The translations under genes were made by a program, and so were the position numbers. This document shows, in pieces, positions 1-64,000 of a stretch of DNA of 64,000 nt. Where the stretch lies: sequence record PX104380.1. The stretch is one strand, 5' to 3'. The notes below the pieces were generated by a model, which saw only the letters and a list, made by a program, of their open reading frames with translations, was not told where the DNA came from and did not search any database. The DNA comes from a phage. Every line of letters starts with the position of its first letter. Within the stretch, counting starts at the first letter, position 1.

Positions 1-1836
<1,836 letters not shown>

Positions 1837-1864
1837 TATTAAAGCATATTAAAGAGGATTAAAA

Positions 1865-3844
1865 ATGACTTTATTATCTCCGGGCATTGAGCTCAAAGAA
1901 ACTACGGTTCAAAGCACCGTGGTTAATAACTCTACTGGTACAGCAGCTTTGGCCGGTAAATTCCAGTGGGGTCCTGCTTTTCAGATTAAACAGGTTACAA
2001 ATGAAGTAGATTTAGTTAATACTTTTGGTCAACCAACCGCTGAAACTGCTGACTATTTTATGTCTGCGATGAATTTCTTGCAGTACGGAAATGACTTACG
2101 AGTAGTTCGTGCTGTTGATAGAGATACCGCTAAAAACTCATCTCCGATTGCTGGTAATATTGAATACACAATTTCTACCCCAGGTAGTAACTATGCAGTT
2201 GGAGATAAAATCACGGTCAAATATGTTTCAGATGATATTGAAACTGAAGGTAAAATTACTGAAGTAGACGCAGATGGAAAAATTAAGAAAATTAATATTC
2301 CTACTGCAAAAATTATCGCTAAAGCTAAAGAAGTTGGCGAATACCCAGCATTAGGTTCTAACTGGACTGCAGAAATTTCTTCATCTTCTTCCGGTTTAGC
2401 TGCAGTAATAACTCTTGGAAAAATTATTACTGATTCCGGTATTTTATTAGCTGAAATCGAGAGCGCTGAAACTGCTATGACAGCAGTTGATTTTCAGGCA
2501 AATCTTGAAAAATATGGAATTCCAGGAGTAGTAGCTCTCTATCCAGGCGAATTAGGCGATAAAATTGAAATTGAAATCGTATCTAAAGCTGACTATGCGA
2601 AAGGCGCTTCTGCATTACTCCCAATTTATCCAGGTGGTGGTACTCGCGCATCTACTGCCAAAGCAGTGTTTGGATATGGACCACAAACTGATTCACAGTA
2701 CGCCATTATAGTTCGTCGTAATGATGCTATTGTTCAAAGCGTTGTTCTTTCAACTAAGCGTGGTGAAAAAGATATTTACGATAGTAACATCTATATCGAT
2801 GACTTTTTCGCAAAAGGTGGTTCAGAATATATTTTTGCAACTGCACAAAACTGGCCAGAAGGCTTCTCTGGAATTTTAACTCTGTCTGGTGGATTATCAT
2901 CAAATGCTGAAGTAACAGCAGGAGATTTGATGGAAGCTTGGGACTTCTTTGCTGACCGTGAATCTGTTGACGTTCAACTGTTTATTGCGGGTTCTTGTGC
3001 TGGTGAATCTTTAGAAACAGCATCTACTGTCCAAAAACACGTCGTTTCAATTGGTGATGCTCGCCAGGATTGCTTAGTATTGTGCTCACCACCGCGTGAA
3101 ACTGTAGTTGGAATTCCTGTAACCCGTGCTGTTGATAACTTAGTCAATTGGAGAACTGCAGCAGGTTCATACACTGATAATAACTTTAATATCAGTTCAA
3201 CCTACGCAGCAATTGATGGCAACTACAAATATCAGTATGACAAATATAATGATGTGAATCGTTGGGTTCCATTAGCAGCTGATATTGCTGGTTTATGCGC
3301 AAGAACTGATAACGTATCTCAGACTTGGATGTCTCCAGCTGGTTATAATCGTGGCCAGATTCTTAACGTTATTAAACTTGCTATTGAAACTCGCCAGGCT
3401 CAGCGCGACCGTTTATATCAAGAAGCTATCAACCCGGTAACTGGTACAGGTGGTGATGGTTACGTATTGTATGGTGATAAAACAGCTACTTCTGTTCCTT
3501 CTCCATTTGATCGTATTAACGTTCGTCGTCTGTTTAATATGTTGAAAACGAATATCGGACGTAGTTCAAAATATCGTTTGTTCGAATTAAACAATGCGTT
3601 TACTCGTTCTTCATTCCGTACAGAAACTGCTCAGTACTTGCAAGGAATTAAAGCTCTTGGCGGAATTTATGAATATCGTGTAGTTTGCGATACAACAAAT
3701 AACACTCCGTCAGTAATTGATAGAAATGAGTTTGTTGCAACATTCTACATCCAACCGGCGCGCAGTATAAATTATATCCAACTTAATTTCGTCGCAACTG
3801 CTACTGGCGCAGACTTCGATGAGTTAACTGGACTTGCAGGTTAA
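1865..3844 (+). CDS. 18: tail sheath protein gp18
   Basis: 659-aa ORF with ATG and SD; size and position as in T4. Confidence 0.95.
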   Translation: MTLLSPGIELKETTVQSTVVNNSTGTAALAGKFQWGPAFQIKQVTNEVDLVNTFGQPTAETADYFMSAMNFLQYGNDLRVVRAVDRDTAKNSSPIAGNIEYTISTPGSNYAVGDKITVKYVSDDIETEGKITEVDADGKIKKINIPTAKIIAKAKEVGEYPALGSNWTAEISSSSSGLAAVITLGKIITDSGILLAEIESAETAMTAVDFQANLEKYGIPGVVALYPGELGDKIEIEIVSKADYAKGASALLPIYPGGGTRASTAKAVFGYGPQTDSQYAIIVRRNDAIVQSVVLSTKRGEKDIYDSNIYIDDFFAKGGSEYIFATAQNWPEGFSGILTLSGGLSSNAEVTAGDLMEAWDFFADRESVDVQLFIAGSCAGESLETASTVQKHVVSIGDARQDCLVLCSPPRETVVGIPVTRAVDNLVNWRTAAGSYTDNNFNISSTYAAIDGNYKYQYDKYNDVNRWVPLAADIAGLCARTDNVSQTWMSPAGYNRGQILNVIKLAIETRQAQRDRLYQEAINPVTGTGGDGYVLYGDKTATSVPSPFDRINVRRLFNMLKTNIGRSSKYRLFELNNAFTRSSFRTETAQYLQGIKALGGIYEYRVVCDTTNNTPSVIDRNEFVATFYIQPARSINYIQLNFVATATGADFDELTGLAG

Positions 3845-3850
3845 TTGATT

Positions 3851-4489
3851 ATGGGGCTTCGGCCCCTATTCTCGAGGAAACAAGTGATTATTTCTAAGTT
3901 TGTTACAATAAAACCAAGAAATCATTCAAAAATGTGGTCGACAATTCTGGGATATAAAGTATCATATCATGATACAGTATCTGTTCCAATAGAATTAATG
4001 CCAAAGAATAGTAATAAAATAGTTGACGCTAAATGTGATTTGTGTGGTACTAAATTTAGTAGAAGCATTCAGCTTTTAAATAGAACACCCACACATGCAT
4101 GTAGAAAATGTAGCATTAAACAAGTTGCTATTAAAAATTCGGAAGTTCAATCTGGAATAAGCAGACCATGGCAAAGAGGCGATAAACATCCTCGATGGAC
4201 TGGTAAAAGAAAAGAGTTTGCATTATATGCTAGTAGAGTTCATTCTATAACTAAGTCAGCTAAAATAAGAAAAATTTGGTCAAAATGGCCAAATGCTGAT
4301 AAAATAGGAGTGTGTGGCGTAGAAGGTGCTTACCAACTCGATCATAAAGTATCTATCAAATATGGATTTGATAATTTAATTCCGCCGGAAATTATAGCAA
4401 GCGTAAAAAATTTAGAAATAATCACTTGGGAATCTAACCGAGAAAAATCAAAAAGAAATAGTGTAGATCTTTGGGATTTACTAGAATGA
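3851..4489 (+). CDS. free-standing HNH homing endonuclease inserted between genes 18 and 19
   Basis: frame open from TTG 3845 immediately after gp18 stop; in-frame ATGs at 3851 and 3932 (true start uncertain); CxxC...CxxC zinc-finger-like pairs and C-terminal HNH-like motif DHKVS..G..N..N; no gene here in T4 as I recall. Confidence 0.6.
   Translation: MGLRPLFSRKQVIISKFVTIKPRNHSKMWSTILGYKVSYHDTVSVPIELMPKNSNKIVDAKCDLCGTKFSRSIQLLNRTPTHACRKCSIKQVAIKNSEVQSGISRPWQRGDKHPRWTGKRKEFALYASRVHSITKSAKIRKIWSKWPNADKIGVCGVEGAYQLDHKVSIKYGFDNLIPPEIIASVKNLEIITWESNREKSKRNSVDLWDLLE
3853..3866 (+). other. RNA hairpin GGGGC-UUCG-GCCCC directly 3' of gene 18, embedding the ATG at 3851
   Basis: perfect 5-bp GC stem with UUCG tetraloop read from sequence; no U-run after it. 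Confidence 0.5.
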
Positions 4490-4515
4490 TTCTAAAGGCC
4501 TGTTTCGGCAGGCCA

Positions 4516-4523
4516 TATAAATA
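4516..4523 (+). promoter_or_regulatory. late promoter TATAAATA (distal copy), preceded by hairpin 4497-4514
   Basis: GGCCTG-N6-CAGGCC hairpin followed by ATATAAATAC. Confidence 0.45.
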
Positions 4524-4574
4524 CACTATATCCTTAATTCTTTAATTCTATATGCCCTAGGTTAAACATAGGGA

Positions 4575-4582
4575 TATAAATA
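4575..4582 (+). promoter_or_regulatory. late promoter TATAAATA for gene 19, preceded by hairpin 4555-4573
   Basis: CCCTA-N9-TAGGG hairpin followed by ATATAAATAC; 14 nt upstream of ATG 4597 with SD AGAGG. Confidence 0.55.
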
Positions 4583-4596
4583 CTACAGAGGCTAAT

Positions 4597-5088
4597 ATGT
4601 TTGTAGATGATGTAACACGAGCGTTTGAATCTGGTGATTTTGCTCGACCTAACTTATTCCAAGTAGAAATTTCTTATCTTGGACAAAATTTTACGTTCCA
4701 ATGTAAAGCCACTGCTTTACCAGCTGGTATTGTAGAAAAAATTCCAGTCGGATTTATGAACCGTAAAATTAACGTGGCAGGCGATCGTACATTCGATGAC
4801 TGGACTGTTACAGTAATGAACGATGAAGCTCATGATGCTCGCCAGAAGTTTGTTGATTGGCAAAGCATTGCTGCTGGTCAAGGAAACGAAATTACTGGTG
4901 GAAAACCTGCAGAGTATAAAAAGAGCGCTATTGTTCGTCAATATGCTCGTGATGCTAAAACAGTAACAAAAGAAATTGAAATTAAAGGTCTGTGGCCTAC
5001 TAACGTGGGTGAACTTCAATTAGATTGGGATTCAAACAATGAAATCCAAACCTTTGAAGTAACTCTTGCTCTCGATTATTGGGAATAA
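4597..5088 (+). CDS. 19: tail tube protein gp19
   Basis: 163-aa ORF, ATG with SD; T4 size and position. Confidence 0.95.
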   Translation: MFVDDVTRAFESGDFARPNLFQVEISYLGQNFTFQCKATALPAGIVEKIPVGFMNRKINVAGDRTFDDWTVTVMNDEAHDARQKFVDWQSIAAGQGNEITGGKPAEYKKSAIVRQYARDAKTVTKEIEIKGLWPTNVGELQLDWDSNNEIQTFEVTLALDYWE

Positions 5089-5093
5089 AATGA

Positions 5094-5111
5094 ATGGGGA
5101 GAAATCCCCAT
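5094..5111 (+). other. hairpin ATGGGGA-GAAA-TCCCCAT 3' of gene 19
   Basis: 7-bp stem with GAAA loop; no clear U-run, so a terminator role is uncertain. Confidence 0.4.
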
Positions 5112-5120
5112 CCTGCTTAA

Positions 5121-6745
<1,625 letters not shown>

Positions 6746-6746
<1 letters not shown>

Positions 6747-6991
6747 TGGAAGGTTTAATTGAAGCTATTAAATCAAACGACCTCGTAGCCGCTCGTAAAT
6801 TATTTGCTGAAGCCATGGCTGCAAGAACGACTGATTTAATCAAAGAAGAAAAAATCACTATCGCTCGTAATTTCTTAATCGAAGGTGAAGAACCTGAAGA
6901 CGAGGATGAAGATGAAGATGATGACGAAGATAGCGATGATAAAGACGACAAAAAAGACAAAGACTCTGACGAAGACGAGGATGATGAATAA
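6746..6991 (+). CDS. 67: prohead core protein gp67
   Basis: 81 aa with ED-rich acidic C-terminal tail; TAATG overlap with gene 20 stop. Confidence 0.85.
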
Positions 6992-7416
6992 TGATTCTAA
7001 TCCCTGAAACTCATGAATTAGTTCTCGAGAATGTCGAAGCACTTATTCCTGAAGCACAGGGTCGCTTTGACGAGTTGTCTTCTGCTTTAAATAAAGACGA
7101 TATAAATAAAATTATCGAGAATATGCTTGATGATGAAACTGATTTAGCGGTTGCATTAGCTTCTATTAATGAAAATATGCCGTTAAATGAATTCATCGTT
7201 AAACATGTTTCTGCCCGTGGTGAAATTACTCGCACTAAAGATCGCAAAACACGCGAACGTAATGCATTTCAAACTACCGGGTTGTCTAAAGCAAAACGTA
7301 GACAAATTGCTCGTAAAGCTACCAAAACGAAGATTGCCAATCCAGCAGGTCAATCTCGTGCTCAGCGTAAGCGTAAAAAAGCTCTTAAACGCCGTAAAGC
7401 ATTAGGATTAAGCTAA
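6991..7416 (+). CDS. 68: prohead core protein gp68
   Basis: 141 aa; TAATG overlap with gene 67; basic C-terminus. Confidence 0.85.
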
Positions 7417-8054
7417 TGAATGAACCCCAATTACTAATTGAAACTTGGGGTCAACCTGGCGAAATTATTGATGGCGTACCAATGCTTGAATCCCATGATG
7501 GGAAAGACTTAGGTTTAAAACCTGGTTTATACATCGAAGGAATATTCATGCAAGCAGAAGTCGTCAATAGAAATAAACGTCTTTATCCAAAACGCATATT
7601 AGAAAAAGCGGTAAAAGACTATATTAATGAGCAAGTTTTAACTAAACAAGCTCTCGGAGAATTAAATCATCCTCCACGCGCTAATGTTGACCCGATGCAA
7701 GCCGCTATCATTATAGAAGATATGTGGTGGAAAGGAAATGACGTATACGGACGAGCTCGTGTTATTGAAGGTGACCATGGTCCTGGAGATAAATTAGCAG
7801 CTAATATTCGTGCCGGATGGATTCCAGGAGTTTCTTCTCGTGGATTAGGTTCATTGACTGACACAAATAAAGGTTATCGTATCGTAAACGAAGGATTCAA
7901 ATTAACTGTAGGTGTTGATGCAGTATGGGGTCCAAGTGCTCCAGATGCATGGGTAACTCCTAAGGAAATTACAGAATCACAGACGGCGGAAGCCGATACA
8001 AGTGCCGATGACGCCTATATGGCTCTCGCAGAGGCCATGAAAAAAGCGTTATAA
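7416..8054 (+). CDS. 21: prohead core scaffold protease gp21
   Basis: 212 aa; TAATG overlap with gene 68; T4 size and position. Confidence 0.9.
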   Translation: MNEPQLLIETWGQPGEIIDGVPMLESHDGKDLGLKPGLYIEGIFMQAEVVNRNKRLYPKRILEKAVKDYINEQVLTKQALGELNHPPRANVDPMQAAIIIEDMWWKGNDVYGRARVIEGDHGPGDKLAANIRAGWIPGVSSRGLGSLTDTNKGYRIVNEGFKLTVGVDAVWGPSAPDAWVTPKEITESQTAEADTSADDAYMALAEAMKKAL

Positions 8055-8057
8055 ATA
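8050..8057 (+). promoter_or_regulatory. late promoter TATAAATA for gene 22
   Basis: TATAAATA overlapping gp21 stop, 27 nt upstream of ATG 8085. Confidence 0.5.
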
Positions 8058-8084
8058 TTATTATCTAAACAACAGGACTACAAA

Positions 8085-8894
8085 ATGCTTAAAGAACAAC
8101 TGATTGCCGAAGCGCAGAAAATTGATGCTTCCGTTGCTCTTGATAGTATTTTCGAATCAGTTAATATTTCTCCGGAAGCAAAAGAAACTTTCGGCACTGT
8201 ATTCGAAGCTACCGTCAAGCAGCACGCCGTTAAATTAGCTGAATCTCATATCGCTAAAATTGCTGAAAAAGCAGAAGAAGAAGTAGAAAAAAATAAAGAA
8301 GAAGCAGAAGAAAAAGCTGAGAAGAAAATCGCTGAGCAAGCTTCTAAATTCCTTGACCATCTTGCAAAAGAATGGCTCACTGAAAATAAATTAGCAGTAG
8401 ATAAAGGCATCAAAGCCGAACTGTTTGAATCCATGCTTGGTGGATTGAAAGAGCTCTTCGTTGAACACAACGTTGTTGTTCCAGAAGAATCAGTTGATGT
8501 TGTAGCTGAAATGGAAGAAGAACTGCAAGAACACAAAGAAGAATCAGCTCGTCTGTTCGAAGAACTCAATAAGCGTGACGCATATATCAATTATGTGCAG
8601 CGTGAAGTGGCATTGAGCGAAAGTACTAAAGATCTGACTGAGTCTCAAAAAGAAAAAGTCTCTGCTCTGGTCGAAGGTATTGATTATTCAGATGCATTCT
8701 CAAGCAAATTGAGTGCCATCGTAGAAATGGTGAAGAAATCTAATAAAGATGAAAGCACTATTACTGAGAGTATAAATACTCCTGATACTGAAGCAGCCGG
8801 ACTGAATTTCGTCACTGAAGCTGTAGAAGATAAATCTGCACAAGGTGCAGAAGATATTGTAAGTGTATATGCGAAAGTCGCATCTCGTTTCTAA
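8085..8894 (+). CDS. 22: prohead core scaffold protein gp22
   Basis: 269 aa, Glu/Lys-rich coiled-coil composition; T4 size. Confidence 0.9.
   Translation: MLKEQLIAEAQKIDASVALDSIFESVNISPEAKETFGTVFEATVKQHAVKLAESHIAKIAEKAEEEVEKNKEEAEEKAEKKIAEQASKFLDHLAKEWLTENKLAVDKGIKAELFESMLGGLKELFVEHNVVVPEESVDVVAEMEEELQEHKEESARLFEELNKRDAYINYVQREVALSESTKDLTESQKEKVSALVEGIDYSDAFSSKLSAIVEMVKKSNKDESTITESINTPDTEAAGLNFVTEAVEDKSAQGAEDIVSVYAKVASRF
8771..8778 (+). promoter_or_regulatory. late promoter TATAAATA inside gene 22 (P23-like)
   Basis: exact TATAAATA about 135 nt upstream of gene 23 ATG. Confidence 0.45.
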
Positions 8895-8912
8895 TTTTAA
8901 AGGTTAACACAA

Positions 8913-10478
8913 ATGACTATCAAAACTAAAGCTGAACTTTTGAACAAATGGAAGCCATTACTGGAAGGTGAAGGTTTACCGGAAATTGCTAATAGCAAAC
9001 AAGCGATTATCGCTAAAATCTTTGAAAACCAGGAAAAAGATTTCCAGACAGCTCCGGAATATAAAGACGAAAAAATTGCTCAGGCATTCGGTTCTTTCTT
9101 AACAGAAGCTGAAATCGGTGGTGACCACGGTTACAATGCTACCAACATCGCCGCAGGTCAGACTTCTGGCGCAGTAACTCAGATTGGCCCGGCTGTTATG
9201 GGTATGGTACGTCGTGCTATTCCTAACCTGATTGCTTTCGATATTTGCGGTGTTCAGCCGATGAACAGCCCGACTGGTCAGGTATTCGCACTTCGTGCGG
9301 TATATGGTAAAGACCCAATCGCTTCCGGCGCTAAAGAAGCATTCCACCCAATGTATGGTCCAGATGCAATGTTCTCTGGTCAGGGTGCTGCTAAGAAATT
9401 CGCTGCTTTGAAAGCAAGTGATACTCTTGAAGTCGGAACTATTTACACCCACTTCTTCCAGGACACTGGTACTGTGTATCTGCAAGCTACATCAGCTAAA
9501 CAAATTGATTCAGGCGCATCTGACGCAGACAAATTAGATGCTGAAATTAAGAAACAAATGGAAGCTGGTGTACTGGTAGAAATCGCTGAAGGTATGGCTA
9601 CTTCTATCGCTGAACTTCAAGAAGGTTTTAACGGTTCTACCGATAACCCGTGGAATGAAATGGGCTTCCGTATCGATAAACAAGTTATCGAAGCTAAATC
9701 TCGTCAGCTGAAAGCTGCTTACTCTATTGAATTAGCACAAGACCTCCGCGCTGTTCATGGTATGGATGCTGATGCTGAACTGTCTGGTATTCTGGCTACA
9801 GAAATTATGCTGGAAATCAACCGCGAAGTTGTTGATTGGATTAACTACTCCGCTCAGGTTGGTAAATCTGGTATGACCCTGACTCCGGGTTCTAAAGCTG
9901 GTGTATTCGACTTCCAGGACCCAATCGATATTCGTGGTGCTCGCTGGGCGGGTGAATCCTTTAAAGCTCTGTTGTTCCAGATTGACAAAGAAGCAGTTGA
10001 AATTGCTCGTCAAACCGGTCGTGGTGAAGGTAACTTCATTATCGCTTCCCGTAACGTAGTTAACGTTCTGGCTTCAGTTGATACCGGCATTTCTTATGCT
10101 GCACAAGGTCTGGCTACCGGCTTTAACACTGATACTACCAAGTCAGTATTTGCTGGTGTTCTGGGTGGTAAATACCGTGTATATATCGACCAGTATGCTA
10201 AACAGGATTATTTCACTGTAGGTTATAAAGGTCCGAACGAAATGGATGCTGGTATTTACTACGCTCCATATGTAGCTCTGACTCCACTGCGTGGTTCTGA
10301 TCCGAAGAACTTCCAACCGGTAATGGGGTTCAAAACTCGTTACGGTATCGGTATCAACCCATTTGCAGAATCCGCTGCTCAGGCTCCGGCTTCTCGCATT
10401 CAGAGTGGTATGCCTTCTATCCTGAACAGCCTTGGTAAGAACGCTTACTTCCGCCGTGTATATGTTAAAGGTATCTAA
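8913..10478 (+). CDS. 23: major capsid protein gp23
   Basis: 521 aa; sequence and size as T4 gp23. Confidence 0.97.
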   Translation: MTIKTKAELLNKWKPLLEGEGLPEIANSKQAIIAKIFENQEKDFQTAPEYKDEKIAQAFGSFLTEAEIGGDHGYNATNIAAGQTSGAVTQIGPAVMGMVRRAIPNLIAFDICGVQPMNSPTGQVFALRAVYGKDPIASGAKEAFHPMYGPDAMFSGQGAAKKFAALKASDTLEVGTIYTHFFQDTGTVYLQATSAKQIDSGASDADKLDAEIKKQMEAGVLVEIAEGMATSIAELQEGFNGSTDNPWNEMGFRIDKQVIEAKSRQLKAAYSIELAQDLRAVHGMDADAELSGILATEIMLEINREVVDWINYSAQVGKSGMTLTPGSKAGVFDFQDPIDIRGARWAGESFKALLFQIDKEAVEIARQTGRGEGNFIIASRNVVNVLASVDTGISYAAQGLATGFNTDTTKSVFAGVLGGKYRVYIDQYAKQDYFTVGYKGPNEMDAGIYYAPYVALTPLRGSDPKNFQPVMGFKTRYGIGINPFAESAAQAPASRIQSGMPSILNSLGKNAYFRRVYVKGI

Positions 10479-10492
10479 TCTTTGACGATTTA

Positions 10493-10510
10493 AGGGACCT
10501 TCGGGTCCCT
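10493..10510 (+). terminator. hairpin AGGGACC-UUCG-GGUCCCU plus U-run after gene 23
   Basis: 7-bp stem, UUCG loop, followed by TTAGTTGTTTTT. Confidence 0.6.
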
Positions 10511-10526
10511 TTAGTTGTTTTTATGG

Positions 10527-10534
10527 TATAAATA
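10527..10534 (+). promoter_or_regulatory. late promoter TATAAATA for gene 24
   Basis: exact TATAAATA 27 nt upstream of ATG 10562. Confidence 0.55.
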
Positions 10535-10561
10535 AATCATATAAACTGAAAGGAAAGCGCA

Positions 10562-11845
10562 ATGGCTAAAATCAACGAACTTCTGCGCGAATCAACCACA
10601 ACGAATAGCAACTCAATCGGTCGCCCAAATCTCGTTGCTTTGACTCGCGCTACCACTAAATTAATATATTCTGACATTGTAGCAACGCAAAGAACTAATC
10701 AACCTGTTGCTGCTTTTTATGGTATCAAATACCTTAACCCAGACAACGAATTTACATTTAAAACTGGTGCTACTTACGCTGGCGAAGCTGGATATGTAGA
10801 CCGAGAAAAAATCACAGAATTAACAGAAGAGTCTAAATTAACTCTCAATAAAGGCGATTTATTCAAATATAATAATATCGTTTATAAAGTATTAGAAGAT
10901 ACACCATTTGCTGATATTGAAGAAAGTGATTTAGAATTAGCTCTTCAGATTGCAATTGTTCTTTTAAAGGTTCGTCTATTTTCTGACGCAGCGTCAACAA
11001 GCAAATTTGAAAGCTCTGATAGTGAAATTGCGGATGCTAGATTCCAGATTAATAAATGGCAAACCACAGTTAAATCTCGCAAACTTAAAACTGGTATCAC
11101 AGTTGAATTAGCACAAGATTTAGAAGCAAACGGATTCGATGCTCCTAATTTCTTAGAAGATTTGCTTGCAACCGAAATGGCAGATGAAATCAATAAAGAT
11201 ATTCTGCAGTCTTTGATTACAGTATCAAAACGTTATAAAGTTACAGGAATTACTGATACTGGATTCATTGATTTGAGTTATGCATCTGCACCTGAAGCTG
11301 GTCGTTCATTATACCGAATGGTATGTGAAATGGTTTCGCATATCCAAAAAGAATCAACTTATACAGCAACGTTCTGTGTTGCTTCTGCTCGTGCCGCTGC
11401 GATTCTTGCTGCATCTGGTTGGTTAAAACATAAACCAGAAGATGACAAGTATCTTTCACAAAATGCCTACGGGTTCTTAGCTAATGGTTTACCGCTTTAT
11501 TGCGATACTAACAGCCCATTAGATTATGTAATCGTTGGCGTAGTAGAAAATATCGGTGAAAAAGAAATTGTTGGATCAATTTTCTATGCTCCGTATACAG
11601 AAGGTCTTGACTTAGATGACCCTGAACATGTAGGTGCATTTAAAGTTGTAGTTGATCCAGAAAGTTTGCAGCCATCTATCGGTTTATTAGTTAGATATGC
11701 TTTATCTGCAAATCCTTACACTGTAGCAAAAGATGAAAAAGAAGCAAGAATAATTGATGGTGGAGACATGGATAAAATGGCGGGTCGTTCAGATTTGTCC
11801 GTTTTATTAGGTGTTAAGCTACCAAAAATTATCATTGATGAATAA
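10562..11845 (+). CDS. 24: capsid vertex protein gp24
   Basis: 427 aa; T4 size and position. Confidence 0.95.
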   Translation: MAKINELLRESTTTNSNSIGRPNLVALTRATTKLIYSDIVATQRTNQPVAAFYGIKYLNPDNEFTFKTGATYAGEAGYVDREKITELTEESKLTLNKGDLFKYNNIVYKVLEDTPFADIEESDLELALQIAIVLLKVRLFSDAASTSKFESSDSEIADARFQINKWQTTVKSRKLKTGITVELAQDLEANGFDAPNFLEDLLATEMADEINKDILQSLITVSKRYKVTGITDTGFIDLSYASAPEAGRSLYRMVCEMVSHIQKESTYTATFCVASARAAAILAASGWLKHKPEDDKYLSQNAYGFLANGLPLYCDTNSPLDYVIVGVVENIGEKEIVGSIFYAPYTEGLDLDDPEHVGAFKVVVDPESLQPSIGLLVRYALSANPYTVAKDEKEARIIDGGDMDKMAGRSDLSVLLGVKLPKIIIDE

Positions 11846-11850
11846 AACAA

Positions 11851-11868
11851 AGGGACCGAAAGGTCCCT
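11851..11868. terminator. bidirectional hairpin AGGGACC-GAAA-GGUCCCU between convergent genes 24 and rnlB
   Basis: 7-bp stem, GAAA loop, T-rich on both sides. Confidence 0.6.
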
Positions 11869-11874
11869 TTTTAT

Positions 11875-12879
11875 TTAGCTCACCAACTCAATCCAAGCCG
11901 GACGAAGTACATCTTGTACCATTTTAACTAATTCCTTTTTAACCAAAGAAGGATTATCCGCTTGAGTTAGAGTAATACCTTCACGAGAAGTTTCTTCCAA
12001 AATATCTTGAACAGTTAATCCCATTACCTTTCCAAAATCTTTTGGACCAATTTCGCCAATTTTGGAAATAACGTTATTTACTCGGTTCAATGTAACATAA
12101 CAAGCTAAAATTCCAACCAATTTATTATCAGCTTCTGACAATTCAACTTTAGCTTTAATAGGCTTATCAGACTTTTTCTTTTCACTAAATTTAGAATTCT
12201 TGCATTTGATGGCTACACGATTTCCATTATGAAGCCAAGAAGGATAACAAGGTTTCAATACATATCCTTCAGCGGTAAATACTTCGCCTTTTGCTTCAGC
12301 TTTCCAAACGCATTTATTTGCATCAACTAATCCAGCGTGGTCTACTGTAAAATTATAATTTTGGACGACAGAATCTAAATCATTTGGCAATTTAATAAGC
12401 TCTTCAAATTTACCGCGACCTAAAAGTGGAGCCATTTTAAATTTAAATGTATTACAGAATGATTCCATCATATAATCATCGACATAAGTCACATCACCAC
12501 TTTCTGTAGTGACAATAATGTCAAATACATAAAAATCTTTATCACCATAATCAACATTCTTCTGAATGCCAGGTCCAGCGAATTCGCCAAAGACTTGATA
12601 AGATACAACCGCTGAAGTTTCCATAATTTCTTGTACTGCTTTAATGGAATCAGCGTAATTCTTTAGAATAATTTCATACCCAAAGAAATCTTCAGCAGGA
12701 AGAATAGGACCAGTGCGTTTAGCGCAAGTTACTTTATCACGCTCAATAATCAATGAGAAATTTGTGCCGTGAATCTTTTCACGAGCTACCCATTCGCCGC
12801 CAGTCAATCCCAAGCTATAAAGTTTTTCAATAAATTTAGAGTTGTAATGATTTTCAAGACTGCTATACTTTTTAAACAT
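11875..12879 (-). CDS. rnlB: RNA ligase 2
   Basis: 334 aa; nucleotidyltransferase motif I KIHGTN; ATG with SD GAGGA. Confidence 0.9.
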
Positions 12880-12888
12880 AATTAATCC

Positions 12889-13167
12889 TCAAAATGTAAT
12901 TTCTAACCAATCACCATCACGCTGATCACTATTGACTTTAAAATTAAATCCTTCTTTTCTCAGCCAATCACCAATTTCTTCAGTAATCAATTTATCACGA
13001 GCAGTACAATAATAACTAAAATATGTTTTACCTTGTTCAGCTGCTTTATTAGCAAGTTCCGAAAAATCTTTAATAAAACACTCTAGTTTAAACTGTTTGC
13101 TTTTAAGTGCTTTTTCGCGTAATTGATTAGCAAAAGATTCATTTTCATAAAGATCATACTGTTCCAT
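12889..13167 (-). CDS. 24.2: hypothetical protein (T4 24.2 position)
   Basis: 92-aa ORF with ATG and SD; position downstream of rnlB as in T4. Confidence 0.6.
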   Translation of the reverse strand: MEQYDLYENESFANQLREKALKSKQFKLECFIKDFSELANKAAEQGKTYFSYYCTARDKLITEEIGDWLRKEGFNFKVNSDQRDGDWLEITF

Positions 13168-13369
13168 TTTTCACCTTTTTATTAATATGTCTTTTTCTAT
13201 AGACAACTTTTTCTCGAGTTTCAAATTTATTCTTAGCAGTCATAGCTCGAGCCCATAATACAGCCACTTCTTTTGCCTGTAAGTTCAATTCACGAGCAAT
13301 TTCAATGAATGACTTTCCAGACTCATGAAGAGTAAACACCACAACCTCAGTTCTCATAATCAATCTCAT
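13154..13369 (-). CDS. 24.3: hypothetical protein (T4 24.3 position)
   Basis: 71-aa ORF; start ATG 13369 or M5 uncertain. Confidence 0.55.
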   Translation of the reverse strand: MRLIMRTEVVVFTLHESGKSFIEIARELNLQAKEVAVLWARAMTAKNKFETREKVVYRKRHINKKVKNGTV

Positions 13370-13437
13370 GTTATCGAGTTGGTGCCATTATATACATCGT
13401 TTTCTGACTATGTTTTGTGTGCTTTCAAAATGAAGAA

Positions 13438-13453
13438 AGGGGCCGAAGCCCCT
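13438..13453 (-). terminator. hairpin AGGGGC-UUCG-GCCCCU plus U-run 3' of hoc
   Basis: 6-bp stem followed on minus strand by UUCUUCAUUUUG. Confidence 0.55.
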
Positions 13454-13458
13454 TACGA

Positions 13459-14877
13459 TTATGGATAGGTATAGATGATACCAGTTTCTAAAGCAGTTTT
13501 ATGAATGATGTATCCATTACGCGATTCTTGAACATCAACTTCTGGATAATCTTTCATCATCTTCTGAAGAGTGTAACGATGCAGGTAGTACTTACTATCT
13601 GGGTCGTCAGTTTTCCAATCTTTACCTTCTTCAGTCATTTTTTGGATTTCATCCATAACCCACCAACCGCACCAGATGTAAGCTGAAGTACGGTGTGGAA
13701 GAGGATGAACATAAGGCAATTCACCTTCTGGTTCCGGAGCAACTTTATCAGTCACTTGAACTTGACCTGTTGTTTTAACTGTTTTGCTATCATAATCAGT
13801 TGCTGTAACGACAGCAGTAACTTCAATAGTTTGACTTCCAACAGATGAGGTATCGACAGTATATACGTTAGTTGACCCTTCTACAGGAGAAGAATCTTTC
13901 TTCCACGAGTAAGTAATTTGTGCTTCTTCTGGAGCATCCGTAACATTAGCCGTAAATGTAGCTGAAGCATCTTGCTGAACGTTAATAGAAGGAGGAGTCA
14001 ATGTAACCTGTGGATTCATTGTCTTCTTATTAACTGTCAATGATACTTCATTAGAAGTAACTTCCTTTTCATTGTAATTTTCTGCTGTTACTTGGGCTAC
14101 GCATTTAATTCTTTTTACTCCACTTGTAGTTGGAGTATAGCTAAATGTAGAGTTAGTTTCTCCACCAACTTGAGAATCATCTACATACCATTGATACGTA
14201 GCAGACGCTCCATCAGGTTGAGAAGCTAAGGCAGCAGTAAATTGAACTAGGGTTCCAATTACTCCAGCTGAAGGACTATCGGGAGTTACTGCCAAAGTAG
14301 TTGTCTGTGTCTTTTTATTAACAGTCAGTGACACTTCATTAGAAGTAACTTCTTTTGCATCATAATCTGTCGCGGTTACTTGAGCTACACACTTAATTGT
14401 TTTAACTCCACTTGTGTCAGGAGTGTAATTGAATGTAGCAGAAGTCGCTTCGTCTACAGGAGAACCATCAACGTACCATTGATACGTAGCAGATGCACCT
14501 GATGGCTGCGAAGCTAAAGCAGCGGTAAATTTAACAGCTGTTCCAATTACTCCTGCTGGAGGACTATTGGGAGTTACGGCTAAGGTAGTCGTCTGTGTCT
14601 TATTTTTAACTGTGATAGTTGTTGTCGCTTCAGCCGTTTCCGGGCCTCCTTCAGAAAGTGTATTTGTTGCAACAACTTTAATAGTCTTTTGACCAGCAGG
14701 ACCTTTTAATACATAATCAAAAGTTGCTTCAGACCCATCTTGTGGAGCATTATCTACACTCCAAGCATAAGTAATAGTTCCACCTCCAGTTTCACCACTA
14801 GGTGCAGCAGTAAACTGCTTGGTTTCATCAATAACTCCTGACGGTGTTTTAGGAGTTATATCAACTGTAAAAGCCAT
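13459..14877 (-). CDS. hoc: head outer capsid protein Hoc (472 aa, four Ig-like repeats)
   Basis: Ig-like repeats with QWYVD and KCVAQVTA motifs; position between 24.3 and inh; longer than the 376 aa I recall for T4 Hoc. Confidence 0.9.
   Translation of the reverse strand: MAFTVDITPKTPSGVIDETKQFTAAPSGETGGGTITYAWSVDNAPQDGSEATFDYVLKGPAGQKTIKVVATNTLSEGGPETAEATTTITVKNKTQTTTLAVTPNSPPAGVIGTAVKFTAALASQPSGASATYQWYVDGSPVDEATSATFNYTPDTSGVKTIKCVAQVTATDYDAKEVTSNEVSLTVNKKTQTTTLAVTPDSPSAGVIGTLVQFTAALASQPDGASATYQWYVDDSQVGGETNSTFSYTPTTSGVKRIKCVAQVTAENYNEKEVTSNEVSLTVNKKTMNPQVTLTPPSINVQQDASATFTANVTDAPEEAQITYSWKKDSSPVEGSTNVYTVDTSSVGSQTIEVTAVVTATDYDSKTVKTTGQVQVTDKVAPEPEGELPYVHPLPHRTSAYIWCGWWVMDEIQKMTEEGKDWKTDDPDSKYYLHRYTLQKMMKDYPEVDVQESRNGYIIHKTALETGIIYTYP
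14026..14601 (-). repeat. tandem direct repeat, 2 x 288 bp, inside hoc (duplicated Ig-like domain)
   Basis: aa 93-188 and 189-284 of Hoc are nearly identical; both begin KTQTTTLAVTP and end EVTSNEVSLTVNK. Confidence 0.85.
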
Positions 14878-14886
14878 AAGTTATCC

Positions 14887-15567
14887 TTATTTTAATGTTA
14901 CGAAAGAAGAATTGCGTGTTTCACGAATTAAAACTGATCCGTCGCGATTAATGTAATAAATTAAGCTAAACAGAGTTTGGTGTGCTGACGCGTGTTCAAA
15001 ACTAGTTGGATGAGATTTCCAATCAGGAGTTTCAGCGATCCATTGATAAATCCACCAAGGAACCGTACAGAATCCTGGATTTTTCCCCAATAATTGAAGA
15101 TTCGGGCTAAAGTTTTCCGGAAGAGTAAATACAGACGGCTTTTCAGATTCAATAATCTCAGCTACAGCTTGTTCAAACTTTTCTTCAACAAAAGGAGTGT
15201 CTTCAATCAAAACATCAGTATTTTCAGGAATTTTATCCGTTTCTACCACTTCAATTTTAATATCAGATTTAACTGGAGAATCAATCAGAAGTGCTGCTTC
15301 TGGATTGACTTCTTCATCGTCATATTTTAATCCCTCTGCAGCATCAGCAGCATCAATTAAGTCTTTAATAGATAACCCATCAGTCTCTGGCATAGGTTCA
15401 CTAGCGAGCTTCTGGAGGGCTTCTTCAATATCAACAACGATATTATCAAAAGATTTATTCTTTTTGACCTTTATACCAAACTGTTCAGCATATTCAGCTA
15501 ATTTAGCTTTAGCTTCTTTATTATCATCAAGAGCCTTCAGCTCTGCAATATAATCTTTATCTATCAT
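14887..15567 (-). CDS. inh: inhibitor of prohead protease Inh
   Basis: 226-aa ORF, ATG with SD GAGGA; T4 size and position. Confidence 0.8.
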   Translation of the reverse strand: MIDKDYIAELKALDDNKEAKAKLAEYAEQFGIKVKKNKSFDNIVVDIEEALQKLASEPMPETDGLSIKDLIDAADAAEGLKYDDEEVNPEAALLIDSPVKSDIKIEVVETDKIPENTDVLIEDTPFVEEKFEQAVAEIIESEKPSVFTLPENFSPNLQLLGKNPGFCTVPWWIYQWIAETPDWKSHPTSFEHASAHQTLFSLIYYINRDGSVLIRETRNSSFVTLK

Positions 15568-15580
15568 AATATTTCCTCAG

Positions 15581-15588
15581 TATAAATA
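15581..15588 (+). promoter_or_regulatory. late promoter TATAAATA for uvsW
   Basis: exact TATAAATA 29 nt upstream of ATG 15618. Confidence 0.5.
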
Positions 15589-15617
15589 TAGATATATTTA
15601 TTACATGGTATTTAGAC

Positions 15618-17129
15618 ATGACTGACATTAAAGTACATTTTTATGATTTTAGTCACGTGAGAATTGATTGTGAAGAAAGTACATTTCATGAACTCCGTGA
15701 TTTCTTTAGCTTTGAGGCCGATGGATATAGATTTAACCCTCGCTTCAGATATGGCAACTGGGATGGACGAATCCGTCTTTTAGATTATAATCGCCTTCTT
15801 CCATTCGGCTTAGTCGGGCAAATTAAAAAGTTCTGTGATAACTTTGGCTATAAAGTCTGGATTGACCCACAAATTAACGAAAAAGAAGAATTATCAAGAA
15901 AAGATTTTGATGAATGGCTTTCTAAATTAGAAATCTATTCAGGAAATAAAAGAATTGAACCACACTGGTATCAAAAAGATGCAGTGTTCGAAGGATTAGT
16001 TAATCGTCGTAGAATTCTTAATCTTCCAACATCTGCAGGTAAATCTTTAATTCAAGCTTTGCTTGCGCGATATTATTTGGAAAATTATGAAGGTAAAATT
16101 CTTATCATTGTTCCAACAACTGCTCTTACAACTCAGATGGCTGATGACTTTGTTGACTATCGTTTATTCAGTCATGCAATGATAAAGAAAATTGGTGGCG
16201 GAGCATCAAAAGATGATAAATATAAAAATGATGCACCAGTCGTTGTTGGTACATGGCAAACTGTAGTAAAACAACCAAAAGAATGGTTCTCACAGTTTGG
16301 AATGATGATGAATGATGAATGCCATTTAGCAACAGGAAAAAGTATTTCATCTATCATATCAAGTTTAAATAACTGCATGTTCAAATTCGGTTTGTCCGGT
16401 TCATTACGTGATGGCAAAGCCAATATCATGCAGTATGTTGGAATGTTTGGCGAAATATTTAAGCCAGTAACGACTTCTAAATTAATGGAAGATGGGCAAG
16501 TAACTGAGCTAAAAATTAATAGTATTTTTCTTCGTTATCCTGATGAGTTCACTACTAAATTAAAGGGAAAAACTTACCAAGAAGAAATAAAAATTATTAC
16601 TGGGCTCAGTAAAAGAAATAAATGGATCGCTAAATTAGCCATTAAGCTTGCGCAAAAAGATGAAAACGCTTTTGTTATGTTTAAACATGTATCGCACGGT
16701 AAAGCTATTTTCGATTTAATTAAAAATGAATACGATAAAGTTTATTACGTATCAGGGGAAGTTGATACCGAAACCCGCAATGTAATGAAAACTTTAGCTG
16801 AAAATGGTAAAGGAATAATTATAGTAGCTAGTTATGGTGTATTTTCTACTGGTATTTCAGTTAAAAATCTGCATCACGTTGTTTTAGCACACGGTGTTAA
16901 ATCAAAAATCATTGTATTACAAACAATCGGTCGTGTATTACGTAAGCATGGTTCTAAAACAATCGCAACGGTCTGGGACCTCATAGATGACGCGGGCGTA
17001 GTTTCTAAATCAAAAACATCTTCTAAAAAATACTCGCATTTAAACTATCTTTTAAAACATGGACTTGATCGTATTCAGCGTTATGCTGATGAGAAGTTTA
17101 ATTATGTGATGAAAGAGGTTAAACTTTGA
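15618..17129 (+). CDS. uvsW: UvsW helicase
   Basis: 503 aa; Walker A TSAGKS and DExH-like NDECH. Confidence 0.95.
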   Translation: MTDIKVHFYDFSHVRIDCEESTFHELRDFFSFEADGYRFNPRFRYGNWDGRIRLLDYNRLLPFGLVGQIKKFCDNFGYKVWIDPQINEKEELSRKDFDEWLSKLEIYSGNKRIEPHWYQKDAVFEGLVNRRRILNLPTSAGKSLIQALLARYYLENYEGKILIIVPTTALTTQMADDFVDYRLFSHAMIKKIGGGASKDDKYKNDAPVVVGTWQTVVKQPKEWFSQFGMMMNDECHLATGKSISSIISSLNNCMFKFGLSGSLRDGKANIMQYVGMFGEIFKPVTTSKLMEDGQVTELKINSIFLRYPDEFTTKLKGKTYQEEIKIITGLSKRNKWIAKLAIKLAQKDENAFVMFKHVSHGKAIFDLIKNEYDKVYYVSGEVDTETRNVMKTLAENGKGIIIVASYGVFSTGISVKNLHHVVLAHGVKSKIIVLQTIGRVLRKHGSKTIATVWDLIDDAGVVSKSKTSSKKYSHLNYLLKHGLDRIQRYADEKFNYVMKEVKL

Positions 17130-17818
17130 ATTATAAATTAATATACGATAATTTAATTAATAGAGCCCAGAATCGGGCTCGCCTTAATGGATACACTGAA
17201 ACTCATCATATAATTCCTAGATGTATGGGCGGTACAGATGATAAGTGTAATTTGGTAGAACTAACAGCTGAAGAGCATTTTATAGCTCATAAACTTTTAG
17301 CTAAAATTCATCCGAACCATTACGGTATAATTAAAGCCGTTATATGTATGGGGATGAATTCAAAGACTCATGAAAGACACGTTAATAAATCTTACGCCTG
17401 GGAACGTCGTAAAATGGCAGAACTTCAATCAGGTGAAGGTAATCCATTTTACGGAAAACACCATACGGAAGAACACAAACAATATATGTCAAAACTCATG
17501 AAAAATCGTCCAATTACGTGGGGAAGTAAAATTAGTAAAACTAAAAGAATGAACCCAACAAAATGGACTGAAGAAGCTAAAAGATTGCATTCTATCAATC
17601 AATCAGGTAAAAATAATGGCATGTATGGAAGGAAACATTCCGCTAAATCTATTCAGAAAATTAAAGATAACATGCCAGATAATTCAGGAGCTAATAACCC
17701 AGCTGCTAAACCTATAGAAGTAAATGGTGTTAAGTATAAATGCATGAAAGATGCTTCTAAAGCTACTGGATTATCAATGTACAAATTAAGAATACTTAGA
17801 AAAACAGTTAATTTATAA
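17126..17818 (+). CDS. free-standing HNH homing endonuclease, MobE-like paralog
   Basis: TTG start overlapping uvsW stop, SD GAAAGAGG upstream; N-terminus (M)NYKLIYDNLINRAQNRARL parallels the mobE ORF at 44890-45531 (MNYQKIYNDLISRAQAREPL); HNH motif ETHHIIPRCMGGTDDKCNLVELTAEEHFIAH. Confidence 0.75.
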   Translation: MNYKLIYDNLINRAQNRARLNGYTETHHIIPRCMGGTDDKCNLVELTAEEHFIAHKLLAKIHPNHYGIIKAVICMGMNSKTHERHVNKSYAWERRKMAELQSGEGNPFYGKHHTEEHKQYMSKLMKNRPITWGSKISKTKRMNPTKWTEEAKRLHSINQSGKNNGMYGRKHSAKSIQKIKDNMPDNSGANNPAAKPIEVNGVKYKCMKDASKATGLSMYKLRILRKTVNL

Positions 17819-17832
17819 GGGCTTCGGCCCTT
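17817..17832 (+). other. hairpin AAGGGC-UUCG-GCCCUU 3' of the HNH gene
   Basis: 6-bp stem with UUCG loop directly after stop codon; overlaps the SD region of uvsW.1. Confidence 0.45.
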
Positions 17833-17843
17833 TGGAGAAAAAG

Positions 17844-18074
17844 ATGTTACTAGAATTTAAACAATTTCTTTATGAAGCTTCTATTGATGAATTTATGGGT
17901 AAAATTGCCTCTTGCCAAACATTAGAAGGTTTAGAAGAACTTGAAGCTTATTATAAGAAAAGAGTTAAAGAAACTGAATTAAAAGATACTGATGACATCT
18001 CTGTGAGAGATGCTTTGGCAGGAAAAAGAGCTGAATTAGAAGATTCAGACGATGAAGTAGAAGAAAGTTTTTAA
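17844..18074 (+). CDS. uvsW.1: UvsW.1
   Basis: 76 aa from ATG 17844 with SD GGAG (ORF track starts at in-frame TTG 17832); T4 size. Confidence 0.7.
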   Translation: MLLEFKQFLYEASIDEFMGKIASCQTLEGLEELEAYYKKRVKETELKDTDDISVRDALAGKRAELEDSDDEVEESF

Positions 18075-18128
18075 ATAAAAAAGGCCCAACCGAAAAGGAA
18101 GGGCCAAAACTATAGACTAAAGGTCACA

Positions 18129-18296
18129 CTATAGCAAAAGTTGTGTTTCATTTAATTGTTCTTCCGAACTTTCTGAAACTGGTAGTTCTTTAATGTAATT
18201 ATAGCAAGGCCCAGGATGTACAGGACCTTTGTCTGTTTCAACAACCAATGCAGAATCGATTGGAGTTTTACAGACAACACAAATCTTATCTGACAT
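18129..18296 (-). CDS. uvsY.-2: hypothetical protein (uvsY.-2 position)
   Basis: 55 aa from ATG with SD AAGGAG; ORF track start is an upstream GTG that would include a late promoter. Confidence 0.6.
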   Translation of the reverse strand: MSDKICVVCKTPIDSALVVETDKGPVHPGPCYNYIKELPVSESSEEQLNETQLLL

Positions 18297-18321
18297 GATT
18301 GTCTCCTTTTGAATATAGTAA

Positions 18322-18329
18322 TATTTATA
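18322..18329 (-). promoter_or_regulatory. late promoter TATAAATA for uvsY.-2
   Basis: exact TATAAATA on minus strand 25 nt upstream of ATG 18296. Confidence 0.45.
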
Positions 18330-18419
18330 AACCCATTTTAATCCGCATTTCTTGTACACGGATTAAGCAAGCTTCCATCTCTGCTAATAGTCGAAATACT
18401 TCTTTATAATCTGTCATAT

Positions 18420-18647
18420 TTACCCCATATCTCTCATATGCATATCAATGCCCATATCTTTAGAATAAAAATATTCATCAAGATATCCGGCAAATTTTCC
18501 TTTAATATAAAGGACATCTTCACCACATGGGTGGTCGGCCAGGATACGAATATCCTGACGCTTAAGATTATGCTTTTTCGTTAAGAATTGAATTTCCGTT
18601 TCAAATTCTTCTTCATAATTAAAAGCATCATCAATGCTATATCTCAT
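18420..18647 (-). CDS. uvsY.-1: hypothetical protein (uvsY.-1 position)
   Basis: 75 aa; TAATG overlap with uvsY stop. Confidence 0.7.
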   Translation of the reverse strand: MRYSIDDAFNYEEEFETEIQFLTKKHNLKRQDIRILADHPCGEDVLYIKGKFAGYLDEYFYSKDMGIDMHMRDMG

Positions 18648-19060
18648 TATTTTCCGGCCTCAAATGCTCGCATGTCTTGAATATGCTTAATAGCAAATCC
18701 ACGTGATTTAATAGCATCAAGAGCTCCGCTACAGAAATCTAATAAAATTCCCCAATATTGCAATGAAGTATCAACCTTTAAAACATCCTTATCAGCTGAT
18801 AGAACTGTTTTCATTTCTGATTTCTCGTAACGATCCATACTAAATTCATCACCATCTCCTCGTCCCGAGTAGTAATCTAATTTAGCTTTAAGAGCAACTT
18901 TTTTCTGTGCTTCAATTCTAAGCATTTCCTTTTTAATACTTGAATGCTTATTAAGCCATTTACTATATAACATCACATTATTAGCTGCTTCATACTGTAA
19001 TTTAGTCGAATCTATAAACACATCTTTCTTCAATTCTTCTTGAAGATCTTCTAATCTCAT
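18647..19060 (-). CDS. uvsY: recombination mediator UvsY
   Basis: 137 aa; T4 size; position upstream of uvsY.-1. Confidence 0.93.
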   Translation of the reverse strand: MRLEDLQEELKKDVFIDSTKLQYEAANNVMLYSKWLNKHSSIKKEMLRIEAQKKVALKAKLDYYSGRGDGDEFSMDRYEKSEMKTVLSADKDVLKVDTSLQYWGILLDFCSGALDAIKSRGFAIKHIQDMRAFEAGK

Positions 19061-19100
19061 ATTGTTCTCTATTCAATTGTTATTGGATGGACTTAGATTC

Positions 19101-19129
19101 ATTATACCACGTTTATACGTGAAGCATTA
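19101..19129 (-). promoter_or_regulatory. MotA-dependent middle promoter for uvsY
   Basis: MotA box TAATGCTTCA fused to gp25 stop, 13-nt spacer, then TATAAT; about 40 nt upstream of uvsY ATG. Confidence 0.55.
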
Positions 19130-19525
19130 TACTCTATTACTGGAAGCCAGTTGTAGTTTTATCTGCTCAATATCATCAGGGTTATCAATGACTGAAAAGC
19201 GTATTTCTACTATCAGAGTATAATCATCATAAACCGGTATTACATTAACTGCTAATTTATCAATACGTGGCTCATAGTTTCTTACTGCGCTTTCGATATT
19301 ACGCTCAACAGTGTCAGCAGTAAGAGGAGTCATATTCTCAAAAAGTTGGTCAGATAAATCACATCCAAATTCAGGGTCAAACGGTCTTGAACCTTTTCTT
19401 GTTGTAATAATTCCCAAAAGACTGTTTTTAATTGACCTTAATCCAAGTGATCTGGAAACATCTTTGTTCCAATCCATTTTCATCTCTGGGTCAATATCAG
19501 AATAAAGCTTATTAATATTTGCCAT
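19127..19525 (-). CDS. 25: baseplate wedge protein gp25
   Basis: 132 aa; TAATG overlap with gene 26. Confidence 0.95.
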   Translation of the reverse strand: MANINKLYSDIDPEMKMDWNKDVSRSLGLRSIKNSLLGIITTRKGSRPFDPEFGCDLSDQLFENMTPLTADTVERNIESAVRNYEPRIDKLAVNVIPVYDDYTLIVEIRFSVIDNPDDIEQIKLQLASSNRV

Positions 19526-20151
19526 TACAATAGCTCAAAGAATTCTTTGAGTCCTCTTATTACATGAGCGTGAGTTTTTCCACACTCTGGACATTTAATT
19601 GGAACAGCCAAATAAACAGTAGGCTTTAAAAGCATATCTTTTATAGCTACAATATCTGACTCTGTGATGATAGAATATAAATCTTCCAATTCTTTTTCAT
19701 TTAAGTCTTCAACTGGAATGCTTTCACCGTTAGCATGAATCGTTTCTATACATGATACTATCATGTGGGCTATATTTTTATCATCAAAAATTTTAGGGTA
19801 ATGGAATTTAATTTTAATGTCACCCAGTGTATACCAGAGGTCTTCTGGTGCATCTATTTGTGTATGTAATAGATTTATATGGGTTGGTATTTCAGTTCCA
19901 CAGGTGCACTTCCAGGAGTTTTCGTGATTAACTTCGCCAAGAGAATGTGCCCATAAATGAATCAACAATAGTTCTGATTCTTGACGATTTAAATCTTTTG
20001 CATTTGTGCAGTCTTTGATTAGCTTTTTAACAATTACTTCTACGGAACCATTATTTTTGGCAGTAATAAGTTCTAGATATTCTTTAAGAGTAAATGCGCG
20101 ACAATTGATTATTTTAGAACCAACTCTCACATCAAATTTATATTCATACAT
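19525..20151 (-). CDS. 26: baseplate hub protein gp26
   Basis: 208 aa; ATG with SD AGGAG. Confidence 0.9.
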
Positions 20152-20172
20152 ATTTAGCTCCTTTATTTATCA

Positions 20173-20184
20173 TATTTATAAATA
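20173..20184. promoter_or_regulatory. overlapping divergent late promoters (TATTTATAAATA) for genes 26 and 51
   Basis: plus-strand TATAAATA 20177-20184 and minus-strand TATAAATA 20173-20180 share a palindromic core. Confidence 0.55.
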
Positions 20185-20201
20185 GAATAAAAGGAGCATC
20201 T

Positions 20202-20951
20202 ATGGCAAACATTATTCGTTGTAAATTACCAGATGGTGTTCATCGTTTTAAACCATTTACGGTAGAAGATTATCGAGATTTTTTGTTAGTTCGAAACGAT
20301 ATAGAACATCGGTCACCACAAGAACAAAAAGAAATAATTGCTGATTTAATTGCTGATTATTTTGGAGACTATCTAAAGACTTGGCAACCATTTATATTTT
20401 TGCAGGTATTTGTAGGGTCAATAGGTAAAACTAAAGTACCGGTCACATTCATATGTCCAAAATGTAAAAAAGAAAAGACAGTTCCATTTGAAATATACCA
20501 AAAAGAATTAAAGGAACCTGTTTTTGATGTAGCTAATGTTAAAATTAAATTAAAGTTTCCTTCTGAGTTTTATGAAAATAAAGCAAAGATGATTACTGAA
20601 AATATTCATTCTGTTCAAGTAGATGAAATATGGTATGATTGGAAGGAAATTAGTGAATCAAGTCAAATAGAACTTGTTGACGCCATCGAGATAGAAACAT
20701 TAGAAAAAATTCTCGATGCAATGAATCCTATTAATTTAACATTGCATATGTCGTGTTGTAATAAGTATGTAAAAAAATACACTGATATAGTAGATGTGTT
20801 TAAGCTATTAGTTAACCCAGATGAAATATTTACTTTTTATCAAATTAATCACACACTCGTAAAAAGTAATTATAGCTTAAATTCAATAATGAAAATGATT
20901 CCTGCCGAGCGCGGATTCGTATTAAAACTGATTGAGAAGGATAAACAATAA
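20202..20951 (+). CDS. 51: baseplate hub assembly protein gp51
   Basis: 249 aa; SD AGGAG. Confidence 0.9.
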
Positions 20952-22126
20952 TGAGTATGTTGCAACGCCCGGGATATCCAAATCTCAGCGTTAAATTATT
21001 TGATAGCTACGACGCTTGGAGTAATAATAGATTTGTTGAATTAGCTGCTACTATTACCACATTAACTATGCGGGATTCTCTTTATGGCCGAAATGAAGGA
21101 ATGCTGCAGTTTTATGATTCTAAAAACATTCATACAAAAATGGATGGAAATGAAATAATTCAGATTTCTGTAGCTAATGCAAACGATATTAATAATGTTA
21201 AAACACGAATTTATGGATGCAAGCATTTTTCCGTGTCAGTAGATTCAAAAGGCGATAACATCATTGCTATTGAATTAGGAACTATTCATTCTATAGAAAA
21301 TCTTAAATTTGGCAGACCATTTTTCCCTGATGCCGGTGAATCTATAAAGGAAATGCTTGGCGTAATTTATCAAGATCGTACATTATTAACTCCAGCGATA
21401 AATGCTATTAATGCTTATGTTCCTGATATTCCATGGACTAGCACATTTGAAAACTATTTGTCATATGTAAGAGAAGTTGCTCTAGCTGTAGGAAGCGATA
21501 AGTTCGTATTTGTATGGCAAGACATCATGGGAGTTAACATGATGGACTATGATATGATGATAAATCAAGAACCATATCCAATGATTGTCGGTGAGCCAAC
21601 TTTAATAGGTCAATTCGTCCAAGAATTGAAATATCCATTAGCATATGATTTTGTTTGGTTGACTAAATCAAATCCGCATAAACGCGATCCAATGAAAAAT
21701 GCTACTATCTATGCTCATTCATTTTTAGATTCTTCATTACCAATGATTACTACAGGAAAGGGTGAAAACTCTATTGTGGTGTCAAGGTCAGGTGCTTATT
21801 CTGAAATGACTTATAGGAATGGATATGAAGAAGCTATTCGTCTTCAGACTATGGCGCAGTATGATGGTTACGCTAAATGTTCTACTGTCGGTAATTTTAA
21901 CTTGACTCCTGGCGTTAAAATTATTTTTAATGATAGTAAAAACCAATTTAAAACAGAATTTTACGTTGATGAAGTTATTCACGAATTATCAAATAATAAT
22001 TCCGTAACTCATCTTTATATGTTCACTAATGCAACGAAACTGGAAACAATCGACCCAGTTAAGGTTAAAAATGAATTTAAATCTGATACTACCACTGAAG
22101 AAAGTAGTTCTTCCAATAAGCAATAA
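20951..22126 (+). CDS. 27: baseplate hub protein gp27
   Basis: 391 aa; TAATG overlap with gene 51. Confidence 0.95.
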
Positions 22127-22604
22127 AGAAGTTTCTATTCCTAAAATGGGTCTTAAGCATTATAACATTTTAAAAGATGTTAAAGGTCCTGATGAAAATT
22201 TAAAACTTCTTATTGATTCTATTTGTCCGAATTTATCACCGGCAGAAGTTGATTTCGTTTCTATTCATTTATTGGAATTTAATGGAAAGATTAAATCTCG
22301 TAAAGAAATAGATGGCTATACTTATGACATAAATGATGTTTATGTATGCCAAAGATTAGAGTTTCAATACCAAGGAAATACATTTTATTTTAGACCTCCT
22401 GGAAAATTTGAACAATTTTTAACTGTGAGCGATATGTTATCCAAATGCTTGCTTAAGGTCAATGATGAAGTTAAAGAAATTAATTTTCTTGAGATGCCAG
22501 CATTCGTTTTAAAATGGGCAAATGATATTTTTACAACTTTAGCAATTCCTGGCCCTAATGGTCCAATAACTGGAATTGGCAATATTATTGGATTATTTGA
22601 ATGA
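22071..22604 (+). CDS. 28: baseplate hub distal subunit gp28
   Basis: 177 aa from ATG 22071 (ORF track starts at an earlier in-frame ATG 22029 inside gene 27); overlaps gene 27 3' end. Confidence 0.8.
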
Positions 22605-24373
22605 AAAAGCCACAAGAAATGCAAACGATGCGTAGAAAAGTTATTTCAGATAATAAACCAACACAGGAAGCGGCTAAATCCGCTTCCAACACTTTATCTG
22701 GGCTTAATGACATTTCTACAAAATTGGATGATGCTCAAGCTGCTTCTGAATTAATTGCTCAAACTGTCGAAGAAAAATCGAATGAAATAGTTGGAGCAAT
22801 TGGTAACGTAGAAAGCGCAGTGAGTGATACTACTGCCGGTTCTGAGTTAATTGCTGAAACTGTCGAAATTGGCAATAATATTAATAAAGAAATCGGTGAA
22901 TCACTCGGGAGCAAATTAGATAAATTAACGAGTTTACTAGAGCAAAAAATTCAGACAGCCGGAATTCAGCAAACTGGAACGAGTTTAGCAGTAGTCGAAA
23001 ATGCTATTCCTGTTAAAGTCGTCGAGGATGATACAGCTGAATCTGTGGGTCCTTTATTACCGGCTCCTGAAGCAGTTAATAATGATCCTGATGCTGATTT
23101 TTTCCCTACTCCTCAGCCAATTGAACCAAAACAAGAGTCTCCAGAAGAGAAGCAAAAAAGAGACGCATTTAACTTAAAAATATCTAATGCATTAGATAAA
23201 TTAACGAAGACTGTTGATTTTGGATTTAAAAAATCCATTTCAATTACTGATAAAATATCAAGCATGTTATTTAAGTACACCATCAGTGCTGCTATTGAAG
23301 CTGCTAAAATGACTGCAATGATATTGGCTGTTGTTGTTGGAATAGACCTGTTGATGGTTCATTTTAAATACTGGTCAGATAAATTTTCAAAAGCCTGGGA
23401 TTTATTTAATACTGACTTTACTAAATTCTCTAGCGAAACCGGAACATGGGGTCCTTTATTACAGAGCATCTTTGATTCTATTGATAAAATTAAACAACTT
23501 TGGGAAGCGGGAGATTGGGGTGGATTGACAGCAGCTATTGTTGAAGGACTCGGAAGTGTTCTTTTTAATTTAGGTGAACTTATTCAATTAGGTATGGCTA
23601 AATTATCTGCAGCAATTCTTCGAGTCATTCCTGGTATGAAGGATACTGCTGATGAAGTAGAAGGAAGAGCATTAGAAAATTTCCAAAATTCTACTGGAGC
23701 ATCTCTCAATAAAGAAGACCAGGAAAAAGTTGCAAATTATCAAGATAAACGAATGAACGGAGACCTTGGTCCGATAGCAAAAGGATTAGATAAAATTGCT
23801 AATTGGAAAACTCGTGCATCTAACTGGATTCGTGGTGTAGATAATAAAGAAGCACTAACATCTGATGAAGAGAGAGCAGAGGAAGAAGAAAAATTAAAGC
23901 AGCTTTCTCCAGAGGAAGCTAAAATTGCTTTAATGAAAGCTAATGAAGCTCGTGCTGCGATGATTCGTTTTGAAAAATACGCTGATTCAGCTGATATGAG
24001 CAAAGACTCGACAGTTAAATCAATTGAAGCTGCTCATGAAGACCTTAAAAAACGAATGAATGATCCGGATTTAAATAATTCACCAGCGGTTAAAAAAGAA
24101 CTTGCTGCTAGATTTTCTAAAATTGATGCTACTTATCAAGAGCTCAAGAAAAATCAGCCTAATGCCAAACCTGAAACTTCTGCTAAATCACCAGAAGCAA
24201 AACAAGTCCAGGTAATAGAAAAGAACAAAGCACAACAAGCTCCTGTTCAACAAGCATCTCCTTCAATCAATAATACTAATAATGTTATTAAGAAAAATAC
24301 TGTCGTTCATAATATGACACCTGTCACAAGCACAACTGCTCCTGGTGTATTTGGCGCGACGGGAGTTAATTAA
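22601..24373 (+). CDS. 29: baseplate hub / tail length determinant gp29
   Basis: 590 aa; ATGA overlap with gene 28. Confidence 0.95.
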   Translation: MKKPQEMQTMRRKVISDNKPTQEAAKSASNTLSGLNDISTKLDDAQAASELIAQTVEEKSNEIVGAIGNVESAVSDTTAGSELIAETVEIGNNINKEIGESLGSKLDKLTSLLEQKIQTAGIQQTGTSLAVVENAIPVKVVEDDTAESVGPLLPAPEAVNNDPDADFFPTPQPIEPKQESPEEKQKRDAFNLKISNALDKLTKTVDFGFKKSISITDKISSMLFKYTISAAIEAAKMTAMILAVVVGIDLLMVHFKYWSDKFSKAWDLFNTDFTKFSSETGTWGPLLQSIFDSIDKIKQLWEAGDWGGLTAAIVEGLGSVLFNLGELIQLGMAKLSAAILRVIPGMKDTADEVEGRALENFQNSTGASLNKEDQEKVANYQDKRMNGDLGPIAKGLDKIANWKTRASNWIRGVDNKEALTSDEERAEEEEKLKQLSPEEAKIALMKANEARAAMIRFEKYADSADMSKDSTVKSIEAAHEDLKKRMNDPDLNNSPAVKKELAARFSKIDATYQELKKNQPNAKPETSAKSPEAKQVQVIEKNKAQQAPVQQASPSINNTNNVIKKNTVVHNMTPVTSTTAPGVFGATGVN

Positions 24374-24381
24374 GGAATAAT

Positions 24382-25476
24382 ATGGCAATTGTTAAAGAAA
24401 TAACTGCTGATTTAATTAAAAAGTCCGGTGAAACAATTTCAGCCGGACAGAGTACTAAATCAGAAGTAGGAACTAAAACATACACAGCCCAGTTTCCAAC
24501 TGGGCGTGCTAGTGGTAATGACACTACAGGGGACTTCCAGGTAACAGATCTATATAAGAATGGATTATTATTTACTGCATACAATATGTCATCTAGGGAT
24601 TCTGGAAGTCTTAGAACGATGAGATCTAACTACTCTTCTTCATCTTCGAGTATTTTACGTACAGCCAGAAACACTATCAGTAATACAGTATCAAAACTAT
24701 CAAATGGACTAATATCAGATAATAATTCAGGAACAATAAGTAAAGTTCCTGTTGCAAATATTCTTTTACCTAGATCTAAATCTGACGTCGATACGTCATC
24801 ACATAGATTTAATGATGTTCAAGATAGTCTTATTACAAAAGGCGGAGGTACTGCTACTGGTGTGCTAAGCAATATGGCTTCAACCGCAGTATTTGGAGCG
24901 TTGGAAAGTATAACACAAGGTATAATGGCTGATAATAATGAGCAGATTTATACGACAGCCAGAAGTATGTATGGCGGTGCTGAAAATAGAACTAAAGTGT
25001 TTACATGGGATTTGACTCCACGTTCAACAGAAGATTTAATGGCTATTATTAATATCTATCAGTATTTTAACTATTTTTCTTATGGTGAAACAGGTAAATC
25101 TCAATATGCTGCTGAAATAAAGGGATATTTAGATGATTGGTATCGTTCTACGTTAATTGAACCTTTATCTCCGGAAGACGCAGCTAAAAATAAAACACTA
25201 TTTGAGAAAATGACAGCAAGTTTAACGAACGTTCTTGTAGTTTCAAACCCGACAATTTGGATGGTGAAAAACTTTGGTGCAACATCTAAGTTTGATGGAA
25301 AAACGGAAATATTTGGTCCATGCCAAATACAGAGCATTAGATTTGATAAAACACCTAATGGTAACTTTAACGGATTAGCTATTGCTCCAAACCTCCCTAG
25401 TACATTTACTCTCGAGATTACTATGAGAGAAATTATCACGTTAAACCGTGCTTCTTTATATGCGGGGACTTTTTAA
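24382..25476 (+). CDS. 48: baseplate tail tube cap gp48
   Basis: 364 aa; SD AAGGA. Confidence 0.9.
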   Translation: MAIVKEITADLIKKSGETISAGQSTKSEVGTKTYTAQFPTGRASGNDTTGDFQVTDLYKNGLLFTAYNMSSRDSGSLRTMRSNYSSSSSSILRTARNTISNTVSKLSNGLISDNNSGTISKVPVANILLPRSKSDVDTSSHRFNDVQDSLITKGGGTATGVLSNMASTAVFGALESITQGIMADNNEQIYTTARSMYGGAENRTKVFTWDLTPRSTEDLMAIINIYQYFNYFSYGETGKSQYAAEIKGYLDDWYRSTLIEPLSPEDAAKNKTLFEKMTASLTNVLVVSNPTIWMVKNFGATSKFDGKTEIFGPCQIQSIRFDKTPNGNFNGLAIAPNLPSTFTLEITMREIITLNRASLYAGTF

Positions 25477-26441
25477 TGTATTCTTTAGAGGAATTTAATA
25501 ATCAAGCAATAAACGCAGACTTCCAACGTAATAATATGTTCAGCTGTGTTTTTGCTACAACTCCATCAACTAAAAGCTCATCGTTAATAAGCTCAATTAG
25601 TAACTTTGCTTATAATAACTTGGGTCTAAATTCAGATTGGTTGGGATTAACTCAAGGTGATATTAATCAGGGAATTACCACGCTAATTACCGCTGGCACA
25701 CAAAAACTAATAAGAAAATCGGGAGTCAGTAAATATCTTATTGGCGCTATGAGTCAGCGTACTGTTCAGAGTTTATTAGGCTCATTTACAGTTGGTACAT
25801 ATTTAATTGACTTCTTTAACATGGCATATAACTCATCTGGATTGATGATATACTCTGTAAAAATGCCAGAGAATAGATTATCCTATGAAACTGACTGGAA
25901 CTATAATTCTCCTAATATTCGTATAACTGGGAGAGAATTAGACCCTTTGGTTATTTCATTTAGAATGGATTCAGAAGCTTGTAACTATCGTGCAATGCAA
26001 GACTGGGTTAACGCTGTTCAAGACCCAGTAACTGGATTACGTGCTTTGCCACAAGATGTCGAGGCAGATATTCAGGTTAATCTTCATGCTCGTAATGGAT
26101 TACCTCATACTGCGGTGATGTTCACTGGATGCATTCCAATATCAGTGAGCGCTCCTGAGTTATCATATGATGGAGATAACCAAATAACTACATTTGACGT
26201 TACTTTTGCGTATAGAGTGATGCAGGCTGGAGCAGTTGATAGACAAGCTGCCCTTGAATGGCTTGAATCTGCTACTATAAATGGTATTCAAAGCGTTCTC
26301 GGAAATAGTGGAGGTGTTACTGGACTATCTAATTCGCTTTCACGACTTAGTAGATTAGGGGGAACTGCAGGAAGCATTTCAAATATTAATACTATGACAG
26401 GAATTGTCAATTCGCAGAGTAAAATATTAGGAGCAATATAA
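25476..26441 (+). CDS. 54: baseplate tail tube initiator gp54
   Basis: 321 aa; TAATG overlap with gene 48. Confidence 0.9.
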   Translation: MYSLEEFNNQAINADFQRNNMFSCVFATTPSTKSSSLISSISNFAYNNLGLNSDWLGLTQGDINQGITTLITAGTQKLIRKSGVSKYLIGAMSQRTVQSLLGSFTVGTYLIDFFNMAYNSSGLMIYSVKMPENRLSYETDWNYNSPNIRITGRELDPLVISFRMDSEACNYRAMQDWVNAVQDPVTGLRALPQDVEADIQVNLHARNGLPHTAVMFTGCIPISVSAPELSYDGDNQITTFDVTFAYRVMQAGAVDRQAALEWLESATINGIQSVLGNSGGVTGLSNSLSRLSRLGGTAGSISNINTMTGIVNSQSKILGAI

Positions 26442-26443
26442 CA

Positions 26444-26465
26444 ATGGGGACCGAAAGGTCCCCAT
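26444..26465. terminator. bidirectional hairpin AUGGGGACC-GAAA-GGUCCCCAU between gene 54 and the convergent 96-aa ORF
   Basis: 9-bp stem, GAAA loop, T-run on plus side. Confidence 0.6.
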
Positions 26466-26469
26466 ATTT

Positions 26470-26760
26470 TTATTTACGGAATGAAATAAAAGCAGCAACT
26501 GAAGCAACTAAACTGTCTTCAATATAAACTTCAATTTTTACCGGAGCTTCTGATTCAAATTTACCTGTTACTACACCCTGAAAAATACTTTCAGTCTGTT
26601 TTGGCTTTGAAAAATTTTCAGAAGGAAAAATTCCGAACTTTTTATCTGTTCCGAAAATTTTAATAAATTCATCATAAACTGCTTCATTGAAAGCGTTATC
26701 AGCGGGAATAACGCCTTCAACGACGAGTTCTTGACCTAAAAAGCGCAAAGAAGATTTCAT
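26470..26760 (-). CDS. hypothetical protein, 96 aa (alt.-3 position)
   Basis: ATG with SD GAGGA; own early promoter upstream and terminator downstream. Confidence 0.6.
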   Translation of the reverse strand: MKSSLRFLGQELVVEGVIPADNAFNEAVYDEFIKIFGTDKKFGIFPSENFSKPKQTESIFQGVVTGKFESEAPVKIEVYIEDSLVASVAAFISFRK

Positions 26761-26791
26761 TTTGTGTTCCTCATGTTATGTCAGTAAAACT

Positions 26792-26821
26792 ACTATAACA
26801 CAATACGAGGGACTTGTAAAC
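26792..26821 (-). promoter_or_regulatory. T4-type early promoter (GTTTAC-N18-TATAGT, extended -10 TG)
   Basis: -35 GTTTAC fused to stop TAG of the upstream alt paralog; part of a 53-bp element 51/53 identical to 42044-42096. Confidence 0.55.
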
Positions 26822-28878
26822 TACATTTTGAACTTTTTAGACATTCCGTTAATGTTAACCAAAGAAGCCAAGATTTGAGAAACTTCGTTTTCCTCTTCTT
26901 TTGATTCTTCTACAAGGAATTGATTAAATCCAGCCATTGGACGAACTTCACCAGTTTCCATTAGATGGTCGCCATCATATACCGATTCTTCTAATTGTTC
27001 AGAAGGAGGAACGATTGTGCCTTCGATTAGATACTTGTTATAAGCAGTTTCTTTCATCATGTACGTACTCACTTTATTAATCTTCAGCAAAATTCCACGC
27101 GGTAGAATAACTTCAGCTTCCGATGGAAATCCTGATAAATGACCTGGAACGATAACTTTAACTCGTTCAGCTCCTTTAATTACCATACCTACATTAGTTT
27201 CAGCGTCTTCATTCGCATATGTAGAATGACTACCCATATGCATTAAATCTTCAGCATCAACTGAACCTTCTCCTTCACCAGAAAATACTGCTCCGGAATC
27301 ATCTAAGGCCATATAATTTTTACCATATTCACCGAAGATATTTGGCTTGAGTGAAGTAGATACAAAGTTCTTGAAATAGAACATTTTATTTTCTATATTA
27401 TGACGTAAAGTTTTAAAAGTAACTTCTTGGCCACGGTAAAGTGTAGTTCCCGGAGGAAGAACTGAACCTTTAGCAAATGCAGAATCCAACGTCTCAATGT
27501 GCTTAATAGCACGTTCCATATATTCTTCACGTGTAGAATCAGGTTTACCTAAAAGGAATGAGTTCATTTCAACATATGAATCTGCACAATAATCTTCAAT
27601 TACATCAGATTCAGCCTGAGTTAATCCTTTTGGAGTTACTTCAGTGCTTGCATATTCATATGCCTGAGCAGCAGATTCATCAATCAATTTATAAATTCCA
27701 TTCATTACAAATTGAATAATAGCTGTCTTTTCATCTGGCGTAGCTTTAGAACCTTTAACTAAATCATTGATAATTTTCTTAATAACATCAAAGCTATTAG
27801 AAATATTAATGTCAGCAAGATCGCTTAAAATTTTATCAGTTTTATAATCAAAGAATTCTTTATTCTTTAAATATTCTTGAGAACCTTGATATGTTATATC
27901 GCTCTGCAGCTTGATAGATGGATCACGTAAACGTGCATGGGCCAATGCAATATGATTTCGGAAGCTTTCGAGTTCATAATCACTAGATTTAAAACGAGAA
28001 GCGCTTCTCATACCGCCTATAGCTCCTTTGCTGAAGTTTGAACCAATCTGGATAACACCAGAGTTCATCGGACCTTCTGCTTTATATACCGGAACTTTAG
28101 ATTCAAACTCTTGATATTTCTTAGCAGCGAAGCTATCACCCTGAAGTGAAGCATCGACAGTAGAATATTGAGCTTGTGCTGCTAATCGACGACTAATTTT
28201 AGTTTTTTGAATAACAGCTTGATCCGTGCGCTTATCATTTTCTAAAGCAATAGAAGCAGCAACAGCGACAGCTTTAGGAACAGCATTACCGGTTTTAACA
28301 TCTACATAAACATCACCAACATTTGATTCAACTTTTGTGAATAACTCAGTTGAAATAGGAGGTACACCTGGAATGTCTTCTAAATTGGCATTTTTACGGT
28401 AAACCATAATATATGCGTACTTTTTATCATAATCCCAGATTTCCTTTAAAAGAACATATCGACCTGCTCCTTTAGTACGTACTAAACGGTCAGCAATAAC
28501 TTGCATTTGACGAGCTGCGCCATTTGTTTTACTTTTTAGTACGCGGAATAGGCATGCATCAATTTTATACTGCTTTATTGTTTGAAGAGCAGTATCAAAA
28601 ACAGCATTAATGACGCCAATTGGATTTCCACCCAAGTTTTTAAGTTTAACTAATGATAGTTTCTCATTAACACCTATCATTACGATATGCATCATTTTAT
28701 CGCCTGGCTTAACGTTTTTATTTGTATCACCGCCAGAGGTGTATGTACAAAATCTAAATCCAGGAAGCACGCTTTCTTCGCCGGCTTGAATAGCAAAAAT
28801 TTGTGGTATTTTATGCTTAGGATTTAAGTTAACAACCGGCGCCGAAGCGCCGTCAAATAATTCTGTAATAAGTTCCAT
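26821..28878 (-). CDS. Alt-like ADP-ribosyltransferase paralog (685 aa)
   Basis: N-terminus MELITELFDG highly similar to the upstream paralog; ART triad YRGQ / FVSTSL / SEAEVILPRG intact. Confidence 0.85.
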   Translation of the reverse strand: MELITELFDGASAPVVNLNPKHKIPQIFAIQAGEESVLPGFRFCTYTSGGDTNKNVKPGDKMMHIVMIGVNEKLSLVKLKNLGGNPIGVINAVFDTALQTIKQYKIDACLFRVLKSKTNGAARQMQVIADRLVRTKGAGRYVLLKEIWDYDKKYAYIMVYRKNANLEDIPGVPPISTELFTKVESNVGDVYVDVKTGNAVPKAVAVAASIALENDKRTDQAVIQKTKISRRLAAQAQYSTVDASLQGDSFAAKKYQEFESKVPVYKAEGPMNSGVIQIGSNFSKGAIGGMRSASRFKSSDYELESFRNHIALAHARLRDPSIKLQSDITYQGSQEYLKNKEFFDYKTDKILSDLADINISNSFDVIKKIINDLVKGSKATPDEKTAIIQFVMNGIYKLIDESAAQAYEYASTEVTPKGLTQAESDVIEDYCADSYVEMNSFLLGKPDSTREEYMERAIKHIETLDSAFAKGSVLPPGTTLYRGQEVTFKTLRHNIENKMFYFKNFVSTSLKPNIFGEYGKNYMALDDSGAVFSGEGEGSVDAEDLMHMGSHSTYANEDAETNVGMVIKGAERVKVIVPGHLSGFPSEAEVILPRGILLKINKVSTYMMKETAYNKYLIEGTIVPPSEQLEESVYDGDHLMETGEVRPMAGFNQFLVEESKEEENEVSQILASLVNINGMSKKFKM

Positions 28879-28881
28879 GAT

Positions 28882-30975
28882 TTATCCTTGAACGAACTTG
28901 TAAGGCATGTTTGTAATATCTATGCAAGACGCAATAATTCCAAGAGATGATTCTACTTTCTGTTTAACATTTGATGAAACAAATGATGCAAAGTCAACTC
29001 TGTCTTCTACTTTAATATCACCTGTCATTGCAACCAATTCACCAGTTTCCATTAGACGGTCACCGTCATAAATTACCGATTCGGTGAGTTCTTCCGTAGT
29101 CATAACTTCAGCTTGAATGAGTTTTGTATTATTAGATGTTGTTCCGTCATTATTAGAAGCATCAGTTATTTTATTAACTTTGACCATCAATCCGCGCGGT
29201 AGAATAACTTCAGCTTCTGTTGCTATTCCGAGACTTCCTGGATATACAACATTAACTTTATGAGCTCCATCAATTGCCCATCCTATTTGAACTTTAACAT
29301 ATTCAGGATTTTCTTTATACGCTCTTATTTCGTTTGGATTAATAGTTATTCCTTCTTCATTTTTATCAACTGTTAATTCATTACGAGCTTCTGGTTCTAA
29401 AAGACCAATACCAGCATGTGTGATTCCAAAACGTCCAAAAATGATAGGAGTTAAAGAAGTAGATACAAAATTTCTGAAGTAGAACACTTTATTTTTAACT
29501 AACGCTTCATATATAGGAGCAGTCATACTTTGAGCACGATAAACTGTAATGTCTTCTGGTATACGGTCACCATTTTCAAAAGCTGAATCTAAGTTATTTA
29601 TAGCAGATTCAATTTCTTTTTCACTCATTACATCGTATCGTTCTGGATTGTAACGACCTAAAAGAAGATTATTGATGTCAGTATATCCTGAACCGCAATA
29701 TTCTCTAATGCCACGCTTTTGTGATGGAGTATATTTAGAACCATCGCGTGCAATAGTAATATCAATCATTGGACCAGCACCAATTCCAGAAAAACTGTAA
29801 ATCATTCGTTTGAGGAATTTAGTTTTTGCTGCGTTCCAGGAATTTTTAGTTATTTCTTCCCAGACTTCATCTGGCTGCCCTTTACGATTTTTATTATGTT
29901 TATCAAGCCATTTATCTTTGTATTCTTCAAAGAATTTATTAACAGCTGCTGCGTATTTCTCTAAACATTTTATTGAAGTAGTTGGTTCATTTTTGATTGC
30001 GTTAAAAATTACATCTTTAATTTTTTCTGAAACTTCATCAACCTCACTTTTTGAAAAGAATTTATAGTCATAGTGAAGTTCATCTGCGGTTCCTTCGGCA
30101 ATAATTTTTGCTGCCTTAGTTTTAGAAGCTAATGAATTAATTCCAAGCTTCATTTCTTCTGCTTCGGGAATTAAAGGAGCGGTAGCAGGTTTATTGAAAT
30201 TAGCTGCGGTAGATTCATACTTATGGAATAATTCACTTTCAAATCTAGAAGATTCCAACGACTGACTTTGCGCAATTGCTCTACGGGAAATTTTAACTTT
30301 AACGATTACAGCTTGGTCAGAACGTTTATCATTTTCTTGTGCAATAGATGCTGCAATTGCCTCATTTTTAGTTACTTGAGCTCCAGTATCTTTATTGATA
30401 TAAACATCACCGACCTTCGATTCAACCTTAGTAAAGAGCTCGGTACTAATTTCCGGAACCCCTGGAATGTCTTCTAGTGATACATTTTTGCGATGTATAA
30501 GAATATATGCATACTTTTTATCGTAATCCCAGAGTTCCTTAAGAAGGACGTATCTACCACCTGAACGACTGCGGATGAGTCTATCAGCAATAAGTTGAAT
30601 TTGTCGAGCTTGACCGGCGGTTTTAGACTTAAGAATACGAAGCATGCAGGCATCAATTTTATATTGACGCATTGTTTGCATTGCAACAGTAAAAACTGAA
30701 TTGATATAATTAATCGGGCTTGGCCCAAGACCTTTTAATTTAGCAATTGAACCTTTAGCAGTTAATGTAAAAGGAACAATATGCATCATTTTATCGCCCA
30801 TTTTTAAATCGCGATTAGTATCACCTCCAGATGTATAGGTACATAAACGAAAGCCTGGTTGTTCAATTGCATCATCAACATGAACTGAAAAAATTTGCGG
30901 TATTTTCTTCTTTGGATTTAAGTTTGTAATCGGAAGAGTAGTATCTTCGTCAAATAATTCTGTAATTAGTTCCAT
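28882..30975 (-). CDS. alt: Alt ADP-ribosyltransferase (697 aa)
   Basis: N-terminus MELITELFDE; ART triad YRAQ / FVSTSL / TEAEVILPRG; position downstream of gene 30 as T4 alt. Confidence 0.88.
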   Translation of the reverse strand: MELITELFDEDTTLPITNLNPKKKIPQIFSVHVDDAIEQPGFRLCTYTSGGDTNRDLKMGDKMMHIVPFTLTAKGSIAKLKGLGPSPINYINSVFTVAMQTMRQYKIDACMLRILKSKTAGQARQIQLIADRLIRSRSGGRYVLLKELWDYDKKYAYILIHRKNVSLEDIPGVPEISTELFTKVESKVGDVYINKDTGAQVTKNEAIAASIAQENDKRSDQAVIVKVKISRRAIAQSQSLESSRFESELFHKYESTAANFNKPATAPLIPEAEEMKLGINSLASKTKAAKIIAEGTADELHYDYKFFSKSEVDEVSEKIKDVIFNAIKNEPTTSIKCLEKYAAAVNKFFEEYKDKWLDKHNKNRKGQPDEVWEEITKNSWNAAKTKFLKRMIYSFSGIGAGPMIDITIARDGSKYTPSQKRGIREYCGSGYTDINNLLLGRYNPERYDVMSEKEIESAINNLDSAFENGDRIPEDITVYRAQSMTAPIYEALVKNKVFYFRNFVSTSLTPIIFGRFGITHAGIGLLEPEARNELTVDKNEEGITINPNEIRAYKENPEYVKVQIGWAIDGAHKVNVVYPGSLGIATEAEVILPRGLMVKVNKITDASNNDGTTSNNTKLIQAEVMTTEELTESVIYDGDRLMETGELVAMTGDIKVEDRVDFASFVSSNVKQKVESSLGIIASCIDITNMPYKFVQG

Positions 30976-30998
30976 GTTATCCTCTCTAGTGTTTATTC

Positions 30999-31006
30999 TA
31001 TTTATA
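30999..31006 (-). promoter_or_regulatory. late promoter TATAAATA for alt
   Basis: minus-strand TATAAATA 23 nt upstream of alt ATG, following the terminator hairpin. Confidence 0.5.
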
Positions 31007-31011
31007 AAATT

Positions 31012-31029
31012 AAAGGCCCGAAGGCCTTT
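31012..31029 (-). terminator. hairpin AAAGGCC-UUCG-GGCCUUU overlapping stop of the 62-aa ORF
   Basis: 7-bp stem followed on minus strand by U-rich tract. Confidence 0.5.
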
Positions 31030-31216
31030 AGTAATCTAGTGGTAAGAGAGTACGGTATATTTCAAACTTCGGTCCTTTTTCATATGGATCAAATCTTTCC
31101 GTGAATTCATCATATGCTAGTTTATCTGGGAATTCAAGAATAACCTGCGATACCGCAGTGGAAACATCTCCACCTTCTTTTTGAGCCACGACAATTGTTT
31201 CTAAGTAAGCTTTCAT
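31028..31216 (-). CDS. hypothetical protein, 62 aa
   Basis: ATGA overlap with ligase stop. Confidence 0.5.
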   Translation of the reverse strand: MKAYLETIVVAQKEGGDVSTAVSQVILEFPDKLAYDEFTERFDPYEKGPKFEIYRTLLPLDY

Positions 31217-32676
31217 AAACCAGTTACCTCATGAAAATCGCCAAATACATCTTCGAACGTATTAGCTTTAGTTTTATCTTCACGTAAACGAATTGCAATT
31301 GGAAGAAATAGCTTAACGTAATCAGTACGTCCATCTAATTTTACCCAGCCGTTGCATTCGCACTCTAGAATTTTTCCAATATAATAATTTTGGTTTTCCA
31401 TAATGCGAGTACGGTCAAGTTCATGCGATTTTACGCCGGCTTTATCTTTTAAGCCTGAACCAGCATTTACTTTAATTTTTCCACACTCTGATTCAAGAAT
31501 GAAACCACCTGCTTTAGTAGGGTCTTTACGGTGAGGATAAATTCCTACAATTTTTAAATCAACATCAATTACTTCTTTAAATTTATAGAGATTTTTTGAA
31601 CGAGCATTTTCCCATAATCCATCGATATTTTTGAGAATAATACCTTCAAGACCTTGGTCAATATACTTTTTATAAATTACCTTAGCTTCATCTAGGTTAT
31701 TTACTACCTGGTTTTCAATTAAAATTACTTTGTCATATCCTGATGTCATTTGTTCTAGTTTAGAAAAACGTACATCATATTTTAAACGAAATGCTGGAAG
31801 ACTATATATTTCTACTAATGGAACATAATCCCAGACCTGAAACTTCATGCATTGAGCTTCTTTTTCTGAAATAGTTCCCTTTAAAGATTTATTAGCGATT
31901 CCATTAGAAGTAGTACGTGATTCAGCTACTTCGGCGAATTCTTTAGCTTTACTAATTTCAGGATAAGCATCAAAAAGAAAATCTAGGCCTTCTGGCTCCT
32001 TTTTAACTTGCTCATGGTATACCAATTCGCCATCAATTAACACACCTTCTGGATGAATCTGGCGAGCTTCTGCAGTCATTTTGATTAACTCTTCCTTAAG
32101 AAGATCTAATCCTAGATATTCATTACCAGCTCGTGATAAAAGACGAACATCATCTAATTCATCACCTCTAACTTCAGCAAAGCACCGAGCTCCATCAGCT
32201 TTTAACTGGGCAAAAGCTGGAAATTTGATATTCTTATTAATGCCTTTTTCATCATAAGAACTTGCAAGCATTTGAGGTTGTTCAGGAATTAAACCTGGCC
32301 AAACTTTGTTTGCAATAGATACTGATGCACCGCATTCAAGGTCTCGCATCATCACTCGACGCAAAACTTCAACATCATCTTTTTTACCGTCAGTAATATA
32401 TCCAGTTAATTCCTCAATTGCCGCATTTCCAGTCAATTTCCGAGTAGCTAACGTGAATTCAATGAAGTCAAGCATATCGGTAAGAGTCAACATTCCAAAA
32501 CTCTGGGTAGCAATACCAGGTTTAGGCCATTTCTTGATATAATACTGTAACCCACGAGAATAAGTCAGACGATATACTCGTTTAAGCAATTCATTATCTT
32601 TATTCTTTTCAAGAATTGCTTGCTTCTGCTTAGTTGAACCAATAGATGCTATTTCGTTCAGAATTTTAAGAATCAT
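31213..32676 (-). CDS. 30: ATP-dependent DNA ligase gp30
   Basis: 487 aa; active-site motif KADGAR; SD AAGGA. Confidence 0.96.
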   Translation of the reverse strand: MILKILNEIASIGSTKQKQAILEKNKDNELLKRVYRLTYSRGLQYYIKKWPKPGIATQSFGMLTLTDMLDFIEFTLATRKLTGNAAIEELTGYITDGKKDDVEVLRRVMMRDLECGASVSIANKVWPGLIPEQPQMLASSYDEKGINKNIKFPAFAQLKADGARCFAEVRGDELDDVRLLSRAGNEYLGLDLLKEELIKMTAEARQIHPEGVLIDGELVYHEQVKKEPEGLDFLFDAYPEISKAKEFAEVAESRTTSNGIANKSLKGTISEKEAQCMKFQVWDYVPLVEIYSLPAFRLKYDVRFSKLEQMTSGYDKVILIENQVVNNLDEAKVIYKKYIDQGLEGIILKNIDGLWENARSKNLYKFKEVIDVDLKIVGIYPHRKDPTKAGGFILESECGKIKVNAGSGLKDKAGVKSHELDRTRIMENQNYYIGKILECECNGWVKLDGRTDYVKLFLPIAIRLREDKTKANTFEDVFGDFHEVTGL

Positions 32677-32942
32677 TATTCATCCTTCAGAGTTTGGTTT
32701 ACAACTCTATTATAAATCAATTCATCATTAAGCTCAGGCAAAGACTTATGATATGTAGTTCTAACTTTATTTCCTTGCATCCAGTGCTTGACGTAAATGA
32801 AACCTTGCTCTACACATTTTTTAAAAATTCGTTCGTCTTTTTGAGCTCGGAATTCTGGATTGCATCTAAAAAATTGATTTACGTGACCGTAATCACGTGT
32901 AGTATTACCTTCATTTTCATAAATAGTATGAACAACAAACAT
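32676..32942 (-). CDS. 30.1: hypothetical protein (30.1 position)
   Basis: 88 aa; TAATG overlap with ligase start; SD AAGGAG. Confidence 0.6.
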   Translation of the reverse strand: MFVVHTIYENEGNTTRDYGHVNQFFRCNPEFRAQKDERIFKKCVEQGFIYVKHWMQGNKVRTTYHKSLPELNDELIYNRVVNQTLKDE

Positions 32943-33778
32943 TAGAATGCTCCTTGGAAAATATTATCACCACTAGTAGGTCTATTATACAAATACTCTA
33001 TGCCACCAGGTTTAATATAGTTCCATGTCTGAAACGGATGTGTCTGATATGGATGATATAGATTATAAGGATTAAATCCAGGAGTTCTCCAGGTAGTGTT
33101 CCAAGGAAAAGAATCGTTTTTAACCATCTTCTCGATTACATCTTTTATAGCTTTTTCACGATCAAAACTTTCTTTATTTTCCTTCGGTGAAAAAAGCTTA
33201 TTCTCTACATCATTCCATGTATAAACTCGCTGTGCAGTTTTTGGAATACTGTCACGCTCCCCTCGAGCCATCCAATAAACAGGAACATTTAATATTTCAC
33301 TCGCGTGATCGCAGTGGTGAGCGAGATCGTCAATATAACAAATTACGTTATATTTCTCTTTTGCTTTTTTGAACAACTCTTCTTTTGAAGAATCATGACC
33401 ACACATCAATACTTCTGAGAAGGCACCAGGAAAAAGAGCATTCAAATTAAATTGACGATTCAGCAGAGCGTCAATAGAATCACCCAGTGCTGTAACAGCT
33501 ACAAAATTATAATCTTCTTTTAATTTGTTAATTACACACAGAGCATCTTTATATGGAGACAAGTAACGAATAAAATCCGAACGATTGTATTTTTCAATTA
33601 ACTTGACGCCAAGTTCTTCGTCGCAATTAAAGAGTTTACCTGGAGAAATAAATTTCTCATCTTGGATCATTTTTAAAATATGTTCTAACGGAAGATTATA
33701 TTTCTGAGCAAAATAAGGAAGGCCTGATTGCCAGCTTAAACATACTCCATCAATATCAGTTAAAATAGTAGGCTTCAT
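32942..33778 (-). CDS. 30.2: HAD-like hydrolase (30.2 position)
   Basis: 278 aa; HAD motif I LTDIDGV near N-terminus and DD motif YIDDLAHH. Confidence 0.7.
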   Translation of the reverse strand: MKPTILTDIDGVCLSWQSGLPYFAQKYNLPLEHILKMIQDEKFISPGKLFNCDEELGVKLIEKYNRSDFIRYLSPYKDALCVINKLKEDYNFVAVTALGDSIDALLNRQFNLNALFPGAFSEVLMCGHDSSKEELFKKAKEKYNVICYIDDLAHHCDHASEILNVPVYWMARGERDSIPKTAQRVYTWNDVENKLFSPKENKESFDREKAIKDVIEKMVKNDSFPWNTTWRTPGFNPYNLYHPYQTHPFQTWNYIKPGGIEYLYNRPTSGDNIFQGAF

Positions 33779-34233
33779 AGAGAGTCTCTTAATAGGTTTA
33801 ACACATCAATAAATTCAGCTTCGGTTAGTATTGTATCATCTTTTGTTAGACCACTAGCCATGCTATGCTTCAAAATTTTTCCTTTAGAGGCTTGTAAGGC
33901 ATCACGAAACCCCTTGTTTTGAATCGCTGCTTCAAAATATGCATTTGTATACAACTCTTTCCATGCTGCAGAGTATCTTGAAAAGGGAATTCCAAGCCAG
34001 AAAAGCGTCCCACGGTCCGCAGCTCTTGCATAAGCTCTTCCACTTTGCTGGGCGGCCAATCCGGAGAGCCTAAATATACGACGTTGTTGTTCAACATTTT
34101 TCACCTTGCATCCTTGGAGGAATCCTTCAAGACCTCCGAATTGAATACCATCCATGACGAAAGGCCATTGGGCGAAATTACTTAATGCGCATGATGGCCA
34201 TCTAAAATTGCTTCTAATCTCTAACTCAGACAT
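33775..34233 (-). CDS. 30.3: NADAR (YbiA/DUF1768)-family protein (30.3 position)
   Basis: 152 aa from ATG 34233 (ORF track starts at in-frame TTG 34239); NADAR-like segment FRWPSCALSNFAQWPFVMDGIQFGGLEGFLQGCK. Confidence 0.7.
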   Translation of the reverse strand: MSELEIRSNFRWPSCALSNFAQWPFVMDGIQFGGLEGFLQGCKVKNVEQQRRIFRLSGLAAQQSGRAYARAADRGTLFWLGIPFSRYSAAWKELYTNAYFEAAIQNKGFRDALQASKGKILKHSMASGLTKDDTILTEAEFIDVLNLLRDSL

Positions 34234-34432
34234 TTTCAATACTTATAATTTCAACATCAGCCCAATGACCATAGCAAGGAAGACGAAATTCAACTGGCCA
34301 GTTAGGGTCCTTTTCTAATATAATAGACTTAACTTGTGGTTCTTCGTGTTCATCAGTATACGGATTTTTATCTGTTACTTTATATGTGACCTTAATGTAC
34401 TGAATTCCAAAAATCTTATTAATTATATTCAT
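34226..34432 (-). CDS. hypothetical protein, 68 aa
   Basis: ATG with SD AAAGGA; ATGA overlap with upstream gene. Confidence 0.5.
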   Translation of the reverse strand: MNIINKIFGIQYIKVTYKVTDKNPYTDEHEEPQVKSIILEKDPNWPVEFRLPCYGHWADVEIISIENV

Positions 34433-34626
34433 ACTAATTCCTTTAATCCGTAGATAGGAGATAATTCATCACCCATACGAAGGTCTTCATTTCCATCTAC
34501 CCAGGAAACAATATAAGCCTCTTTTACTTGAACATCTCCCAATTTAAATGCGGGTAAAACCTTAGAAATTAATCCAGGTATACCAACTCCCTTTAATTCA
34601 ACAGTTTGGCCTAAAAAGAATTTCAT
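34429..34626 (-). CDS. hypothetical protein, 65 aa
   Basis: ATG with SD GAGG; TAATG overlap. Confidence 0.5.
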   Translation of the reverse strand: MKFFLGQTVELKGVGIPGLISKVLPAFKLGDVQVKEAYIVSWVDGNEDLRMGDELSPIYGLKELV

Positions 34627-34913
34627 TAAAACCTCATCTGAAAACCATGCGATTTAACATTACCGCCATTAATATCAGAACTATTAATTTCACGTGCAAT
34701 TGAGGGATCAATGTCAATTTCGCCATTAAGTTTAACGATAGCTAAAGTATCGCGCCCATTTACAGTACGGAACTCTAAAGGGCAGACTACATTAACGTAG
34801 TTTTTAATCGATTCACTGGTAGGTTGCAAATGAGCAGGAAGGTCTTTAGGCGCCTTAGAGAAAACCACTTCACAGAAATTTTTGCGGGTATCAAAATAAG
34901 TAGTCATAAACAT
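34626..34913 (-). CDS. hypothetical protein, 95 aa
   Basis: ATG 34913 with SD GAGGA; ORF track start is an upstream TTG reading through a UUCG hairpin at 34930-34945. Confidence 0.5.
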   Translation of the reverse strand: MFMTTYFDTRKNFCEVVFSKAPKDLPAHLQPTSESIKNYVNVVCPLEFRTVNGRDTLAIVKLNGEIDIDPSIAREINSSDINGGNVKSHGFQMRF

Positions 34914-34953
34914 AATATTTTCCTCAGTAAGGGGCCGAAGCCCCTGTTTTATT

Positions 34954-35319
34954 TTAAATATCAAATTCGTTAAGAACTACATCAAAGATTGCTTCAAGAT
35001 GCTCAGGTTTAGCTCTATTACTCAGAATATGACGAATCCAAGTTTTAACAAGAAGCTTGCGATTAACGCCATTCCAGCAAGGATGAGCCCCTAAATCACG
35101 TTGACGAAAATCATCATCTAATGCGATTTTAAAAGAAGAACCTTCTTTCGTGATTGAAACTGTAATACCGTTTTCAAATCGCATATACACATAGTTAGGA
35201 GTCATATACTGTTCAATTTCGCATACTGATCCATTTTGATGTTTCCAAAGGCAAATAGTATCAATAGAACCTGCAATACCATTAGAAACATATTTACGTT
35301 CAAAGTTGATGTAGTTCAT
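34954..35319 (-). CDS. hypothetical protein, 121 aa
   Basis: ATG with SD GGAGA; early promoter upstream. Confidence 0.55.
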   Translation of the reverse strand: MNYINFERKYVSNGIAGSIDTICLWKHQNGSVCEIEQYMTPNYVYMRFENGITVSITKEGSSFKIALDDDFRQRDLGAHPCWNGVNRKLLVKTWIRHILSNRAKPEHLEAIFDVVLNEFDI

Positions 35320-35355
35320 TTTTGTTCTCCGAGATGTTTAATTGCGGTACAGGTA

Positions 35356-35385
35356 TATAATATCATATCCTGTACCAAAGTAAAC
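35356..35385 (-). promoter_or_regulatory. T4-type early promoter (GTTTAC-N18-TATTAT) with -10 inside the loop of an 8-bp inverted repeat
   Basis: -35 begins 2 nt after the upstream stop; inverted repeat GGTACAGG / CCTGTACC at 35346-35376. Confidence 0.5.
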
Positions 35386-35387
35386 AA

Positions 35388-35720
35388 TTATTTTACTACT
35401 TTCCAGTGCTGCATGTCAAGTTTACCGACTTTTTTCATCTTCTCAATTAAGCGTTCGGCACGTTGGCGAGCTGTAACATAATACCATTCACCTAATTCAT
35501 TTTGTTCAATTTTTCCAACGATTACTGTATTCAATTCATAAATCCAACCAGTAAAGAAATTATGAACTTGAATTGTAAAGGTGAAATCTGTTCCCATACC
35601 TTCTGTTGTTTCTACTTCAATAATATCACCTTCAACTGCCATTAAGAACCACATAGTTTCATCATATTTACCATTGAAGCATTTAGTTTTAACTGCAGCG
35701 TTCAGATTAATCGTTTTCAT
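35388..35720 (-). CDS. hypothetical protein, 110 aa
   Basis: ATG with SD AAAGGAG. Confidence 0.55.
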   Translation of the reverse strand: MKTINLNAAVKTKCFNGKYDETMWFLMAVEGDIIEVETTEGMGTDFTFTIQVHNFFTGWIYELNTVIVGKIEQNELGEWYYVTARQRAERLIEKMKKVGKLDMQHWKVVK

Positions 35721-35747
35721 TTTATTCTCCTTTGTTTGTGTAAGATA

Positions 35748-35777
35748 ATACTATCACAAAGGAACCATACTGTAAAC
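35748..35777 (-). promoter_or_regulatory. T4-type early promoter (GTTTAC-N17/18-TAGTAT)
   Basis: GTTTAC and TGTGATAGTAT upstream of the 110-aa ORF. Confidence 0.45.
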
Positions 35778-35801
35778 AACTTTGTGCAATCTTTGGAAAA
35801 T

Positions 35802-35825
35802 AAAAAAGGACTCCCGAAGGAGTCC
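35802..35825 (-). terminator. hairpin GGACUCC-UUCG-GGAGUCC plus UUUUUU, 3' of 30.9
   Basis: 7-bp stem followed by six U on the minus strand. Confidence 0.6.
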
Positions 35826-35830
35826 TTAAC

Positions 35831-36007
35831 TTATGCTTTCTGCTTACCAAAACGAGAAGCATCATCTCGAAGAACCGCACGTGCTCGGCGCATGATCTTC
35901 TCAACAGTTTGATTGATACGAGAGTTCGACCCACGCTTGTAGCCAGCGCGTTTAGAATCACCAACTTTCTTTTCAACTGCTTTCTTTGCTTTAGCTTGTT
36001 TTGCCAT
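35831..36007 (-). CDS. 30.9: hypothetical basic protein (30.9 position)
   Basis: 58 aa from ATG 36007 (MAKQAKAKK...); an in-frame ATG at 36049 would give 72 aa. Confidence 0.55.
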   Translation of the reverse strand: MAKQAKAKKAVEKKVGDSKRAGYKRGSNSRINQTVEKIMRRARAVLRDDASRFGKQKA

Positions 36008-36251
36008 TATAAATTCTCTTTTAAATGAAAATGCAGGACTTATTGGCATTGCCTGCGAAAGCCCTCAAAGGGGTACTTAGGTTTTGAATATTTACCGACA
36101 GGATAACCATAAACCCGTCATCATTCACATTCAAGAGGTACACCATAAAACTGCCGGGGTCTTAAAACTATAATGATTCGCAAATCATTAATCAGACAGT
36201 TCGACGGCTCCTCGATTTTAGCTCACACTAAGGCAGTGAATCTCCAATAAA

Positions 36252-36500
36252 TTACTTCAGTGTTACCACAAAGTGACGAACTGCTTTTCGTGCAGCAGAA
36301 GCCAGAGGCTTAGCATATTTAAGTTCATCTTTTTCCTGAAGCTCAGCAGCTAATGCAGTTTGAGCAGGATTCAGATGTTTGAAATAACGCAGGATTTCAA
36401 GAGCTTCGGCTTCAACATCAATAGATGCGCCATAGTTTTCGTGACCATTATTCCATGCGTTTCGTTGCAGTTCAAGAGCGTGTTGTAATTGTTTAATCAT
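36252..36500 (-). CDS. rIII: lysis inhibition accessory protein rIII
   Basis: 82 aa; T4 size and position upstream of 30.9. Confidence 0.85.
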   Translation of the reverse strand: MIKQLQHALELQRNAWNNGHENYGASIDVEAEALEILRYFKHLNPAQTALAAELQEKDELKYAKPLASAARKAVRHFVVTLK

Positions 36501-36647
36501 TTAAAAATTCTCGTTAGAGATTAAAACTCGGTAGTCACGTTCTTCTGAATTTCATCTTCTTTCGACAGATCTCTCAGTTGTAGACTACCACATAGAATTG
36601 TTCGGTTAACTTATTATTCCGACACCCAATTCATATTATTATTTATA

Positions 36648-36983
36648 TCACTTATAAAGACACGGAATAGCTTTATAGTGACAAGTAACGAATTTTTGTT
36701 TAATTTCTTTTGGCTGCTTAAGACCCAGAGCTACAAAAGGATGCGGAACATTTCGAATTTGACCAACTGGAAGAGAAGTCAAATCACCGACTTCGCAGAA
36801 ACCTTCAGGAACATCAGGACCAACAGAGTGAACTACACACAGTTCAGGAACTTCACCTTGAACACGTTTACCGATAATAAGTCCTGATTCTGTAACTTCT
36901 TCATCACCGGCTTGTGCAGGTTCAGAAACTAAAATAACATATTCACCGACAGCACGAATTGGTAGCTGTTGTACTTCAGACAT
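36648..36983 (-). CDS. 31: head assembly co-chaperonin gp31 (GroES-like)
   Basis: 111 aa; SD AAAGGA; T4 size. Confidence 0.93.
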
Positions 36984-37013
36984 CGTTTTTCCTTTTTGTT
37001 AACAGATGAATTA

Positions 37014-37041
37014 ATAATAACAAATAATTCTTAAAGCATTT
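37014..37041 (-). promoter_or_regulatory. MotA-dependent middle promoter for gene 31
   Basis: consensus MotA box AAATGCTTTA fused to the 31.1 stop, 12-nt spacer, then TATTAT. Confidence 0.55.
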
Positions 37042-37348
37042 ATTTACCAATAAATTGAAGCAAATGCTCAACTTTCATACCATTAACGGAAATCAATTTG
37101 TCAATAGAAAAACCTCGCCATGCACCAAGCTCAACATCAAATACTGGAATCATATCCGTAGATTCTTTCCGAGTAGATTCAGTCAATTTACCAGTTTGCA
37201 TGGTTGGCATAAAGTCTGCATCACGAGTACCTTTCATAGTACGAATAGTACCATCAGACTTTTCAAAAACTACGTTTGAAACACCCATGGACAATTTGGT
37301 TTTCAAAATTTCGCGAATTGCTACTTTCTGCTCAGTTGTCAGTTTCAT
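37040..37348 (-). CDS. 31.1: hypothetical protein (31.1 position)
   Basis: 102 aa, ATG start. Confidence 0.6.
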   Translation of the reverse strand: MKLTTEQKVAIREILKTKLSMGVSNVVFEKSDGTIRTMKGTRDADFMPTMQTGKLTESTRKESTDMIPVFDVELGAWRGFSIDKLISVNGMKVEHLLQFIGK

Positions 37349-37585
37349 TTATTTACCTATTACAGTTTTAATATGAGTTGTTCCACGTTCTTTAAGGGTG
37401 GAAAGTAATTTTTGACATTTTTCTAAATCAGATTTCCAACTATATGGTCTATCAATACAAACCCAATTTGTCTTATAATACTGCTTCCATTTAGAGAAAA
37501 AATATTTCTTATACTCTACAGCAAATGAAATATTCTCATTAGAATAAGAACTAATTGCTGTAAGCTTTACCAAACGAAATTTCAT
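37349..37585 (-). CDS. 31.2: hypothetical protein (31.2 position)
   Basis: 78 aa; TAATG overlap with cd. Confidence 0.6.
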   Translation of the reverse strand: MKFRLVKLTAISSYSNENISFAVEYKKYFFSKWKQYYKTNWVCIDRPYSWKSDLEKCQKLLSTLKERGTTHIKTVIGK

Positions 37586-38166
37586 TATTCACCGCAGAAT
37601 TCGTTGATATTTTCCCAGTTTAACTTATTCAAGTTTTTCTTAGGAACATTAAACACTTCAATACCCGCATTTCGCAGAATATCATCCCAGCCAGGTTTAT
37701 TTTTATCGTATGTTTCACAATAAACCAACTTTTTAATACCAGATTGAGCTATCGCTTTTGCACAATCTGGACAAGGAGAAAGTGTTACATACATAGTAGC
37801 ACCTTCAATAGAAGAACCATTTCGTGCAGCAAACAAAATTGCATTTAGTTCAGCATGAATTTCATTTTTAGATGACCATTCCGAGTGAGCACTACGATGT
37901 TCTTTCGCCAAGACAAAACGATCAGTTGAACCAAATGATACGCATTCAGGCTTATGACCTTGAATGATAGTATGTTTAGGTTTATTCAGCAACCAACCTT
38001 GCTCGGCGGCATAATCACAACAGTTCACACCACCGGCAGGCGAACCATTATACCCAGTAGAAATAATACGTCCATTCTTTTCAATTACTGCTCCTACCTT
38101 CCAGGAGCAACATTTTGATTCTTGTGATACTAAATATGCAATTTGAAGTACTGTACTCGCTTTCAT
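37585..38166 (-). CDS. cd: dCMP deaminase
   Basis: 193 aa; zinc motifs HAELNA and SPCPDCAKAI. Confidence 0.93.
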   Translation of the reverse strand: MKASTVLQIAYLVSQESKCCSWKVGAVIEKNGRIISTGYNGSPAGGVNCCDYAAEQGWLLNKPKHTIIQGHKPECVSFGSTDRFVLAKEHRSAHSEWSSKNEIHAELNAILFAARNGSSIEGATMYVTLSPCPDCAKAIAQSGIKKLVYCETYDKNKPGWDDILRNAGIEVFNVPKKNLNKLNWENINEFCGE

Positions 38167-38501
38167 TTCATAATCACCAGATAAGCAGATTTAGCAGTTT
38201 CAACACGATAAATTTCGTGACGAAGTTTAGTTATACTTTTAATAACAGAACTAATTATATTCTGCCCATCTTTAAAGCGGTTTTTCTTGTCAATAAAAAT
38301 TGCGCCAACCATCTTTTTGTGAAGCTCAACTGGATACTTCGTCACAATAATAGCATCATATACAGAAGGATGAATACTATTTACTAGAGTGTCATTCATT
38401 AAAGTTATTCTAATGAACTGTGCTGTTTCAGAGTCAAGCGCTCTATGATCGCCAGTGTCATTTTCAAGACAATTATCAATTATATCAGTTAAATTCATCA
38501 T
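38163..38501 (-). CDS. cd.1: hypothetical protein (cd.1 position)
   Basis: 112 aa; ATGA overlaps on both sides. Confidence 0.55.
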   Translation of the reverse strand: MMNLTDIIDNCLENDTGDHRALDSETAQFIRITLMNDTLVNSIHPSVYDAIIVTKYPVELHKKMVGAIFIDKKNRFKDGQNIISSVIKSITKLRHEIYRVETAKSAYLVIMK

Positions 38502-38737
38502 AGTACGCCATACACCCTTTGTGCTTCAACTAATCCATCAAAATCTAATTTAAGATGCGATATTTGATCGCCATCGCCTGGATTCACAATTACTAATACT
38601 GAACGAGGAGTTTCGGTAATAACACGAACCGATGTTTCAGGAAATCGTTCAGAAACCTTATTTACCAATTCCTGCGCAAATAGCTTAACTTTTTCTTGGA
38701 ATTCTTTAACAGTAATCGGTTTTTCACTTAGCAGCAT
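38498..38737 (-). CDS. cd.2: hypothetical protein (cd.2 position)
   Basis: 79 aa; SD GAGGA; early promoter upstream. Confidence 0.55.
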   Translation of the reverse strand: MLLSEKPITVKEFQEKVKLFAQELVNKVSERFPETSVRVITETPRSVLVIVNPGDGDQISHLKLDFDGLVEAQRVYGVL

Positions 38738-38766
38738 TTTGTTTTCCTCATTTGTTTGGTAGAGCT

Positions 38767-38796
38767 ATAATATCACAACTCTACCGTAAAGTAAAC
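38767..38796 (-). promoter_or_regulatory. T4-type early promoter (GTTTAC-N18-TATTAT) with -10 inside the loop of a 7-bp inverted repeat
   Basis: inverted repeat GGTAGAG / CTCTACC at 38758-38785; -35 begins 2 nt after cd.3 stop. Confidence 0.5.
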
Positions 38797-38798
38797 TA

Positions 38799-39074
38799 TT
38801 AAATTGCTTTGAATTCTGCTGTCTGCGATTCAAAACGAATATCGCCTTTGATGACTAGCTCAGCATCAAGACCGAATACAACAATGATATGCGCGGAACC
38901 TGGATACAGCGTAATGGCAATAGAATCCACCTGGTCTGGAAGCAAAGTGTTCAATACATGAGTCACTTGAGCATGAATTCGAAGCTCGGCTGCGTTATCA
39001 AGCTTTTCAAACATATTATTAGCGATAATTTGACTAAACACTACTTCTACGATTTTAGAATAAGTCGGAAACAT
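38799..39074 (-). CDS. cd.3: hypothetical protein (cd.3 position)
   Basis: 91 aa; SD GAGGT. Confidence 0.55.
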   Translation of the reverse strand: MFPTYSKIVEVVFSQIIANNMFEKLDNAAELRIHAQVTHVLNTLLPDQVDSIAITLYPGSAHIIVVFGLDAELVIKGDIRFESQTAEFKAI

Positions 39075-39076
39075 AT

Positions 39077-39277
39077 TTACCTCACATAATTTTCTTCAAG
39101 CCAATCGATAACATCCAAAGCGTTATCAAAAGTTGAACCATCTACTTTATCTTCTGTTTCATAGTCAAGAACATCTAAACCTACTCTTCCATTAACAATA
39201 GGCCATAAACAAAACAGGTATTTCTTTTCTTTTTCAATTTTATCACAAAGATGATAAATCTTTTCTAGATTATTCAT
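39077..39277 (-). CDS. cd.4: hypothetical protein (cd.4 position)
   Basis: 66 aa. Confidence 0.5.
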   Translation of the reverse strand: MNNLEKIYHLCDKIEKEKKYLFCLWPIVNGRVGLDVLDYETEDKVDGSTFDNALDVIDWLEENYVR

Positions 39278-39463
39278 AAGTTTTCCATGGTAAAGGCAGT
39301 TTAGTTTTCTTTACTGTTAGTTCAACATCAGGATTCTTTTCTCTCAATTTAAGACATTCCTCCCAAGCTCTGATTTCACTAGTGAATACACAAAATTGCC
39401 CATTACTAGTACCGACTAAACCACTATTTACAATAATAGCCCAAGTTTCATGATGCCATGCCA

Positions 39464-39464
<1 letters not shown>
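39270..39464 (-). CDS. cd.5: hypothetical protein (cd.5 position)
   Basis: 64 aa from the ATG that overlaps the pseT stop (TAATG); ORF track start 39494 lies inside pseT. Confidence 0.5.
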
Positions 39465-40664
<1,200 letters not shown>

Positions 40665-40668
<4 letters not shown>

Positions 40669-40901
40669 TTATTTTTCTCAACCAATGATTGAATATAATC
40701 ATGCAGGTCTTTAGATGCTTTACCCCACTTATTTTGATATTCATTTTTGAGATTAGCACGTGATTGAGCTAATAAAACATCATTAGTTGGAGGTAAAGAT
40801 TCTAACCGCTGAATCTGGCGTCCGTAAATCATTGCAGCCATCTCGGATTCATAAATCAATCCTTTGAGATGTTCAAATTGATGCCATGAAATCATTTGCA
40901 T
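40665..40901 (-). CDS. hypothetical protein, 78 aa
   Basis: ATG with SD AGAGGA. Confidence 0.5.
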
Positions 40902-41191
40902 TTATCCTCTTTTAACTCTTGACGATAATAACATATCATAGTTTTCTGATCATGTACATATCGTTTTACATCATTAAGCCAAATACGAAATTCCTGGGAA
41001 TCTTCAAATGGCATACCGACCCAAGCTTTACCATCAATAACTTTAACTTGCCAAGATAGTTTAGCTTCGTCATATGACTTTATTTGTACAGGCCAATTAG
41101 GATGAACTGTTTCTTTCTTTACTTCTAGAGGCTTTGTCGAACAACCAACTAGAAGACCAATAGATAATATTACTGCTGATAGTTTAATCAT
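40892..41191 (-). CDS. pseT.2: outer-membrane spanin lipoprotein (Rz1-like)
   Basis: 99 aa; signal peptide with lipobox LLVGC; directly downstream of the i-spanin. Confidence 0.7.
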   Translation of the reverse strand: MIKLSAVILSIGLLVGCSTKPLEVKKETVHPNWPVQIKSYDEAKLSWQVKVIDGKAWVGMPFEDSQEFRIWLNDVKRYVHDQKTMICYYRQELKEDKCK

Positions 41192-41541
41192 TTAGAAAGG
41201 TCCTGGATGTCTTCTGCGAACTTGTTGAAGGAGTTGTTGATTTGTTTTTCAACCAACCCTGGCTTACGAGCCACCACATCCGCCTTCTTTGTGTCTTTGC
41301 GCAGTTTTTCATTTTCACGCTCAATAGCAGCAATCGCCTCACGATTTTTATTATTCATCGCATCAATATAATTATACTGAATTCGCAAATTATCTAATGC
41401 TAAGGCGTTTTCATTGGCTGTTTTTGTAATTTCAGTAACTGATGTTTCTAATCTTTCTACCTTATTTTTTAAAATAATAGATGTTCCGCCTAATGCTATT
41501 ACAATTAATAGCAAACCTGCTGTAGTATTACTTAATTGCAT
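41188..41541 (-). CDS. pseT.3: inner-membrane spanin (Rz-like)
   Basis: 117 aa; N-terminal TM helix AGLLLIVIALGGTSIIL then coiled-coil-like region. Confidence 0.7.
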   Translation of the reverse strand: MQLSNTTAGLLLIVIALGGTSIILKNKVERLETSVTEITKTANENALALDNLRIQYNYIDAMNNKNREAIAAIERENEKLRKDTKKADVVARKPGLVEKQINNSFNKFAEDIQDLSK

Positions 41542-42038
41542 AAAGTTTTAATAACCTCTACAATATCATCTTGAGAAAGACCGTTAATTAAAATATGATG
41601 TTCAGCCGGAGATTTAGAAATTTTAAAGCATGCCTCAACATCTTCTGCCATATCCGATGCACTACGATTTGGATTACTAATTCCAAGACGATGCTTTCCA
41701 GTCAAAGGATTAACGATGATATAGCATTTGCAGCTATTGATATGAACATTAGGTTGAGTCTGATTAATGAACACTTCACAATCATACTTAGCGAGTTGAT
41801 TTTCTAAAAAGACTTTCATCTCCTCAACCGCATCAGGAAGCATATCACGGGCTTGCTCAAGACGACGATTTCGATATTCTTTAATGGTCGTTTTCCGCTT
41901 GACTTGCTTAGCTAAATCTTTCTTAAGATCGGTGATATATCCAACTCGACGATTTCCTTTAAATACAGAAATCCCATCCGTAGTATCACCGTATGCTTCA
42001 ACAACCATTTCAGTAGTAATAAGCTGCAAATCCATCAT
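41532..42038 (-). CDS. alc: Alc, inhibitor of host transcription
   Basis: 168-aa ORF (T4 Alc about 167 aa); position between rnlA and spanins; early promoter and SD upstream. Confidence 0.8.
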   Translation of the reverse strand: MMDLQLITTEMVVEAYGDTTDGISVFKGNRRVGYITDLKKDLAKQVKRKTTIKEYRNRRLEQARDMLPDAVEEMKVFLENQLAKYDCEVFINQTQPNVHINSCKCYIIVNPLTGKHRLGISNPNRSASDMAEDVEACFKISKSPAEHHILINGLSQDDIVEVIKTLCN

Positions 42039-42066
42039 AAAGTCCTCATGTTATGTCAGTAAGACT

Positions 42067-42096
42067 ACTATAACACAACACGAGGGACTTGTAAAC
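42067..42096 (-). promoter_or_regulatory. T4-type early promoter (GTTTAC-N18-TATAGT) for alc
   Basis: part of the 53-bp element 42044-42096, 51/53 identical to 26769-26821. Confidence 0.55.
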
Positions 42097-42099
42097 AGC

Positions 42100-43687
<1,588 letters not shown>

Positions 43688-43690
43688 AAT

Positions 43691-43711
43691 AAAATGGGCC
43701 TTGCGGCCCAC
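43691..43711 (-). terminator. hairpin UGGGCC-GCAA-GGCCCA plus U-run, 3' of nrdB
   Basis: 6-bp stem, GNRA loop, followed by UUUUAUU on minus strand. Confidence 0.55.
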
Positions 43712-43714
43712 TCC

Positions 43715-44893
43715 TTAAAAATATTTTTTAAAACTCATCATAACTTTATCATCAACATCATTATCAATCTGTGCAACAAGATAAGATGACAGTTCTACTT
43801 CTTGCGGCGCGGATTGAACATTATCAGAATTAAGGTATTCACGAATCCAAGGATATGGATGTTTAACCGGAGCATCGGTAATTGGACATGGAAGACCGCA
43901 CTGTTTCATACGAGATACAGTTAAGTAATCAATAAAGCTCCACATGCTATTTGTATTTAATCCAGGAACATCGCCATCTTTAAATAAATGAACTGCCCAA
44001 TCTTTTTCTTGGCGGTTAACTTCCATGAAAATATCAACTGCTTCTTGTTCACACTCTTGAGCAATTTTAACCCATTCATCACCATCAGTGCCAAGCTGAA
44101 GTTGACGAATAATATATTGAGTGCCTTTAAGGTGAAGTTGTTCATCACGTGCAATGAACTTCATAATCTTGGCATTACCTTCCATGATTTCCATGTTCTT
44201 ATGGAAGTTAAAGGTACATGCGAAAGATACATAAAAACGAATAGCTTCAAGGGCATTAATAACATGCAGACACAGATAAAGCGACTTCATTAGCTCACGC
44301 TTCCAATATGTCTCATGCTCAATAGCATCTTCAATAACGTCTTCGTCTGCATTAATTTCTTTTTGGTATTCGATATCAGCTTTAGCGTTTTCCCAATAAC
44401 GAGTTTTAATCAGAACGTCATCATAATAACGTCCAATGGATTCAGCGCGTTTCATAATAGCTTCATCTAATACAATCTCATCAAATACCTTTGACGGATC
44501 AGTATAAAGATTTCGCATAATATGAGTGTATGAACGACTGTGAATAGTTTCACTAAAAGTCCATGTAGCAACCCATGTATCAAGACTTGGGTCTGAAATT
44601 AATGACATAAGTACAGCAGATGGCGCACGACCCTGAATGCTATCCAAAAGTGATTGATACTTCAGGTTGTTAGTAAAAATATTTTGCTGGTACTGAGGAA
44701 GCTTATTAAACTGTGCAGCATCCATCATTAAGTTTACTTCTTCAGGACGCCAAAAAAATGATAAAGATTTCTCAATAAGTTCTTCAAATACTCTATGTCG
44801 TTGAATATCATATCGAGCTAAACCCAATCCAGAACCAAAAAACATCGGCTCAGTCAAAATATTAACAGGGGATGTATTAAAAACTGTACTCAT
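43715..44893 (-). CDS. nrdB: ribonucleotide reductase small subunit (intron-less)
   Basis: 392 aa uninterrupted; diiron-site segments present; SD AAGGA. Confidence 0.95.
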   Translation of the reverse strand: MSTVFNTSPVNILTEPMFFGSGLGLARYDIQRHRVFEELIEKSLSFFWRPEEVNLMMDAAQFNKLPQYQQNIFTNNLKYQSLLDSIQGRAPSAVLMSLISDPSLDTWVATWTFSETIHSRSYTHIMRNLYTDPSKVFDEIVLDEAIMKRAESIGRYYDDVLIKTRYWENAKADIEYQKEINADEDVIEDAIEHETYWKRELMKSLYLCLHVINALEAIRFYVSFACTFNFHKNMEIMEGNAKIMKFIARDEQLHLKGTQYIIRQLQLGTDGDEWVKIAQECEQEAVDIFMEVNRQEKDWAVHLFKDGDVPGLNTNSMWSFIDYLTVSRMKQCGLPCPITDAPVKHPYPWIREYLNSDNVQSAPQEVELSSYLVAQIDNDVDDKVMMSFKKYF

Positions 44894-45531
44894 TTAGAAT
44901 CCTTAAATTTACATTTATCATAATGCCATCTTAAAGCATTGCCTTTATTAACTTTCTTGCCACAATGCGGACAAGGCGGATACTCTGTACCTTGCTTAGT
45001 TCTCAAAGAAATCAAATCACGGGTTTCTTTAGTATGAGGAACATCTCTTGTCGGAGAAATTGTACCATACATCGGATTAAGCACGCCGACTTTAGCAGCA
45101 GCTATATTCTTTTTAGCTTCTTCGGTTTTAGGTTTTCTCATGCGAGCTAAATGCTCTTTGGTAAATTTCCTTCCTTTAAGAGCTCTACTTATCTTTTCTC
45201 TGGTTTCCATAGAAACTTCACGTCCTATAGCAGCTTCAGATAAACGTCGTCTACCTAATTCGTACAGTTGAGAAGAAATTTTATATGAGCGATTTTTACC
45301 AGTCAAGCACATTAAACCAAAAGCTTTCTTTAATCCTGGGGTGTCATATATTTTACATAAAAGCCAATGAGCTATAAAATGCTCTCTACCTGTTAATTCA
45401 ACTAAATTTTCTTTATCATCAGAACCTCCCATGCATTTAGGGACTATATGATGTGTCTCTTTATATTCGGATAAAGGTTCCCGAGCCTGAGCTCGGGAAA
45501 TTAGGTCATTATAGATTTTTTGATAATTCAT
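44890..45531 (-). CDS. mobE: free-standing HNH homing endonuclease MobE
   Basis: 213 aa between nrdA and nrdB, the T4 mobE position; HNH motif ETHHIVPKCMGGSDDKENLVELTGREHFIAH; TAATG overlap with nrdA, ATGA overlap with nrdB. Confidence 0.8.
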   Translation of the reverse strand: MNYQKIYNDLISRAQAREPLSEYKETHHIVPKCMGGSDDKENLVELTGREHFIAHWLLCKIYDTPGLKKAFGLMCLTGKNRSYKISSQLYELGRRRLSEAAIGREVSMETREKISRALKGRKFTKEHLARMRKPKTEEAKKNIAAAKVGVLNPMYGTISPTRDVPHTKETRDLISLRTKQGTEYPPCPHCGKKVNKGNALRWHYDKCKFKDSK

Positions 45532-47795
45532 TACAATTTACACGCTGCACAATCGTCGGCTTTAGGAGTTTCTATTTCATAATCATCAGTACCAGAACCA
45601 TCACGGGTATTATGATAATAGAAATTTTTAATGCCATAATACCATCCGTATAACATGTCATCAATCATTATTGACATTGGAACCTTTCCTTTTGGAAAAA
45701 TCTGCGGGTCATAGTATGTATTCGCCGAAGCTGATTGACAAACCCATTTCAGCATAATAGCTACCTGCGTAAGATAAGGTTTATTACCTTTCTTAGCTAA
45801 TTTCCATGTATAATCATAGAGGTCTATGTTATGCTCAATATTGGGCACGACTTGATTAAAGGAGCCCTCTTTTGATTCTTTAACAGAGACTGGTCCACGT
45901 GGAGGCTCGATACCGTTTGTACTGTTAGAAACTTGGGAAGATGACTCACATGGCATAAGTGCTGATAATGTGCTATTACGGATGCCAAAGAGCTTAAGGT
46001 CTTCCCGCAGCGACGACCAGTCACAAACGTATTTTGGAGCTGCGATTTGGTCAATCTTTTTATTGTACCAGTCGATAGGTAATTCGCCTCGAGACCAACG
46101 AGTGTCTGAATAATATTCGCAAGGTCCTTTTTCTTTGGCGAGTTTAATGGATGCTTTAATGAGTCCATACTGTAATCTCTCAAATAGTTCATGTGTTAAA
46201 TCGTTAGCATCTTCATAAGAAGCAAAGTTACTTGCCAGCCAAGCTGCATAGTTAGTAACACCTACACCGAGGTTACGACGCTTTTTAGCTTTTTCTGCTT
46301 CAGGAACTGGATATCCTTGGTAATCCAAAAGATTATCAAGAGCACGAACTTGAACTTCTGCCAATTCATTAATTTTATCTTGGTCTTGCCAATCGAAGTT
46401 ATCCAGCACAAATGCAGATAACGTGCACAATCCAATTTCAGCATCGGGGCTATTCACATCATTTGTTGGAATAGCAATTTCACAGCACAAGTTACTCTGA
46501 CGAATAGGTGCCTTTTCACGAATAAACGGAGTATAGTTATTCGTATTATCAATGAACTGTACATAAATCCTTGCTGTTCCTGAGCGTTCAGTCATGAGCA
46601 ATTCAAATAGTTCACGAGCTTTAATACGCTTTTTACGAATATTAGGGTCTTTTTCTGCTGCTTCGTATAATTCACGGAAACGGTCTTGGTCTTTAAAATA
46701 AGAATAATAAAGCTCTCCACCCATTTCATGCGGACTGAACAAAGTAATGTAGTCGTTCTTTCCAAAACGTTCCATCATTAGGTCATTCAGCTGGACGCCA
46801 TAATCCATATGACGGATACGGTTTTCTTCTACACCTTTGTTATTTTTCAAAACGAGAAGATTTTCAACTTCCAAATGCCAAATAGGATAATAAGCAGTAG
46901 CAGCGCCGCCACGAATTCCACCCTGTGAGCATGATTTAACAGCAGTCTGAAAATGTTTCCAAAAAGGAATAACACCAGTATGACGCACTTCACCCATGCC
47001 AATCTTAGAACCTTCGGCACGAATCATACCAACGTTAATACCAATTCCAGCACGTTTGGAGATATATTCAACAATTGAAGCGGAAGCCTTATTGATAGAC
47101 TTTAATGAATCACCTGCCTCAATAACAACACATGAACTAAACTGCCGAGTCGGAGTACGGCAACCAGCCATAATAGGAGTTGGTAATGAAATCTGTCGAG
47201 TAGATACTGCTTCATAAAAACGAATAACATGTTTTAATCTATCAACAGGTTCATCTTGATGCAATGCCATTCCAATAGTCATAAATGCAAACTGAGGAGT
47301 TTCATAAATTTGACCAGTGGTTTTATCTTTAACTAAATATTTTTCTTTTAATTGCATCGCCCCGGAATAAGTAAATTCCATATCCCGCTCGTGCTTAATT
47401 TTTGATTCTAAAAATGTAATTTCTTCTGCTGAATATTTTGACAATAATTCAGGGTCATATTTACCTTCATTTACACAGTAAGAAATATGGTCAATAAATG
47501 AACGCGGTTCATACTGCCCATAAACATGCTTACGAAGAGCGAACATTAGACAACGTGCAGCTACATATTGATAATCAGGCTCTTCAACCGAAATAGAATT
47601 CGCAGCGGCCTTAATGACAATAGTCTGAATATCATCAGTTGTCATTCCATCACGGAGATAAGATTTAATATTTTCATATAATTCATAAGGATCTACTGAT
47701 GTTCCCTCAGCTGCCCAAGATAAAACTTTAATAATTTTTTGTGGGTCAAAGCTCTGAGAAACACCACTACTTTTGATAACATTAATTAATTGCAT
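45531..47795 (-). CDS. nrdA: ribonucleotide reductase large subunit
   Basis: 754 aa; active-site motif SNLCCEIAIP; SD GAGGA. Confidence 0.97.
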   Translation of the reverse strand: MQLINVIKSSGVSQSFDPQKIIKVLSWAAEGTSVDPYELYENIKSYLRDGMTTDDIQTIVIKAAANSISVEEPDYQYVAARCLMFALRKHVYGQYEPRSFIDHISYCVNEGKYDPELLSKYSAEEITFLESKIKHERDMEFTYSGAMQLKEKYLVKDKTTGQIYETPQFAFMTIGMALHQDEPVDRLKHVIRFYEAVSTRQISLPTPIMAGCRTPTRQFSSCVVIEAGDSLKSINKASASIVEYISKRAGIGINVGMIRAEGSKIGMGEVRHTGVIPFWKHFQTAVKSCSQGGIRGGAATAYYPIWHLEVENLLVLKNNKGVEENRIRHMDYGVQLNDLMMERFGKNDYITLFSPHEMGGELYYSYFKDQDRFRELYEAAEKDPNIRKKRIKARELFELLMTERSGTARIYVQFIDNTNNYTPFIREKAPIRQSNLCCEIAIPTNDVNSPDAEIGLCTLSAFVLDNFDWQDQDKINELAEVQVRALDNLLDYQGYPVPEAEKAKKRRNLGVGVTNYAAWLASNFASYEDANDLTHELFERLQYGLIKASIKLAKEKGPCEYYSDTRWSRGELPIDWYNKKIDQIAAPKYVCDWSSLREDLKLFGIRNSTLSALMPCESSSQVSNSTNGIEPPRGPVSVKESKEGSFNQVVPNIEHNIDLYDYTWKLAKKGNKPYLTQVAIMLKWVCQSASANTYYDPQIFPKGKVPMSIMIDDMLYGWYYGIKNFYYHNTRDGSGTDDYEIETPKADDCAACKL

Positions 47796-48112
47796 AAGTC
47801 CTCAACTTGAAAATCGTCTTTAAACAATCGGTTAACTATATGAGCTATTATATCACCATGACACGGCTTTGGTTTACATGTGCATCCTAGCCTCATTCCA
47901 CGTAAAGGCTCTAAATGTGCTTTAGTTATTTCTCCGGATTTAATTCGACGTATAAAATCTTTTTTGAATAATTCAATGGCAGCCTCCCGGCTGCCAGCAT
48001 CTTTACCGACGTAATTTCCCCAAAATGTACCACGGTGAATATTAACATCAAAGTCGGATTTGTATTTATTCACTACCCGACATAGACGGCCCGCGCGGTG
48101 ATAATTCGGCAT
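47786..48112 (-). CDS. hypothetical Cys-rich protein, 108 aa
   Basis: motif [12 protein letters not shown]; overlaps the upstream ORF by 47 nt in a different frame. Confidence 0.5.
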
Positions 48113-48329
48113 ATTGTTTTTCCGTTAAAACAGTAATATCGTAGTAACAGTCAGAAGAAGTTTTAACTGTGGAAATTTTATTATCAAAATACTCACGAGT
48201 CATTTTATGAGTATAATATTTTTTGCCATAAATGATAATAGGCTGATTTGGTCCTGGAACTTCCAGTTCACTTGGATTGGGAAGTTCAAAAAGAACAACA
48301 CCAGAAGTATCTTTAAATCGTAAAATCAT
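48066..48329 (-). CDS. hypothetical protein, 87 aa
   Basis: ATG 48329 with SD GAGGA (ORF track starts at TTG 48341). Confidence 0.5.
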
Positions 48330-48352
48330 ATATCCTCGCAATTAAATTAAAA

Positions 48353-49213
48353 TTATACTGCCATTTTTCCTTTAATTGGCGGGTGAGATACATAGTCGTT
48401 AAGAACAAAATTATGCGGCTTTGCGAATTGACTCAACCAAAATACCTGCGATTCTGTATCCCATTCATCAAATTCATCTGGAAATTTTAATTGTAATTCG
48501 CATAAATCCATAGGTTCACGACGCAAAATTTCTTTACATTGTTCTACGTGATTCATATAGATATGAGTATTACCACCAGAAAATATCAAATCTCCCGGAA
48601 TAAGATTACACATCTTAGCTACAATATGAACTAACGTAGCATATGATGCAATATTAAATGGAAGACCGAGGAAAACATCTACCGAACGTTGATACCACTG
48701 AAGGTCAAGGTATCCATTACGAACATTAAATTGATAGAACATATGACAAGGTGGTAATGCCATCTGCTTGAGTTCAGCTGGATTCCATGCTGAAACAATT
48801 TGACGCCTATCATTTGGCAGTTTTTTAATACGATCAATAACTTCTATAATTTGGTCTACACCACCAAAATCACGCCACTGTTTTCCATAAATTGGACCAA
48901 GTTCACCGCTATGGTATCCTAAATCTTTTGCTTGATTTTCGTAATTTTCATCCCAAACTGTTTTGCCTTGGATTAACGAATCATGTTGAATTAATCGCAA
49001 ATCATTGACATTTGTGCTTCCCGATAAAAACCATATTAACTCAGCAATGCAAGCTTTCCAGGCGAGCTTTTTAGTTGTTACTGCAGGAAAACCTTTAGTT
49101 AAATCCCAGCGTAATTTAGTACCGAACAAAGCAATTGTTCCTGTGCCTGTTCGGTCATCGGTTTCATAACCATTTTCAAAAATGTCTTTAATTAAATCTT
49201 GGTATTGTTTCAT
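48353..49213 (-). CDS. td: thymidylate synthase (intron-less)
   Basis: 286 aa uninterrupted; active-site motif PPCHMFYQF; SD AGGTG. Confidence 0.95.
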   Translation of the reverse strand: MKQYQDLIKDIFENGYETDDRTGTGTIALFGTKLRWDLTKGFPAVTTKKLAWKACIAELIWFLSGSTNVNDLRLIQHDSLIQGKTVWDENYENQAKDLGYHSGELGPIYGKQWRDFGGVDQIIEVIDRIKKLPNDRRQIVSAWNPAELKQMALPPCHMFYQFNVRNGYLDLQWYQRSVDVFLGLPFNIASYATLVHIVAKMCNLIPGDLIFSGGNTHIYMNHVEQCKEILRREPMDLCELQLKFPDEFDEWDTESQVFWLSQFAKPHNFVLNDYVSHPPIKGKMAV

Positions 49214-49228
49214 TTAACACCTATATAA

Positions 49229-49576
49229 TCAATACGGTTTAGCATCAAATTTTCTCTCAATTTCAGGCGTGAAATATAATTCTTTACCGCGTTTGGAAAA
49301 GCGACCAATAATATGATAATTATTCTCATCAAACGTGATATTACCAATATCCATAGCTTTCAACCAAATATCGATATTTCTATCCAGCTTTATGTCAAAA
49401 TTCCAATACGGAGAACTATTACCGAAAATACTGCAAGCGGATTCAGTGAAACAACTGCTATAAATCTTATCTTTAGGAACTACTAATTGATAGACACCTT
49501 TAATAAACTGAGGACCCTGCCACTTTGGCTGTTTCTCGTCTTTTTCTAATAGAATAGGGTAATAATTAAAATTCAT
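49229..49576 (-). CDS. hypothetical protein, 115 aa, inserted between frd and td
   Basis: ATG start; 19-nt and 15-nt spacers to flanking genes; no motif recognised. Confidence 0.6.
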   Translation of the reverse strand: MNFNYYPILLEKDEKQPKWQGPQFIKGVYQLVVPKDKIYSSCFTESACSIFGNSSPYWNFDIKLDRNIDIWLKAMDIGNITFDENNYHIIGRFSKRGKELYFTPEIERKFDAKPY

Positions 49577-49595
49577 ATTTCCGCCACGCGTTATT

Positions 49596-50422
<827 letters not shown>

Positions 50423-50433
50423 ATTATCTCCTA

Positions 50434-50766
50434 TTAAAAAGGATCAGGAACATATCCGCTAGCTTTAATCATTTTAATTAACGTTAACATTCCTTTGTTA
50501 ACTGCTCGTGAGATTTCATCAAAAACTTCATCACTAAAAAGTTCTAACACGCCCTTCTGAACTTTTAATTTACAGCCAACAATTTCTTCATCGCCTATAG
50601 TAAATTCATTACCACCAATTCCACCGAAAAACTTAATTACACCAGTTAACTGTCTTCCACGAGAATATGGGTCGTGTGATAAAGTAATATGAGTCACCCC
50701 GAGTACAGTTTTAAATTGGCAGCGAATATTTACTTGTGAAATTCCAGTTACATGAATGTCAGACAT
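50434..50766 (-). CDS. hypothetical protein, 110 aa
   Basis: SD GAGGA. Confidence 0.55.
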   Translation of the reverse strand: MSDIHVTGISQVNIRCQFKTVLGVTHITLSHDPYSRGRQLTGVIKFFGGIGGNEFTIGDEEIVGCKLKVQKGVLELFSDEVFDEISRAVNKGMLTLIKMIKASGYVPDPF

Positions 50767-50776
50767 AATATTTTCC

Positions 50777-51019
50777 TCAAATAGACTTTTTCACAATTTT
50801 CCAATCAGCTTTAAACTGATCGACGTCAGAGTGATAAATCCAAAATCCTGCGCTTTCACCGTCTTCATAAAGCGGACACCCATCACATTCATCTTCCCAT
50901 CCCATACCACGTAAAAGATGTTCAGCTTTTTCAACAAGTTCAGAATCTTTACCGATGATATTAAAATACCATTTACCTCTAACTTCTGAATCTTTGATGC
51001 TTTGGCGTTGTAATCTCAT
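50777..51019 (-). CDS. hypothetical protein, 80 aa
   Basis: ATG 51019 with SD GAGGAG; ORF track start is an upstream GTG inside the promoter. Confidence 0.5.
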   Translation of the reverse strand: MRLQRQSIKDSEVRGKWYFNIIGKDSELVEKAEHLLRGMGWEDECDGCPLYEDGESAGFWIYHSDVDQFKADWKIVKKSI

Positions 51020-51048
51020 TTTATTCTCCTCATGTAGTTGATAGGGTA

Positions 51049-51078
51049 ATAGTATCACACTACTACCCTACCGTAAAC
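51049..51078 (-). promoter_or_regulatory. T4-type early promoter (GTTTAC-N18-TACTAT)
   Basis: -35 fused to stop TAG of the upstream gene; -10 flanked by short inverted repeat GGGTA / TACCC. Confidence 0.5.
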
Positions 51079-51443
51079 TACTTTTTGAAAGTTTTTCGCA
51101 AAAGTTCAATGATTTCATCTACATTGTTTTCATCTACAATGCAGTGAATTTTTGTTACGCCAGAAACCGGGTCTTTGACTTCATCTTTTTCAGAAGTCGG
51201 TTCTTTATACTCACGAAAACAATGAAATTCGTCTTCACAAACGTTAAAGTAAAAATGCTTTCCATTTGCGCATTCAATGTGTTTTATTACTCTAAATCCA
51301 TCAACAAAGAAAGCTTCTTTAACTTCAAACCATCCGCCATTTTCTTGAATAATTTTAACTATTGCTGAATTAGAACGTGGGCAATAATTAATAAATGTAT
51401 CAATAAGTCTTGGAACAAGTTCATACTTTTTACCGATATACAT
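51078..51443 (-). CDS. hypothetical protein, 121 aa
   Basis: SD GAGGA. Confidence 0.55.
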   Translation of the reverse strand: MYIGKKYELVPRLIDTFINYCPRSNSAIVKIIQENGGWFEVKEAFFVDGFRVIKHIECANGKHFYFNVCEDEFHCFREYKEPTSEKDEVKDPVSGVTKIHCIVDENNVDEIIELLRKTFKK

Positions 51444-51487
51444 TATGTTTTCCTCATTTTAACGGGGCTGTAATAGCCCCTTGATAA

Positions 51488-51715
51488 TTATTGTTCAATC
51501 AATCCCATGTAAAATTCTGCGTCTTCAGAATCCATACCATCACAATATTCATTAGCCATAAAGCGGGTGAGGTCTTCAAGAGGACCTTCAATAACGATTT
51601 GAATACTCCAAAACTTAGAATCTTGCACGCTTGTGATACTAAGTTCAGGATAACGATTACGAATAATTTCTTCGATATATTCAAAATCAACGATGTCAAT
51701 ATCAACTTTAGCCAT
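51488..51715 (-). CDS. hypothetical protein, 75 aa
   Basis: ATG 51715 with SD AAGAGGA; ORF track start would read through the gene 32 terminator. Confidence 0.5.
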
Positions 51716-51758
51716 ATTATTTTCCTCTTTAATCATCAGCAGTATTGCCGATAGTTGT

Positions 51759-51788
51759 ATAGTACCATGGAAGGACAAGGATGTAAAC
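51759..51788 (-). promoter_or_regulatory. T4-type early promoter (GTTTAC-N18-TACTAT)
   Basis: lies between the gene 32 terminator and the 75-aa ORF. Confidence 0.5.
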
Positions 51789-51804
51789 CGTTTTGTGAAA
51801 AAAT

Positions 51805-51839
51805 TTTTGAAATAAAAAAAGGGGACCCTAGAGGTCCCC
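51805..51839 (-). terminator. rho-independent terminator 3' of gene 32
   Basis: hairpin GGGGACC-UCUAG-GGUCCCC (51821-51839) followed by UUUUUUUAUUU. Confidence 0.65.
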
Positions 51840-51861
51840 AATTAATTAGTAATATAATCTA

Positions 51862-52770
51862 TTAAAGGTCATTCAAAAGGTCATCTAGGTCCGTGTCATC
51901 AGCACTAGATGAACTGCCAGAGCTTGAGCTCATAAAATCATCTTCAGTTTTTGTATTGAAGTCATCAACATTGAATGCATCCAAATCATCAGCAACTTTA
52001 TCAGCTTTCTTAGCAGCAGTTGCAGCAGCACCGCCCATCACAGCAGTTCCCATAACTTGACCGAATTTAGTGCTCAGTTCTTCAAACGATTTGAATTTAT
52101 CTTTAGAAGTCATTTCAGAAAGGTCAACCATTTGTTCGAACAGTTCTTTCTGGAAAGATTCATCGTCAATGTTTGGAATCGCAGATTGATTCAGGAATTT
52201 AGATTCGTCGTAGTTACTAAAACCAGAAACTTGTTTAACTTTCAGTACAAAGTTAGCACCTTCCCACGGACAAGTTACATCAACCGGAGTTTCACCCATT
52301 TCAACATCAACTGCAATCATTGCATTGATTTTATCCCAGATTTTCTTACCGAAACGGTATTTAAATACTTTACCTTCGTTTTCTGGAGTAGCTGGGTCTT
52401 TTACAACAAGAATGTTAGCCCAGTAAGAAGTTTTGCGTTTAACAAGACTGTACTCTTTATTGTCAGTGTTGTACAGATCATTTTTACTGATGTATTGACA
52501 TACTGGGCAAGAATCGTAATCACCGTGGGTAGATGAACATGTTTCAATATACCATTTACCATTTTTCTTGAAACCGTGATTTACAAGAATTGCGAATGGT
52601 GCTTGTTCATCATTTTTAGACGGAAGAAAACGAATTACTGCTTGACCGTTACCCGCATTATCGAGTTTCAGTTTCCACTCGCCTTTATCTTCAGAAGAAA
52701 AACCACCTTTATTGCCATTCAGTTTAGCCATTTGTGCAGCGAGTTCAGCAGTAGATTTACGTTTAAACAT
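51862..52770 (-). CDS. 32: single-stranded DNA-binding protein gp32
   Basis: 302 aa; zinc-binding His/Cys cluster in [15 protein letters not shown]; acidic Ser/Asp-rich C-terminus. Confidence 0.97.
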
Positions 52771-52831
52771 TTTATTTCCTTTTTAACTTAATTTAATTAA
52801 CAGTTGGTGCTATGACACTTTACCTCATAGC
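52771..52831 (-). promoter_or_regulatory. gene 32 autoregulatory translational operator (pseudoknot plus AU-rich leader)
   Basis: 7-bp stem GCUAUGA / UCAUAGC with loop GGU able to pair with downstream ACC; then UUAAUUAAAUUAAGUUAAAAAGGAAAUAAAAUG. Confidence 0.55.
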
Positions 52832-53454
52832 TGGCATAATTTGCAATACTCTGGGTCTTCGAGAGGTATCCAACCTGAGTTGAAATACTTTACCATCGAT
52901 TTAGCAGTTGTATCAGTTATATTTATATTACCTTTAACTCTTCGCCATCCAGGAGTTTTACCGTACAGATTAGAAGATAATAACACATAATTCTCGTAAG
53001 CAATATGAGATAATTTCCAAGACTCTATATTAGCTCGTGATGTTTTCCAAGGTCTAAAATCGTCACGGTTCATATAATTAGCCAATCTCATATGCTCTCT
53101 AACTTCCGGGTCTTTGGCTGGATGAGTTTCACCACTCACACCAAATCCGCCGCCAGCATATACCAGATTAAAATAGTCTGGATTATCTCTGGCATTTACT
53201 TCAAGTTGGTATTTTCGTTCTGCTTCAATAACATCCAAGCCATCATCAATTTGAATTATTTTAACGCTCGGTTTTTGAAGCATTACCGCATTCAAAAATC
53301 TTTTTTGTTTACATGAACTCCAATATTCCTTTCCGGAAGAGTCATATATTATTCCGTTCTCAAATGAGCAATTTAATTTACTACCGATATAGTAGTATGG
53401 CGGAGTCTTATTTTTGACACGGTCTTCAAATGTAAACCAATATACTATATTCAT
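52825..53454 (-). CDS. segG: GIY-YIG-like homing endonuclease (segG position)
   Basis: 209 aa between genes 59 and 32; N-terminal IVYWFTF...YYYIGSK resembles a GIY-YIG motif; no SD; stop codon inside the gene 32 operator. Confidence 0.6.
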   Translation of the reverse strand: MNIVYWFTFEDRVKNKTPPYYYIGSKLNCSFENGIIYDSSGKEYWSSCKQKRFLNAVMLQKPSVKIIQIDDGLDVIEAERKYQLEVNARDNPDYFNLVYAGGGFGVSGETHPAKDPEVREHMRLANYMNRDDFRPWKTSRANIESWKLSHIAYENYVLLSSNLYGKTPGWRRVKGNINITDTTAKSMVKYFNSGWIPLEDPEYCKLCQL

Positions 53455-53455
53455 A

Positions 53456-54109
53456 TCAATACTTACAAGATTTCACAGTTTCAATGAAAACATTTTTAGC
53501 TTTCTGTGAATCAATATTTAAAATTTTTCTATAAGCCTTTAACTTTATAGAATAATTATTCCAGACTAAATTATCAGTCTGTTCATCATGTTTATCAATT
53601 ATATTTAAAAATGAATCAAGCAAAATAAACGTTTCAAACGAAATTATGTTCGACTGAAGCAGTTTAAAAATATAACTTGATTGAACTTTTGGATTATATT
53701 CAAAGATTTCTTTAAAAGCAGAAACTTCAACTTTCTTACTAAAATAATAAATGTTGCGAATATCTTCTTCAAACTTAAATTTAATTTGCTTTAAGCGTCC
53801 GATATATTCACGATAAAACACAAGTGCATCAGCGTCAGAGATATCACCAATCCAAGCATCTTGGTTAGCAACCAAATTACTTATAAAGATTAAAGCAAGT
53901 TCCTTTAATTTATATTTTTCTGATAACTTCTGGAAAAAATACTTATCCCTTCGCTTTTGATAAGCGGCATCAGACACCCGCATGCACCAATTATACTTAA
54001 TAACATCATACTTTCCATTCATATGTTGTTTTATCATTAAGTATAATTTATAAACTGATTTACCATCAATGTATCTTTCACCACCAGCAGGCATGCGGAG
54101 TTTAATCAT
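53456..54109 (-). CDS. 59: helicase loader gp59
   Basis: 217 aa; ATGA overlap with gene 33. Confidence 0.95.
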   Translation of the reverse strand: MIKLRMPAGGERYIDGKSVYKLYLMIKQHMNGKYDVIKYNWCMRVSDAAYQKRRDKYFFQKLSEKYKLKELALIFISNLVANQDAWIGDISDADALVFYREYIGRLKQIKFKFEEDIRNIYYFSKKVEVSAFKEIFEYNPKVQSSYIFKLLQSNIISFETFILLDSFLNIIDKHDEQTDNLVWNNYSIKLKAYRKILNIDSQKAKNVFIETVKSCKY

Positions 54110-54444
54110 AGCAGAAAATCTAATGTATTAGTTTTTTCACAACGAACAACAGAAGGACGTAAAAGATTTTCGTCAATAGCTTCCGACTGAATTTTTTCAA
54201 TTATACCCGAAGGAATAAATTTAGCAAATTGAGTTTCAGGAATAGAGTTTTCTTCCAAGAATGCTGTTGTAGCTTCAAGATAACTCATTCCAAACTCTTC
54301 TACCATTTTTTCAATAATAAATCCATTTTCTTGACGATCAAGAAGCTTTGCTATTTCATCCTTTTCTTTCTTGATTGAAAGTTCTTTTTCTGAAAGCCCG
54401 GCCTCATCGACCGGGCGAATATCATTTAGAGAAAACTGTGTCAT
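54106..54444 (-). CDS. 33: late transcription accessory protein gp33
   Basis: 112 aa from ATG 54444 (ORF track starts at TTG 54453); overlaps dsbA 3' end. Confidence 0.9.
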   Translation of the reverse strand: MTQFSLNDIRPVDEAGLSEKELSIKKEKDEIAKLLDRQENGFIIEKMVEEFGMSYLEATTAFLEENSIPETQFAKFIPSGIIEKIQSEAIDENLLRPSVVRCEKTNTLDFLL

Positions 54445-54691
54445 AAAGTTCAACTACCTCTTCAGTTTCAGCTTCAAACACATCACGGTTATCTTTATGA
54501 TACAAAGCTAATAGACGATTAAACATCTTGCCATCAACACCAAGTTCATCTTTAGCACGAATTCGAATATCTTTAATCAGTTCATTATAACCGGAAATTT
54601 TCAGTTTATGATCAGATGCTTCTTTAATAAATTTAGCCAAGTCTTCGCCGTGGATAGCTTCATCAAATTCAACCATTTCTTTTTTAGCCAT
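54422..54691 (-). CDS. dsbA: DsbA, dsDNA-binding late transcription protein
   Basis: 89 aa; SD GAGGT. Confidence 0.9.
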   Translation of the reverse strand: MAKKEMVEFDEAIHGEDLAKFIKEASDHKLKISGYNELIKDIRIRAKDELGVDGKMFNRLLALYHKDNRDVFEAETEEVVELYDTVFSK

Positions 54692-54699
54692 TATTCACC

Positions 54700-55617
54700 T
54701 CAAAATTCATTAATGCTATTAGTTAATTTAGAAAGACCCGCTTTTACAAAATATGAATAAATTTTGCCACGCGGTGGTAATTTATATGAATTATAGTAAT
54801 TCACAATGTTTGAAGCAATATTATCAGGAATATAATCAAAATCAATTAGAACTAAATTTTCTTTATAACGATTATATTCAGATTCTGTAAGAAGCACCTT
54901 AGCTTGCTCACGGTCATTAGCAATAGCTTCAACGATTGAAGTTTTCATTGAAGGAGTTCGTTCACCTTCAACTCTGGTAAACCAAAAGTCAGATCGTACT
55001 TTAACTGAAGCAACGTTATCCTTTTTGTCGCCTTTAAGGATTTTAGTCATACAGTCAATTTCAGCAGAACCGCTTTTAATTTTAACCCATTTCTTATGCA
55101 TCGGTGACCATTGCTTAACATTTGGGTATTTGTGAAGCTGTGTAAAGTCACCATCCGATGAAATGATTAAAATCTTGTGTCCTTCTAAAGAGAATTTTTT
55201 AACAAGAACAGCAATGTGGTCATCTGCTTCATACTTATCAATATCCATAACAATGTATGGCATATAAGCTTTCAATTCATCTATAACTTTATGACTGGAT
55301 TCAAAATAACCTTCCCAGTCCCAAGTAGATTCTTCTCGTGCTTTTCCACGGTTTTTCTTGTAATAGTAAGCAAAATCACGACGCCAGTATCCAGATTTCG
55401 CGTTATCAATACACAGTACAATTTTAGTGTATCCAAGCGTTTTTGCTTTTTTGACATTAAACTTAATTGAGTTCAATATCAAATGACGAACCATTGATAA
55501 ATTAATTTTTTCTTTATCTGGGAAGTTTACTAAAGCAGTTGAAAGCGCAATTTGACTAAAGTCAATAAAGCAAATTCCTTCTTTGTAATCTTCATCCAGC
55601 ATCATTTCTAAATCCAT
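54700..55617 (-). CDS. rnh: RNase H (5'-3' exonuclease, FEN family)
   Basis: 305 aa from ATG 55617 with SD GAGG (ORF track starts at TTG 55632); acidic active-site clusters DDH and SSDGDF. Confidence 0.93.
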   Translation of the reverse strand: MDLEMMLDEDYKEGICFIDFSQIALSTALVNFPDKEKINLSMVRHLILNSIKFNVKKAKTLGYTKIVLCIDNAKSGYWRRDFAYYYKKNRGKAREESTWDWEGYFESSHKVIDELKAYMPYIVMDIDKYEADDHIAVLVKKFSLEGHKILIISSDGDFTQLHKYPNVKQWSPMHKKWVKIKSGSAEIDCMTKILKGDKKDNVASVKVRSDFWFTRVEGERTPSMKTSIVEAIANDREQAKVLLTESEYNRYKENLVLIDFDYIPDNIASNIVNYYNSYKLPPRGKIYSYFVKAGLSKLTNSINEF

Positions 55618-55646
55618 ATGAACCTCGTTCAATTAGTGAGATTTCT

Positions 55647-55676
55647 ATTATATACCATCCAAATCTTAAAGTAAAC
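55647..55676 (-). promoter_or_regulatory. T4-type early promoter (GTTTAC-N17-ATATAA) for rnh
   Basis: GTTTAC and TATATAAT upstream of rnh; divergent from the gene 34 late promoter. Confidence 0.5.
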
Positions 55677-55679
55677 AAG

Positions 55680-55687
55680 TATAAATA
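55680..55687 (+). promoter_or_regulatory. late promoter TATAAATA for gene 34
   Basis: exact TATAAATA 34 nt upstream of ATG 55722. Confidence 0.55.
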
Positions 55688-55721
55688 CTTATTATTGAAA
55701 ACACAATAGGAGCCCGGGAGA

Positions 55722-58700
55722 ATGGCCGAGATTAAAAGAAAGTTCAGAGCAGAAGACGGTCTGGACGCAGGTGGTGATAAAATAATCAACGTAGCTTTAG
55801 CTGATCGTACCGTAGGAACTGACGGTGTTAACGTTGATTACTTAATTCAAGAAAACACAGTTCAGCAATATGATCCAACTCGTGGATATTTAAAAGATTT
55901 TGTAATCATTTATGATAACCGCTTTTGGGCTGCTATAAATGATATTCCAAAACCAGCAGGAGCTTTTAATAGCGTACGATGGAGAGCGTTACGTACTGAT
56001 GCTAACTGGATTACGGTTTCATCTGGTTCATATCAATTAAAATCTGGTGAAGCTATTTCGGTTAACACCGCAGCTGGTAATGATATTACATTTACTTTAC
56101 CATCTACCCCAATTGATGGTGATACTATCGTTCTCCAAGATATTGGAGGAAAACCAGGAGTTAACCAAGTTTTAATTGTAGCTCCGGTGCAAAGTATTGT
56201 AAACTTCAGAGGTCAACAAGTACGTTCAGTACTAATGACTCATCCAAAATCGCAGATAGTTTTAATTTTTAGTAATCGTCTGTGGCAAATGTATGTTGCT
56301 GATTATAGTAGAGAAGCTGTAGTTGTAACGCCTGCGAGTCTCTATCAGGCGCAATCAAACGATTTTATCGTACGTAGATTTACTTCTGCTTCAGCAATTA
56401 ATATTAAACTTCCTAGATTTGCTAATCATGGGGATATTATTAATTTTGTTGATTTAGATAAATTAAATCCGTTATATCATACTATCGTTACTACATACGA
56501 TGAAACGACTTCAGTACAAGAAGTTGGAACTCATTCCATTGAAGGCCGTACAACGATTGACGGTTTCTTAATGTTTGATGATAATGAGAAATTGTGGAGA
56601 TTATTTGACGGGGATAGTAAAGCACGTTTACGCATTATAATAACTAATTCTAATATTCGTCCAAACGAAGAAGTTATGGTATTTGGTGCGAATAACGGAA
56701 CAACTCAAACAATTGAGCTTCAGCTTCCAACTAATATTTCTGTTGGTGATACTGTTAAAATTTCCATGAATTACATGAGAAAAGGACAAACAGTTAAAAT
56801 CAAAGCTGCCGGTGAAGATAAAATTGCTTCTTCAGTTCAATTGCTGCAATTCCCAAAACGTTCAGAATATCCGCCTGAAACTAAATGGGTGACTGTCCAA
56901 GAATTAGTTTTTAACGGTGAAACTAATTATGTTCCAGTTTTACAGCTTGCTTATATAGAAGATTCTGATGGAAAATACTGGGTTGTACAGCAAAACGTTC
57001 CAACTGTAGAAAGAGTAGATTCTTTAAATGATTCTACTAGAGCAAGATTAGGCGTAATTGCTTTAGCTACACAGGCTCAAGCTAATGTCGATTTAGAAAA
57101 TTCTCCACAAAAAGAATTAGCAATTACTCCAGAAACATTAGCTAACCGTACTGCTACAGAAACTCGTAGAGGTATCGCAAGAATAGCAACTACTGCTCAA
57201 GTGAATCAGAACACCACATTCTCTTTTGCAGATGATATTATCATCACTCCTAAAAAGCTGAATGAAAGAACTGCTACAGAAACTCGTAGAGGCGTCGCTG
57301 AAATTGCTACACAGCAAGAAACTAATGCAGGAACCGATGATACTACAATCATCACTCCTAAAAAACTTCAAGCTCGCCAAGGTTCTGAATCATTATCTGG
57401 TATTGTAACTTTTGTATCTACTGCAGGTGCTACTCCAGCTTCTAGCCGTGAATTAAATGGTACGAATGTTTATAATAAAAACACTAATAACTTGGTTGTT
57501 TCGCCTAAAGCTTTGGATCAGTATAAAGCTACTCCAACGCAACAAGGTGCAGTAATTTTAGCAGTTGAAAGTGAAGTAATTGCTGGACAAAGCCAAGAAG
57601 GATGGGCAAATGCTGTTGTAACGCCAGAAACGTTACATAAAAAGACATCAACTGATGGAAGAATAGGATTAATTGAAATTGCTACGCAAAATGAAGTTAA
57701 TACAGGAACTGATTATACTCGTGCAGTCACTCCTAAAACTTTAAATGACCGTAGAGCAACTGAAAGTTTAAGTGGTATAGCTGAAATTGCTACACAAGTT
57801 GAATTCGACGCAGGCGTCGACGATACTCGTATCTCTACACCATTAAAAATTAAAACCAGATTTAATAGTACTGATCGTACTTCTGTTGTTGCTCTATCTG
57901 GATTAGTTGAATCAGGAACTCTCTGGGACCATTATACCCTTAATATTCTTGAAGCAAATGAGACGCAACGTGGTACACTTCGTGTAGCTACACAGGTCGA
58001 AGCTGCTGCAGGAAAATTAGATAATGTTTTAATAACTCCTAAAAAGCTTTTAGGTACTAAATCTACTGAAGCACAAGAAGGTGTTATTAAAGTTGCAACT
58101 CAGTCTGAAACTGTGACTGGAACGTCAGCAAATACTGCTGTATCTCCAAAAAATTTAAAATGGATTGTGCAGAGTGAACCTACCTGGGCAGCTACTACTG
58201 CAGTAAGAGGCTTTGTTAAAACTTCATCTGGTTCAATTACATTTGTCGGTAATGATACAGTCGGTTCTACCCAAGATTTAGAACTGTATGAGAAAAATAG
58301 TTATGCAGTATCACCATATGAATTAAACCGTGTATTAGCAAATTATTTGCCATTAAAAGCAAAAGCTGCAGATAGTAATTTATTGGATGGTCTAGATTCA
58401 TCTCAGTTCATTCGTAGGGATATTGCGCAGACGGTTAATGGTTCACTAACCTTAACTCAACAAACGAATCTGAGTGCCCCTCTTGTATCATCTAGTACTG
58501 CTACGTTTGGTGGTTCAGTTACAGCAAATAGTGTACTAACAATTTCTAATACTGGAACAGCAACTCGATTGATTTTTGAGAAAGGACCTCAAACTGGAAC
58601 AAACCCAGCCCAAACGATGACTGTTAGAGTGTGGGGAAATCAATTTAGTGGGGAATCAGATACAACACGTTCTACCGTATTTGAAGTTAGTGATGAAACA

Positions 58701-59591
58701 TCTAGTCATTTTTATTCTCAGCGCAATAAAGCCGGAAATATAACATTTAATATCAACGGTACAGTAACACCGATAAATGTTAATGCTTCAGGAACATTGA
58801 ATGCAAATGGCGTAGCAACATTTGGTAATTCAGTCACTGCAACCGGTGAAATTATTTCTCGAAGCGCAAATGCTTTCCGTGCTATTAACGGAAATTATGG
58901 TTTCATTGTTCGCAACGATGGATCAGTAACGAATTTTATGCTTACTGCATCGGGTGATCAGACTGGTGGATTCAACGGATTACGCCCATTAGCTATTAAT
59001 AATGCATCTGGTCAAGTAACGATTGGTGAAAGCTTAATCATCGCCAAAGGTGCTACTATAAATTCAGGTGGTTTAACTGTTAACTCGAGAATTCGTTCTC
59101 AGGGTACTAAAACCGCTGATTTATACACCCGTGCACCGACATCTGATACTGTAGGATTCTGGTCAATCGATATTAATGATTCAGCTACTTATAACCAATT
59201 CCCGGGTTATTTTAAAATGGTTGAAAAAACTAATGAAGTGACTGGACTTCCATATTTAGAACGTGGCGAAGAAGTTAAATCTCCTGGTACATTGACTCAG
59301 TTTGGTAACACACTTGATTCGCTTTACCAAGATTGGATTACTTATCCAACAACCCCAGAAGCGCGTACCACTCGTTGGACCCGCACATGGCAGAAAACCA
59401 AAAATTCCTGGTCAAGTTTTGTTCAGGTATTTGATGGAGGTAACCCTCCTCAACCGTCTGATATCGGTGCTTTACCATCTGATAATGCTACAATGGGTAA
59501 TCTTACTATTCGTGATTTCTTACGAATTGGTAATGTTCGCATTATTCCTGACCCAGTGAATAAAACTGTTAAATTTGAATGGGTTGAATAA
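55722..59591 (+). CDS. 34: long tail fiber proximal subunit gp34
   Basis: 1289 aa; T4 size; internal TETRRG-type repeats. Confidence 0.97.
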   Translation: MAEIKRKFRAEDGLDAGGDKIINVALADRTVGTDGVNVDYLIQENTVQQYDPTRGYLKDFVIIYDNRFWAAINDIPKPAGAFNSVRWRALRTDANWITVSSGSYQLKSGEAISVNTAAGNDITFTLPSTPIDGDTIVLQDIGGKPGVNQVLIVAPVQSIVNFRGQQVRSVLMTHPKSQIVLIFSNRLWQMYVADYSREAVVVTPASLYQAQSNDFIVRRFTSASAINIKLPRFANHGDIINFVDLDKLNPLYHTIVTTYDETTSVQEVGTHSIEGRTTIDGFLMFDDNEKLWRLFDGDSKARLRIIITNSNIRPNEEVMVFGANNGTTQTIELQLPTNISVGDTVKISMNYMRKGQTVKIKAAGEDKIASSVQLLQFPKRSEYPPETKWVTVQELVFNGETNYVPVLQLAYIEDSDGKYWVVQQNVPTVERVDSLNDSTRARLGVIALATQAQANVDLENSPQKELAITPETLANRTATETRRGIARIATTAQVNQNTTFSFADDIIITPKKLNERTATETRRGVAEIATQQETNAGTDDTTIITPKKLQARQGSESLSGIVTFVSTAGATPASSRELNGTNVYNKNTNNLVVSPKALDQYKATPTQQGAVILAVESEVIAGQSQEGWANAVVTPETLHKKTSTDGRIGLIEIATQNEVNTGTDYTRAVTPKTLNDRRATESLSGIAEIATQVEFDAGVDDTRISTPLKIKTRFNSTDRTSVVALSGLVESGTLWDHYTLNILEANETQRGTLRVATQVEAAAGKLDNVLITPKKLLGTKSTEAQEGVIKVATQSETVTGTSANTAVSPKNLKWIVQSEPTWAATTAVRGFVKTSSGSITFVGNDTVGSTQDLELYEKNSYAVSPYELNRVLANYLPLKAKAADSNLLDGLDSSQFIRRDIAQTVNGSLTLTQQTNLSAPLVSSSTATFGGSVTANSVLTISNTGTATRLIFEKGPQTGTNPAQTMTVRVWGNQFSGESDTTRSTVFEVSDETSSHFYSQRNKAGNITFNINGTVTPINVNASGTLNANGVATFGNSVTATGEIISRSANAFRAINGNYGFIVRNDGSVTNFMLTASGDQTGGFNGLRPLAINNASGQVTIGESLIIAKGATINSGGLTVNSRIRSQGTKTADLYTRAPTSDTVGFWSIDINDSATYNQFPGYFKMVEKTNEVTGLPYLERGEEVKSPGTLTQFGNTLDSLYQDWITYPTTPEARTTRWTRTWQKTKNSWSSFVQVFDGGNPPQPSDIGALPSDNATMGNLTIRDFLRIGNVRIIPDPVNKTVKFEWVE

Positions 59592-59599
59592 GAGGTATT

Positions 59600-60715
59600 A
59601 TGGAAAAATTTATGGCAAAGTTTGGACAAGGATATGTCCAAACGCCATTTTTATCGGAAAGCAATTCAGTAAGATACAAAATAAGTATAGCGGGTTCTTG
59701 CCCGCTTTCTACCGCAGGACCATACGTTAAATTTCAAGATAATCCTGTAGGAAGTCAAACATTTAGTGCAGGTCTTCATTTAAGAGTTTTTGACCCTTCC
59801 ACGGGAGCATTGGTTGATAGTAAGTCATATGTTTTTTCGACTTCAAATGATACTACATCAGCTGCTTTTGTTAGTTTCATGAATTCTTTTTCAAACAACA
59901 GACTTGTTGCCATATTAACTAGCGGAAAGGTTAATTTTCCTCCTGAAGTAGTATCTTGGTTAAGAACGGCAGGAACATCTGCTTTTCCATCTGATTCTTT
60001 ATTGTCAAGATTTGATGTATCATATGCTGCCTTTTACACTTCTTCTAAAAGAGCTATCGCACTAGAGCATGTTAAACTGAGTAACAGAAAAAGCACAGAT
60101 GACTATCAAACTATATTAGATGTAGTATTTGACAGTTTAGAAGATGTTGGAGCGACAGGATTTCCTAAAAGAACATATGAAAGCGTTGAGCAATTTATGT
60201 CAGCTGTTGGTGGAACTAATAACGAAATTGCACGTCTACCTACAGCATCTGCAATAAGTAAACTTTCTGACTATAATTTAATTCCTGGAGATGTTCTTTA
60301 TCTTAAAGCACAACTATATGCTGATGCTGATTTACTTGCTCTTGGAACTACAAATATATCTATCCGTTTTTATAATGCGTCGAATGGATATATTTCCTCG
60401 ACACAAGCTGAGTTTACTGGACAGGCTGGGTCTTGGGAATTAAAGGAAGATTATGTAGTTGTTCCTGAAAACGCTGTAGGATTTACGATATACGCACAGA
60501 GAACTGCACAAGCGGGTCAAGGCGGTATGAGAAATTTAAGCTTTTCTGAAGTGTCAAGAAATGGCGGCATTTCAAAACCTGCTGAGTTTGGCGTCAATGG
60601 TATTCGAGTTAATTATATCTGCGAATCTGCTTCACCTCCAGATATAATGGTACTTCCTACGCAAGCATCGTCTAAAACTGGTAAAGTGTTTGGACAAGAA
60701 TTTAGAGAAGTTTAA
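59600..60715 (+). CDS. 35: long tail fiber hinge connector gp35
   Basis: 371 aa; begins MEKFMAKFGQGYVQTPF. Confidence 0.95.
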   Translation: MEKFMAKFGQGYVQTPFLSESNSVRYKISIAGSCPLSTAGPYVKFQDNPVGSQTFSAGLHLRVFDPSTGALVDSKSYVFSTSNDTTSAAFVSFMNSFSNNRLVAILTSGKVNFPPEVVSWLRTAGTSAFPSDSLLSRFDVSYAAFYTSSKRAIALEHVKLSNRKSTDDYQTILDVVFDSLEDVGATGFPKRTYESVEQFMSAVGGTNNEIARLPTASAISKLSDYNLIPGDVLYLKAQLYADADLLALGTTNISIRFYNASNGYISSTQAEFTGQAGSWELKEDYVVVPENAVGFTIYAQRTAQAGQGGMRNLSFSEVSRNGGISKPAEFGVNGIRVNYICESASPPDIMVLPTQASSKTGKVFGQEFREV

Positions 60716-60720
60716 ACTGA

Positions 60721-60743
60721 GGGAGCCTTCGGGTTCCCTTTTT
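60721..60743 (+). terminator. hairpin GGGAGCC-UUCG-GGUUCCC plus UUUUU, 3' of gene 35
   Basis: 7-bp stem (one G-U pair), UUCG loop, then five U. Confidence 0.6.
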
Positions 60744-60746
60744 CTT

Positions 60747-60754
60747 TATAAATA
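60747..60754 (+). promoter_or_regulatory. late promoter TATAAATA for gene 36
   Basis: exact TATAAATA 23 nt upstream of ATG 60778. Confidence 0.55.
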
Positions 60755-60777
60755 CTATTAAAATAAAGGGGCATACA

Positions 60778-61434
60778 ATGGCTGATTTAAAAGTAGGTTC
60801 AACAATCGGAGGCTCTGTCATTTGGCATCAAGGAAATTTTCCATTGAATCCAGCCGGTGACGATGTACTCTATAAATCATTTAAAATATATTCAGAATAT
60901 AATAAACCACAAGCAACTGATAACGATTTCGTTTCTAAAGCTAATGGTGGTACTTATTTAAATAAAGTAATTTTTAATAAAGGAATGACTGTTCCTGGTG
61001 CTGGGTCAGGTGACAACGGTATTTTTGCCGGTCCTGGTGATAATGCCACATATGATACTACAAATATGGATATTGTTTCATGGTATGGTATCGGCTTTAA
61101 ATCATCACAAGGAGCAGCAGGTAGAACTGTAGTAATTAACACACGAAACGGAGATATTAGCTCAAAGGGTGTAATTGAAGCATCACAAATACGCGCAACT
61201 TCGCTATCACCAGTAAATAATTATGACCTTACGAGAAAAGATTATGTTGATGGAGCAATAAATATTGTTACAACAAATGCAAACTCTAGAGTATTACGCT
61301 CTGGAGACACTATGACAGGAAATTTAACTGCGCCAAACCTTTTTTCACAGAATCCTGCATCTCAACCCTCGCATGTTCCGCGATTTGACCAAATCGTAAT
61401 TAAGGATTCTGTTCAAGATTTCGGCTATTATTAA
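60778..61434 (+). CDS. 36: long tail fiber distal connector gp36
   Basis: 218 aa; SD AAGGGG. Confidence 0.93.
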   Translation: MADLKVGSTIGGSVIWHQGNFPLNPAGDDVLYKSFKIYSEYNKPQATDNDFVSKANGGTYLNKVIFNKGMTVPGAGSGDNGIFAGPGDNATYDTTNMDIVSWYGIGFKSSQGAAGRTVVINTRNGDISSKGVIEASQIRATSLSPVNNYDLTRKDYVDGAINIVTTNANSRVLRSGDTMTGNLTAPNLFSQNPASQPSHVPRFDQIVIKDSVQDFGYY

Positions 61435-61442
61435 GAGGACTT

Positions 61443-64000
61443 ATGGCTACTTTAAAACAAATACAATTTAAAAGAAGCAAAACGGCAGGTCAACGTCCAG
61501 CTGCTTCAGTATTAGCCGAAGGTGAATTGGCTATAAACTTAAAAGACCGTGTACTTTTTACTAAAGATGACCAGGGAAATATTATTGATTTAGGTTTTGC
61601 TAAAGGCGGTAGTATTGACGGGAATGTTATTCATAAAGGCAATTATAACCAAACTGGCGATTATACTTTAAACGGTACATTCACCCAGACTGGTAATTTT
61701 AATTTAACCGGTATTGCTCGAGTAACTCGTGATATTATTGCTGCTGGGCAGATTATGACTGAAGGCGGAGAACTTATTACAAAAAGTTCAGGTACATCAC
61801 ATGTTCGTTTTCATGATTCAGCTGACCGTGAACGTGGAATCATTTTTTCTCCTGCTAATGATGGATTAACTACACAAGTAATTAACATCAGAGTTCAAGA
61901 TTACAAAGCCGGTTCAGAAAGCACTTTCGCTTTTAATGGAAATGGTTTGTTTTCTTCACCAGAAGTTTTTGGGTGGAAATCTGTATCAACTCCGGTAATT
62001 TATACCAATAAAGTTATCACCAATAAAAAAGTTAAAGATGATTATGACATCTATTCGATGGCAGACAATGTTCCATTGTCTGAAAGCACTACTGCTATTA
62101 ATCATCTACGTGTCATGCGCAATGCAGTCGGTTCTGGTATTTTCCATGAAGTTAAAGATAATGATGGAATAACTTGGTATAGTGGAGATGGATTAGATGC
62201 TTATCTGTGGTCATTTACCTGGAGCGGCGGAATTAAATCAAGTCACTCAATTTCCATCGGTTTAACACCCGGACCTAAGGATTACTCAATATTAGGACCG
62301 TCTAGTATCGCTTTAGGAGATAATGATACTGGATTTAAATGGCATCAAGACGGATATTATTTCAGTGTTAACAATGGCACAAAAACGTTTTTATTTAGTC
62401 CAAGCGAAACAACTAGCCTAAGAAAATTTGTAGCTGGATATTCTACTAACGGAACCGATTTAACTACTCCTCCAACTGAAAATTATGCTCTTGCTACTGT
62501 AGTGACATACCATGATAATAACGCGTTTGGGGATGGTCAGACTCTTTTAGGATATTATCAAGGCGGTAACTATCATCATTATTTCCGCGGCAAGGGCACT
62601 ACAAACATTAATACTCACGGCGGGTTGTTAGTTACTCCAGGCAATATTGACGTTATTGGTGGTTCTGTTAATATCGATGGTAGAAATAATGCTTCTACAG
62701 CGATGTTTAAAGGTAACACAACAGGTAGTAGTTCTGTGGATAACATGACAATTTCTGTGTGGGGTAATACATTTATTAATCCAAGCGAAGGCACCCGCAA
62801 AAATGTCATGGAAATTTCCGATGCAACTAGCTGGATGAGCTATATTCAAAGACTTACTACTGGTGAAGTAGAAATGAACGTTAACGGTTCATTTGAATCA
62901 TCTGGTGTTACTGCTGGAAATAGAGGAGTTCACACAACAGGCGAAATTTCATCTGGAGCAGTGAATGCGCTTCGCATTTGGAATGCAGATTATGGAGCCA
63001 TTTTTAGACGTTCAGAAGGAAGTCTTCATATTATTCCAACTGCTTACGGTGAAGGCAAAAATGGTGATATCGGTCCACTTCGTCCATTTAGTATTGCTTT
63101 GGATACTGGTAAGGTTGTTATTCCAGATTTAGAATCAAGTTATAACACGTTTGCTGCAAATGGCTACATTAAATTTGCTGGTCATGGGGCTGGTGCCGAC
63201 GGTTATGATATTCAGTATTCACAAGCTGCTCCTATTTTCCAAGAAATCGATGATGCTGCTGTAAGCAAATATTATCCTATTGTTAAACAGAAGTTTTTAA
63301 ACGGTAAAGCCGTTTGGTCTTTAGGTACTGAAATTAATTCAGGTACTTTTGTTTTACATCATTTGAAAGAAGATGGTTCACAAGGCCATACATCAAGATT
63401 TAATGCTGATGGTACAGTTAATTTCCCCGATAACGTTCAGGTCGGCGGCGGTGAAGCTACTATTGCTCGTAATGGTAATATTTTCTCAGATATTTGGAAA
63501 TCGTTTACTTCTGCGGGAGAAACCACAAATATTCGCGATGCAATAGCTACTCGTGTTTCTAAAGAAGGCGACACGATGACTGGTAAATTGACTTTATCGG
63601 CAGGCAATGATGCTCTCATTTTAACTGCGGGCGAAGGTGCTTCATCACATATCCGTAGTGATGTAGGTGGTACAGGTAACTGGTATATAGGCAAAGGCGG
63701 CGGCGACAATGGTCTAGGTTTTTATAGTTACATTACACAAGGCGGTGTATACATAACAAATAACGGCGAAATATCGCTTTCTCCTCAAGGTCAAGGAACA
63801 TTTAATTTTAATAGAGACCGCCTTCATATAAACGGTACACAATGGGTTGCGCACCAAGCTGGTGATTGGGGAAACCAATGGCGACAAGAAGCGCCAATAT
63901 TTGTAGATTTTGGCAATGTCGGTAATGATAGTTATTACCCGATTATCAAAGGAAAATCTGGTATTACTAATGAAGGATACATATCGGGTGTTGATTTTGG
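61443..64000 (+). CDS. 37: long tail fiber distal subunit gp37 (5' partial, runs off window end)
   Basis: ATG 61443 8 nt after gp36 stop; begins MATLKQIQFKRSKTAGQRPAASVLAEGELA; frame open to nt 64000; not in ORF track because no stop is reached. Confidence 0.93.
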   Translation, partial: MATLKQIQFKRSKTAGQRPAASVLAEGELAINLKDRVLFTKDDQGNIIDLGFAKGGSIDGNVIHKGNYNQTGDYTLNGTFTQTGNFNLTGIARVTRDIIAAGQIMTEGGELITKSSGTSHVRFHDSADRERGIIFSPANDGLTTQVINIRVQDYKAGSESTFAFNGNGLFSSPEVFGWKSVSTPVIYTNKVITNKKVKDDYDIYSMADNVPLSESTTAINHLRVMRNAVGSGIFHEVKDNDGITWYSGDGLDAYLWSFTWSGGIKSSHSISIGLTPGPKDYSILGPSSIALGDNDTGFKWHQDGYYFSVNNGTKTFLFSPSETTSLRKFVAGYSTNGTDLTTPPTENYALATVVTYHDNNAFGDGQTLLGYYQGGNYHHYFRGKGTTNINTHGGLLVTPGNIDVIGGSVNIDGRNNASTAMFKGNTTGSSSVDNMTISVWGNTFINPSEGTRKNVMEISDATSWMSYIQRLTTGEVEMNVNGSFESSGVTAGNRGVHTTGEISSGAVNALRIWNADYGAIFRRSEGSLHIIPTAYGEGKNGDIGPLRPFSIALDTGKVVIPDLESSYNTFAANGYIKFAGHGAGADGYDIQYSQAAPIFQEIDDAAVSKYYPIVKQKFLNGKAVWSLGTEINSGTFVLHHLKEDGSQGHTSRFNADGTVNFPDNVQVGGGEATIARNGNIFSDIWKSFTSAGETTNIRDAIATRVSKEGDTMTGKLTLSAGNDALILTAGEGASSHIRSDVGGTGNWYIGKGGGDNGLGFYSYITQGGVYITNNGEISLSPQGQGTFNFNRDRLHINGTQWVAHQAGDWGNQWRQEAPIFVDFGNVGNDSYYPIIKGKSGITNEGYISGVDF

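Follow-up and report, generated by a model that had tools for sequence, protein, structure and literature searches.

Why should one phage gene be preceded by two late promoter boxes, each with a hairpin of its own? The question is posed by the 107 nt that lie upstream of gene 19 in the stretch of phage DNA that we have analyzed (64,000 nucleotides of the record PX104380.1, the window in what follows), where the spacer comes directly after an extra ORF. The preliminary description had considered that the second unit could be the scar of an endonuclease insertion, with one copy carried in and the other one resident, or else an element that secures the expression of gene 19 past the insert. Reading the sequence again we found both hairpin plus TATAAATA units in the places where they had been described, and all the earlier coordinates were correct.

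The window comes from a T-even phage of the genus Tequatrovirus, and its positions 3600-4800 are ~98% identical to T6, PST, PP01 and others. The gene order is 17 (1-1833), 18 (1865-3844), the extra ORF (3884-4489), 19 (4597-5088) and 20. Gene 18, as given in the ORF list, is on the plus strand, codes for 659 aa with a TAA stop at 3842-3844, and aligns with T4 and T6 records annotated as tail sheath. Gene 19, also on the plus strand of the ORF list, codes for 163 aa from the ATG at 4597; its start and the spacer before it align to T4 and T6, in both of which a tail tube protein is annotated there, and gp19 is a 100% amino acid match to four IMG/VR Tequatrovirus loci. The Shine-Dalgarno sequence (SD) of gene 19, GAGG, is located at 4588-4591 on the same strand, 5 nt from the ATG. 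The spacer (4490-4596) reads in its first half TTCTAAA GGCCTGTTTCGGCAGGCC A TATAAATA CACTATATCC TTAATTCT TTAATTCT and continues as ATATG CCCTAGGTTAAACATAGGG A TATAAATA CTACA GAGG CTAAT, followed by the ATG. The sequence at 4490-4596 is simply what normally separates genes 18 and 19 in T-even (Tequatrovirus) phages. The two consecutive copies of TTAATTCT form an exact tandem repeat on the plus strand (4534-4549), between the distal promoter box and the second hairpin; in Mosigvirus a single copy is found. A MAFFT alignment of the genera revealed that a AATTAATTC-like box precedes the second hairpin in most Tevenvirinae-like lineages. An Rfam scan of 3700-5300, with E values up to 1, gave one match at chance level, located outside the spacer.

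The distal late box, P1, is found at 4516-4523 and the proximal one, P2, at 4575-4582, both on the plus strand and both exact copies of the consensus. TATAAATA is the consensus of T4 late promoters, which need no -35 element (PMC1524935; PMC2988020), and the T4 late box is placed at -13 to -6 (PMC1524935). Applying this rule, transcription is predicted to start at ~4529 from P1, with a leader of ~68 nt, and at ~G4588 from P2, with a leader of ~9 nt that starts at the SD (~100564 and ~100623, respectively, in the coordinates of T4 NC_000866). At P1 as well as at P2 the box is matched in 8 of 8 positions, lies on the coding strand and has its predicted +1 before the gene 19 ATG. The earlier assignment of the two units to the T4 late promoter form ahead of gene 19, each one preceded by a stem-loop, is supported. 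Over the window there are 19 copies of TATAAATA versus 8.6 expected, and none of 100 shuffles reached 19. Because TATAAATA is enriched in the window, two perfect coding-strand boxes in a 107-nt spacer are not taken as chance. The decamer ATATAAATAC that includes the box is an exact direct repeat (4515-4524 and 4574-4583, with a spacing of 59 nt), but its identity past the octamer is unremarkable, the A before and the C after being each present at ~5/19 of the boxes in the window. The distance from P2 to the ATG, 14 nt, is the shortest in the window, compared to 17-34 nt for the other boxes located just upstream of start codons. Within 4490-4596 no sigma-70-like site was detected. In the literature that we searched no mapped 5' end of T4 gene 19 was found.

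Other late boxes of the window are worth describing on their own. At 20173-20180 (minus strand) and 20177-20184 (plus strand) two opposite-strand TATAAATA boxes overlap by 4 nt, each of them 17-21 nt before an ATG, and the 20173-20184 segment looks like a back-to-back divergent pair of late promoters. A hairpin together with a late box is also present at 10527, 30999 (minus strand) and 60747, where the hairpins have T-runs and are located 5-17 nt from the box.

Hairpin 1 (GGCCTGTTTCGGCAGGCC, that is GGCCTGT-TTCG-GCAGGCC; 4497-4514, plus strand) has 7 pairs and a UUCG loop. Its predicted stability is -11.3 kcal/mol (z = -3.4), a value equalled by 1 of 200 shuffles. It is identical in T4, and the Mosigvirus version, GGGCTAT-TTCG-GTAGCCC, has two compensatory double changes. 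Hairpin 2 (CCCTAGGTTAAACATAGGG, that is CCCTA-GGTTAAACA-TAGGG; 4555-4573, plus strand) has 5-6 pairs and is extendable to 4550-4578. Alone it is weak (-5.4 kcal/mol, z = -1.0); with the AUAU flanks it reaches about -9 kcal/mol, and -9.3 kcal/mol within the P1 leader. In some Tequatroviruses (L031 of our IMG/VR set and fPS-90) one base pair of this stem cannot form. We have taken it as real mainly because stronger hairpins sit there in other genera. Specifically, at least 12 lineages have a hairpin there whose stem differs in sequence and stops 0-6 nt (mostly 0-1) short of the box. In the MAFFT alignment the genera do not share one register for the 5' arm, and the conservation of hairpin 2 was judged by per-lineage folding z-scores and by pairwise compensatory changes between close relatives, such as CCGTTC/GAACGG in L036 versus CCGCTC/GAGCGG in L039. 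In the window the spacing to the box is the same in both units, hairpin 1 ending one base before the TATAAATA at 4516-4523 and hairpin 2 one base before that at 4575-4582.

Neither of these stem-loops qualifies as a Rho-independent terminator: the stems are there, but the tails are ATATAAATAC, without a T-run, and a terminator scan of 1700-5300 called neither. In the loop or on the 3' side of hairpin 2 there is a conserved CTGGTKAA-like motif (4558-4566 in the window, with equivalents in L032-L046 and in L044). It appears as CTAGGTTAA in T4, CTGGTTAA in Mosigvirus, CTGGTGAA in the Gelderland-like phages and CCTGGTGTG in L044, within stems that differ, and it has no match in Rfam. Further downstream, a weak stem CUACAGA/UUUGUAG (4583-4606; -6.1 kcal/mol, z = -1.9) spans the SD and the AUG of gene 19. 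According to the folding, it could form on P1 or read-through transcripts and not on those from P2. Since this stem is not conserved beyond Tequatrovirus and Mosigvirus, we have given it little weight.

We consider it likely that the spacer contains two resident gp55-type late promoters in tandem, in which hairpin 1 would form the 3' end of the upstream message and hairpin 2 would belong to the leader of the distal transcript. P1 and P2 would both be of the gp55/gp33/gp45 type, their firing in vivo and their start sites being those that we infer from the boxes. Hairpin 1 would close the upstream cistron, which is gene 18 in T4 and the inserted ORF here, most likely acting as a barrier to 3' exonucleases or as a leaky stop rather than as a canonical terminator. 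Hairpin 2 would be found in the middle of the 68-nt leader of P1 transcripts, or in read-through ones, and would leave the SD free; no pairing of the SD was predicted in the P1 leader of any lineage folded. P2 would give rise to a second transcript with a very short leader, and a transcript that starts at the SD would be unusual. P1, P2 and the read-through from the gene 18 promoter could thus provide several independent sources of late mRNA for a high-copy tail tube gene. The T6 record gives 144 gp19 protomers for each tail, a number that agrees with strong late expression being needed. As for the ORF at 3884-4489, it would be a separate mobile cassette that inserted after the stop codon of gene 18 and ahead of hairpin 1.

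We have examined how this architecture varies among T4-like phages by comparing twelve phage records and 80 IMG/VR loci encoding gp19 relatives (the L numbers). In distant lineages (the Aeromonas-type L079-L086, the KVP40-type L089 and L090, and also L075 and L076) the spacer has ~45 nt and one GC-rich hairpin; the box, which can be TATAAATA, CATAAATA or CTAAATA, comes directly after the hairpin, and the gene 19 ATG 13-22 nt further on. In the Tevenvirinae-like lineages the spacer is 102-127 nt long and has two hairpins. The retention of the two boxes is variable. Tequatrovirus has a perfect box after each hairpin. Mosigvirus keeps P1, which is therefore perfect in these two genera, and has the degenerate CATATTAC in place of P2. 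In the Gelderland-like groups hairpin 1 is followed by CATAAATA (with C at -13) and hairpin 2 by a perfect box, and several other Tevenvirinae-like groups have kept the proximal box alone. Acinetobacter-type and Krischvirus phages have a hairpin and no box, and in the clade formed by L044, L058 and L069 the order is box, hairpin and SD. More than 10 divergent lineages, in which the flanks have changed, keep an exact P2 box at 11-17 nt from the ATG of gene 19. Among the lineages with a proximal box the stem sequences vary, and most of them fold better than shuffles. Within Tequatrovirus the spacer is nearly invariant throughout, and conservation inside the genus does not single out the boxes. 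Because Mosigvirus lacks P2 and the P1 of the Gelderland-like phages is imperfect, neither box is indispensable.

The single unit of the distant lineages makes an ancient duplication plausible. The event would have been a tandem duplication of a 'stop-hairpin-late promoter' module, similar to a PeSL, kept as a unit and serving as a hotspot for recombination or insertion. We consider this origin possible although rather doubtful. In its favor, a single module (gene 18 stop, hairpin, box, then 13-22 nt to the ATG) is all that the distant T4-like phages have, against the two hairpins of the Tevenvirinae-like lineages in their longer spacer. One ORF family, moreover, is found on one side of the module in some lineages and on the other side in others. 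There is also a weak similarity of the flanks beyond the decamer, ATTCTAAAGGCC (4489-4500) versus ATTCTATATGCC (4545-4556). However, the local alignment of the two units, which was equalled by 6 of 2000 shuffles with the decamer included, was equalled by 123 of 2000 when it was left out, and because this remaining similarity is not significant a duplication of the sequence is not demonstrated. Past the promoter box there is no significant homology, the two stems are unrelated in sequence, and a recombination event between the units was not seen. The resemblance to PeSLs cuts both ways: these are stem-loops just upstream of a promoter plus SD and are found near indels, but they carry sigma-70 early promoters and belong to hyperplastic regions and not to a structural gene block (PMC4122927).

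With the same reserve, the stem-loop and late promoter before gene 19 may perhaps be regarded as an ancient composite module kept by selection, a counterpart of the PeSLs with a late promoter. Its duplication would date from the Tevenvirinae ancestor, and its two edges would be recurrent landing sites for PHROG 5104, the endonuclease-like family of the inserted ORF; we would not bet on this view. If it were true, the composite module would be at the same time the 3' end structure of the gene 18 mRNA and the promoter of gene 19. The second hairpin would have become a conserved element of the gene 19 leader (the AATTAATTC box plus the CUGGUKAA loop motif), and in some lineages the PHROG 5104 ORF would take over the proximal promoter, giving a leaderless late mRNA.

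A different reading of the spacer is that only one of the boxes works as a promoter for gene 19 and the other one has been kept for a role at the RNA level. Such a box could, for example, serve a leaky terminator as its AU-rich tail, offer RNase E a site beside a protective 3' hairpin, or enhance translation as an AU-rich element before the SD. The P2 leader of only ~9 nt is consistent with this, as are the Mosigvirus phages, which manage without P2, the imperfect P1 of the Gelderland-like phages and the deposited annotation of fPS-90, which predicts P2 alone. Besides, only 0-1 nt separates the hairpin from the box in many lineages, which is the geometry of a terminator stem plus its tail; yet the T-run is absent after both stems and, as mentioned, neither was called by the terminator scan. 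An AU-rich RNA element would need no 8/8 match, and still more than 10 divergent lineages have an exact proximal box and two genera an exact P1. We regard a single working promoter as unlikely.

The last possibility, namely that one hairpin-promoter unit arrived with the ORF cassette while the other was resident, is the one that the preliminary description had raised. The units do share the decamer ATATAAATAC and weakly similar 5' flanks (ATTCTAAAGGCC and ATTCTATATGCC), and an ORF of a sporadically distributed family is located directly upstream of them. In T4 (NC_000866), where gene 19 comes after gene 18 without an ORF in between, the spacer does not differ at any base from 4490-4599 of the window, and the match extends at 100% over 211 nt. 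The T4 junction reads GGTTAA TACGGTGCA TTCTAAAGGCCTG, that is, GGTTAA-TACGGTGCA-TTCTAAAGG. Both units are carried unchanged, and without the ORF, by teqdroes, fPS-90 and the IMG/VR loci L028-L031 and L043 as well. In an alignment of 7 Tequatrovirus spacers, 3 of them with the ORF (window, Pu-Krd-SF2 and sb1) and 4 without it (T4, teqdroes, L031 and fPS-90), both TATAAATA boxes were invariant. Actually, the 211-nt spacer stretch is found at 95% identity or more in ~500 phage records, and the insert in only 70 of the 655 phage records that match a query of 1201 nt, which describes a family sporadic at a fixed intergenic site among close relatives. The limits of the insert do not suggest that a unit came with it either: its stop codon is 7 nt before hairpin 1, and TATAAATA is found at neither end. 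The Gelderland-like L033 and L034 lack the ORF and STP4-a has it, with two hairpins downstream in all of them, and in L035 the homologous ORF is located downstream of both units. The similarity of the units outside the decamer is the non-significant one given above. A secondary deletion of an ancestral insert, leaving one unit behind in every insert-free genome, is argued against by the deep lineages, which never show the ORF upstream and have nonetheless the hairpin-promoter unit. An insertion scar is thus extremely improbable, and the finding that had been named beforehand as its refutation, both units in phages without the insert, is the one obtained.

On this comparative evidence the two-unit layout is old and resident, and is not tied to the ORF. 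The other suggestion, of an element that secures gene 19 expression past the insert, holds only in a trivial sense, as gene 19 has kept its own promoters and goes undisturbed by the insert, but the units are not there because of the insert.

The cassette itself has 645 bp (3845-4489). It takes the place of the nine bases TACGGTGCA that follow the gene 18 stop in T4, and is wholly upstream of both hairpin-promoter units. At its 5' edge, and outside the two units, there is a canonical C(UUCG)G hairpin, GGGGCTTCGGCCCC (3853-3866, plus strand, -9.6 kcal/mol). It is followed by a ribosome binding site (RBS), GAGGAA (3874-3879), and by an ORF of 201 aa with a GTG start (3884-4489, plus strand), which is a homologue of T6ORF160 and belongs to PHROG 5104. 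No TATAAATA was found between gene 18 and this ORF, and transcription from the gene 18 promoter at 1829 must therefore serve it. The free-standing endonuclease cassettes without promoters that are reviewed in PMC2988022 are similar in this. The record of phage G2133 has the 3853-3866 hairpin annotated as a putative terminator (ARNold). In Salmonella phage STP4-a (Gelderlandvirus; L112:85-98) the equivalent hairpin, GGGCCTTCGGGCCC, also a canonical C(UUCG)G one, comes directly after the gene 18 stop and is followed by an RBS and then GTG ATT ATC TCT AAA, and in Klebsiella phage Roth16 a different hairpin is found at this place. From the features present, the insert is a clean promoter-less cassette (hairpin, RBS and GTG-ORF) that has left the gene 19 control region intact.

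The label of HNH insert that the ORF had received is weakly supported. The ORF matches PHROG 5104, a family without an assigned function, with E = 4.5e-83, and has a weak N-terminal match to a homing-endonuclease PHROG; in its homologues the C-terminal part weakly matches HNH and endonuclease VII PHROGs, and a D-H...N...N motif is visible by eye in the translation. Searches of the ORF against Pfam, NCBIfam and PDB sequences gave nothing beyond sub-threshold zinc-finger-like matches. An HNH-like free-standing endonuclease is a plausible identity for the product.

PHROG 5104 adjoins gene 19 in several genera. The ORF is located upstream of both units in the window, T6, STP4-a, Ursula and Roth16, and downstream of the proximal TATAAATA in L035:100-260, L045:150-240 and L053:120-230. 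In these three loci its ATG is found 5-6 nt after the box (TATAAATAttcgtATG, TATAAATAtaagtATG and TATAAATAagttatATG, respectively), and at such a distance a leaderless late mRNA is predicted for the ORF. In the Acinetobacter-type L066:255-310 and L073:255-310, a hairpin GGCTCTC-TATAAATA-N7/8-GAGAGCC encloses the late box before the homologous ORF.

By all these matches, the gene 18-19 spacer with both units is what a T-even genome ordinarily carries there. Its elements fall into classes that are well described, the late promoter consensus and the intercistronic UUCG hairpin. What is useful here is a negative result: the duplication is uninformative on the insertion event. There are two modest leads, not established, for phage transcription and homing-endonuclease biology. 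One is a hairpin-promoter composite conserved from the KVP40- and Aeromonas-type phages to T4, and the other a single ORF family with landing sites on both flanks of this composite.

Several known systems invite comparison with this spacer. In the control by hairpins that sequester the RBS (T4 gene e, soc and I-TevI, and mobE of Aeh1) the late transcripts lack the 5' arm of the hairpin, and the 4583-4606 stem is comparable; it differs in being weak and not conserved, and hairpins 1 and 2 leave the SD untouched. The layout of the regulated homing endonucleases of the I-TevI/mobE kind is seen upstream of the homologous ORF in L066 and L073, and not in the window. C(UUCG)G tetraloop hairpins are said to have been described by Tuerk et al. 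in 1988 in the intercistronic regions of T4. Hairpin 1 is like them in its UUCG loop, GC-rich stem and intercistronic location, and differs in the U-G pair that closes the loop. Hairpin 2 differs by its 9-nt loop, and the hairpin at 3853-3866 is canonical. The PeSL/PmSL cassettes (Arbiol 2010; Comeau 2014, PMC4122927) are similar in the order of stem-loop, promoter, SD and start, in their tandem arrangement and in their position next to an indel. They differ in having a sigma-70 early or a Mot-dependent middle promoter and in being found in hyperplastic regions, whereas the units of the window are late and belong to a conserved structural module. We have considered filing the units as PeSLs, as the order of stem-loop and promoter fits (with a gap of 1 nt), but the defining sigma-70 class of promoter is absent, and no evidence of cassette shuffling of the window units was found.

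In kind, the units are like the T4 late promoters (gp55 sigma factor, gp33 co-activator and gp45 sliding clamp), with which P1 and P2 share the exact 8-bp box, the coding strand and a late structural gene downstream. Compared with the typical ones, the window has two boxes in tandem for one gene, and P2 is unusually near the start codon. The closest match of all is the gene 18-19 region of T4 itself (NC_000866 100516-100631). There the spacer follows the gene 18 stop after 9 bases (TACGGTGCA), where the window has the 645-bp cassette, and from TTCTAAAGG to the gene 19 ATG both phages are identical in hairpins, boxes, SD and spacing.

Follow-up and report, generated by a model that had tools for sequence, protein, structure and literature searches.

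The hoc gene of the phage in sequence record PX104380.1 is very probably a standard long Tequatrovirus allele, in which domain 2 is present as two in-frame units that split from one another long ago and whose product works like the Hoc of T4. The window is the whole stretch of PX104380.1 that was analysed (64,000 nt, one strand), and all hoc coordinates refer to it.

Gene identity and gene order

The hoc gene (highly immunogenic outer capsid protein, long form) is on the minus strand at 13459..14877 and consists of a 472-aa ORF and a stop codon. Upstream of hoc is inh (hoc.1), a 226-aa ORF at 14887..15567 on the minus strand, which is annotated at the same place in KMB42, KMB39 and Ec_O157kw. 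The window ORF uvsW, at 15618..17129, is divergent from inh. Downstream of hoc is a small 24.3-like gene at 13154..13369 on the minus strand, a 71-aa ORF with a syntenic CDS of 204-216 nt in KMB42 and KNP5. Two small genes separate hoc from rnlB, a window ORF at 11875..12879. This gene order matches the T4-type order rnlB, 24.2, 24.3, hoc, inh, (segE), uvsW, as annotated in T4, KMB42, Ec_O157kw and KMB39. In the T6 record, the product names are shifted: rnlB appears as 'baseplate wedge subunit' and a segE-sized CDS as 'tail tape measure protein'. The strand opposite the repeat contains no ORF of at least 60 aa, and thus nothing there points to a second feature.

A 24-kb stretch of the window is approximately 96-97.6% identical to Tequatrovirus genomes, including KMB39, PST, T6 and Ec_O157kw, and the sequence identifies the window phage as a Tequatrovirus (a T4-like phage of Enterobacteria). 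Over its full length, the window hoc is 97.7% identical to the hoc of KMB42 and 92.3% identical to that of RB30.

An earlier note on this DNA named the gene hoc, and this assignment is supported by the gene order, the match to T4 Hoc and the capsid-contact residues. The window Hoc matches the T4 Hoc chains in PDB entries 5vf3 and 8t1x with E=6e-228 (phmmer), and in the best stretch residues 189-472 are aligned to T4 residues 93-376. The residues of T4 Hoc that contact the capsid have been named (PMC10385173). All of them (Y293, H295, R300, W309, W310, D313 and the E355-S-R-N-G359 loop) are kept in the window Hoc at the T4 position plus 96. The features that mark a protein as Hoc, namely these C-terminal contact residues, an N-terminal Ig-like string and the T4-type gene order, are all found for the window protein.

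Domain organization

Ig-like domain 1 (residues 1-92) is encoded at 14602..14877 on the minus strand, as are all the domains that follow. It has a weak match at residues 1-91 to an HMM built from the two domain-2 units, and in the AlphaFold2 (AF2) model it is an all-beta module with block pLDDT of 79-93. Domain-2 unit 1 (residues 93-188; 14314..14601) is the first copy of a 288-nt repeat. It is recovered by the repeat searches and by the unit HMM, and its predicted strands run from 98-102 through 182-187. Domain-2 unit 2 (residues 189-284; 14026..14313) is the second copy, found by the same searches, and contains the best Pfam PKD stretch (195-267). It is the copy nearer to T4 domain 2, with 89.9% nucleotide identity versus 79.2% for unit 1. 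Ig-like domain 3 (residues 285-378; 13744..14025) has Pfam Ig_3 and I-set matches at 289-356, a weak unit-HMM match at 285-378 and a beta module in the AF2 model. The capsid-binding domain at the C terminus (residues 379-472), together with the stop codon, is at 13459..13743; it keeps the T4 capsid-contact residues and is nearly invariant in the alignment.

The count of four Ig-like modules plus a capsid-binding domain, against three plus one in T4, was proposed from the sequence and is borne out by the unit HMM, Pfam, the AF2 model and the contact residues. The unit HMM finds modules at residues 1-91, 93-188, 189-284 and 285-378. The Pfam PKD family (PF00801) scores 36.5 bits over two stretches, above the gathering cutoff of 23.5, which places the protein in that family; Ig_3, Ig_2 and I-set score just under their gathering thresholds. 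The AF2 model, with a mean pLDDT of 84, consists of four all-beta modules followed by an alpha/beta C-terminal domain, the latter weakly modelled (pLDDT 40-69). Each of the seven strands in unit 1 has a counterpart in unit 2 exactly 96 residues further on. When the model is compared with the PDB using Foldseek, the best matches are tandem beta-sandwich strings: the four-Ig strings of Dscam1 and Sidekick-2, ICAM-5 D1-D4 and a bacterial tandem-domain adhesin.

Register and divergence of the two units

The repeat search returns a direct repeat of two 288-nt copies at 14020-14307 and 14308-14595, and TRF reports a period of 288 with 2.1 copies at 14020-14610. The tandem repeat that had been described at 14026-14601 is the same repeat with its register shifted by 6 nt, and in this register it corresponds exactly to residues 93-284. 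The best protein register pairs residues 93-188 with 189-284, with 77 of 96 residues (80%) identical. At the nucleotide level, the units are identical at 225 of 288 positions (78.1%), at an offset of exactly 288 nt and with zero indels. Shuffled sequences (200 shuffles) average 87 identical positions and never exceed 106. The longest identical run between the units is 20 nt. With these values and a dS of 0.92, the copies are not the nearly identical sequences that the earlier note described.

Of the 63 nucleotide differences between the units, 12 fall at first, 13 at second and 38 at third codon positions. The dN between units is 0.126, and dN/dS is approximately 0.14. The substitution pattern indicates that both units are kept under purifying selection. 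The residue differences lie mostly outside the predicted strands (16 of 19; Fisher p=0.0017). In the model, the two units have a common scaffold, and most of their differences are in loop residues.

Distribution of the long form

A total of 663 phage records match the window hoc. The best 21 of these 663 matches (93.5-97.7% identity) are all gap-free 1419-nt genes. Among 50 full-length matches drawn at regular intervals from the ranked list, 18 have the ~1419-nt gene (~36%, a frequency that rests on these 50 rows) and the other 32 a gene of ~1131 nt (1117-1132 nt). The long hoc is present in RB27, RB30 and PP01, and the short hoc in T4, T2, T6 and RB51. The hoc of T6 (AP018814.1, L029:2204-3335) is annotated as two overlapping CDSs, and that of UFV05-UFV11 as several pieces. 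A frameshift could lie behind these split annotations, as could an error in sequencing or a genuine pseudogene.

At the protein level, the best 120 Hoc clusters include 78 of 376 aa, 29 of 472 aa and 7 of 568 aa, and the Tequatrovirus length series as a whole is 283, 376, 472 and 568 aa. Strong unit matches number one in 376-aa proteins, two in 472-aa proteins and three in 568-aa proteins. Some long-form Hoc proteins (P0014, P0019, P0006 and others) are filed under bacterial names, such as 'endonuclease [Shigella sonnei]' and 'PKD domain-containing protein [Escherichia coli]'. These mislabelled proteins are on contigs of 130-166 kb, which points to T4-like phage genomes inside bacterial assemblies.

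The hoc record of RB30 (GenBank AY101183; protein AAM52483) contains a repeat_region annotation for a 578-nt intragenic repeat, which it credits with an extra immunoglobulin-like domain. Hoc homologues have a variable number of Ig-like domains, up to ten (PMC10385173). In the literature searched, there was no paper on the RB30-type repeat, but only the GenBank annotation and general statements of this kind (PMC10385173). The same form is common in close relatives and is annotated in RB30, so the feature is already known. According to the earlier note, its reading would be refuted if the four-domain Hoc were the usual form in the closest relatives; the relatives show this to be so, as all 21 of the closest alleles and ~36% of the even sample are long. 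The window hoc is an ordinary long allele, real and widespread, and its discovery value is small: the extra Ig-like domain has been in GenBank since 2002 and variable Ig-like number is described in the structural literature.

Recombination and origin of the long form

Single-unit hoc genes can be modelled as the window gene with one unit's length removed. The hoc of Ec_O157kw (PV857777.1, L004:1501-2631; 376 aa) corresponds to the window hoc minus an in-register 288 nt at unit offset 184-197. This deletion model leaves 33 mismatches in 1131 positions versus 50 or 76 for removal of a whole unit. Where the window units differ (63 sites), the single unit of Ec_O157kw is unit-1-like in its 5' part and then switches to unit-2-like in its 3' part. 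Among the matches listed, Ec_O157kw also has the highest identity (97.6%) to the 24-kb neighbourhood in the window. The L010 single unit is unit-1-like, and the L010 gene is best reproduced by taking unit 2 out of the window gene; for the hoc genes of T4 and L008, the best model takes out most of unit 1. Among 81 single units, approximately 23 contain the unit-1-type loop motif P..EA..A and approximately 58 the unit-2-type motif. At the protein level, single units combine unit-1-type and unit-2-type segments in mosaic fashion.

Across these sequences, domain-2 copy number (one, two or three) is a circulating polymorphism of the genus. Most likely, this variation would be created and reassorted when units recombine, homologously or unequally, in mixed infections. 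The expectation that the repeat is recombination-prone holds only weakly. At 78% identity and with runs of no more than 20 nt, the repeat is a poor substrate, but the mosaic units show that exchange has occurred over evolutionary time. The mosaics would be equally compatible with in-register deletion from a two-unit gene, with allelic recombination of single-copy types and with an unequal crossover that built the long form.

The two unit types may instead have diverged as single-copy alleles that were later joined by one or more unequal crossovers in a mixed infection, an origin that is possible but the less probable one. Under such an origin, the divergence of the copies would predate the duplication and would say nothing of its age; the anatomy and function of the present gene would be the same as in the standard long allele described above. 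Single-copy Hocs do carry either unit type (L010 versus T4 and L008; ~23 versus ~58 of the 81), mosaic patterns are common, and the 2.1 copies reported by TRF reflect a resemblance between the domain 1/2 junction and the domain 2/3 junction, a site where misaligned pairing could take place. However, an ancestral two-unit gene that repeatedly lost one unit, the other unit or an in-register combination of the two, as in the chimera of Ec_O157kw, fits these patterns equally well. The long form is also not young, since orthologous unit 1 sequences differ between long alleles by a dS of 0.13-0.22, similar to the rest of the gene.

Homing by SegE co-converts flanking sequence and could therefore move hoc alleles. 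The spacer between inh and uvsW in the window (15568-15617) is only 50 nt, so the window phage is without the homing endonuclease gene segE. This gene is located between inh and uvsW in T4, KMB39 and EP01, and probably in T6, where it is mislabelled. A link between the presence of segE and hoc length was considered. KMB39 contains segE and a long hoc, T4 and EP01 contain segE and a short hoc, and the window phage and KMB42 have a long hoc and no segE; in the few loci checked, there is no simple association. RB30 is reported to be without segE and to have a SegE cleavage site in the inh-uvsW spacer (PMC2330249).

Age of the duplication

In the standard long allele, the split between the two units is old relative to the present diversity of the genus. 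Domain 1, domain 3 and the C-terminal domain of the window hoc have a dS of about 0.18-0.26 against T4 and about 0.05-0.18 against Ec_O157kw (for the parts of the gene outside the units, a range of 0.15-0.27 against these two phages is also given), and orthologous hoc segments compared between phages have a dS of 0.03-0.43. Inside RB30 and inside KMB42, unit 1 and unit 2 are as diverged as in the window, with a dS of ~1.1. Between the window and RB30, unit 1 is 88.9% identical to unit 1 and unit 2 is 93.4% identical to unit 2 at the nucleotide level, whereas unit 1 and unit 2 are 76-78% identical within each phage. From phage to phage, each unit differs from its positional counterpart no more than the remainder of the gene does.

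The same pattern is found in the proteins. In 31 two-unit proteins, mean identity by position across phages is 0.89 for unit 1 and 0.86 for unit 2, versus 0.80 between the units of one protein; unit 1 of the window is orthologous to unit 1 of the other long Hocs at this mean identity of 0.89. Within a protein, the two units are identical at 71-82 of 96 residues in 30 of the 31 proteins, with one outlier at 54 of 96. Judged by these distances, the split between the unit types is several times deeper than the divergence of hoc between the window and T4 and than the present hoc diversity of the genus.

The earlier note read the repeat as a recent duplication in this phage lineage, that is, as a fresh, little-diverged and unstable domain-2 copy. 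In its favour, the two copies keep exact register (288 nt, no indels) and match each other at either end of the protein unit. This reading is nevertheless highly improbable. The units differ at 63 of 288 nucleotides, and their dS is several times the ~0.2 of orthologous segments between T4 and the window, which excludes a recent duplication. This same diverged pair is found at the same positions in RB30, KMB42, L007 and approximately 30 protein clusters, and the 1419-nt form is widespread.

That one domain-2 unit was expanded to two in the assembly is scarcely credible: tandem repeats are prone to mis-assembly and Shigella phage KNP5 (NC_055713.1, L005:1733-2722) has a gap of 990 Ns inside hoc at the same region, but the window copies differ at 22% of positions with runs of no more than 20 nt and could not be collapsed or expanded by an assembler, the reading frame is intact, and the same 1419-nt gene is present in many independent genome records and in the stand-alone RB30 hoc record. 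The artefact is thus very unlikely for the window hoc, as judged from copy divergence and independent records rather than from reads. The gap in KNP5 spans from near the end of domain 1 to a point a few residues inside a domain-2 unit, and only a 588-nt 'Hoc-like' CDS is annotated there. It shows that the hoc repeat region can break an assembly.

Function of the long Hoc

T4-type Hoc is present as one monomer at the centre of each gp23 hexamer and is dispensable for growth. Hoc serves as a display platform and is implicated in the adherence of phage to mucus. The T4 Hoc fibre is made up of four domains and is ~180 A long. In T4, Hoc is anchored by its C-terminal domain to the centre of the gp23 hexamer, and its Ig-like modules extend away from the capsid (PMC10385173). 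From the near-identity of its C-terminal domain with that of T4, the window Hoc would likewise dock as one monomer at the centre of each gp23 hexamer, with the Ig-like modules projecting as a fibre, and would be dispensable for growth. This five-domain fibre should be roughly 40-45 A longer than that of T4. Users of this phage should expect a longer fibre of this kind with two non-identical domain-2 modules.

The long Hoc would present two sequence-distinct domain-2 surfaces that differ in their loops. In the PNJ-9 Hoc, residues S183, L184 and T185 of domain 2 are reported to bind the fucose of MUC2 (PMC11853027). The S-L-T tripeptide is present in both window units (residues 183-185 and 279-281), and it varies little or not at all in any of the unit classes examined. 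The presence of two domain-2 units may have consequences for adhesion.

It is conceivable, though rather doubtful, that the polymorphism in unit number is actively maintained and recombination-driven, tuning fibre reach and the number of S-L-T surfaces to mucosal or bacterial-surface niches. If so, the concentration of unit differences in loops would reflect a diversifying use of the copies, and the duplication of domain 3 in Klebsiella phages, described below, would be a convergent response to the same selective pressure.

Comparison with other Hoc proteins

An example of a very long homologue is that of Serratia phage Muldoon, which has 1174 aa and 10 Ig-like domains before the capsid-binding domain at its C terminus (PMC10385173). 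It is likened to the window Hoc through its published description, and differs in its many more modules and its distant sequence.

The Hoc of Klebsiella phage Marfa (MN044033.1, L012:1001-2416) is similar in length to the window Hoc (471 aa) and also contains a tandem duplication of an Ig-like module, the copies being identical at 75 of 94 residues (~80%). However, the duplicated module is of the domain-3 type and has 94 aa (residues 186-279 and 280-373), and the protein is ~49% identical to the window Hoc. The type of module makes it an independent event in another lineage, so duplication of Hoc modules is recurrent. Long (~1358-nt match) and short (~1076-nt) hoc genes coexist in the Klebsiella T4-like phages (Marfa, L011). 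The IMG/VR scan, which returned 21 loci with few from Tequatrovirus, is useful mainly for this parallel.

Within Tequatrovirus, the shortest form is the Hoc of EP01 (OM135583.1, L006:1501-2352; 852 nt, 283 aa), which consists of domain 1, one domain-2 unit and the C-terminal domain. This form differs by the absence of domain 3 and not by domain-2 copy number, and its domain boundaries match those of the PNJ-9 'variant Hoc' (PMC11853027). The 568-aa Hoc of UGKSEcP1 and UGKSEcP2 has the same modules as the window Hoc but three domain-2 units. In the 568-570-aa proteins (P0001-P0008, for example those of Escherichia phages UGKSEcP1/2), the three tandem units are identical at 70-81 of 96 residues in pairwise comparison. 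The 283/376/472/568-aa series, together with the chimeric single units, would serve as a natural data set on the evolution of capsid-fibre module number through recombination.

T4 Hoc (376 aa; 5vf3, 8t1x and 8t9r; Fokine et al. 2023, PMC10385173) belongs to the same family and is located at the same gene position, and its capsid-contact residues are identical to those of the window Hoc. Nucleotide identity between the two genes is 89-97% in domain 1, domain 3 and the C-terminal domain. Unlike the window Hoc, T4 Hoc contains just one domain-2 unit, which is largely unit-2-like but has patches resembling unit 1, and thus has three Ig-like modules rather than four.

The RB30 Hoc, which is shared in form by RB27, PP01, KMB42 and many other Tequatrovirus phages, is the same as the window Hoc in organization: 1419 nt and 472 aa, gap-free, with two diverged domain-2 units at the same positions. 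In the RB30 record, the register of the repeat lies approximately 61 nt further on, and the C-terminal domain is taken to be an Ig-like region too, the fifth. The window gene has the two tandem 288-nt units of the RB30-type long allele, each orthologous to the unit at the same position elsewhere, and it differs from the RB30 gene only by allelic differences in sequence.

Follow-up and report, generated by a model that had tools for sequence, protein, structure and literature searches.

In the window, by which we mean the whole 64,000-nucleotide stretch of phage DNA that was analysed (PX104380.1), an open reading frame (ORF) for an HNH endonuclease lies at the end of the helicase gene uvsW and ahead of uvsW.1. 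The features of this locus, and a paralogue found elsewhere in the window, are listed below.

15568-15617, no strand assigned: inh-uvsW spacer, 50 bp, without segE, from the end of inh (15567) to the start of uvsW (15618)
15581-15588, + strand: late-promoter-like TATAAATA in the inh-uvsW spacer, the only + strand copy between 15400 and 17126
15618-17129, + strand: uvsW helicase gene, 503 amino acids; its end, 17115-17129 (EVKL and the stop), is insert-derived
17042-17114, + strand: uvsW 3′ allele tied to the HNH gene, differing from phages without the gene by about 10 substitutions, most of them synonymous
17111-17118, + strand: Shine-Dalgarno sequence GAAAGAGG, 7 nt 5′ of the TTG and inside the replacement uvsW tail
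17115-17803, + strand: inserted segment, 689 bp relative to the empty site, where ATGAAA is joined directly to ACAGTTAATTTATAAGGGC
17126-17818, + strand: putative HNH homing endonuclease ORF, 230 amino acids, 693 nt, with a TTG start at 17126-17128
17163-17180, + strand: GC-rich hairpin near the 5′ end of the HNH coding sequence (codons 13-19), no U-tract; z = -2.9 (-3.5 in the T6 allele)
17192-17290, + strand: HNH catalytic motif, amino acids 23-55, YTETHHIIPRCMGG...N42...EEHFIAH
17405-17491, + strand: best NUMOD3 repeat, amino acids 94-122 (Pfam coordinates)
about 17597-17683, + strand: second NUMOD3 stretch, about amino acids 158-186, placed from the SGKNNGMYGRKHS motif
17702-17803, + strand: predicted I-TevI-type helix-turn-helix DNA-binding module, C-terminal amino acids 193-226
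17804-17818, + strand: native uvsW tail, ACAGTTAATTTA plus TAA (TVNL and the stop), now the last four codons and the stop of the HNH ORF
17819-17830, + strand: native post-uvsW hairpin GGGCTTCGGCCC, followed by TTT and then the GGAG Shine-Dalgarno of uvsW.1 at 17834-17837
17844-18074, + strand: uvsW.1, 76 amino acids, with its ATG at 17844
44890-45531, - strand: mobE paralogue between nrdA and nrdB, 213 amino acids, with a Cys-rich C-terminus

The TTG at 17126-17128 overlaps the uvsW stop codon TGA at 17127-17129 (cTTTGA) in the window. The HNH frame is closed upstream by a TAA at 17120-17122, two codons 5′ of the TTG, and the next canonical starts within the ORF are an ATG at codon 34 and a TTG at codon 43, both of which lie past the His-His pair (H27/H28). 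A longer ORF or an alternative ATG start was ruled out by this TAA and by the position of the first ATG beyond the catalytic His pair. The residues N-terminal to that ATG are conserved among homologues, and the 33 codons preceding it show one replacement (G22E) and two changes that are synonymous. An earlier reading of the sequence alone (the sequence-only reading) had held that no in-frame ATG precedes the HNH motif, which is indeed the case, and that the ORF starts at the TTG after a strong Shine-Dalgarno sequence. The TAA block and the starts of the orthologues bear this out, and translation most likely begins at the TTG overlapping the uvsW stop, a start that is further supported by 11 other lineages, in each of which the orthologue begins at the aligned codon and overlaps the uvsW stop. 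TTG is a poor initiator codon, and the HNH protein may therefore be scarce.

The orthologues of these 11 lineages occupy the same uvsW site at 48-70% identity. Over the 12 lineages the start codon is TTG in five, GTG in one and ATG in six, and every one of the 12 overlaps the uvsW stop, in the form NTGA in 11 (window included) and TAATG in one. With this conserved stop/start overlap, uvsW and the HNH gene have the structure of a translationally coupled gene pair. The five TTG lineages are 49-59% identical to one another, except for one pair at 85%, and a strong GAGG Shine-Dalgarno accompanies the TTG in three of them; two further lineages that begin with TTG, L022 and L028, also have the ATGAAAGAGGT motif. 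The closest orthologue, from a Klebsiella Jiaodavirus (69% identity), has an ATG at the aligned position, a difference of one base. The first base of the HNH start codon is also the wobble base of the last codon of UvsW; silent drift or selection could therefore tune dosage through ATG, GTG or TTG.

We defined the insert by comparing empty sites (L005, L006 and L019-L021) with filled sites (the window, T6, PST, ZN18 and G8), and its boundaries are uncertain by 3 nt, given an AAA microhomology. The gene had been described as sitting downstream of uvsW and before uvsW.1; it does precede uvsW.1, but the insertion point falls within the last five uvsW codons and not in the uvsW-uvsW.1 spacer. In the window, the KEVKL and stop that terminate uvsW are foreign and come with the insert; the HNH ORF now closes with the native tail KTVNL and its stop. 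The segment 17804-17818 matches exactly the 3′ end that uvsW has in Tequatroviruses without the HNH gene. The 5′ end of the insert holds both the endonuclease Shine-Dalgarno and the TTG overlapping the new uvsW stop, whereas at the other end the HNH frame reads into the native uvsW tail and makes use of the stop, the hairpin and the uvsW.1 ribosome-binding site already present there. The stretch from the hairpin to the uvsW.1 Shine-Dalgarno (17819-17843) was left unaltered by the insertion. The same tail-replacement layout can be found in L022 and L024, the latter of which also carries a 19-nt direct repeat.

A replacement of this type is known from fungal mitochondrial mORFs, which form hybrid genes with a duplicated C-terminus in Allomyces atp6 and in Glomus atp6, atp9, cox2 and nad3 (PMC3630166). 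As in the fungal cases, the endonuclease ORF lies close to a host gene's 3′ end and supplies a foreign in-frame C-terminus, and the native C-terminus (ACAGTTAATTTATAA, kept at 17804-17818) stays downstream, identical to that of relatives without the element. The replaced portion, however, is five codons here as opposed to tens to hundreds of codons in the fungal mORFs, and the endonuclease takes the displaced native tail for its own C-terminus and stop. The fungal mORFs encode GIY-YIG or LAGLIDADG enzymes, whereas the phage system has an HNH enzyme.

Conservation in the protein is highest over its first 33 residues and the HNH motif. Among 18 homologues, M1, Y3, Y7, Y23, E25, H28, P31, C33, G35, G36, N42, E50, H51 and H55 are invariant, and the residues expected of an HNH nuclease (H27/H28, N42 and H51/H55) are all invariant or nearly so. 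The protein shows a profile match to the McrA HNH domain (6GHC, E=7.6e-4); its Pfam HNH score (PF01844) of 16.8 bits is under the gathering cut-off of 21.4, while the window MobE scores 23.1, and it is low because the HNH motif is short and divergent. NUMOD3 (PF07460) is recognised at 51.8 bits against a cut-off of 20.4 in two stretches, of which the Pfam coordinates cover the better one and the other was placed by its motif. The predicted helix-turn-helix module has a profile match to PDB 1I3J/1T2T (E=1e-4) and a Foldseek top match to 1i3j_A (probability 1.00); the Pfam PF20987 match in this module is weak. I-HmuI and I-TevIII are HNH endonucleases that are encoded in introns and contain NUMOD and helix-turn-helix modules. 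Unlike them, the window gene is free-standing, and its similarity to the two is too weak to rank them.

The sequence-only reading also took the window to carry two MobE-family paralogues, and this is supported. The second ORF, mobE, is present at 44890-45531, but on the minus strand, and its ATG shares bases with the nrdA stop (TAATGA). The two HNH proteins do align (BLASTP, 39% identity over 183 amino acids, E=3e-33), and both match PHROG 655 (E=1.6e-61 for the uvsW-site protein). The likeness extends to T4 MobE, which has the same N-terminal HNH and NUMOD3 region, belongs to the same PHROG family, has no promoter of its own, starts over the stop of an upstream essential gene and has a GC-rich hairpin at codons 13-19, the same codon position as in the HNH gene. 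In T4, the AUG of mobE lies across the nrdA stop, an arrangement for which translational coupling has been suggested, and an internal terminator has been described at the position of the mobE hairpin (PMC2988022). In contrast, MobE has a CPHCG...C.F finger and ends in CPHCGKK...WHYDKCKF, whereas the uvsW-site protein ends in the I-TevI-type helix-turn-helix, and the alignment between them stops at about residue 180. The sites also differ (uvsW/uvsW.1 and not nrdA/nrdB), as do the start codons (TTG, as opposed to ATG in mobE) and the manner of insertion (in a gene tail, as opposed to a spacer). Judged by its sequence and location, the uvsW-site HNH protein is a relative of MobE but not a MobE orthologue.

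We compared the uvsW-uvsW.1 junctions of other phages. T4 lacks the HNH gene. Of about 502 Tequatrovirus-level records, 49 (about 10%) carry it at the uvsW site, namely T6 (T6ORF179, MH550421) and 48 others, among them Yersinia PST ('mobD'/'MobE', KF208315). The known copies share 96-99.6% nucleotide identity with the window, lie at the same position with the same TTG/TGA overlap and 693-nt ORF, and show no structural difference. Their database labels conflict, ranging over 'homing endonuclease' in RefSeq records, hypothetical protein, group I intron endonuclease, portal protein and tail tape measure protein, and the UFV-AREG1 entry (P0008) annotates a 146-amino-acid version. Thus the gene is not new, as it has already been annotated in other phages, but it is uncharacterised, and a full-text literature search found no publication on the uvsW-site HNH gene. 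Its sporadic presence, its one fixed site and an empty site defined within 3 nt are what is expected of a free-standing homing gene.

The other end of uvsW is also occupied in some phages. T4 SegE is a GIY-YIG homing endonuclease encoded between inh and uvsW, and its target is listed as uvsW (PMC2988022). As had been noted from the 50-bp inh-uvsW gap, segE is absent from the window; in T4, T6 and PST it fills this spacer with 618 bp. All four combinations of presence and absence of segE and the HNH gene exist, with T6 and PST, unlike the window, carrying both, and the suggestion that the uvsW neighbourhood is a recurrent landing site is supported. Like the HNH gene, segE flanks uvsW, is sporadic (159 records) and is linked to a divergent tract in the adjacent uvsW end, which for segE is the first 100 nt. 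The two nucleases nevertheless belong to unrelated families and lie at opposite ends of uvsW.

The HNH gene is also associated with its own version of the uvsW 3′ end. The final 87 nt of uvsW are an allele present in exactly the 49 HNH carriers (49/49), all of which have at least 97% identity to the tract, whereas every other record has at most 91%. The upstream part of the divergent patch (16989-17042) is also found in LH2 and OES_C-2, both of which are without the HNH gene, and no HNH-linked divergence was found on the right flank, on the uvsW.1 side. An independent pair, L027 (with the gene) and L012 (without it), differs by 0-1% over 1300 nt of uvsW but by about 25%, mostly synonymously, over its last 150 nt. 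A linked tract of the kind left by a homing endonuclease gene is thus seen in 49 of 49 carriers and replicated by L027/L012. The tract at 17042-17114 would be donor flank that was co-converted, or else a variant of the target that resists cleavage; it could be hitch-hiked donor DNA, and does not by itself place the cleavage site. No donor lineage was identified for this foreign uvsW tract, whose best outside matches, in Klebsiella phages, have about 79% identity.

A promoter of its own was not found for the HNH gene: TATAAATA does not occur on the + strand of 15589-17126, and sigma-70-like matches are rarer than in shuffled sequence. In Aeh1 mobE and I-TevI, an RNA hairpin masks the ribosome-binding site. 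No such structure over the HNH ribosome-binding site was found in a fold of 17070-17170 (z = -1.27).

We consider it probable from these comparisons that the gene encodes a functional free-standing HNH homing endonuclease, specialised on uvsW/uvsW.1 in T4-like phages and expressed late and sparingly through coupling to uvsW. Apparently lacking its own promoter, the gene would be cotranscribed with uvsW, starting at the late promoter at 15581, and ribosomes ending uvsW would re-initiate at the TTG with the assistance of the Shine-Dalgarno, giving a low level of HNH protein. In a mixed infection, the enzyme would cut the uvsW 3′ end or the junction of phages without the gene, and repair on the carrier template would copy the cassette along with roughly 90-150 bp of the left flank. 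Carrier genomes would be protected because the insert interrupts their target site, which is also recoded by mostly synonymous changes.

A variant of this model, compatible with it, is that the TTG is initiated independently, driven by the Shine-Dalgarno instead of by termination-reinitiation. The strength of GAAAGAGG close upstream and its freedom from masking structure agree with such a variant, as does the tendency of TTG lineages to have GAGG or AGGTGGA upstream while several ATG lineages are without a clear Shine-Dalgarno. Yet the stop/start overlap is kept in 12 of 12 lineages, even in those without a recognisable Shine-Dalgarno, and therefore the overlap itself looks like a selected feature; independent initiation is possible but less likely.

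It could also be asked whether the protein has been domesticated, or whether the useful product is a shorter one, for instance a nuclease-free DNA-binder made from an internal ATG. It might also act as a competition/exclusion factor that serves mainly for something other than spreading itself. The 146-amino-acid annotation for UFV-AREG1 would agree with a shorter product, NUMOD3 and the helix-turn-helix alone could bind DNA, and the endonuclease lineage holds one site across several genera. Against these readings, the most conserved stretch of the protein comprises the first 33 residues and the HNH motif, and the patchy distribution (about 10% of close relatives) and the linked flank allele fit a selfish element and not a core function. 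We regard domestication as quite unlikely.

Homing endonuclease genes cycle through decay, and the window copy could in principle be an inactive remnant, in which TTG has replaced an ancestral ATG and useful expression of the ORF has ceased. The ATG of the Klebsiella Jiaodavirus orthologue is one base away from this TTG, and the copy in phage BF15 is frameshifted by a 4-nt deletion; loss of the gene is therefore not lethal to the phage. Against decay, dN/dS between the window and the T6 allele is 0.05 (22 synonymous and 5 non-synonymous changes, about 18% synonymous divergence), the catalytic residues are invariant, the full 693-nt length is matched in 48 of the 49 records, and five copies that were translated are all intact. 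The recurrence of TTG in five divergent lineages, in three of them with a strong GAGG, likewise makes a remnant very improbable. Finally, a UvsW-HNH fusion made by ribosomal frameshifting, for which the two frames do overlap at cTTTGA, was rejected as hardly conceivable, since the TAA at 17120-17122 leaves a single codon (ACT) for the shift, there is no slippery heptamer at the overlap, and the orthologues differ in sequence there.

Returning to the functional, uvsW-coupled endonuclease, we tentatively propose that this HNH lineage may possess a general way of entering a translationally coupled operon without harm, by means of a recoded host tail, a borrowed native 3′ end and a dosage set at a wobble base. 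TTG with a strong Shine-Dalgarno, or ATG with a weak one, would then be alternative low-expression settings.

The uvsW-site HNH gene alters no general principle. It adds an unnamed and uncharacterised member, present in the standard laboratory strain T6, to the set of T-even free-standing homing endonucleases, corrects the clashing annotations (hypothetical, intron endonuclease, portal, tape measure and the 146-amino-acid form), and accounts for the many records in which uvsW shows up as "two helicase genes with something in between". Together, the tail swap and the interchangeable ATG, GTG and TTG starts offer a compact natural case of how a selfish gene may fit itself into a coupled operon with its expression kept low.

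The stretch derives from a T4-like phage at the level of Tequatrovirus, in which a 230-codon ORF encoding a putative HNH homing endonuclease is located between uvsW and uvsW.1. The neighboring features are as follows.

13459-14877, minus strand: hoc (from the ORF list)
14887-15567, minus strand: inh (from the ORF list)
15618-17129, plus strand: uvsW, 503 aa
17126-17818, plus strand: HNH ORF, 230 codons
17844-18074, plus strand: uvsW.1, with its ATG at 17844
After uvsW.1: uvsY.-2, uvsY.-1, uvsY, gene 25 and onward

The TTG at 17126-17128 overlaps the uvsW stop codon TGA at 17127-17129 (cTTTGA), and a Shine-Dalgarno (SD) sequence, GAAAGAGG, is found at 17111-17118, 7 nucleotides upstream of the TTG. 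Because a TAA lies in the same frame at 17120-17122, the ORF cannot extend upstream, and its further canonical starts, an ATG (codon 34) and a TTG (codon 43), are both past the His-His of the HNH motif. The gap between inh and uvsW is 50 bp and lacks segE, the 618-bp GIY-YIG endonuclease gene that occupies it in T4. These results confirm the sequence-only reading, which had proposed a TTG start behind an SD, no usable ATG ahead of the HNH motif, and the absence from this gap of the segE known from T4. The feature is real, and that reading was largely right.

The 693-nucleotide ORF was found at the same position with 96-99.6% identity in 49 phage records, compared with approximately 502 records whose match to the uvsW region has at least 90% identity. 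The window and T6 alleles differ by 22 synonymous and 5 non-synonymous changes (dN/dS = 0.05); the 33 codons preceding the first ATG hold invariant residues and show two synonymous changes and one replacement. Eleven further lineages have an ortholog of 48-70% identity at the uvsW/uvsW.1 site, and in all 11 the start codon is the aligned one and overlaps the uvsW stop. Four of these lineages are Klebsiella Jiaodavirus, the Escherichia phages PSD2002 and MT446411, and Morganella Rgz1; the other seven are metagenomic contigs. Of the 12 lineages in total, five start with TTG, one with GTG, and six with ATG; 11 have an NTGA overlap and one has TAATG. The start codon begins with the wobble base of the final UvsW codon, so that silent changes there alter start strength. 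A strong SD (ATGAAAGAGGT) precedes the gene in three TTG lineages and no clear SD is seen in several ATG lineages, although with 12 lineages a pairing of TTG with strong SD and ATG with weak SD would be anecdotal. Selection and start-codon conservation thus both suggest that TTG is the start and that the gene is functional. One copy among the 49 records has decayed: in BF15 (MW822007), a 4-nucleotide deletion (one ATCA of ATCAATCA) at the equivalent of window 17594-17597 shifts the frame and leaves 195 aa, which is consistent with the occasional decay expected.

The HNH protein shares 39% identity over 183 aa with the MobE encoded in the window (BLASTP, E = 3e-33), and both match PHROG 655 "homing endonuclease" (E = 1.6e-61 and 1.7e-66, respectively). 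In Pfam, NUMOD3 scores above threshold (51.8 bits), the HNH domain below it (16.8 vs. 21.4), and the I-TevI DNA-binding domain matches weakly. An 18-sequence alignment has invariant Y23, E25, H28, P31, C33, G35, G36, N42, E50, H51, and H55, and its profile matches the McrA HNH domain (6GHC) with E = 7.6e-4 and, with E = 1e-4, the DNA-binding domain of I-TevI (1I3J/1T2T). The top Foldseek match of the AlphaFold model (pLDDT 78) is 1i3j_A with probability 1.00, the other whole-model matches being weak. In the alignment, the C-terminus of MobE is a Cys-rich finger (CPHCGKK...KCKF), whereas that of the HNH protein is a helix-turn-helix. As judged by these comparisons, it is a MobE-like paralog in its catalytic part and not a MobE ortholog; the earlier claim of two MobE-family paralogs holds for the catalytic part. 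The mobE ORF is present at 44890-45531 as had been described, but on the minus strand. Adjacent to it, nrdB (43715-44893, minus strand) is one uninterrupted 392-aa ORF, so that the group I intron of T4 nrdB and I-TevIII are both missing here, although mobE is kept.

Tequatroviruses without the HNH gene (five compared loci) share the empty site ...AATTACGTAATGAAA/ACAGTTAATTTATAAGGGCTTCGGCCCTTTGGAGAAAAAGATG (uvsW.1), and carrier genomes read ATGAAA[GAGGTTAAACTTTGAATTAT...CTTAGAAAA]ACAGTTAATTTATAAGGGC. At 689 bp, the inserted segment spans window 17115-17803, and its junction shows AAA microhomology. The gene does precede uvsW.1, as had been noted; however, it is inserted within the last five uvsW codons rather than downstream of uvsW, and the spacer is not involved. 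The 5′ end of the insert supplies a new uvsW tail (EVKL*) including the SD and the TTG/TGA overlap, and the endonuclease frame reads on through the native tail (TVNL*) and ends at the native stop; a UUCG hairpin and then the uvsW.1 SD follow unaltered. The same layout is found in MT446411, where UvsW and the endonuclease both end in IKQVEI* and a 19-nucleotide direct repeat lies on both sides of the gene, and in PSD2002, where UvsW ends in KEVQI* and the endonuclease in MKQVDL*, the native uvsW tail of a relative without the gene. Other lineages, e.g., Klebsiella and Morganella phages, show clean ATGA...ATGA insertion without tail duplication. The tail-swap architecture mirrors that of mobile endonuclease ORFs of fungal mitochondria, which supply a foreign C-terminus while the native one stays behind downstream (PMC3630166).

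The flanking sequences provide evidence for mobility, putatively by homing. The last 87 nucleotides of uvsW (17042-17129) differ from those of genomes lacking the gene by about 10 substitutions, most of them synonymous, and by the new tail. Using 16960-17125 as a query, at least 97% identity was found in exactly the 49 HNH-gene records, and all others have at most 91%. No linked divergence was seen on the right flank of the gene. Upstream of this tract, the patch 16989-17042 is shared with LH2 and OES_C, two phage lines that lack the gene and look like recombinants. An independent repeat of the pattern comes from another genus: a carrier with a GTG start (L027) and a non-carrier (L012) differ by 0-1% over 1300 nucleotides of uvsW, by approximately 25%, almost all synonymous, over its last 150 nucleotides, and are near-identical again to the right of that tract. 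Here the 7-nucleotide spacer and the first uvsW.1 codons are replaced by the cassette as well (MSCFKEF... vs. MDFKEF...), and therefore the right junction varies between lineages.

At the other end, approximately 25 substitutions in the first 100 nucleotides of uvsW (15618-15717, plus strand) track the presence or absence of segE, for which uvsW is the listed target (PMC2988022). Positions 100-150 of uvsW form a separate mosaic block, in which the window equals T4, T6, and PST, unlike other segE-less phages. segE was found in 159 records, and all four segE/HNH combinations occur. The linked tracts at both ends and these combinations argue for two independent endonuclease landing sites flanking uvsW, in agreement with the earlier proposal of a recurrent landing site. 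Likewise between inh and uvsW, one IMG/VR contig (L009:1183-1902) has a segE-like gene with only 48% identity to T4 SegE; thus, the 5′ site also hosts divergent endonuclease alleles.

uvsW is a late gene in T4. On the plus strand, a single upstream late-promoter consensus, TATAAATA, lies at 15581-15588 before uvsW; neither a sigma-70-like excess nor a terminator was found between uvsW and the HNH ORF, which should therefore be co-transcribed with uvsW from the late promoter. No significant RNA structure masks its ribosome-binding site. Its translation should be at a low level, by termination-reinitiation, SD-assisted initiation, or both. Coupling of the same kind has been proposed for T4 mobE, which overlaps nrdA by UAAUGA, and among the free-standing endonuclease genes of T4, mobA alone begins with GUG and all others with AUG (PMC2988022). 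GC-rich hairpins occur at a like codon position (~13-19) in the HNH gene (17163-17180, plus strand, z = -2.9) and mobE (45478-45499, minus strand, z = -4.3). An internal terminator has been described at the T4 mobE hairpin; that in the HNH gene has no U-tract and arm sequences unlike those of mobE, and its orthologs encode another peptide there.

Two nearby regions also differ from T4. The uvsY.-2/uvsY.-1 spacer (18297-18419, minus strand) is 123 nucleotides vs. 26 in T4 and contains a 30-codon ORF (18325-18417, MTDYKEVFRLLAEMEACLIRVQEMRIKMGL) and a late-promoter-like TATAAATA (18322-18329, minus strand); it is shared with one IMG/VR locus (L006) but not T4, T6, or PST. The hoc product is 472 aa, as in OES_C-2, vs. 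376 aa in T4, and appears to have one additional Ig-like repeat.

The HNH gene is absent from T4, in which the one long "uvsW" results from a known sequencing error (PMC1524935, PMC6486255). It is labeled T6ORF179 ("hypothetical protein") in T6 and "mobD" with product "MobE" in Yersinia phage PST; the RefSeq label is "homing endonuclease", other records have conflicting labels (intron endonuclease, portal protein, tape measure protein), and a 146-aa UniRef entry is truncated. A literature search found no paper devoted to the gene. Since T6 and many other phages already carry it in annotated form, it is an uncharacterized addition to a known type of gene rather than a new gene. What this analysis adds is the exact form of the tail-swap insertion, a flank allele in perfect linkage with the gene and repeated in a second lineage, the overlapping ATG, GTG, or TTG start across the whole family, and the helix-turn-helix C-terminus that sets the protein apart from MobE.

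Follow-up and report, generated by a model that had tools for sequence, protein, structure and literature searches.

A short gene between gene 54 and the alt genes of a T4-type phage is very likely a conserved single-copy early gene, the orthologue of T4 alt.-3

In the 64,000-nucleotide stretch of phage DNA that we analyzed (record PX104380.1; hereafter the window), an open reading frame of 96 codons lies on the minus strand between a baseplate gene and two alt genes, with a promoter and a terminator of its own. The locus raises the question of whether this is a recently acquired cassette or a resident gene of T4-type phages, and of what its product may do. The initial annotation, made from the sequence alone, leaned toward an acquisition: it described a self-contained, moron-like early cassette whose protein had no motif that could be named. 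The remark on motifs was fair, as the protein belongs to a family, DUF5498, without known function.

The reading frame (26470-26760, minus strand) encodes a protein of 96 amino acids, 10.7 kDa and pI 4.9, which begins MKSSLRFLGQELVVEGVIPADNAF (translation MKSSLRFLGQ...AAFISFRK). The frame, its ATG start and a good SD site (GAGGA, 26772-26768, 7 nt ahead of the ATG) are all present as first described. There are no frames of at least 40 amino acids on the opposite strand, and the only overlap in another frame is a single 49-amino-acid TTG frame. The protein matches Pfam PF17602 (DUF5498) with 213 bits and E = 6e-64 (the gathering cut-off is 27 bits), residues 1-96 aligning to profile positions 1-96, and its PHROG match is phrog_1739, function unknown. 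The homology search that the annotation had proposed leads to T4 Alt.-3 (T4p197, NP_049808; PF17602; phrog_1739), with which 95 of the 96 residues (99%) are shared; the sole change is K54 in the window and E54 in T4. The alignment runs over the full length, a result on which the identification depended. The KIT03, RB69 and IME08 records label the orthologue alt.-3. The window and T4 copies have equal length, promoter-leader and terminator hairpin, and both lie between alt and gene 54. They differ in the leader by one G-to-A change at 26804, which leaves the leader hairpin weaker in the window. The frame is almost certainly the orthologue of T4 alt.-3, with the cis-acting anatomy described below. 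The gene is already known: it has figured in T4 annotation since that genome was sequenced, Pfam and PHROG each have a family for it, and a genetic phenotype has been published.

The gene order in the window is that of the T4 map, with genes 29, 48 and 54 on the plus strand followed by alt.-3, alt, alt, alt.1 and 30 on the minus strand. The description of the cassette as bracketed by late structural genes holds for gene 54, a baseplate gene, and only roughly for the alt genes, which encode a virion-packaged enzyme and lie behind a late-promoter motif (TATAAATA, 30999-31006, minus strand, just upstream of the first alt gene). Upstream of alt.-3 the window has a full-length second alt of 685 amino acids, whereas T4 has only the alt.-1/alt.-2 remnants; in all, positions 26821-30975 hold two full-length alt genes in tandem (685 and 697 amino acids), and T4 holds one alt plus the remnants. 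At the end of the remnant alt.-2, T4 retains the same ...KKFKM-stop joined to the -35 element, from which we conclude that T4 lost the middle of its second alt copy by deletion.

We predict a T4-type early (sigma-70) promoter at 26792-26821 (minus strand), based on a pattern scan and on conservation. A -35 element GTTTACA (26821-26815) is followed by a 17-nt spacer and an extended -10 element TGtTATAGT, with TG at 26800-26799 and TATAGT at 26797-26792; the T4 early promoter class is defined by these same features (GTTTAC(A/T) at -35, TGnTAnnnT as the extended -10, and ~17 nt between them). The promoter is fused to the TAG that ends alt (26823-26821), the last base of this stop codon being the first G of GTTTACA, and 60 nt separate the alt stop from the alt.-3 ATG. 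A generic sigma-70 scan across the region gave 23 promoter-like sites against 23.4 expected, no excess over chance. The T4-early pattern GTTTAC-N14-16-TGNTANNNT occurs seven times in the window, always on the minus strand, against 0.17 expected, and the early promoter claimed in the annotation is borne out. In an alignment of this spacer from 10 phages, GTTTACA, the -10 region and TGAGGA, which includes the SD, are conserved and other positions drift. From the position of the -10 element we place the transcription start near 26785, which would give a short leader (26761-26785, minus strand) with the SD inside it. In the proposed scheme, host RNA polymerase would start alt.-3 RNA at this promoter, the leader of ~25 nt would keep the GAGGA ribosome site free, and transcription would stop at a hairpin common with gene 54.

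The hairpin is GC-rich, lies at 26444-26465 between the tail-to-tail gene 54 (plus) and alt.-3 (minus), and has the sequence ATGGGGACC-GAAA-GGTCCCCAT. A terminator scan and folding predict it to be an intrinsic terminator for both genes (-18.5 kcal/mol, z = -4.5 on the plus strand; -19.8 kcal/mol, z = -4.9 on the minus strand). The bidirectional terminator of the initial annotation is terminator-like on both strands, and its U-tract is better for gene 54 (plus strand) than for alt.-3.

The annotation had also noticed that the promoter is duplicated, and it is. A 54-nt promoter-leader-SD cassette at 26768-26821 is 96% identical to a second copy at 42043-42096, both on the minus strand; the second lies between rnlA (42100-43260) and alc (41532-42038), upstream of alc. 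The Tequatrovirus form of the cassette is found at 1081 places in 582 records, approximately two copies per genome, and the RB69-type (Mosigvirus) form at 151 places in 151 records, once per genome. Since the cassette is single in RB69-type phages, alt.-3 is older than the Tequatrovirus duplication of the promoter-leader. The cassette common to alt.-3 and alc is an example of promoter-leader module reuse in T4-type phages. Promoter-early stem-loop (PeSL) cassettes of T4-type phages, reportedly described by Arbiol et al. in 2010, are similar in having an early promoter that abuts the preceding stop, an inverted repeat that spans the promoter, and near-identical copies at separate loci. They differ in that, at alt.-3, the repeat brings the promoter spacer into pairing with the SD that follows it, and in that the flanked gene is fixed, not shuffled.

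The distribution of the gene bears most directly on its origin. A tblastn search with Alt.-3 found matches in 837 phage records, 499 of them at identities of at least 90% and the other 338 at 33-58%. The 499 compare with 500 Tequatrovirus records for gp54 (at least 95% identity), so that essentially every Tequatrovirus record has the gene. The order alt, a gap of 57-60 nt, alt.-3 and a hairpin, facing gene 54, recurs in 9/9 Tevenvirinae-type phages inspected: T4, RB69 (Mosigvirus), VR5 (Dhakavirus), Marfa, IME523 (Kanagawavirus), SonariX, Melville (Gelderlandvirus), EcS1 (Kagamiyamavirus) and Ursula. Mineola (Jiaodavirus) has a 92-amino-acid gene in the alt.-3 slot with the same arrangement; it is more diverged and below detection by the Pfam model, and hhalign finds it homologous to Alt.-3 (93%, E = 3e-7). 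T4, RB69 and the nearest relative record each have one copy only. The GC content of the window gene (0.33, against 0.36 for the window) is ordinary.

These observations leave little of the idea of a moron-like cassette that recently entered the gap separating the alt genes from the baseplate operon. The gene does have its own promoter and terminator, as morons do, and its promoter-leader nearly duplicates that of alc. Against this, the gene is found at the same position in ~499/500 Tequatrovirus records and in all other Tevenvirinae-type phages inspected, where patchy presence would be expected of a moron; its composition is not foreign, it is single copy, it is under strong purifying selection (below), and the single cassette of Mosigvirus places the gene before the Tequatrovirus promoter duplication. 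We regard a recent insertion as refuted by this distribution, with only a very slight residual probability. The window gene is very likely a conserved, single-copy early gene of T4-type Enterobacterales phages and no recently acquired cassette. The annotation had itself named a finding that would tell against its proposal, that the frame is the T4 alt.-3 homolog, present in all relatives with no variation; identity and ubiquity are as it foresaw, but variation exists, given the identities of 33-58% between genera.

Genome-wide, there is no DUF5498 match in three phages that bear alt, Phi1 (Krischvirus), Acinetobacter phage AB-Navy71 and Aeromonas phage 50AhydR13PP; a match to Alt.-3 is also missing in Morganella phage Rgz1, and 14 control bacterial genomes gave 0 matches. 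An exhaustive search of 1.84 billion representative proteins returned 14 clusters, all but one ~95-111 amino acids long; it revealed neither domain fusions nor relatives in cellular genomes. The exception, a 974-amino-acid coiled-coil repeat protein (E = 8e-4), was judged to be a low-complexity chance match. A word-indexed homology search found close relatives of Alt.-3 only.

In Phi1 (positions 4465-5771 of the piece compared) the slot between gene 54 and alt contains a second ADP-ribosyltransferase of 274 amino acids and an overlapping 161-amino-acid frame that is unrelated to Alt.-3; the pair may be a different two-gene module. Phi1 ORF182, considered as a counterpart on account of its slot, is likewise unrelated. 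In one record, IME523 (positions 582-767 of the piece compared), a gene in the alt.1 position, beside the DNA ligase gene, is annotated as belonging to the 'GnsA/GnsB toxin' family.

Within Tequatrovirus the protein changes little. The window and T4 genes differ by 14 synonymous changes and one non-synonymous change, and pN/pS is 0-0.18 across eight Tequatrovirus copies; as judged from these substitutions, alt.-3 is under strong purifying selection. Longer natural members of the family have internal insertions and still end in FRK, and no natural alleles with C-terminal extensions were found, both statements applying to the few clusters examined. In a few Tequatrovirus contigs (one of 169 kb) alt.-3 is truncated by frameshifts to 56-66 amino acids, each form on 1-4 contigs. 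These could be homopolymer sequencing errors or occasional natural loss, and the latter would fit the dispensability of the gene.

In T4, alt.-3 belongs to the early class in both RNA and protein, according to a time-resolved transcriptome and proteome; the same data put Alt in the late protein class and its RNA in the middle class (PMC9697503, supplement files 4 and 6). By analogy with the T4 orthologue, in which early expression is documented, we expect the window gene to be expressed early. The alt genes could contribute a second RNA. Between the late-promoter motif at 30999-31006 and position 26465 we found no terminator-like site except a weak one within alt, so late alt-alt-alt.-3 read-through transcripts are expected.

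Folding predicts that such read-through RNA would not be read well for alt.-3. The promoter spacer (26812-26800; CCCUCGU...) pairs with ...AUGAGG and hides the alt.-3 SD. The read-through leader fold has -16.8 kcal/mol (z = -1.7) in the window, where the hairpin is weakened by an A.C mismatch at 26804, -23.0 kcal/mol (z = -4.35) in T4, and -31.5 kcal/mol (z = -5.0) in the alc copy, which is far stronger than the alt.-3 copy. RNA that begins at the gene's own start lacks the 5' arm, and its SD is open (-2.2 kcal/mol). Because the SD is hidden in the read-through RNA and open in the shorter RNA, the gene's own early transcripts would be the main source of Alt.-3 in Tequatrovirus. The folds suggest, with moderate confidence, that translation of alt.-3 is gated against read-through, which fits its early-protein class. 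The pairing of spacer and SD is absent from the leader folds of RB69, VR5, Marfa and Melville; those of RB69, VR5 and Melville have only a small hairpin inside the spacer, as PeSL cassettes do.

The same data bear on whether Alt.-3 might be a partner of the adjacent Alt ADP-ribosyltransferase, as a chaperone, inhibitor or immunity factor. The position would suit such a role, with alt.-3 directly downstream of alt across a spacer of ~57-60 nt in every Tevenvirinae-type phage inspected, no terminator separating the two genes and a late-promoter motif ahead of alt. The timing in T4 is opposed, however, as Alt.-3 is early and Alt is late (PMC9697503) and packaged in the virion, and in Tequatrovirus the alt read-through RNA hides the alt.-3 SD. 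Melville has an intact alt.-3 next to a frameshifted alt, and Phi1, AB-Navy71 and 50AhydR13PP have alt with no DUF5498 match anywhere in the genome. We consider a partnership with Alt improbable.

An AlphaFold2 model of Alt.-3, built from an 18-sequence alignment, is very confident (pLDDT 95.6, pTM 0.83). It contains strands at 2-7 and 10-15, a helix at 22-36, a strand at 41-46, a helix at 53-64 and a long hairpin (70-80/83-95), and we predict that the 96 residues form a compact beta-beta-alpha-beta-alpha-beta-beta domain. The structure search that the annotation had called for gave no named relative. Foldseek of the model against the PDB found nothing significant (best E = 0.12, TM at most 0.36), and a profile search of PDB sequences had no match. 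A hot-dog fold, suggested by scattered thioesterase matches, was rejected at these values, with rmsd mostly above 10 A. In BFVD every good structural match is an uncharacterized T4-like phage protein; they include proteins of Klebsiella F48, Salmonella CGG4-1, Enterobacter PG7, Klebsiella BovinicusUrsus, Yersinia TG1 and Morganella MP1. There were no matches to PADLOC and NCBIfam models, no solved anti-defense structure resembled Alt.-3, and an Rfam scan gave sub-threshold noise only. A role as DNA mimic was rejected, as the protein has 14 acidic and 11 basic residues and a pI of 4.9.

Residues M1, R6, E11, E15, F24, P46, F50, G66, E71, F91, F94 and R95 are invariant, and the C-terminus a-F-[IV]-x-F-R-K is retained in all branches except Jiaodavirus. 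From the alternation of residues along the strands, R6, E11 and E15 should lie on an exposed charged face of the first hairpin, which makes them a candidate binding surface. Alt.-3 is among the most conserved early proteins of T-even phages to which no function has been assigned, with a confident predicted fold and no structural relative.

A literature search for DUF5498 returned nothing useful, and the only known phenotype, a published one, is that of T4 alt.-3 in escape from the CmdTAC defense. Vassallo, Doering & Laub (Nature 2024, PMC11618068, and the preprint) report that every T4 escaper of CmdTAC extends Alt.-3, from 96 to 110 or 117 amino acids, and that alt.-3 is mutated in each of the five populations evolved and in each of the six escape isolates sequenced. 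Rescue of CmdTA toxicity, and stabilization of CmdA (the antitoxin) where it would otherwise be lost in a ClpP-dependent way, were seen with the extended protein only; wild-type Alt.-3 is neutral and neither triggers nor blocks CmdTAC (PMC11618068). T4 without alt.-3 is viable, the gene being dispensable in laboratory hosts, is still restricted, and found no alternative escape in 17 further rounds of evolution (PMC11618068). The window carries the wild-type 96-amino-acid allele, which in T4 has no effect on CmdTAC (PMC11618068).

The window gene has the same latent extensions. We translated the frames past its TAA stop (26410-26469, minus strand): loss of the stop gives exactly 117 amino acids (...KYGDLSVPIVILLLIFYSAN), and a 1-nt deletion near the end of the gene gives 110 (...FRSPLLYCS), matching the T4 escape alleles in lengths and in types of mutation. 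The gene is in this sense one mutation short of defeating a bacterial defense system. The tails are unlike in hydrophobicity, with GRAVY of +1.00 (strongly hydrophobic) for the 117-amino-acid form and -0.41 for the 110-amino-acid form. An AlphaFold model of the 117-amino-acid protein has an unchanged core and pLDDT below 50 for residues 101-117, and we predict that the tail is disordered and that the escape alleles consist of the same rigid domain with a floppy tail. Such a tail on a very stable core could be what blocks ClpP-dependent degradation of CmdA. As the two tails differ in sequence and hydrophobicity, a single specific tail motif is argued against.

What wild-type Alt.-3 does may be approached from these alleles. 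That two different tails both work, and that T4 found no substitute after deletion of the gene, motivate the reading that the wild-type protein is a host-directed binder, acting on Clp-dependent proteolysis or on labile-antitoxin defenses absent from laboratory strains; this is our best single guess, offered tentatively, as a possibility well short of probable. A core already docked at the Clp or antitoxin machinery would explain why either disordered tail suffices against CmdTAC, and also why no other route of escape appeared once alt.-3 was gone. We hold it unlikely that wild-type Alt.-3, with its previously unseen fold, serves in nature to modulate Clp-dependent proteolysis of the host or the labile antitoxins of TA(-chaperone) defenses. 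The CmdTAC authors name PinA, the T4 inhibitor of the host Lon protease, as a precedent (PMC11618068). PinA is a T4 protein that interferes with a host ATP-dependent protease, and the extended Alt.-3 alleles act similarly; we found no relation in sequence or fold between PinA and Alt.-3, and the protease effect belongs to the extended alleles only. Were a native partner of Alt.-3 found, it would show whether T-even phages come equipped with a means of influencing host proteolysis.

The escape alleles may, on the other hand, owe everything to the added tail and to a mutable A-rich stop, and be uninformative on native function. The native target would then be another conserved enterobacterial one (for example in transcription, translation, the nucleoid or the envelope), and CmdTAC escape a pure gain of function by the tail. 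To this main rival, taken as a broader class, we give somewhat less than an even chance, and it is the next most likely should the reading of Alt.-3 as a Clp or antitoxin binder be wrong. The neutrality of wild-type Alt.-3 to CmdTAC and the lack of escape on deletion (PMC11618068) are in line with another target, as are the unlikeness of the two tails and the disordered tail on an unchanged core in the 117-amino-acid model. The stop codon lies within a stretch rich in A, AAATAAAAATA, that readily undergoes indels or stop loss, and the protein is an abundant, stable early one. The family is confined to Enterobacterales phages and changes little within a genus, as would be expected for a conserved host target. 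This reading is opposed by the 5/5 evolved populations and 6/6 sequenced escape isolates in which alt.-3 was struck (PMC11618068), and by the 17 rounds after deletion that gave no other escape, which hint that the core of Alt.-3 adds something not supplied by other early proteins.

In the hairpin between gene 54 and alt.-3, two C's are missing from the T4 reference records NC_000866 and AF158101, which read GGTCC in place of GGTCCCC (window 26447-26464; positions 4718-4735 of the NC_000866 piece compared). The full GGTCCCC hairpin is present in the window and, by alignment, in T4 MT984581, and 12 further T4-type records also appear to have it, judged from 903-nt matches to the 901-nt query. 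The two missing C's are probably an old sequencing compression error. They shift the frames beyond the alt.-3 stop, so that the reference text gives extended proteins of 116 and 156 amino acids; the published alleles of 110 (1-nt deletion) and 117 (stop loss) amino acids are reproduced by the full hairpin only.

Follow-up and report, generated by a model that had tools for sequence, protein, structure and literature searches.

The 54-bp sequence that occurs twice on the minus strand of this phage DNA, upstream of alt.-3 and of alc, is a promoter-leader unit whose RNA is predicted to fold into a complete hairpin, built from the promoter's own spacer, that masks the Shine-Dalgarno (SD) sequence. 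The features reported here as new are this predicted masking hairpin, its retention with covariation at alc across genera, and what appears to be its transfer to the alt.-3 locus of Tequatrovirus, matched by a reciprocal event in phage VR5. The cassette is a modest variation on known T4 regulatory devices and not a gene-shuffling element. The window (the whole stretch of 64,000 nucleotides analysed, record PX104380.1) belongs to a Tequatrovirus (T4-like) of the RB32 type, and both repeat regions are 95-98% identical to hundreds of Tequatrovirus records. The features are collected in Table 1.

On the minus strand the repeat reads GTTTACAAGTCCCTCGT[A/G]TTGTGTTATAGTAGT[T/C]TTACTGACATAACATGAGGA (GTTTAC...GAGGA), and the two copies are identical at 52 of the 54 positions. 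The near-identical promoter-leader cassette of 53 bp proposed by a sequence-only reading is real, one base longer than described and located on the minus strand. With up to 3 mismatches allowed, as that reading had suggested for its 53-mer, a search finds the two copies in the window, and no match to the 54-mer is found in 100 dinucleotide shuffles. An ungapped scan of both strands of the window gives a mean of 14.6/54 matching positions (sd 3.2), the next best unrelated site reaching 30/54. Another bona fide early promoter (38743-38796) matches the repeat at only 29/54, and with other early promoters in the window at no more than 29-30/54 the likeness of the two copies lies far beyond promoter consensus, as had been claimed. 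The borders of the repeat are sharp, the flanks diverging at once 5' of G1 and 3' of GAGGA.

Both copies carry TTTACA-17-TATAGT with TGn, in agreement with the -35, -10 and extended TG elements read earlier. Each copy also directly follows the upstream gene. The stop codon of that gene includes G1 in copy A and is separated from G1 by 3 nt in copy B, and the ATG is located 6-9 nt downstream of the 54-bp unit. In the case of alc, the reading frame opens with two in-frame ATGs (ATGATG; 42038 and 42035), and public records give a product of either 168 or 167 aa. Copy A is present here as the rare A18/T34 haplotype (26804 and 26788), which is matched at 99% identity or better in 11 of 500 listed records; among the records listed, KIT03 and KMB42 match it exactly.

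Table 1. Coordinates of the two cassette copies, their predicted elements, the neighbouring genes and related loci (positions refer to the window unless another record or locus is named).
Feature	Position	Strand	Remark
Cassette copy A, 54 bp, -35 through SD	26768..26821	-	5' of alt.-3
Cassette copy B, 54 bp	42043..42096	-	5' of alc; equals the genus consensus
Promoter, copy A	26792..26821	-	GTTTAC(A) -35 at 26815-26821, TG at 26799-26800, TATAGT -10 at 26792-26797
Predicted start, copy A	26785	-	A; deduced from the -10 spacing
Promoter, copy B	42067..42096	-	-35 at 42090-42096, TG at 42074-42075, -10 at 42067-42072
Predicted start, copy B	42060	-	A; deduced likewise
Hairpin 5' arm, copy A	26797..26813	-	promoter spacer with anti-SD CCUC; 5' of the predicted start
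Hairpin 3' arm, copy A	26766..26782	-	leader AUAACAU and SD GAGG (26769-26772)
Hairpin 5' arm, copy B	42072..42090	-	spacer with anti-SD
Hairpin 3' arm, copy B	42040..42057	-	leader and SD GAGG (42044-42047), lengthened by CUU from the alc flank
alt.-3	26470..26760	-	the 96-aa ORF; DUF5498-type, early gene of unknown function
alc	41532..42038	-	inhibitor of host transcription
Gene 5' of copy A	26821..28878	-	intact 685-aa Alt paralog ('alt.-2' of RB32)
Gene 5' of copy B	42100..43224 (ORF 42100-43260)	-	rnlA (gene 63, RNA ligase 1 / tail-fibre attachment)
T4 cassettes (NC_000866)	starts 123093 and 136336	-	predicted transcription starts ~123057 and ~136300
alt.-3 mini-hairpin loci	L004 1252-1310; L005 1098-1155; L012 1161-1220; L013 1303-1362; L015 1314-1373; L082-L097		CCACA-nnnn-UGUGG

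An RNA fold was computed for the stretch between -35 and ATG, with cassette positions numbered from G1 of GTTTAC. The predicted hairpin comprises ~20 bp and joins the -35/-10 spacer (CCCUCGUGUUGUGUUAU) to the leader and SD (AUAACAUGAGG): residues 10-25 of the spacer (UCCCUCGUGUUGUGUU) are paired with residues 40-54 (GACAUAACAUGAGGA), the anti-SD CCUC (11-15) facing the SD GAGG (50-53). The short GTTAT/ATAAC stem noticed in the sequence-only reading does exist, but it is merely the upper part of this longer, SD-sequestering structure. Both the -10 (25-30) and A37, the predicted start, occupy the apical or loop part of the hairpin, A37 being on the 3' side of the whole 5' arm. The free energy of the fold is -24.4 kcal/mol for the alc copy (z -5.3), -23.0 kcal/mol for the consensus alt.-3 copy and -16.8 kcal/mol (z -3.6) for the alt.-3 copy of the window, in which the A18 variant disrupts the G18-C47 pair and which gives the weakest hairpin of the 29 haplotypes considered below. 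In a 146-nt context of alc the hairpin dominates the fold (z -3.6).

The position of the predicted start implies two kinds of RNA with different access to the ribosome-binding site (RBS). By an ensemble estimate, opening the RBS on RNA from the cassette's own promoter costs 3.2 kcal/mol for alt.-3 and 2.9 kcal/mol for alc, whereas on read-through RNA the cost is 11.4 and 16.2 kcal/mol, respectively, with a probability of ~0 that the SD is unpaired. The extra cost on read-through RNA is thus 8-13 kcal/mol as a thermodynamic estimate. A terminator scan found no T-run after either hairpin and no terminator-like site in either cassette; since there is no terminator in the cassettes and nothing between them and the upstream ORFs, read-through from upstream is expected. 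The only hit of that scan is a bidirectional terminator-like hairpin (ATGGGGACCGAAAGGTCCCCAT, 26444-26465) where the 3' ends of gene 54 and alt.-3 converge. None of the Rfam 15 covariance models matches the window at the gathering score, the sole other match being a chance miRNA-like one (E 0.65). By inspection, the RegB target GGAG is absent from the cassette SD, GAGGA.

The early promoters at 35385, 35777 and 38796 (minus strand) are also placed inside hairpins in which the -35/-10 spacer forms the 5' arm (z -2.2 to -4.5). At 35777 the anti-SD UUCCUUUGU is paired with the SD ACAAAGGAG, which is thereby masked. The promoter-in-hairpin layout may be general among T4 early promoters.

Within Tequatrovirus the SD is paired in all 29 natural haplotypes (15 of alt.-3 and 14 of alc), with dG between -16.8 and -27.5, and one copy displays a compensatory path from C15-G50 through U15.G50 to U15-A50. 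For a wider view of alc, 39 loci were retrieved from IMG/VR with an Alc profile, yielding 29 distinct upstream sequences. An SD-sequestering hairpin of the same topology is formed by 21 of these (dG -15.6 to -25.7, z -3.4 to -6.7), the SD pairing with residues 8-14 just 3' of the -35 while the arm sequences differ (for example CUCCUCAU/AUGAGGAG, CCUCGUUUGUU/AACAAACGAGG, AAUCCCAUUUUGUU/AACAAAAUGGGGAUU and AACCUCUCAUUUU/AAAAUGAGAGGUU). In three others the spacer-leader hairpin stops just short of the SD, and five, RB69-like sequences included, are without a hairpin. With the structure missing or short of the SD in 8 of the 29 distinct alc sequences, the hairpin is dispensable.

MAFFT alignment followed by RNAalifold predicted no pairs for 16 alc upstream sequences, the arms being offset by 1-2 nt between lineages. 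Because of these register shifts an alignment-free swap test was used instead, in which 22 spacers were combined with 22 leaders. A spacer with its own leader gives a mean of -15.2 kcal/mol, as compared with -8.1 with a foreign leader, and none of 20000 permutations was as good. The own leader is the best of the 22 for 13 of the 22 spacers, in one case tied with another leader. Ungapped pairwise comparisons of alc sequences reveal 1-3 double compensatory changes per pair. Across genera the 3' arm follows the SD while the SD sequence itself varies (GAGG, GGAG, GGGG, GAGAGG).

The alt.-3 locus outside Tequatrovirus is different. No such hairpin is predicted for the 10 distinct alt.-3 sequences from there (dG -7 to -13, z 0 to -2.7), and the duplex of spacer and leader ranges from -1.8 to -10. 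All that these promoters contain is a conserved mini-hairpin of 5-6 bp in the spacer, CCACA-nnnn-UGUGG, with covarying stems (Table 1). The same mini-hairpin is present in the alc promoters of RB69 and of two other loci (L072 and L074).

The distribution of the 54-mer was followed by blastn against 50,697 phage records and comprises at least 500 records, all Tequatrovirus-like, with at least 999 places. Among the matches listed there are two copies per complete genome and never three, always before alt.-3 and alc; T4 has both. Exact-pattern scans found only 6 loci in IMG/VR and 10 in JGI metagenomes. Homologues of Alt.-3 itself are present in 837 records, of which 499 are at 90% identity or above and 338 below 60%. 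The gene order was compared in six Tevenvirinae from five other genera, namely RB69 (Mosigvirus), IME08 and VR5 (Dhakavirus), Marfa (Marfavirus), IME523 (Kanagawavirus) and Melville (Gelderlandvirus). In all six, 54 | alt.-3 <- alt and alc <- rnlA <- denA are unchanged, and an intergenic region of 56-68 nt with a GTTTAC-type promoter precedes both alt.-3 and alc. With such a promoter before both genes in all genera examined, the two promoters are ancient and positionally orthologous. As judged from the sequences, it is their near-identity, unlike the promoters themselves, that is specific to Tequatrovirus.

The suggestion that alt.-3 and alc are potentially exchangeable units does not survive this comparison: the cassette occupies two fixed loci in at least 500 Tequatrovirus records, and the neighbours are unchanged in the six Tevenvirinae. 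Flanking genes invariant among relatives are what the sequence-only reading had itself named as evidence against exchangeability. It is the regulatory cassette that moved, not the genes. The sole break of homology beside a copy is in the alt.-1/alt.-2 region of T4, where the T4-type match to the window ends at ~26840. The break corresponds to a 1,699-bp deletion inside the Alt paralog between 9-bp direct repeats CTAAAAAGT (28531-28539 and 26832-26840, minus strand). It is not due to a crossover within the cassette, its breakpoints being at the CTAAAAAGT repeats outside. The T4 alt.-1 and alt.-2 'genes' are leftovers of the 685-aa Alt paralog, produced by this deletion and a 1-nt indel (L001 2960-3400), and the paralog of the window is intact.

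The near-identity at two loci points to recombinational copying and not to promoter consensus. Identity to the outgroup loci, 63-77% for either of them, by itself leaves the direction of copying unpolarised. In the sequences compared the long SD-masking hairpin is a character of the alc locus, found at alt.-3 only in Tequatrovirus. Probably, then, the alc cassette overwrote the alt.-3 promoter-leader in an ancestor of Tequatrovirus, structural class being the only guide to direction. In VR5, the region upstream of alc is like that of IME08 alc as far as the -10, continues with 31 nt (CCTTAC...ATGAA) that equal the alt.-3 leader, and then returns to alc homology. This tract, CCTTACACAAACATGAGGAGAACATTATGAA, is absent from alc of the IME08/JS98 type (L012 17731-17786 as compared with L005 17327-17384). 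By its sequence, VR5 underwent an ectopic conversion of its own, which involved these two loci again but ran in the opposite direction, from alt.-3 to alc.

Both copies were compared in 24 Tequatrovirus genomes; the two loci have one and the same consensus (54/54), with no fixed paralog-specific difference. Seven variants (T15, A16, C27, A29, A32, A33 and A40) are common to both loci and could be recurrent GC->AT transitions. The alt.-3 copies differ on average by 2.5 positions from alc copies and by 3.0 from other alt.-3 copies. Nucleotide diversity of the cassette (0.035-0.065) is not below that of the flanking coding DNA (0.025-0.046). The permutation p for excess similarity of the two copies of the same genome is 0.010 in 16 haplotype-enriched genomes, 0.029 in all 24 and 0.72 in 14 that were not chosen by haplotype. 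We therefore argue for a single replacement that preceded the radiation of the genus; that conversion still goes on within it is not established. With respect to the concerted evolution of dispersed repeats, such as duplicated regulatory regions, by ectopic (non-allelic) gene conversion, the likeness lies in a short, sharp-bordered tract that is homogenised between unrelated flanks, and in independent events in two lineages, Tequatrovirus and VR5. The difference is that a single event before the radiation would fit Tequatrovirus too.

A separate arrangement is seen in VR25-like phages (L044, also L045 and L073; positions 320-650). There, rnlA is followed by a GC-rich stem-loop, AAGGGGUGUACAAGCCCCUU, that overlaps a -35-like TGTACA, then by a diverged duplicate of the first ~50 alc codons fused to an unrelated tail. 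The full alc comes last, with an SD and without a -35 and -10 of its own.

The sequence-only reading had compared the repeat to the promoter-early stem-loop (PeSL) cassettes of T4-type phages (Arbiol et al. 2010, PMC2839356; Comeau et al. 2014, PMC4122927). The likeness stands as far as composition (stop-bounded unit, sigma-70-type promoter, stem-loop over the -10, SD, ATG) and recombinational copying are concerned, but not as a marking of mobile genes. Like a PeSL, the cassette lies between genes, delimited by a stop codon on one side and a start codon on the other, with a sigma-70-like early promoter (TTTACA-17-TATAGT against the PST/T4 consensus TTTACW-N17-TAYWAT) and a stable hairpin that spans the -10 (dG -16.8 to -24.4 kcal/mol, z -3.6 to -5.3), and there is evidence that such units recombine with each other. 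Unlike a PeSL, it exists in only two near-identical copies, fixed in place between invariable flanking genes, and it is not found at indels or gene replacements that distinguish close relatives in hyperplastic regions, the T4 deletion having its breakpoints outside. Its stem-loop is long, AT/GU-rich and without a T-run, and the SD itself makes up the 3' arm, whereas the published role of PeSL stem-loops is that of a terminator or attenuator and recombination linker, not of RBS masking (PMC2839356; PMC4122927). The upstream stem-loop layout of the 2014 description is absent, no fold in the 79 nt upstream of either copy being better than shuffles (z ~0). Copies at near-identity number two; the promoter-in-hairpin architecture is shared by at least three further early promoters of the window (those at 35385, 35777 and 38796).

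We consider it rather likely that the cassette is a PeSL-type promoter-in-hairpin, ancestral at alc, which restricts translation to transcripts of the early promoter. In this model, for which promoter activity, start sites, translational blocking and the direction of conversion are what we infer, the 54-bp unit would be a self-contained cassette for early-gene expression, consisting of a predicted strong sigma-70-type T4 early promoter, a leader and an SD. RNA initiated at its own promoter (predicted +1 at A37) would lack the 5' arm, and the RBS would be accessible. Read-through RNA from the Alt paralog or from rnlA would hold both arms, and the ~20-bp hairpin would bury the SD. Translation of alt.-3 and alc would in this way be tied to the activity of the early promoter and insulated from upstream transcription. 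The hairpin device would be ancestral at alc across Tevenvirinae, and in the ancestor of Tequatrovirus the alc version would have replaced the resident alt.-3 promoter-leader, exactly from the -35 to the SD, by ectopic gene conversion. Both upstream genes serve late functions according to their annotation, the phage head taking up Alt-type proteins and RnlA/gp63 acting in tail-fibre attachment. The T4 classification puts alt.-3 and alc under early RNA and early protein, rnlA under early RNA and late protein, and the RNA of alt.-1/-2 under middle (PMC9697503, supplements).

The precedents for such a device are the T4 genes e, soc, 49 and I-TevI, in which a late (or middle) promoter lies inside an RBS-masking hairpin (Uzan & Miller 2010, PMC3014915); alc has no occurrence in that review. 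As in these genes, the SD is in a helix on long transcripts (predicted here for 29 of 29 haplotypes), an internal promoter is predicted to give proximal transcripts that lack the 5' arm and would be translatable, and the structure is kept in related phages, here with compensatory change. The promoters differ: those of the precedents are late or middle and delay translation, whereas that of the cassette is of the early -35/TGn/-10 type. The 5' arm is here the promoter's own -35/-10 spacer, and the predicted effect is translation restricted to the early phase. The cassette would resemble this family in its working; since its promoter is early and not late or middle, it is not a strict member.

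The published PeSL model (Arbiol, Comeau and Krisch) would make the two copies portable recombination linkers where genes can be gained, lost or swapped by excision and integration of mini-circles, and alt.-3 and alc exchangeable modules. The composition fits the PeSL description (PMC2839356), copying of the cassette from one locus to the other took place in Tequatrovirus and a second time in VR5, and the alc promoter region of VR25-like phages is rearranged, with a partial duplication of alc and a different GC-rich stem-loop promoter. We nevertheless judge this unlikely as an account of the repeat: at least 500 genomes carry two copies at the same loci, the flanking order is invariant in six other Tevenvirinae from five genera, and the neighbouring T4 indel arose at the CTAAAAAGT repeats and not in the cassette. 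In addition, the 15.3 kb between the direct repeats hold the essential genes 30 and 31, so that excision should be lethal. That the two copies were never copied at all, two independent early promoters having been driven by constraint to one optimal sequence, is highly improbable. The T4 early promoter consensus is unusually long (PMC2988021), and ACAAACA-UGAGGA-like motifs are common to the leaders of many early genes, but other early promoters in the window stay at 29-30/54, spacer and leader vary freely between genera, diversity in the cassette is not below that of the flanking coding DNA (the ranges given above), and the alt.-3 promoters of all other genera are of a different structural class.

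Other explanations concern the function of the hairpin. It might serve the upstream mRNA, of rnlA or of the Alt paralog, as an attenuator or terminator or as a protector of the 3' end, with the SD pairing incidental. Reporter assays have shown termination of transcription at PeSL stem-loops of RB49 (PMC2839356), in at least one deposited record (H100) both a 'terminator' and a 'promoter' are annotated where the match lies, and the alc copy is followed by CUUUAU. Against such a role, which we hold to be improbable, neither hairpin is followed by a T-run and the terminator scan is empty in both cassettes; moreover, the 3' arm tracks the changing SD across genera, which is unexpected if any stable hairpin would serve. 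An objection to the translational block itself comes from the upstream stop codon, which lies 0-3 nt before the -35, so that a terminating ribosome could open the anti-SD pairing, with coupling of translation in place of a block. On polycistronic RNA the SD would then become exposed only through unwinding of the anti-SD by the ribosome that finishes the upstream ORF, and translation of alc and alt.-3 would keep pace with that of the upstream gene and not be silenced. The geometry is suitable, with the stop at 0-3 nt from G1 here and at 0-8 nt in other genera, and with the anti-SD (positions 11-15) within reach of the terminating ribosome. Coupling is, all the same, a doubtful explanation, as the T4 rnlA protein is late and the Alc protein early, uncoupled in time (PMC9697503), and the experimentally studied T4 precedents of like architecture block translation and do not couple it (PMC3014915).

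A more general proposal, which we put forward as a speculation that may well fail, is that the Tevenvirinae possess a conserved, undescribed class of early promoters in which the spacer serves as anti-SD. Such promoters would act as translational insulators for selected immediate-early genes (alc, alt.-3 of Tequatrovirus and, probably, whichever gene the 35777 promoter serves), and these genes would be translated solely from promoter-proximal RNA and be silent on middle and late read-through RNA. In that case the repeated transfer of regulatory DNA from one to the other of alc and alt.-3, seen in two genera, would be due to selection for their joint expression, which might point to a functional connection of Alc with the uncharacterised Alt.-3.

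The two loci provide a clean natural example of a promoter-leader cassette moved between loci with base-pair-sharp borders. In phage engineering the unit could be of use as a portable 54-bp module for early expression, which should be insulated from its upstream context. The result also bears on Alt.-3, which a recent study connects with escape from CmdTAC defence (PMC11618068). Should the hairpin gate translation, this would account for the strictly early production of Alc, a potent host-shutoff factor, despite an unterminated gene of late function directly upstream. The cassette would then be an "early-only" counterpart to the "late-only" hairpins of e, soc, 49 and I-TevI, and at least some PeSL stem-loops would have to be reinterpreted as RBS masks and not as terminators.
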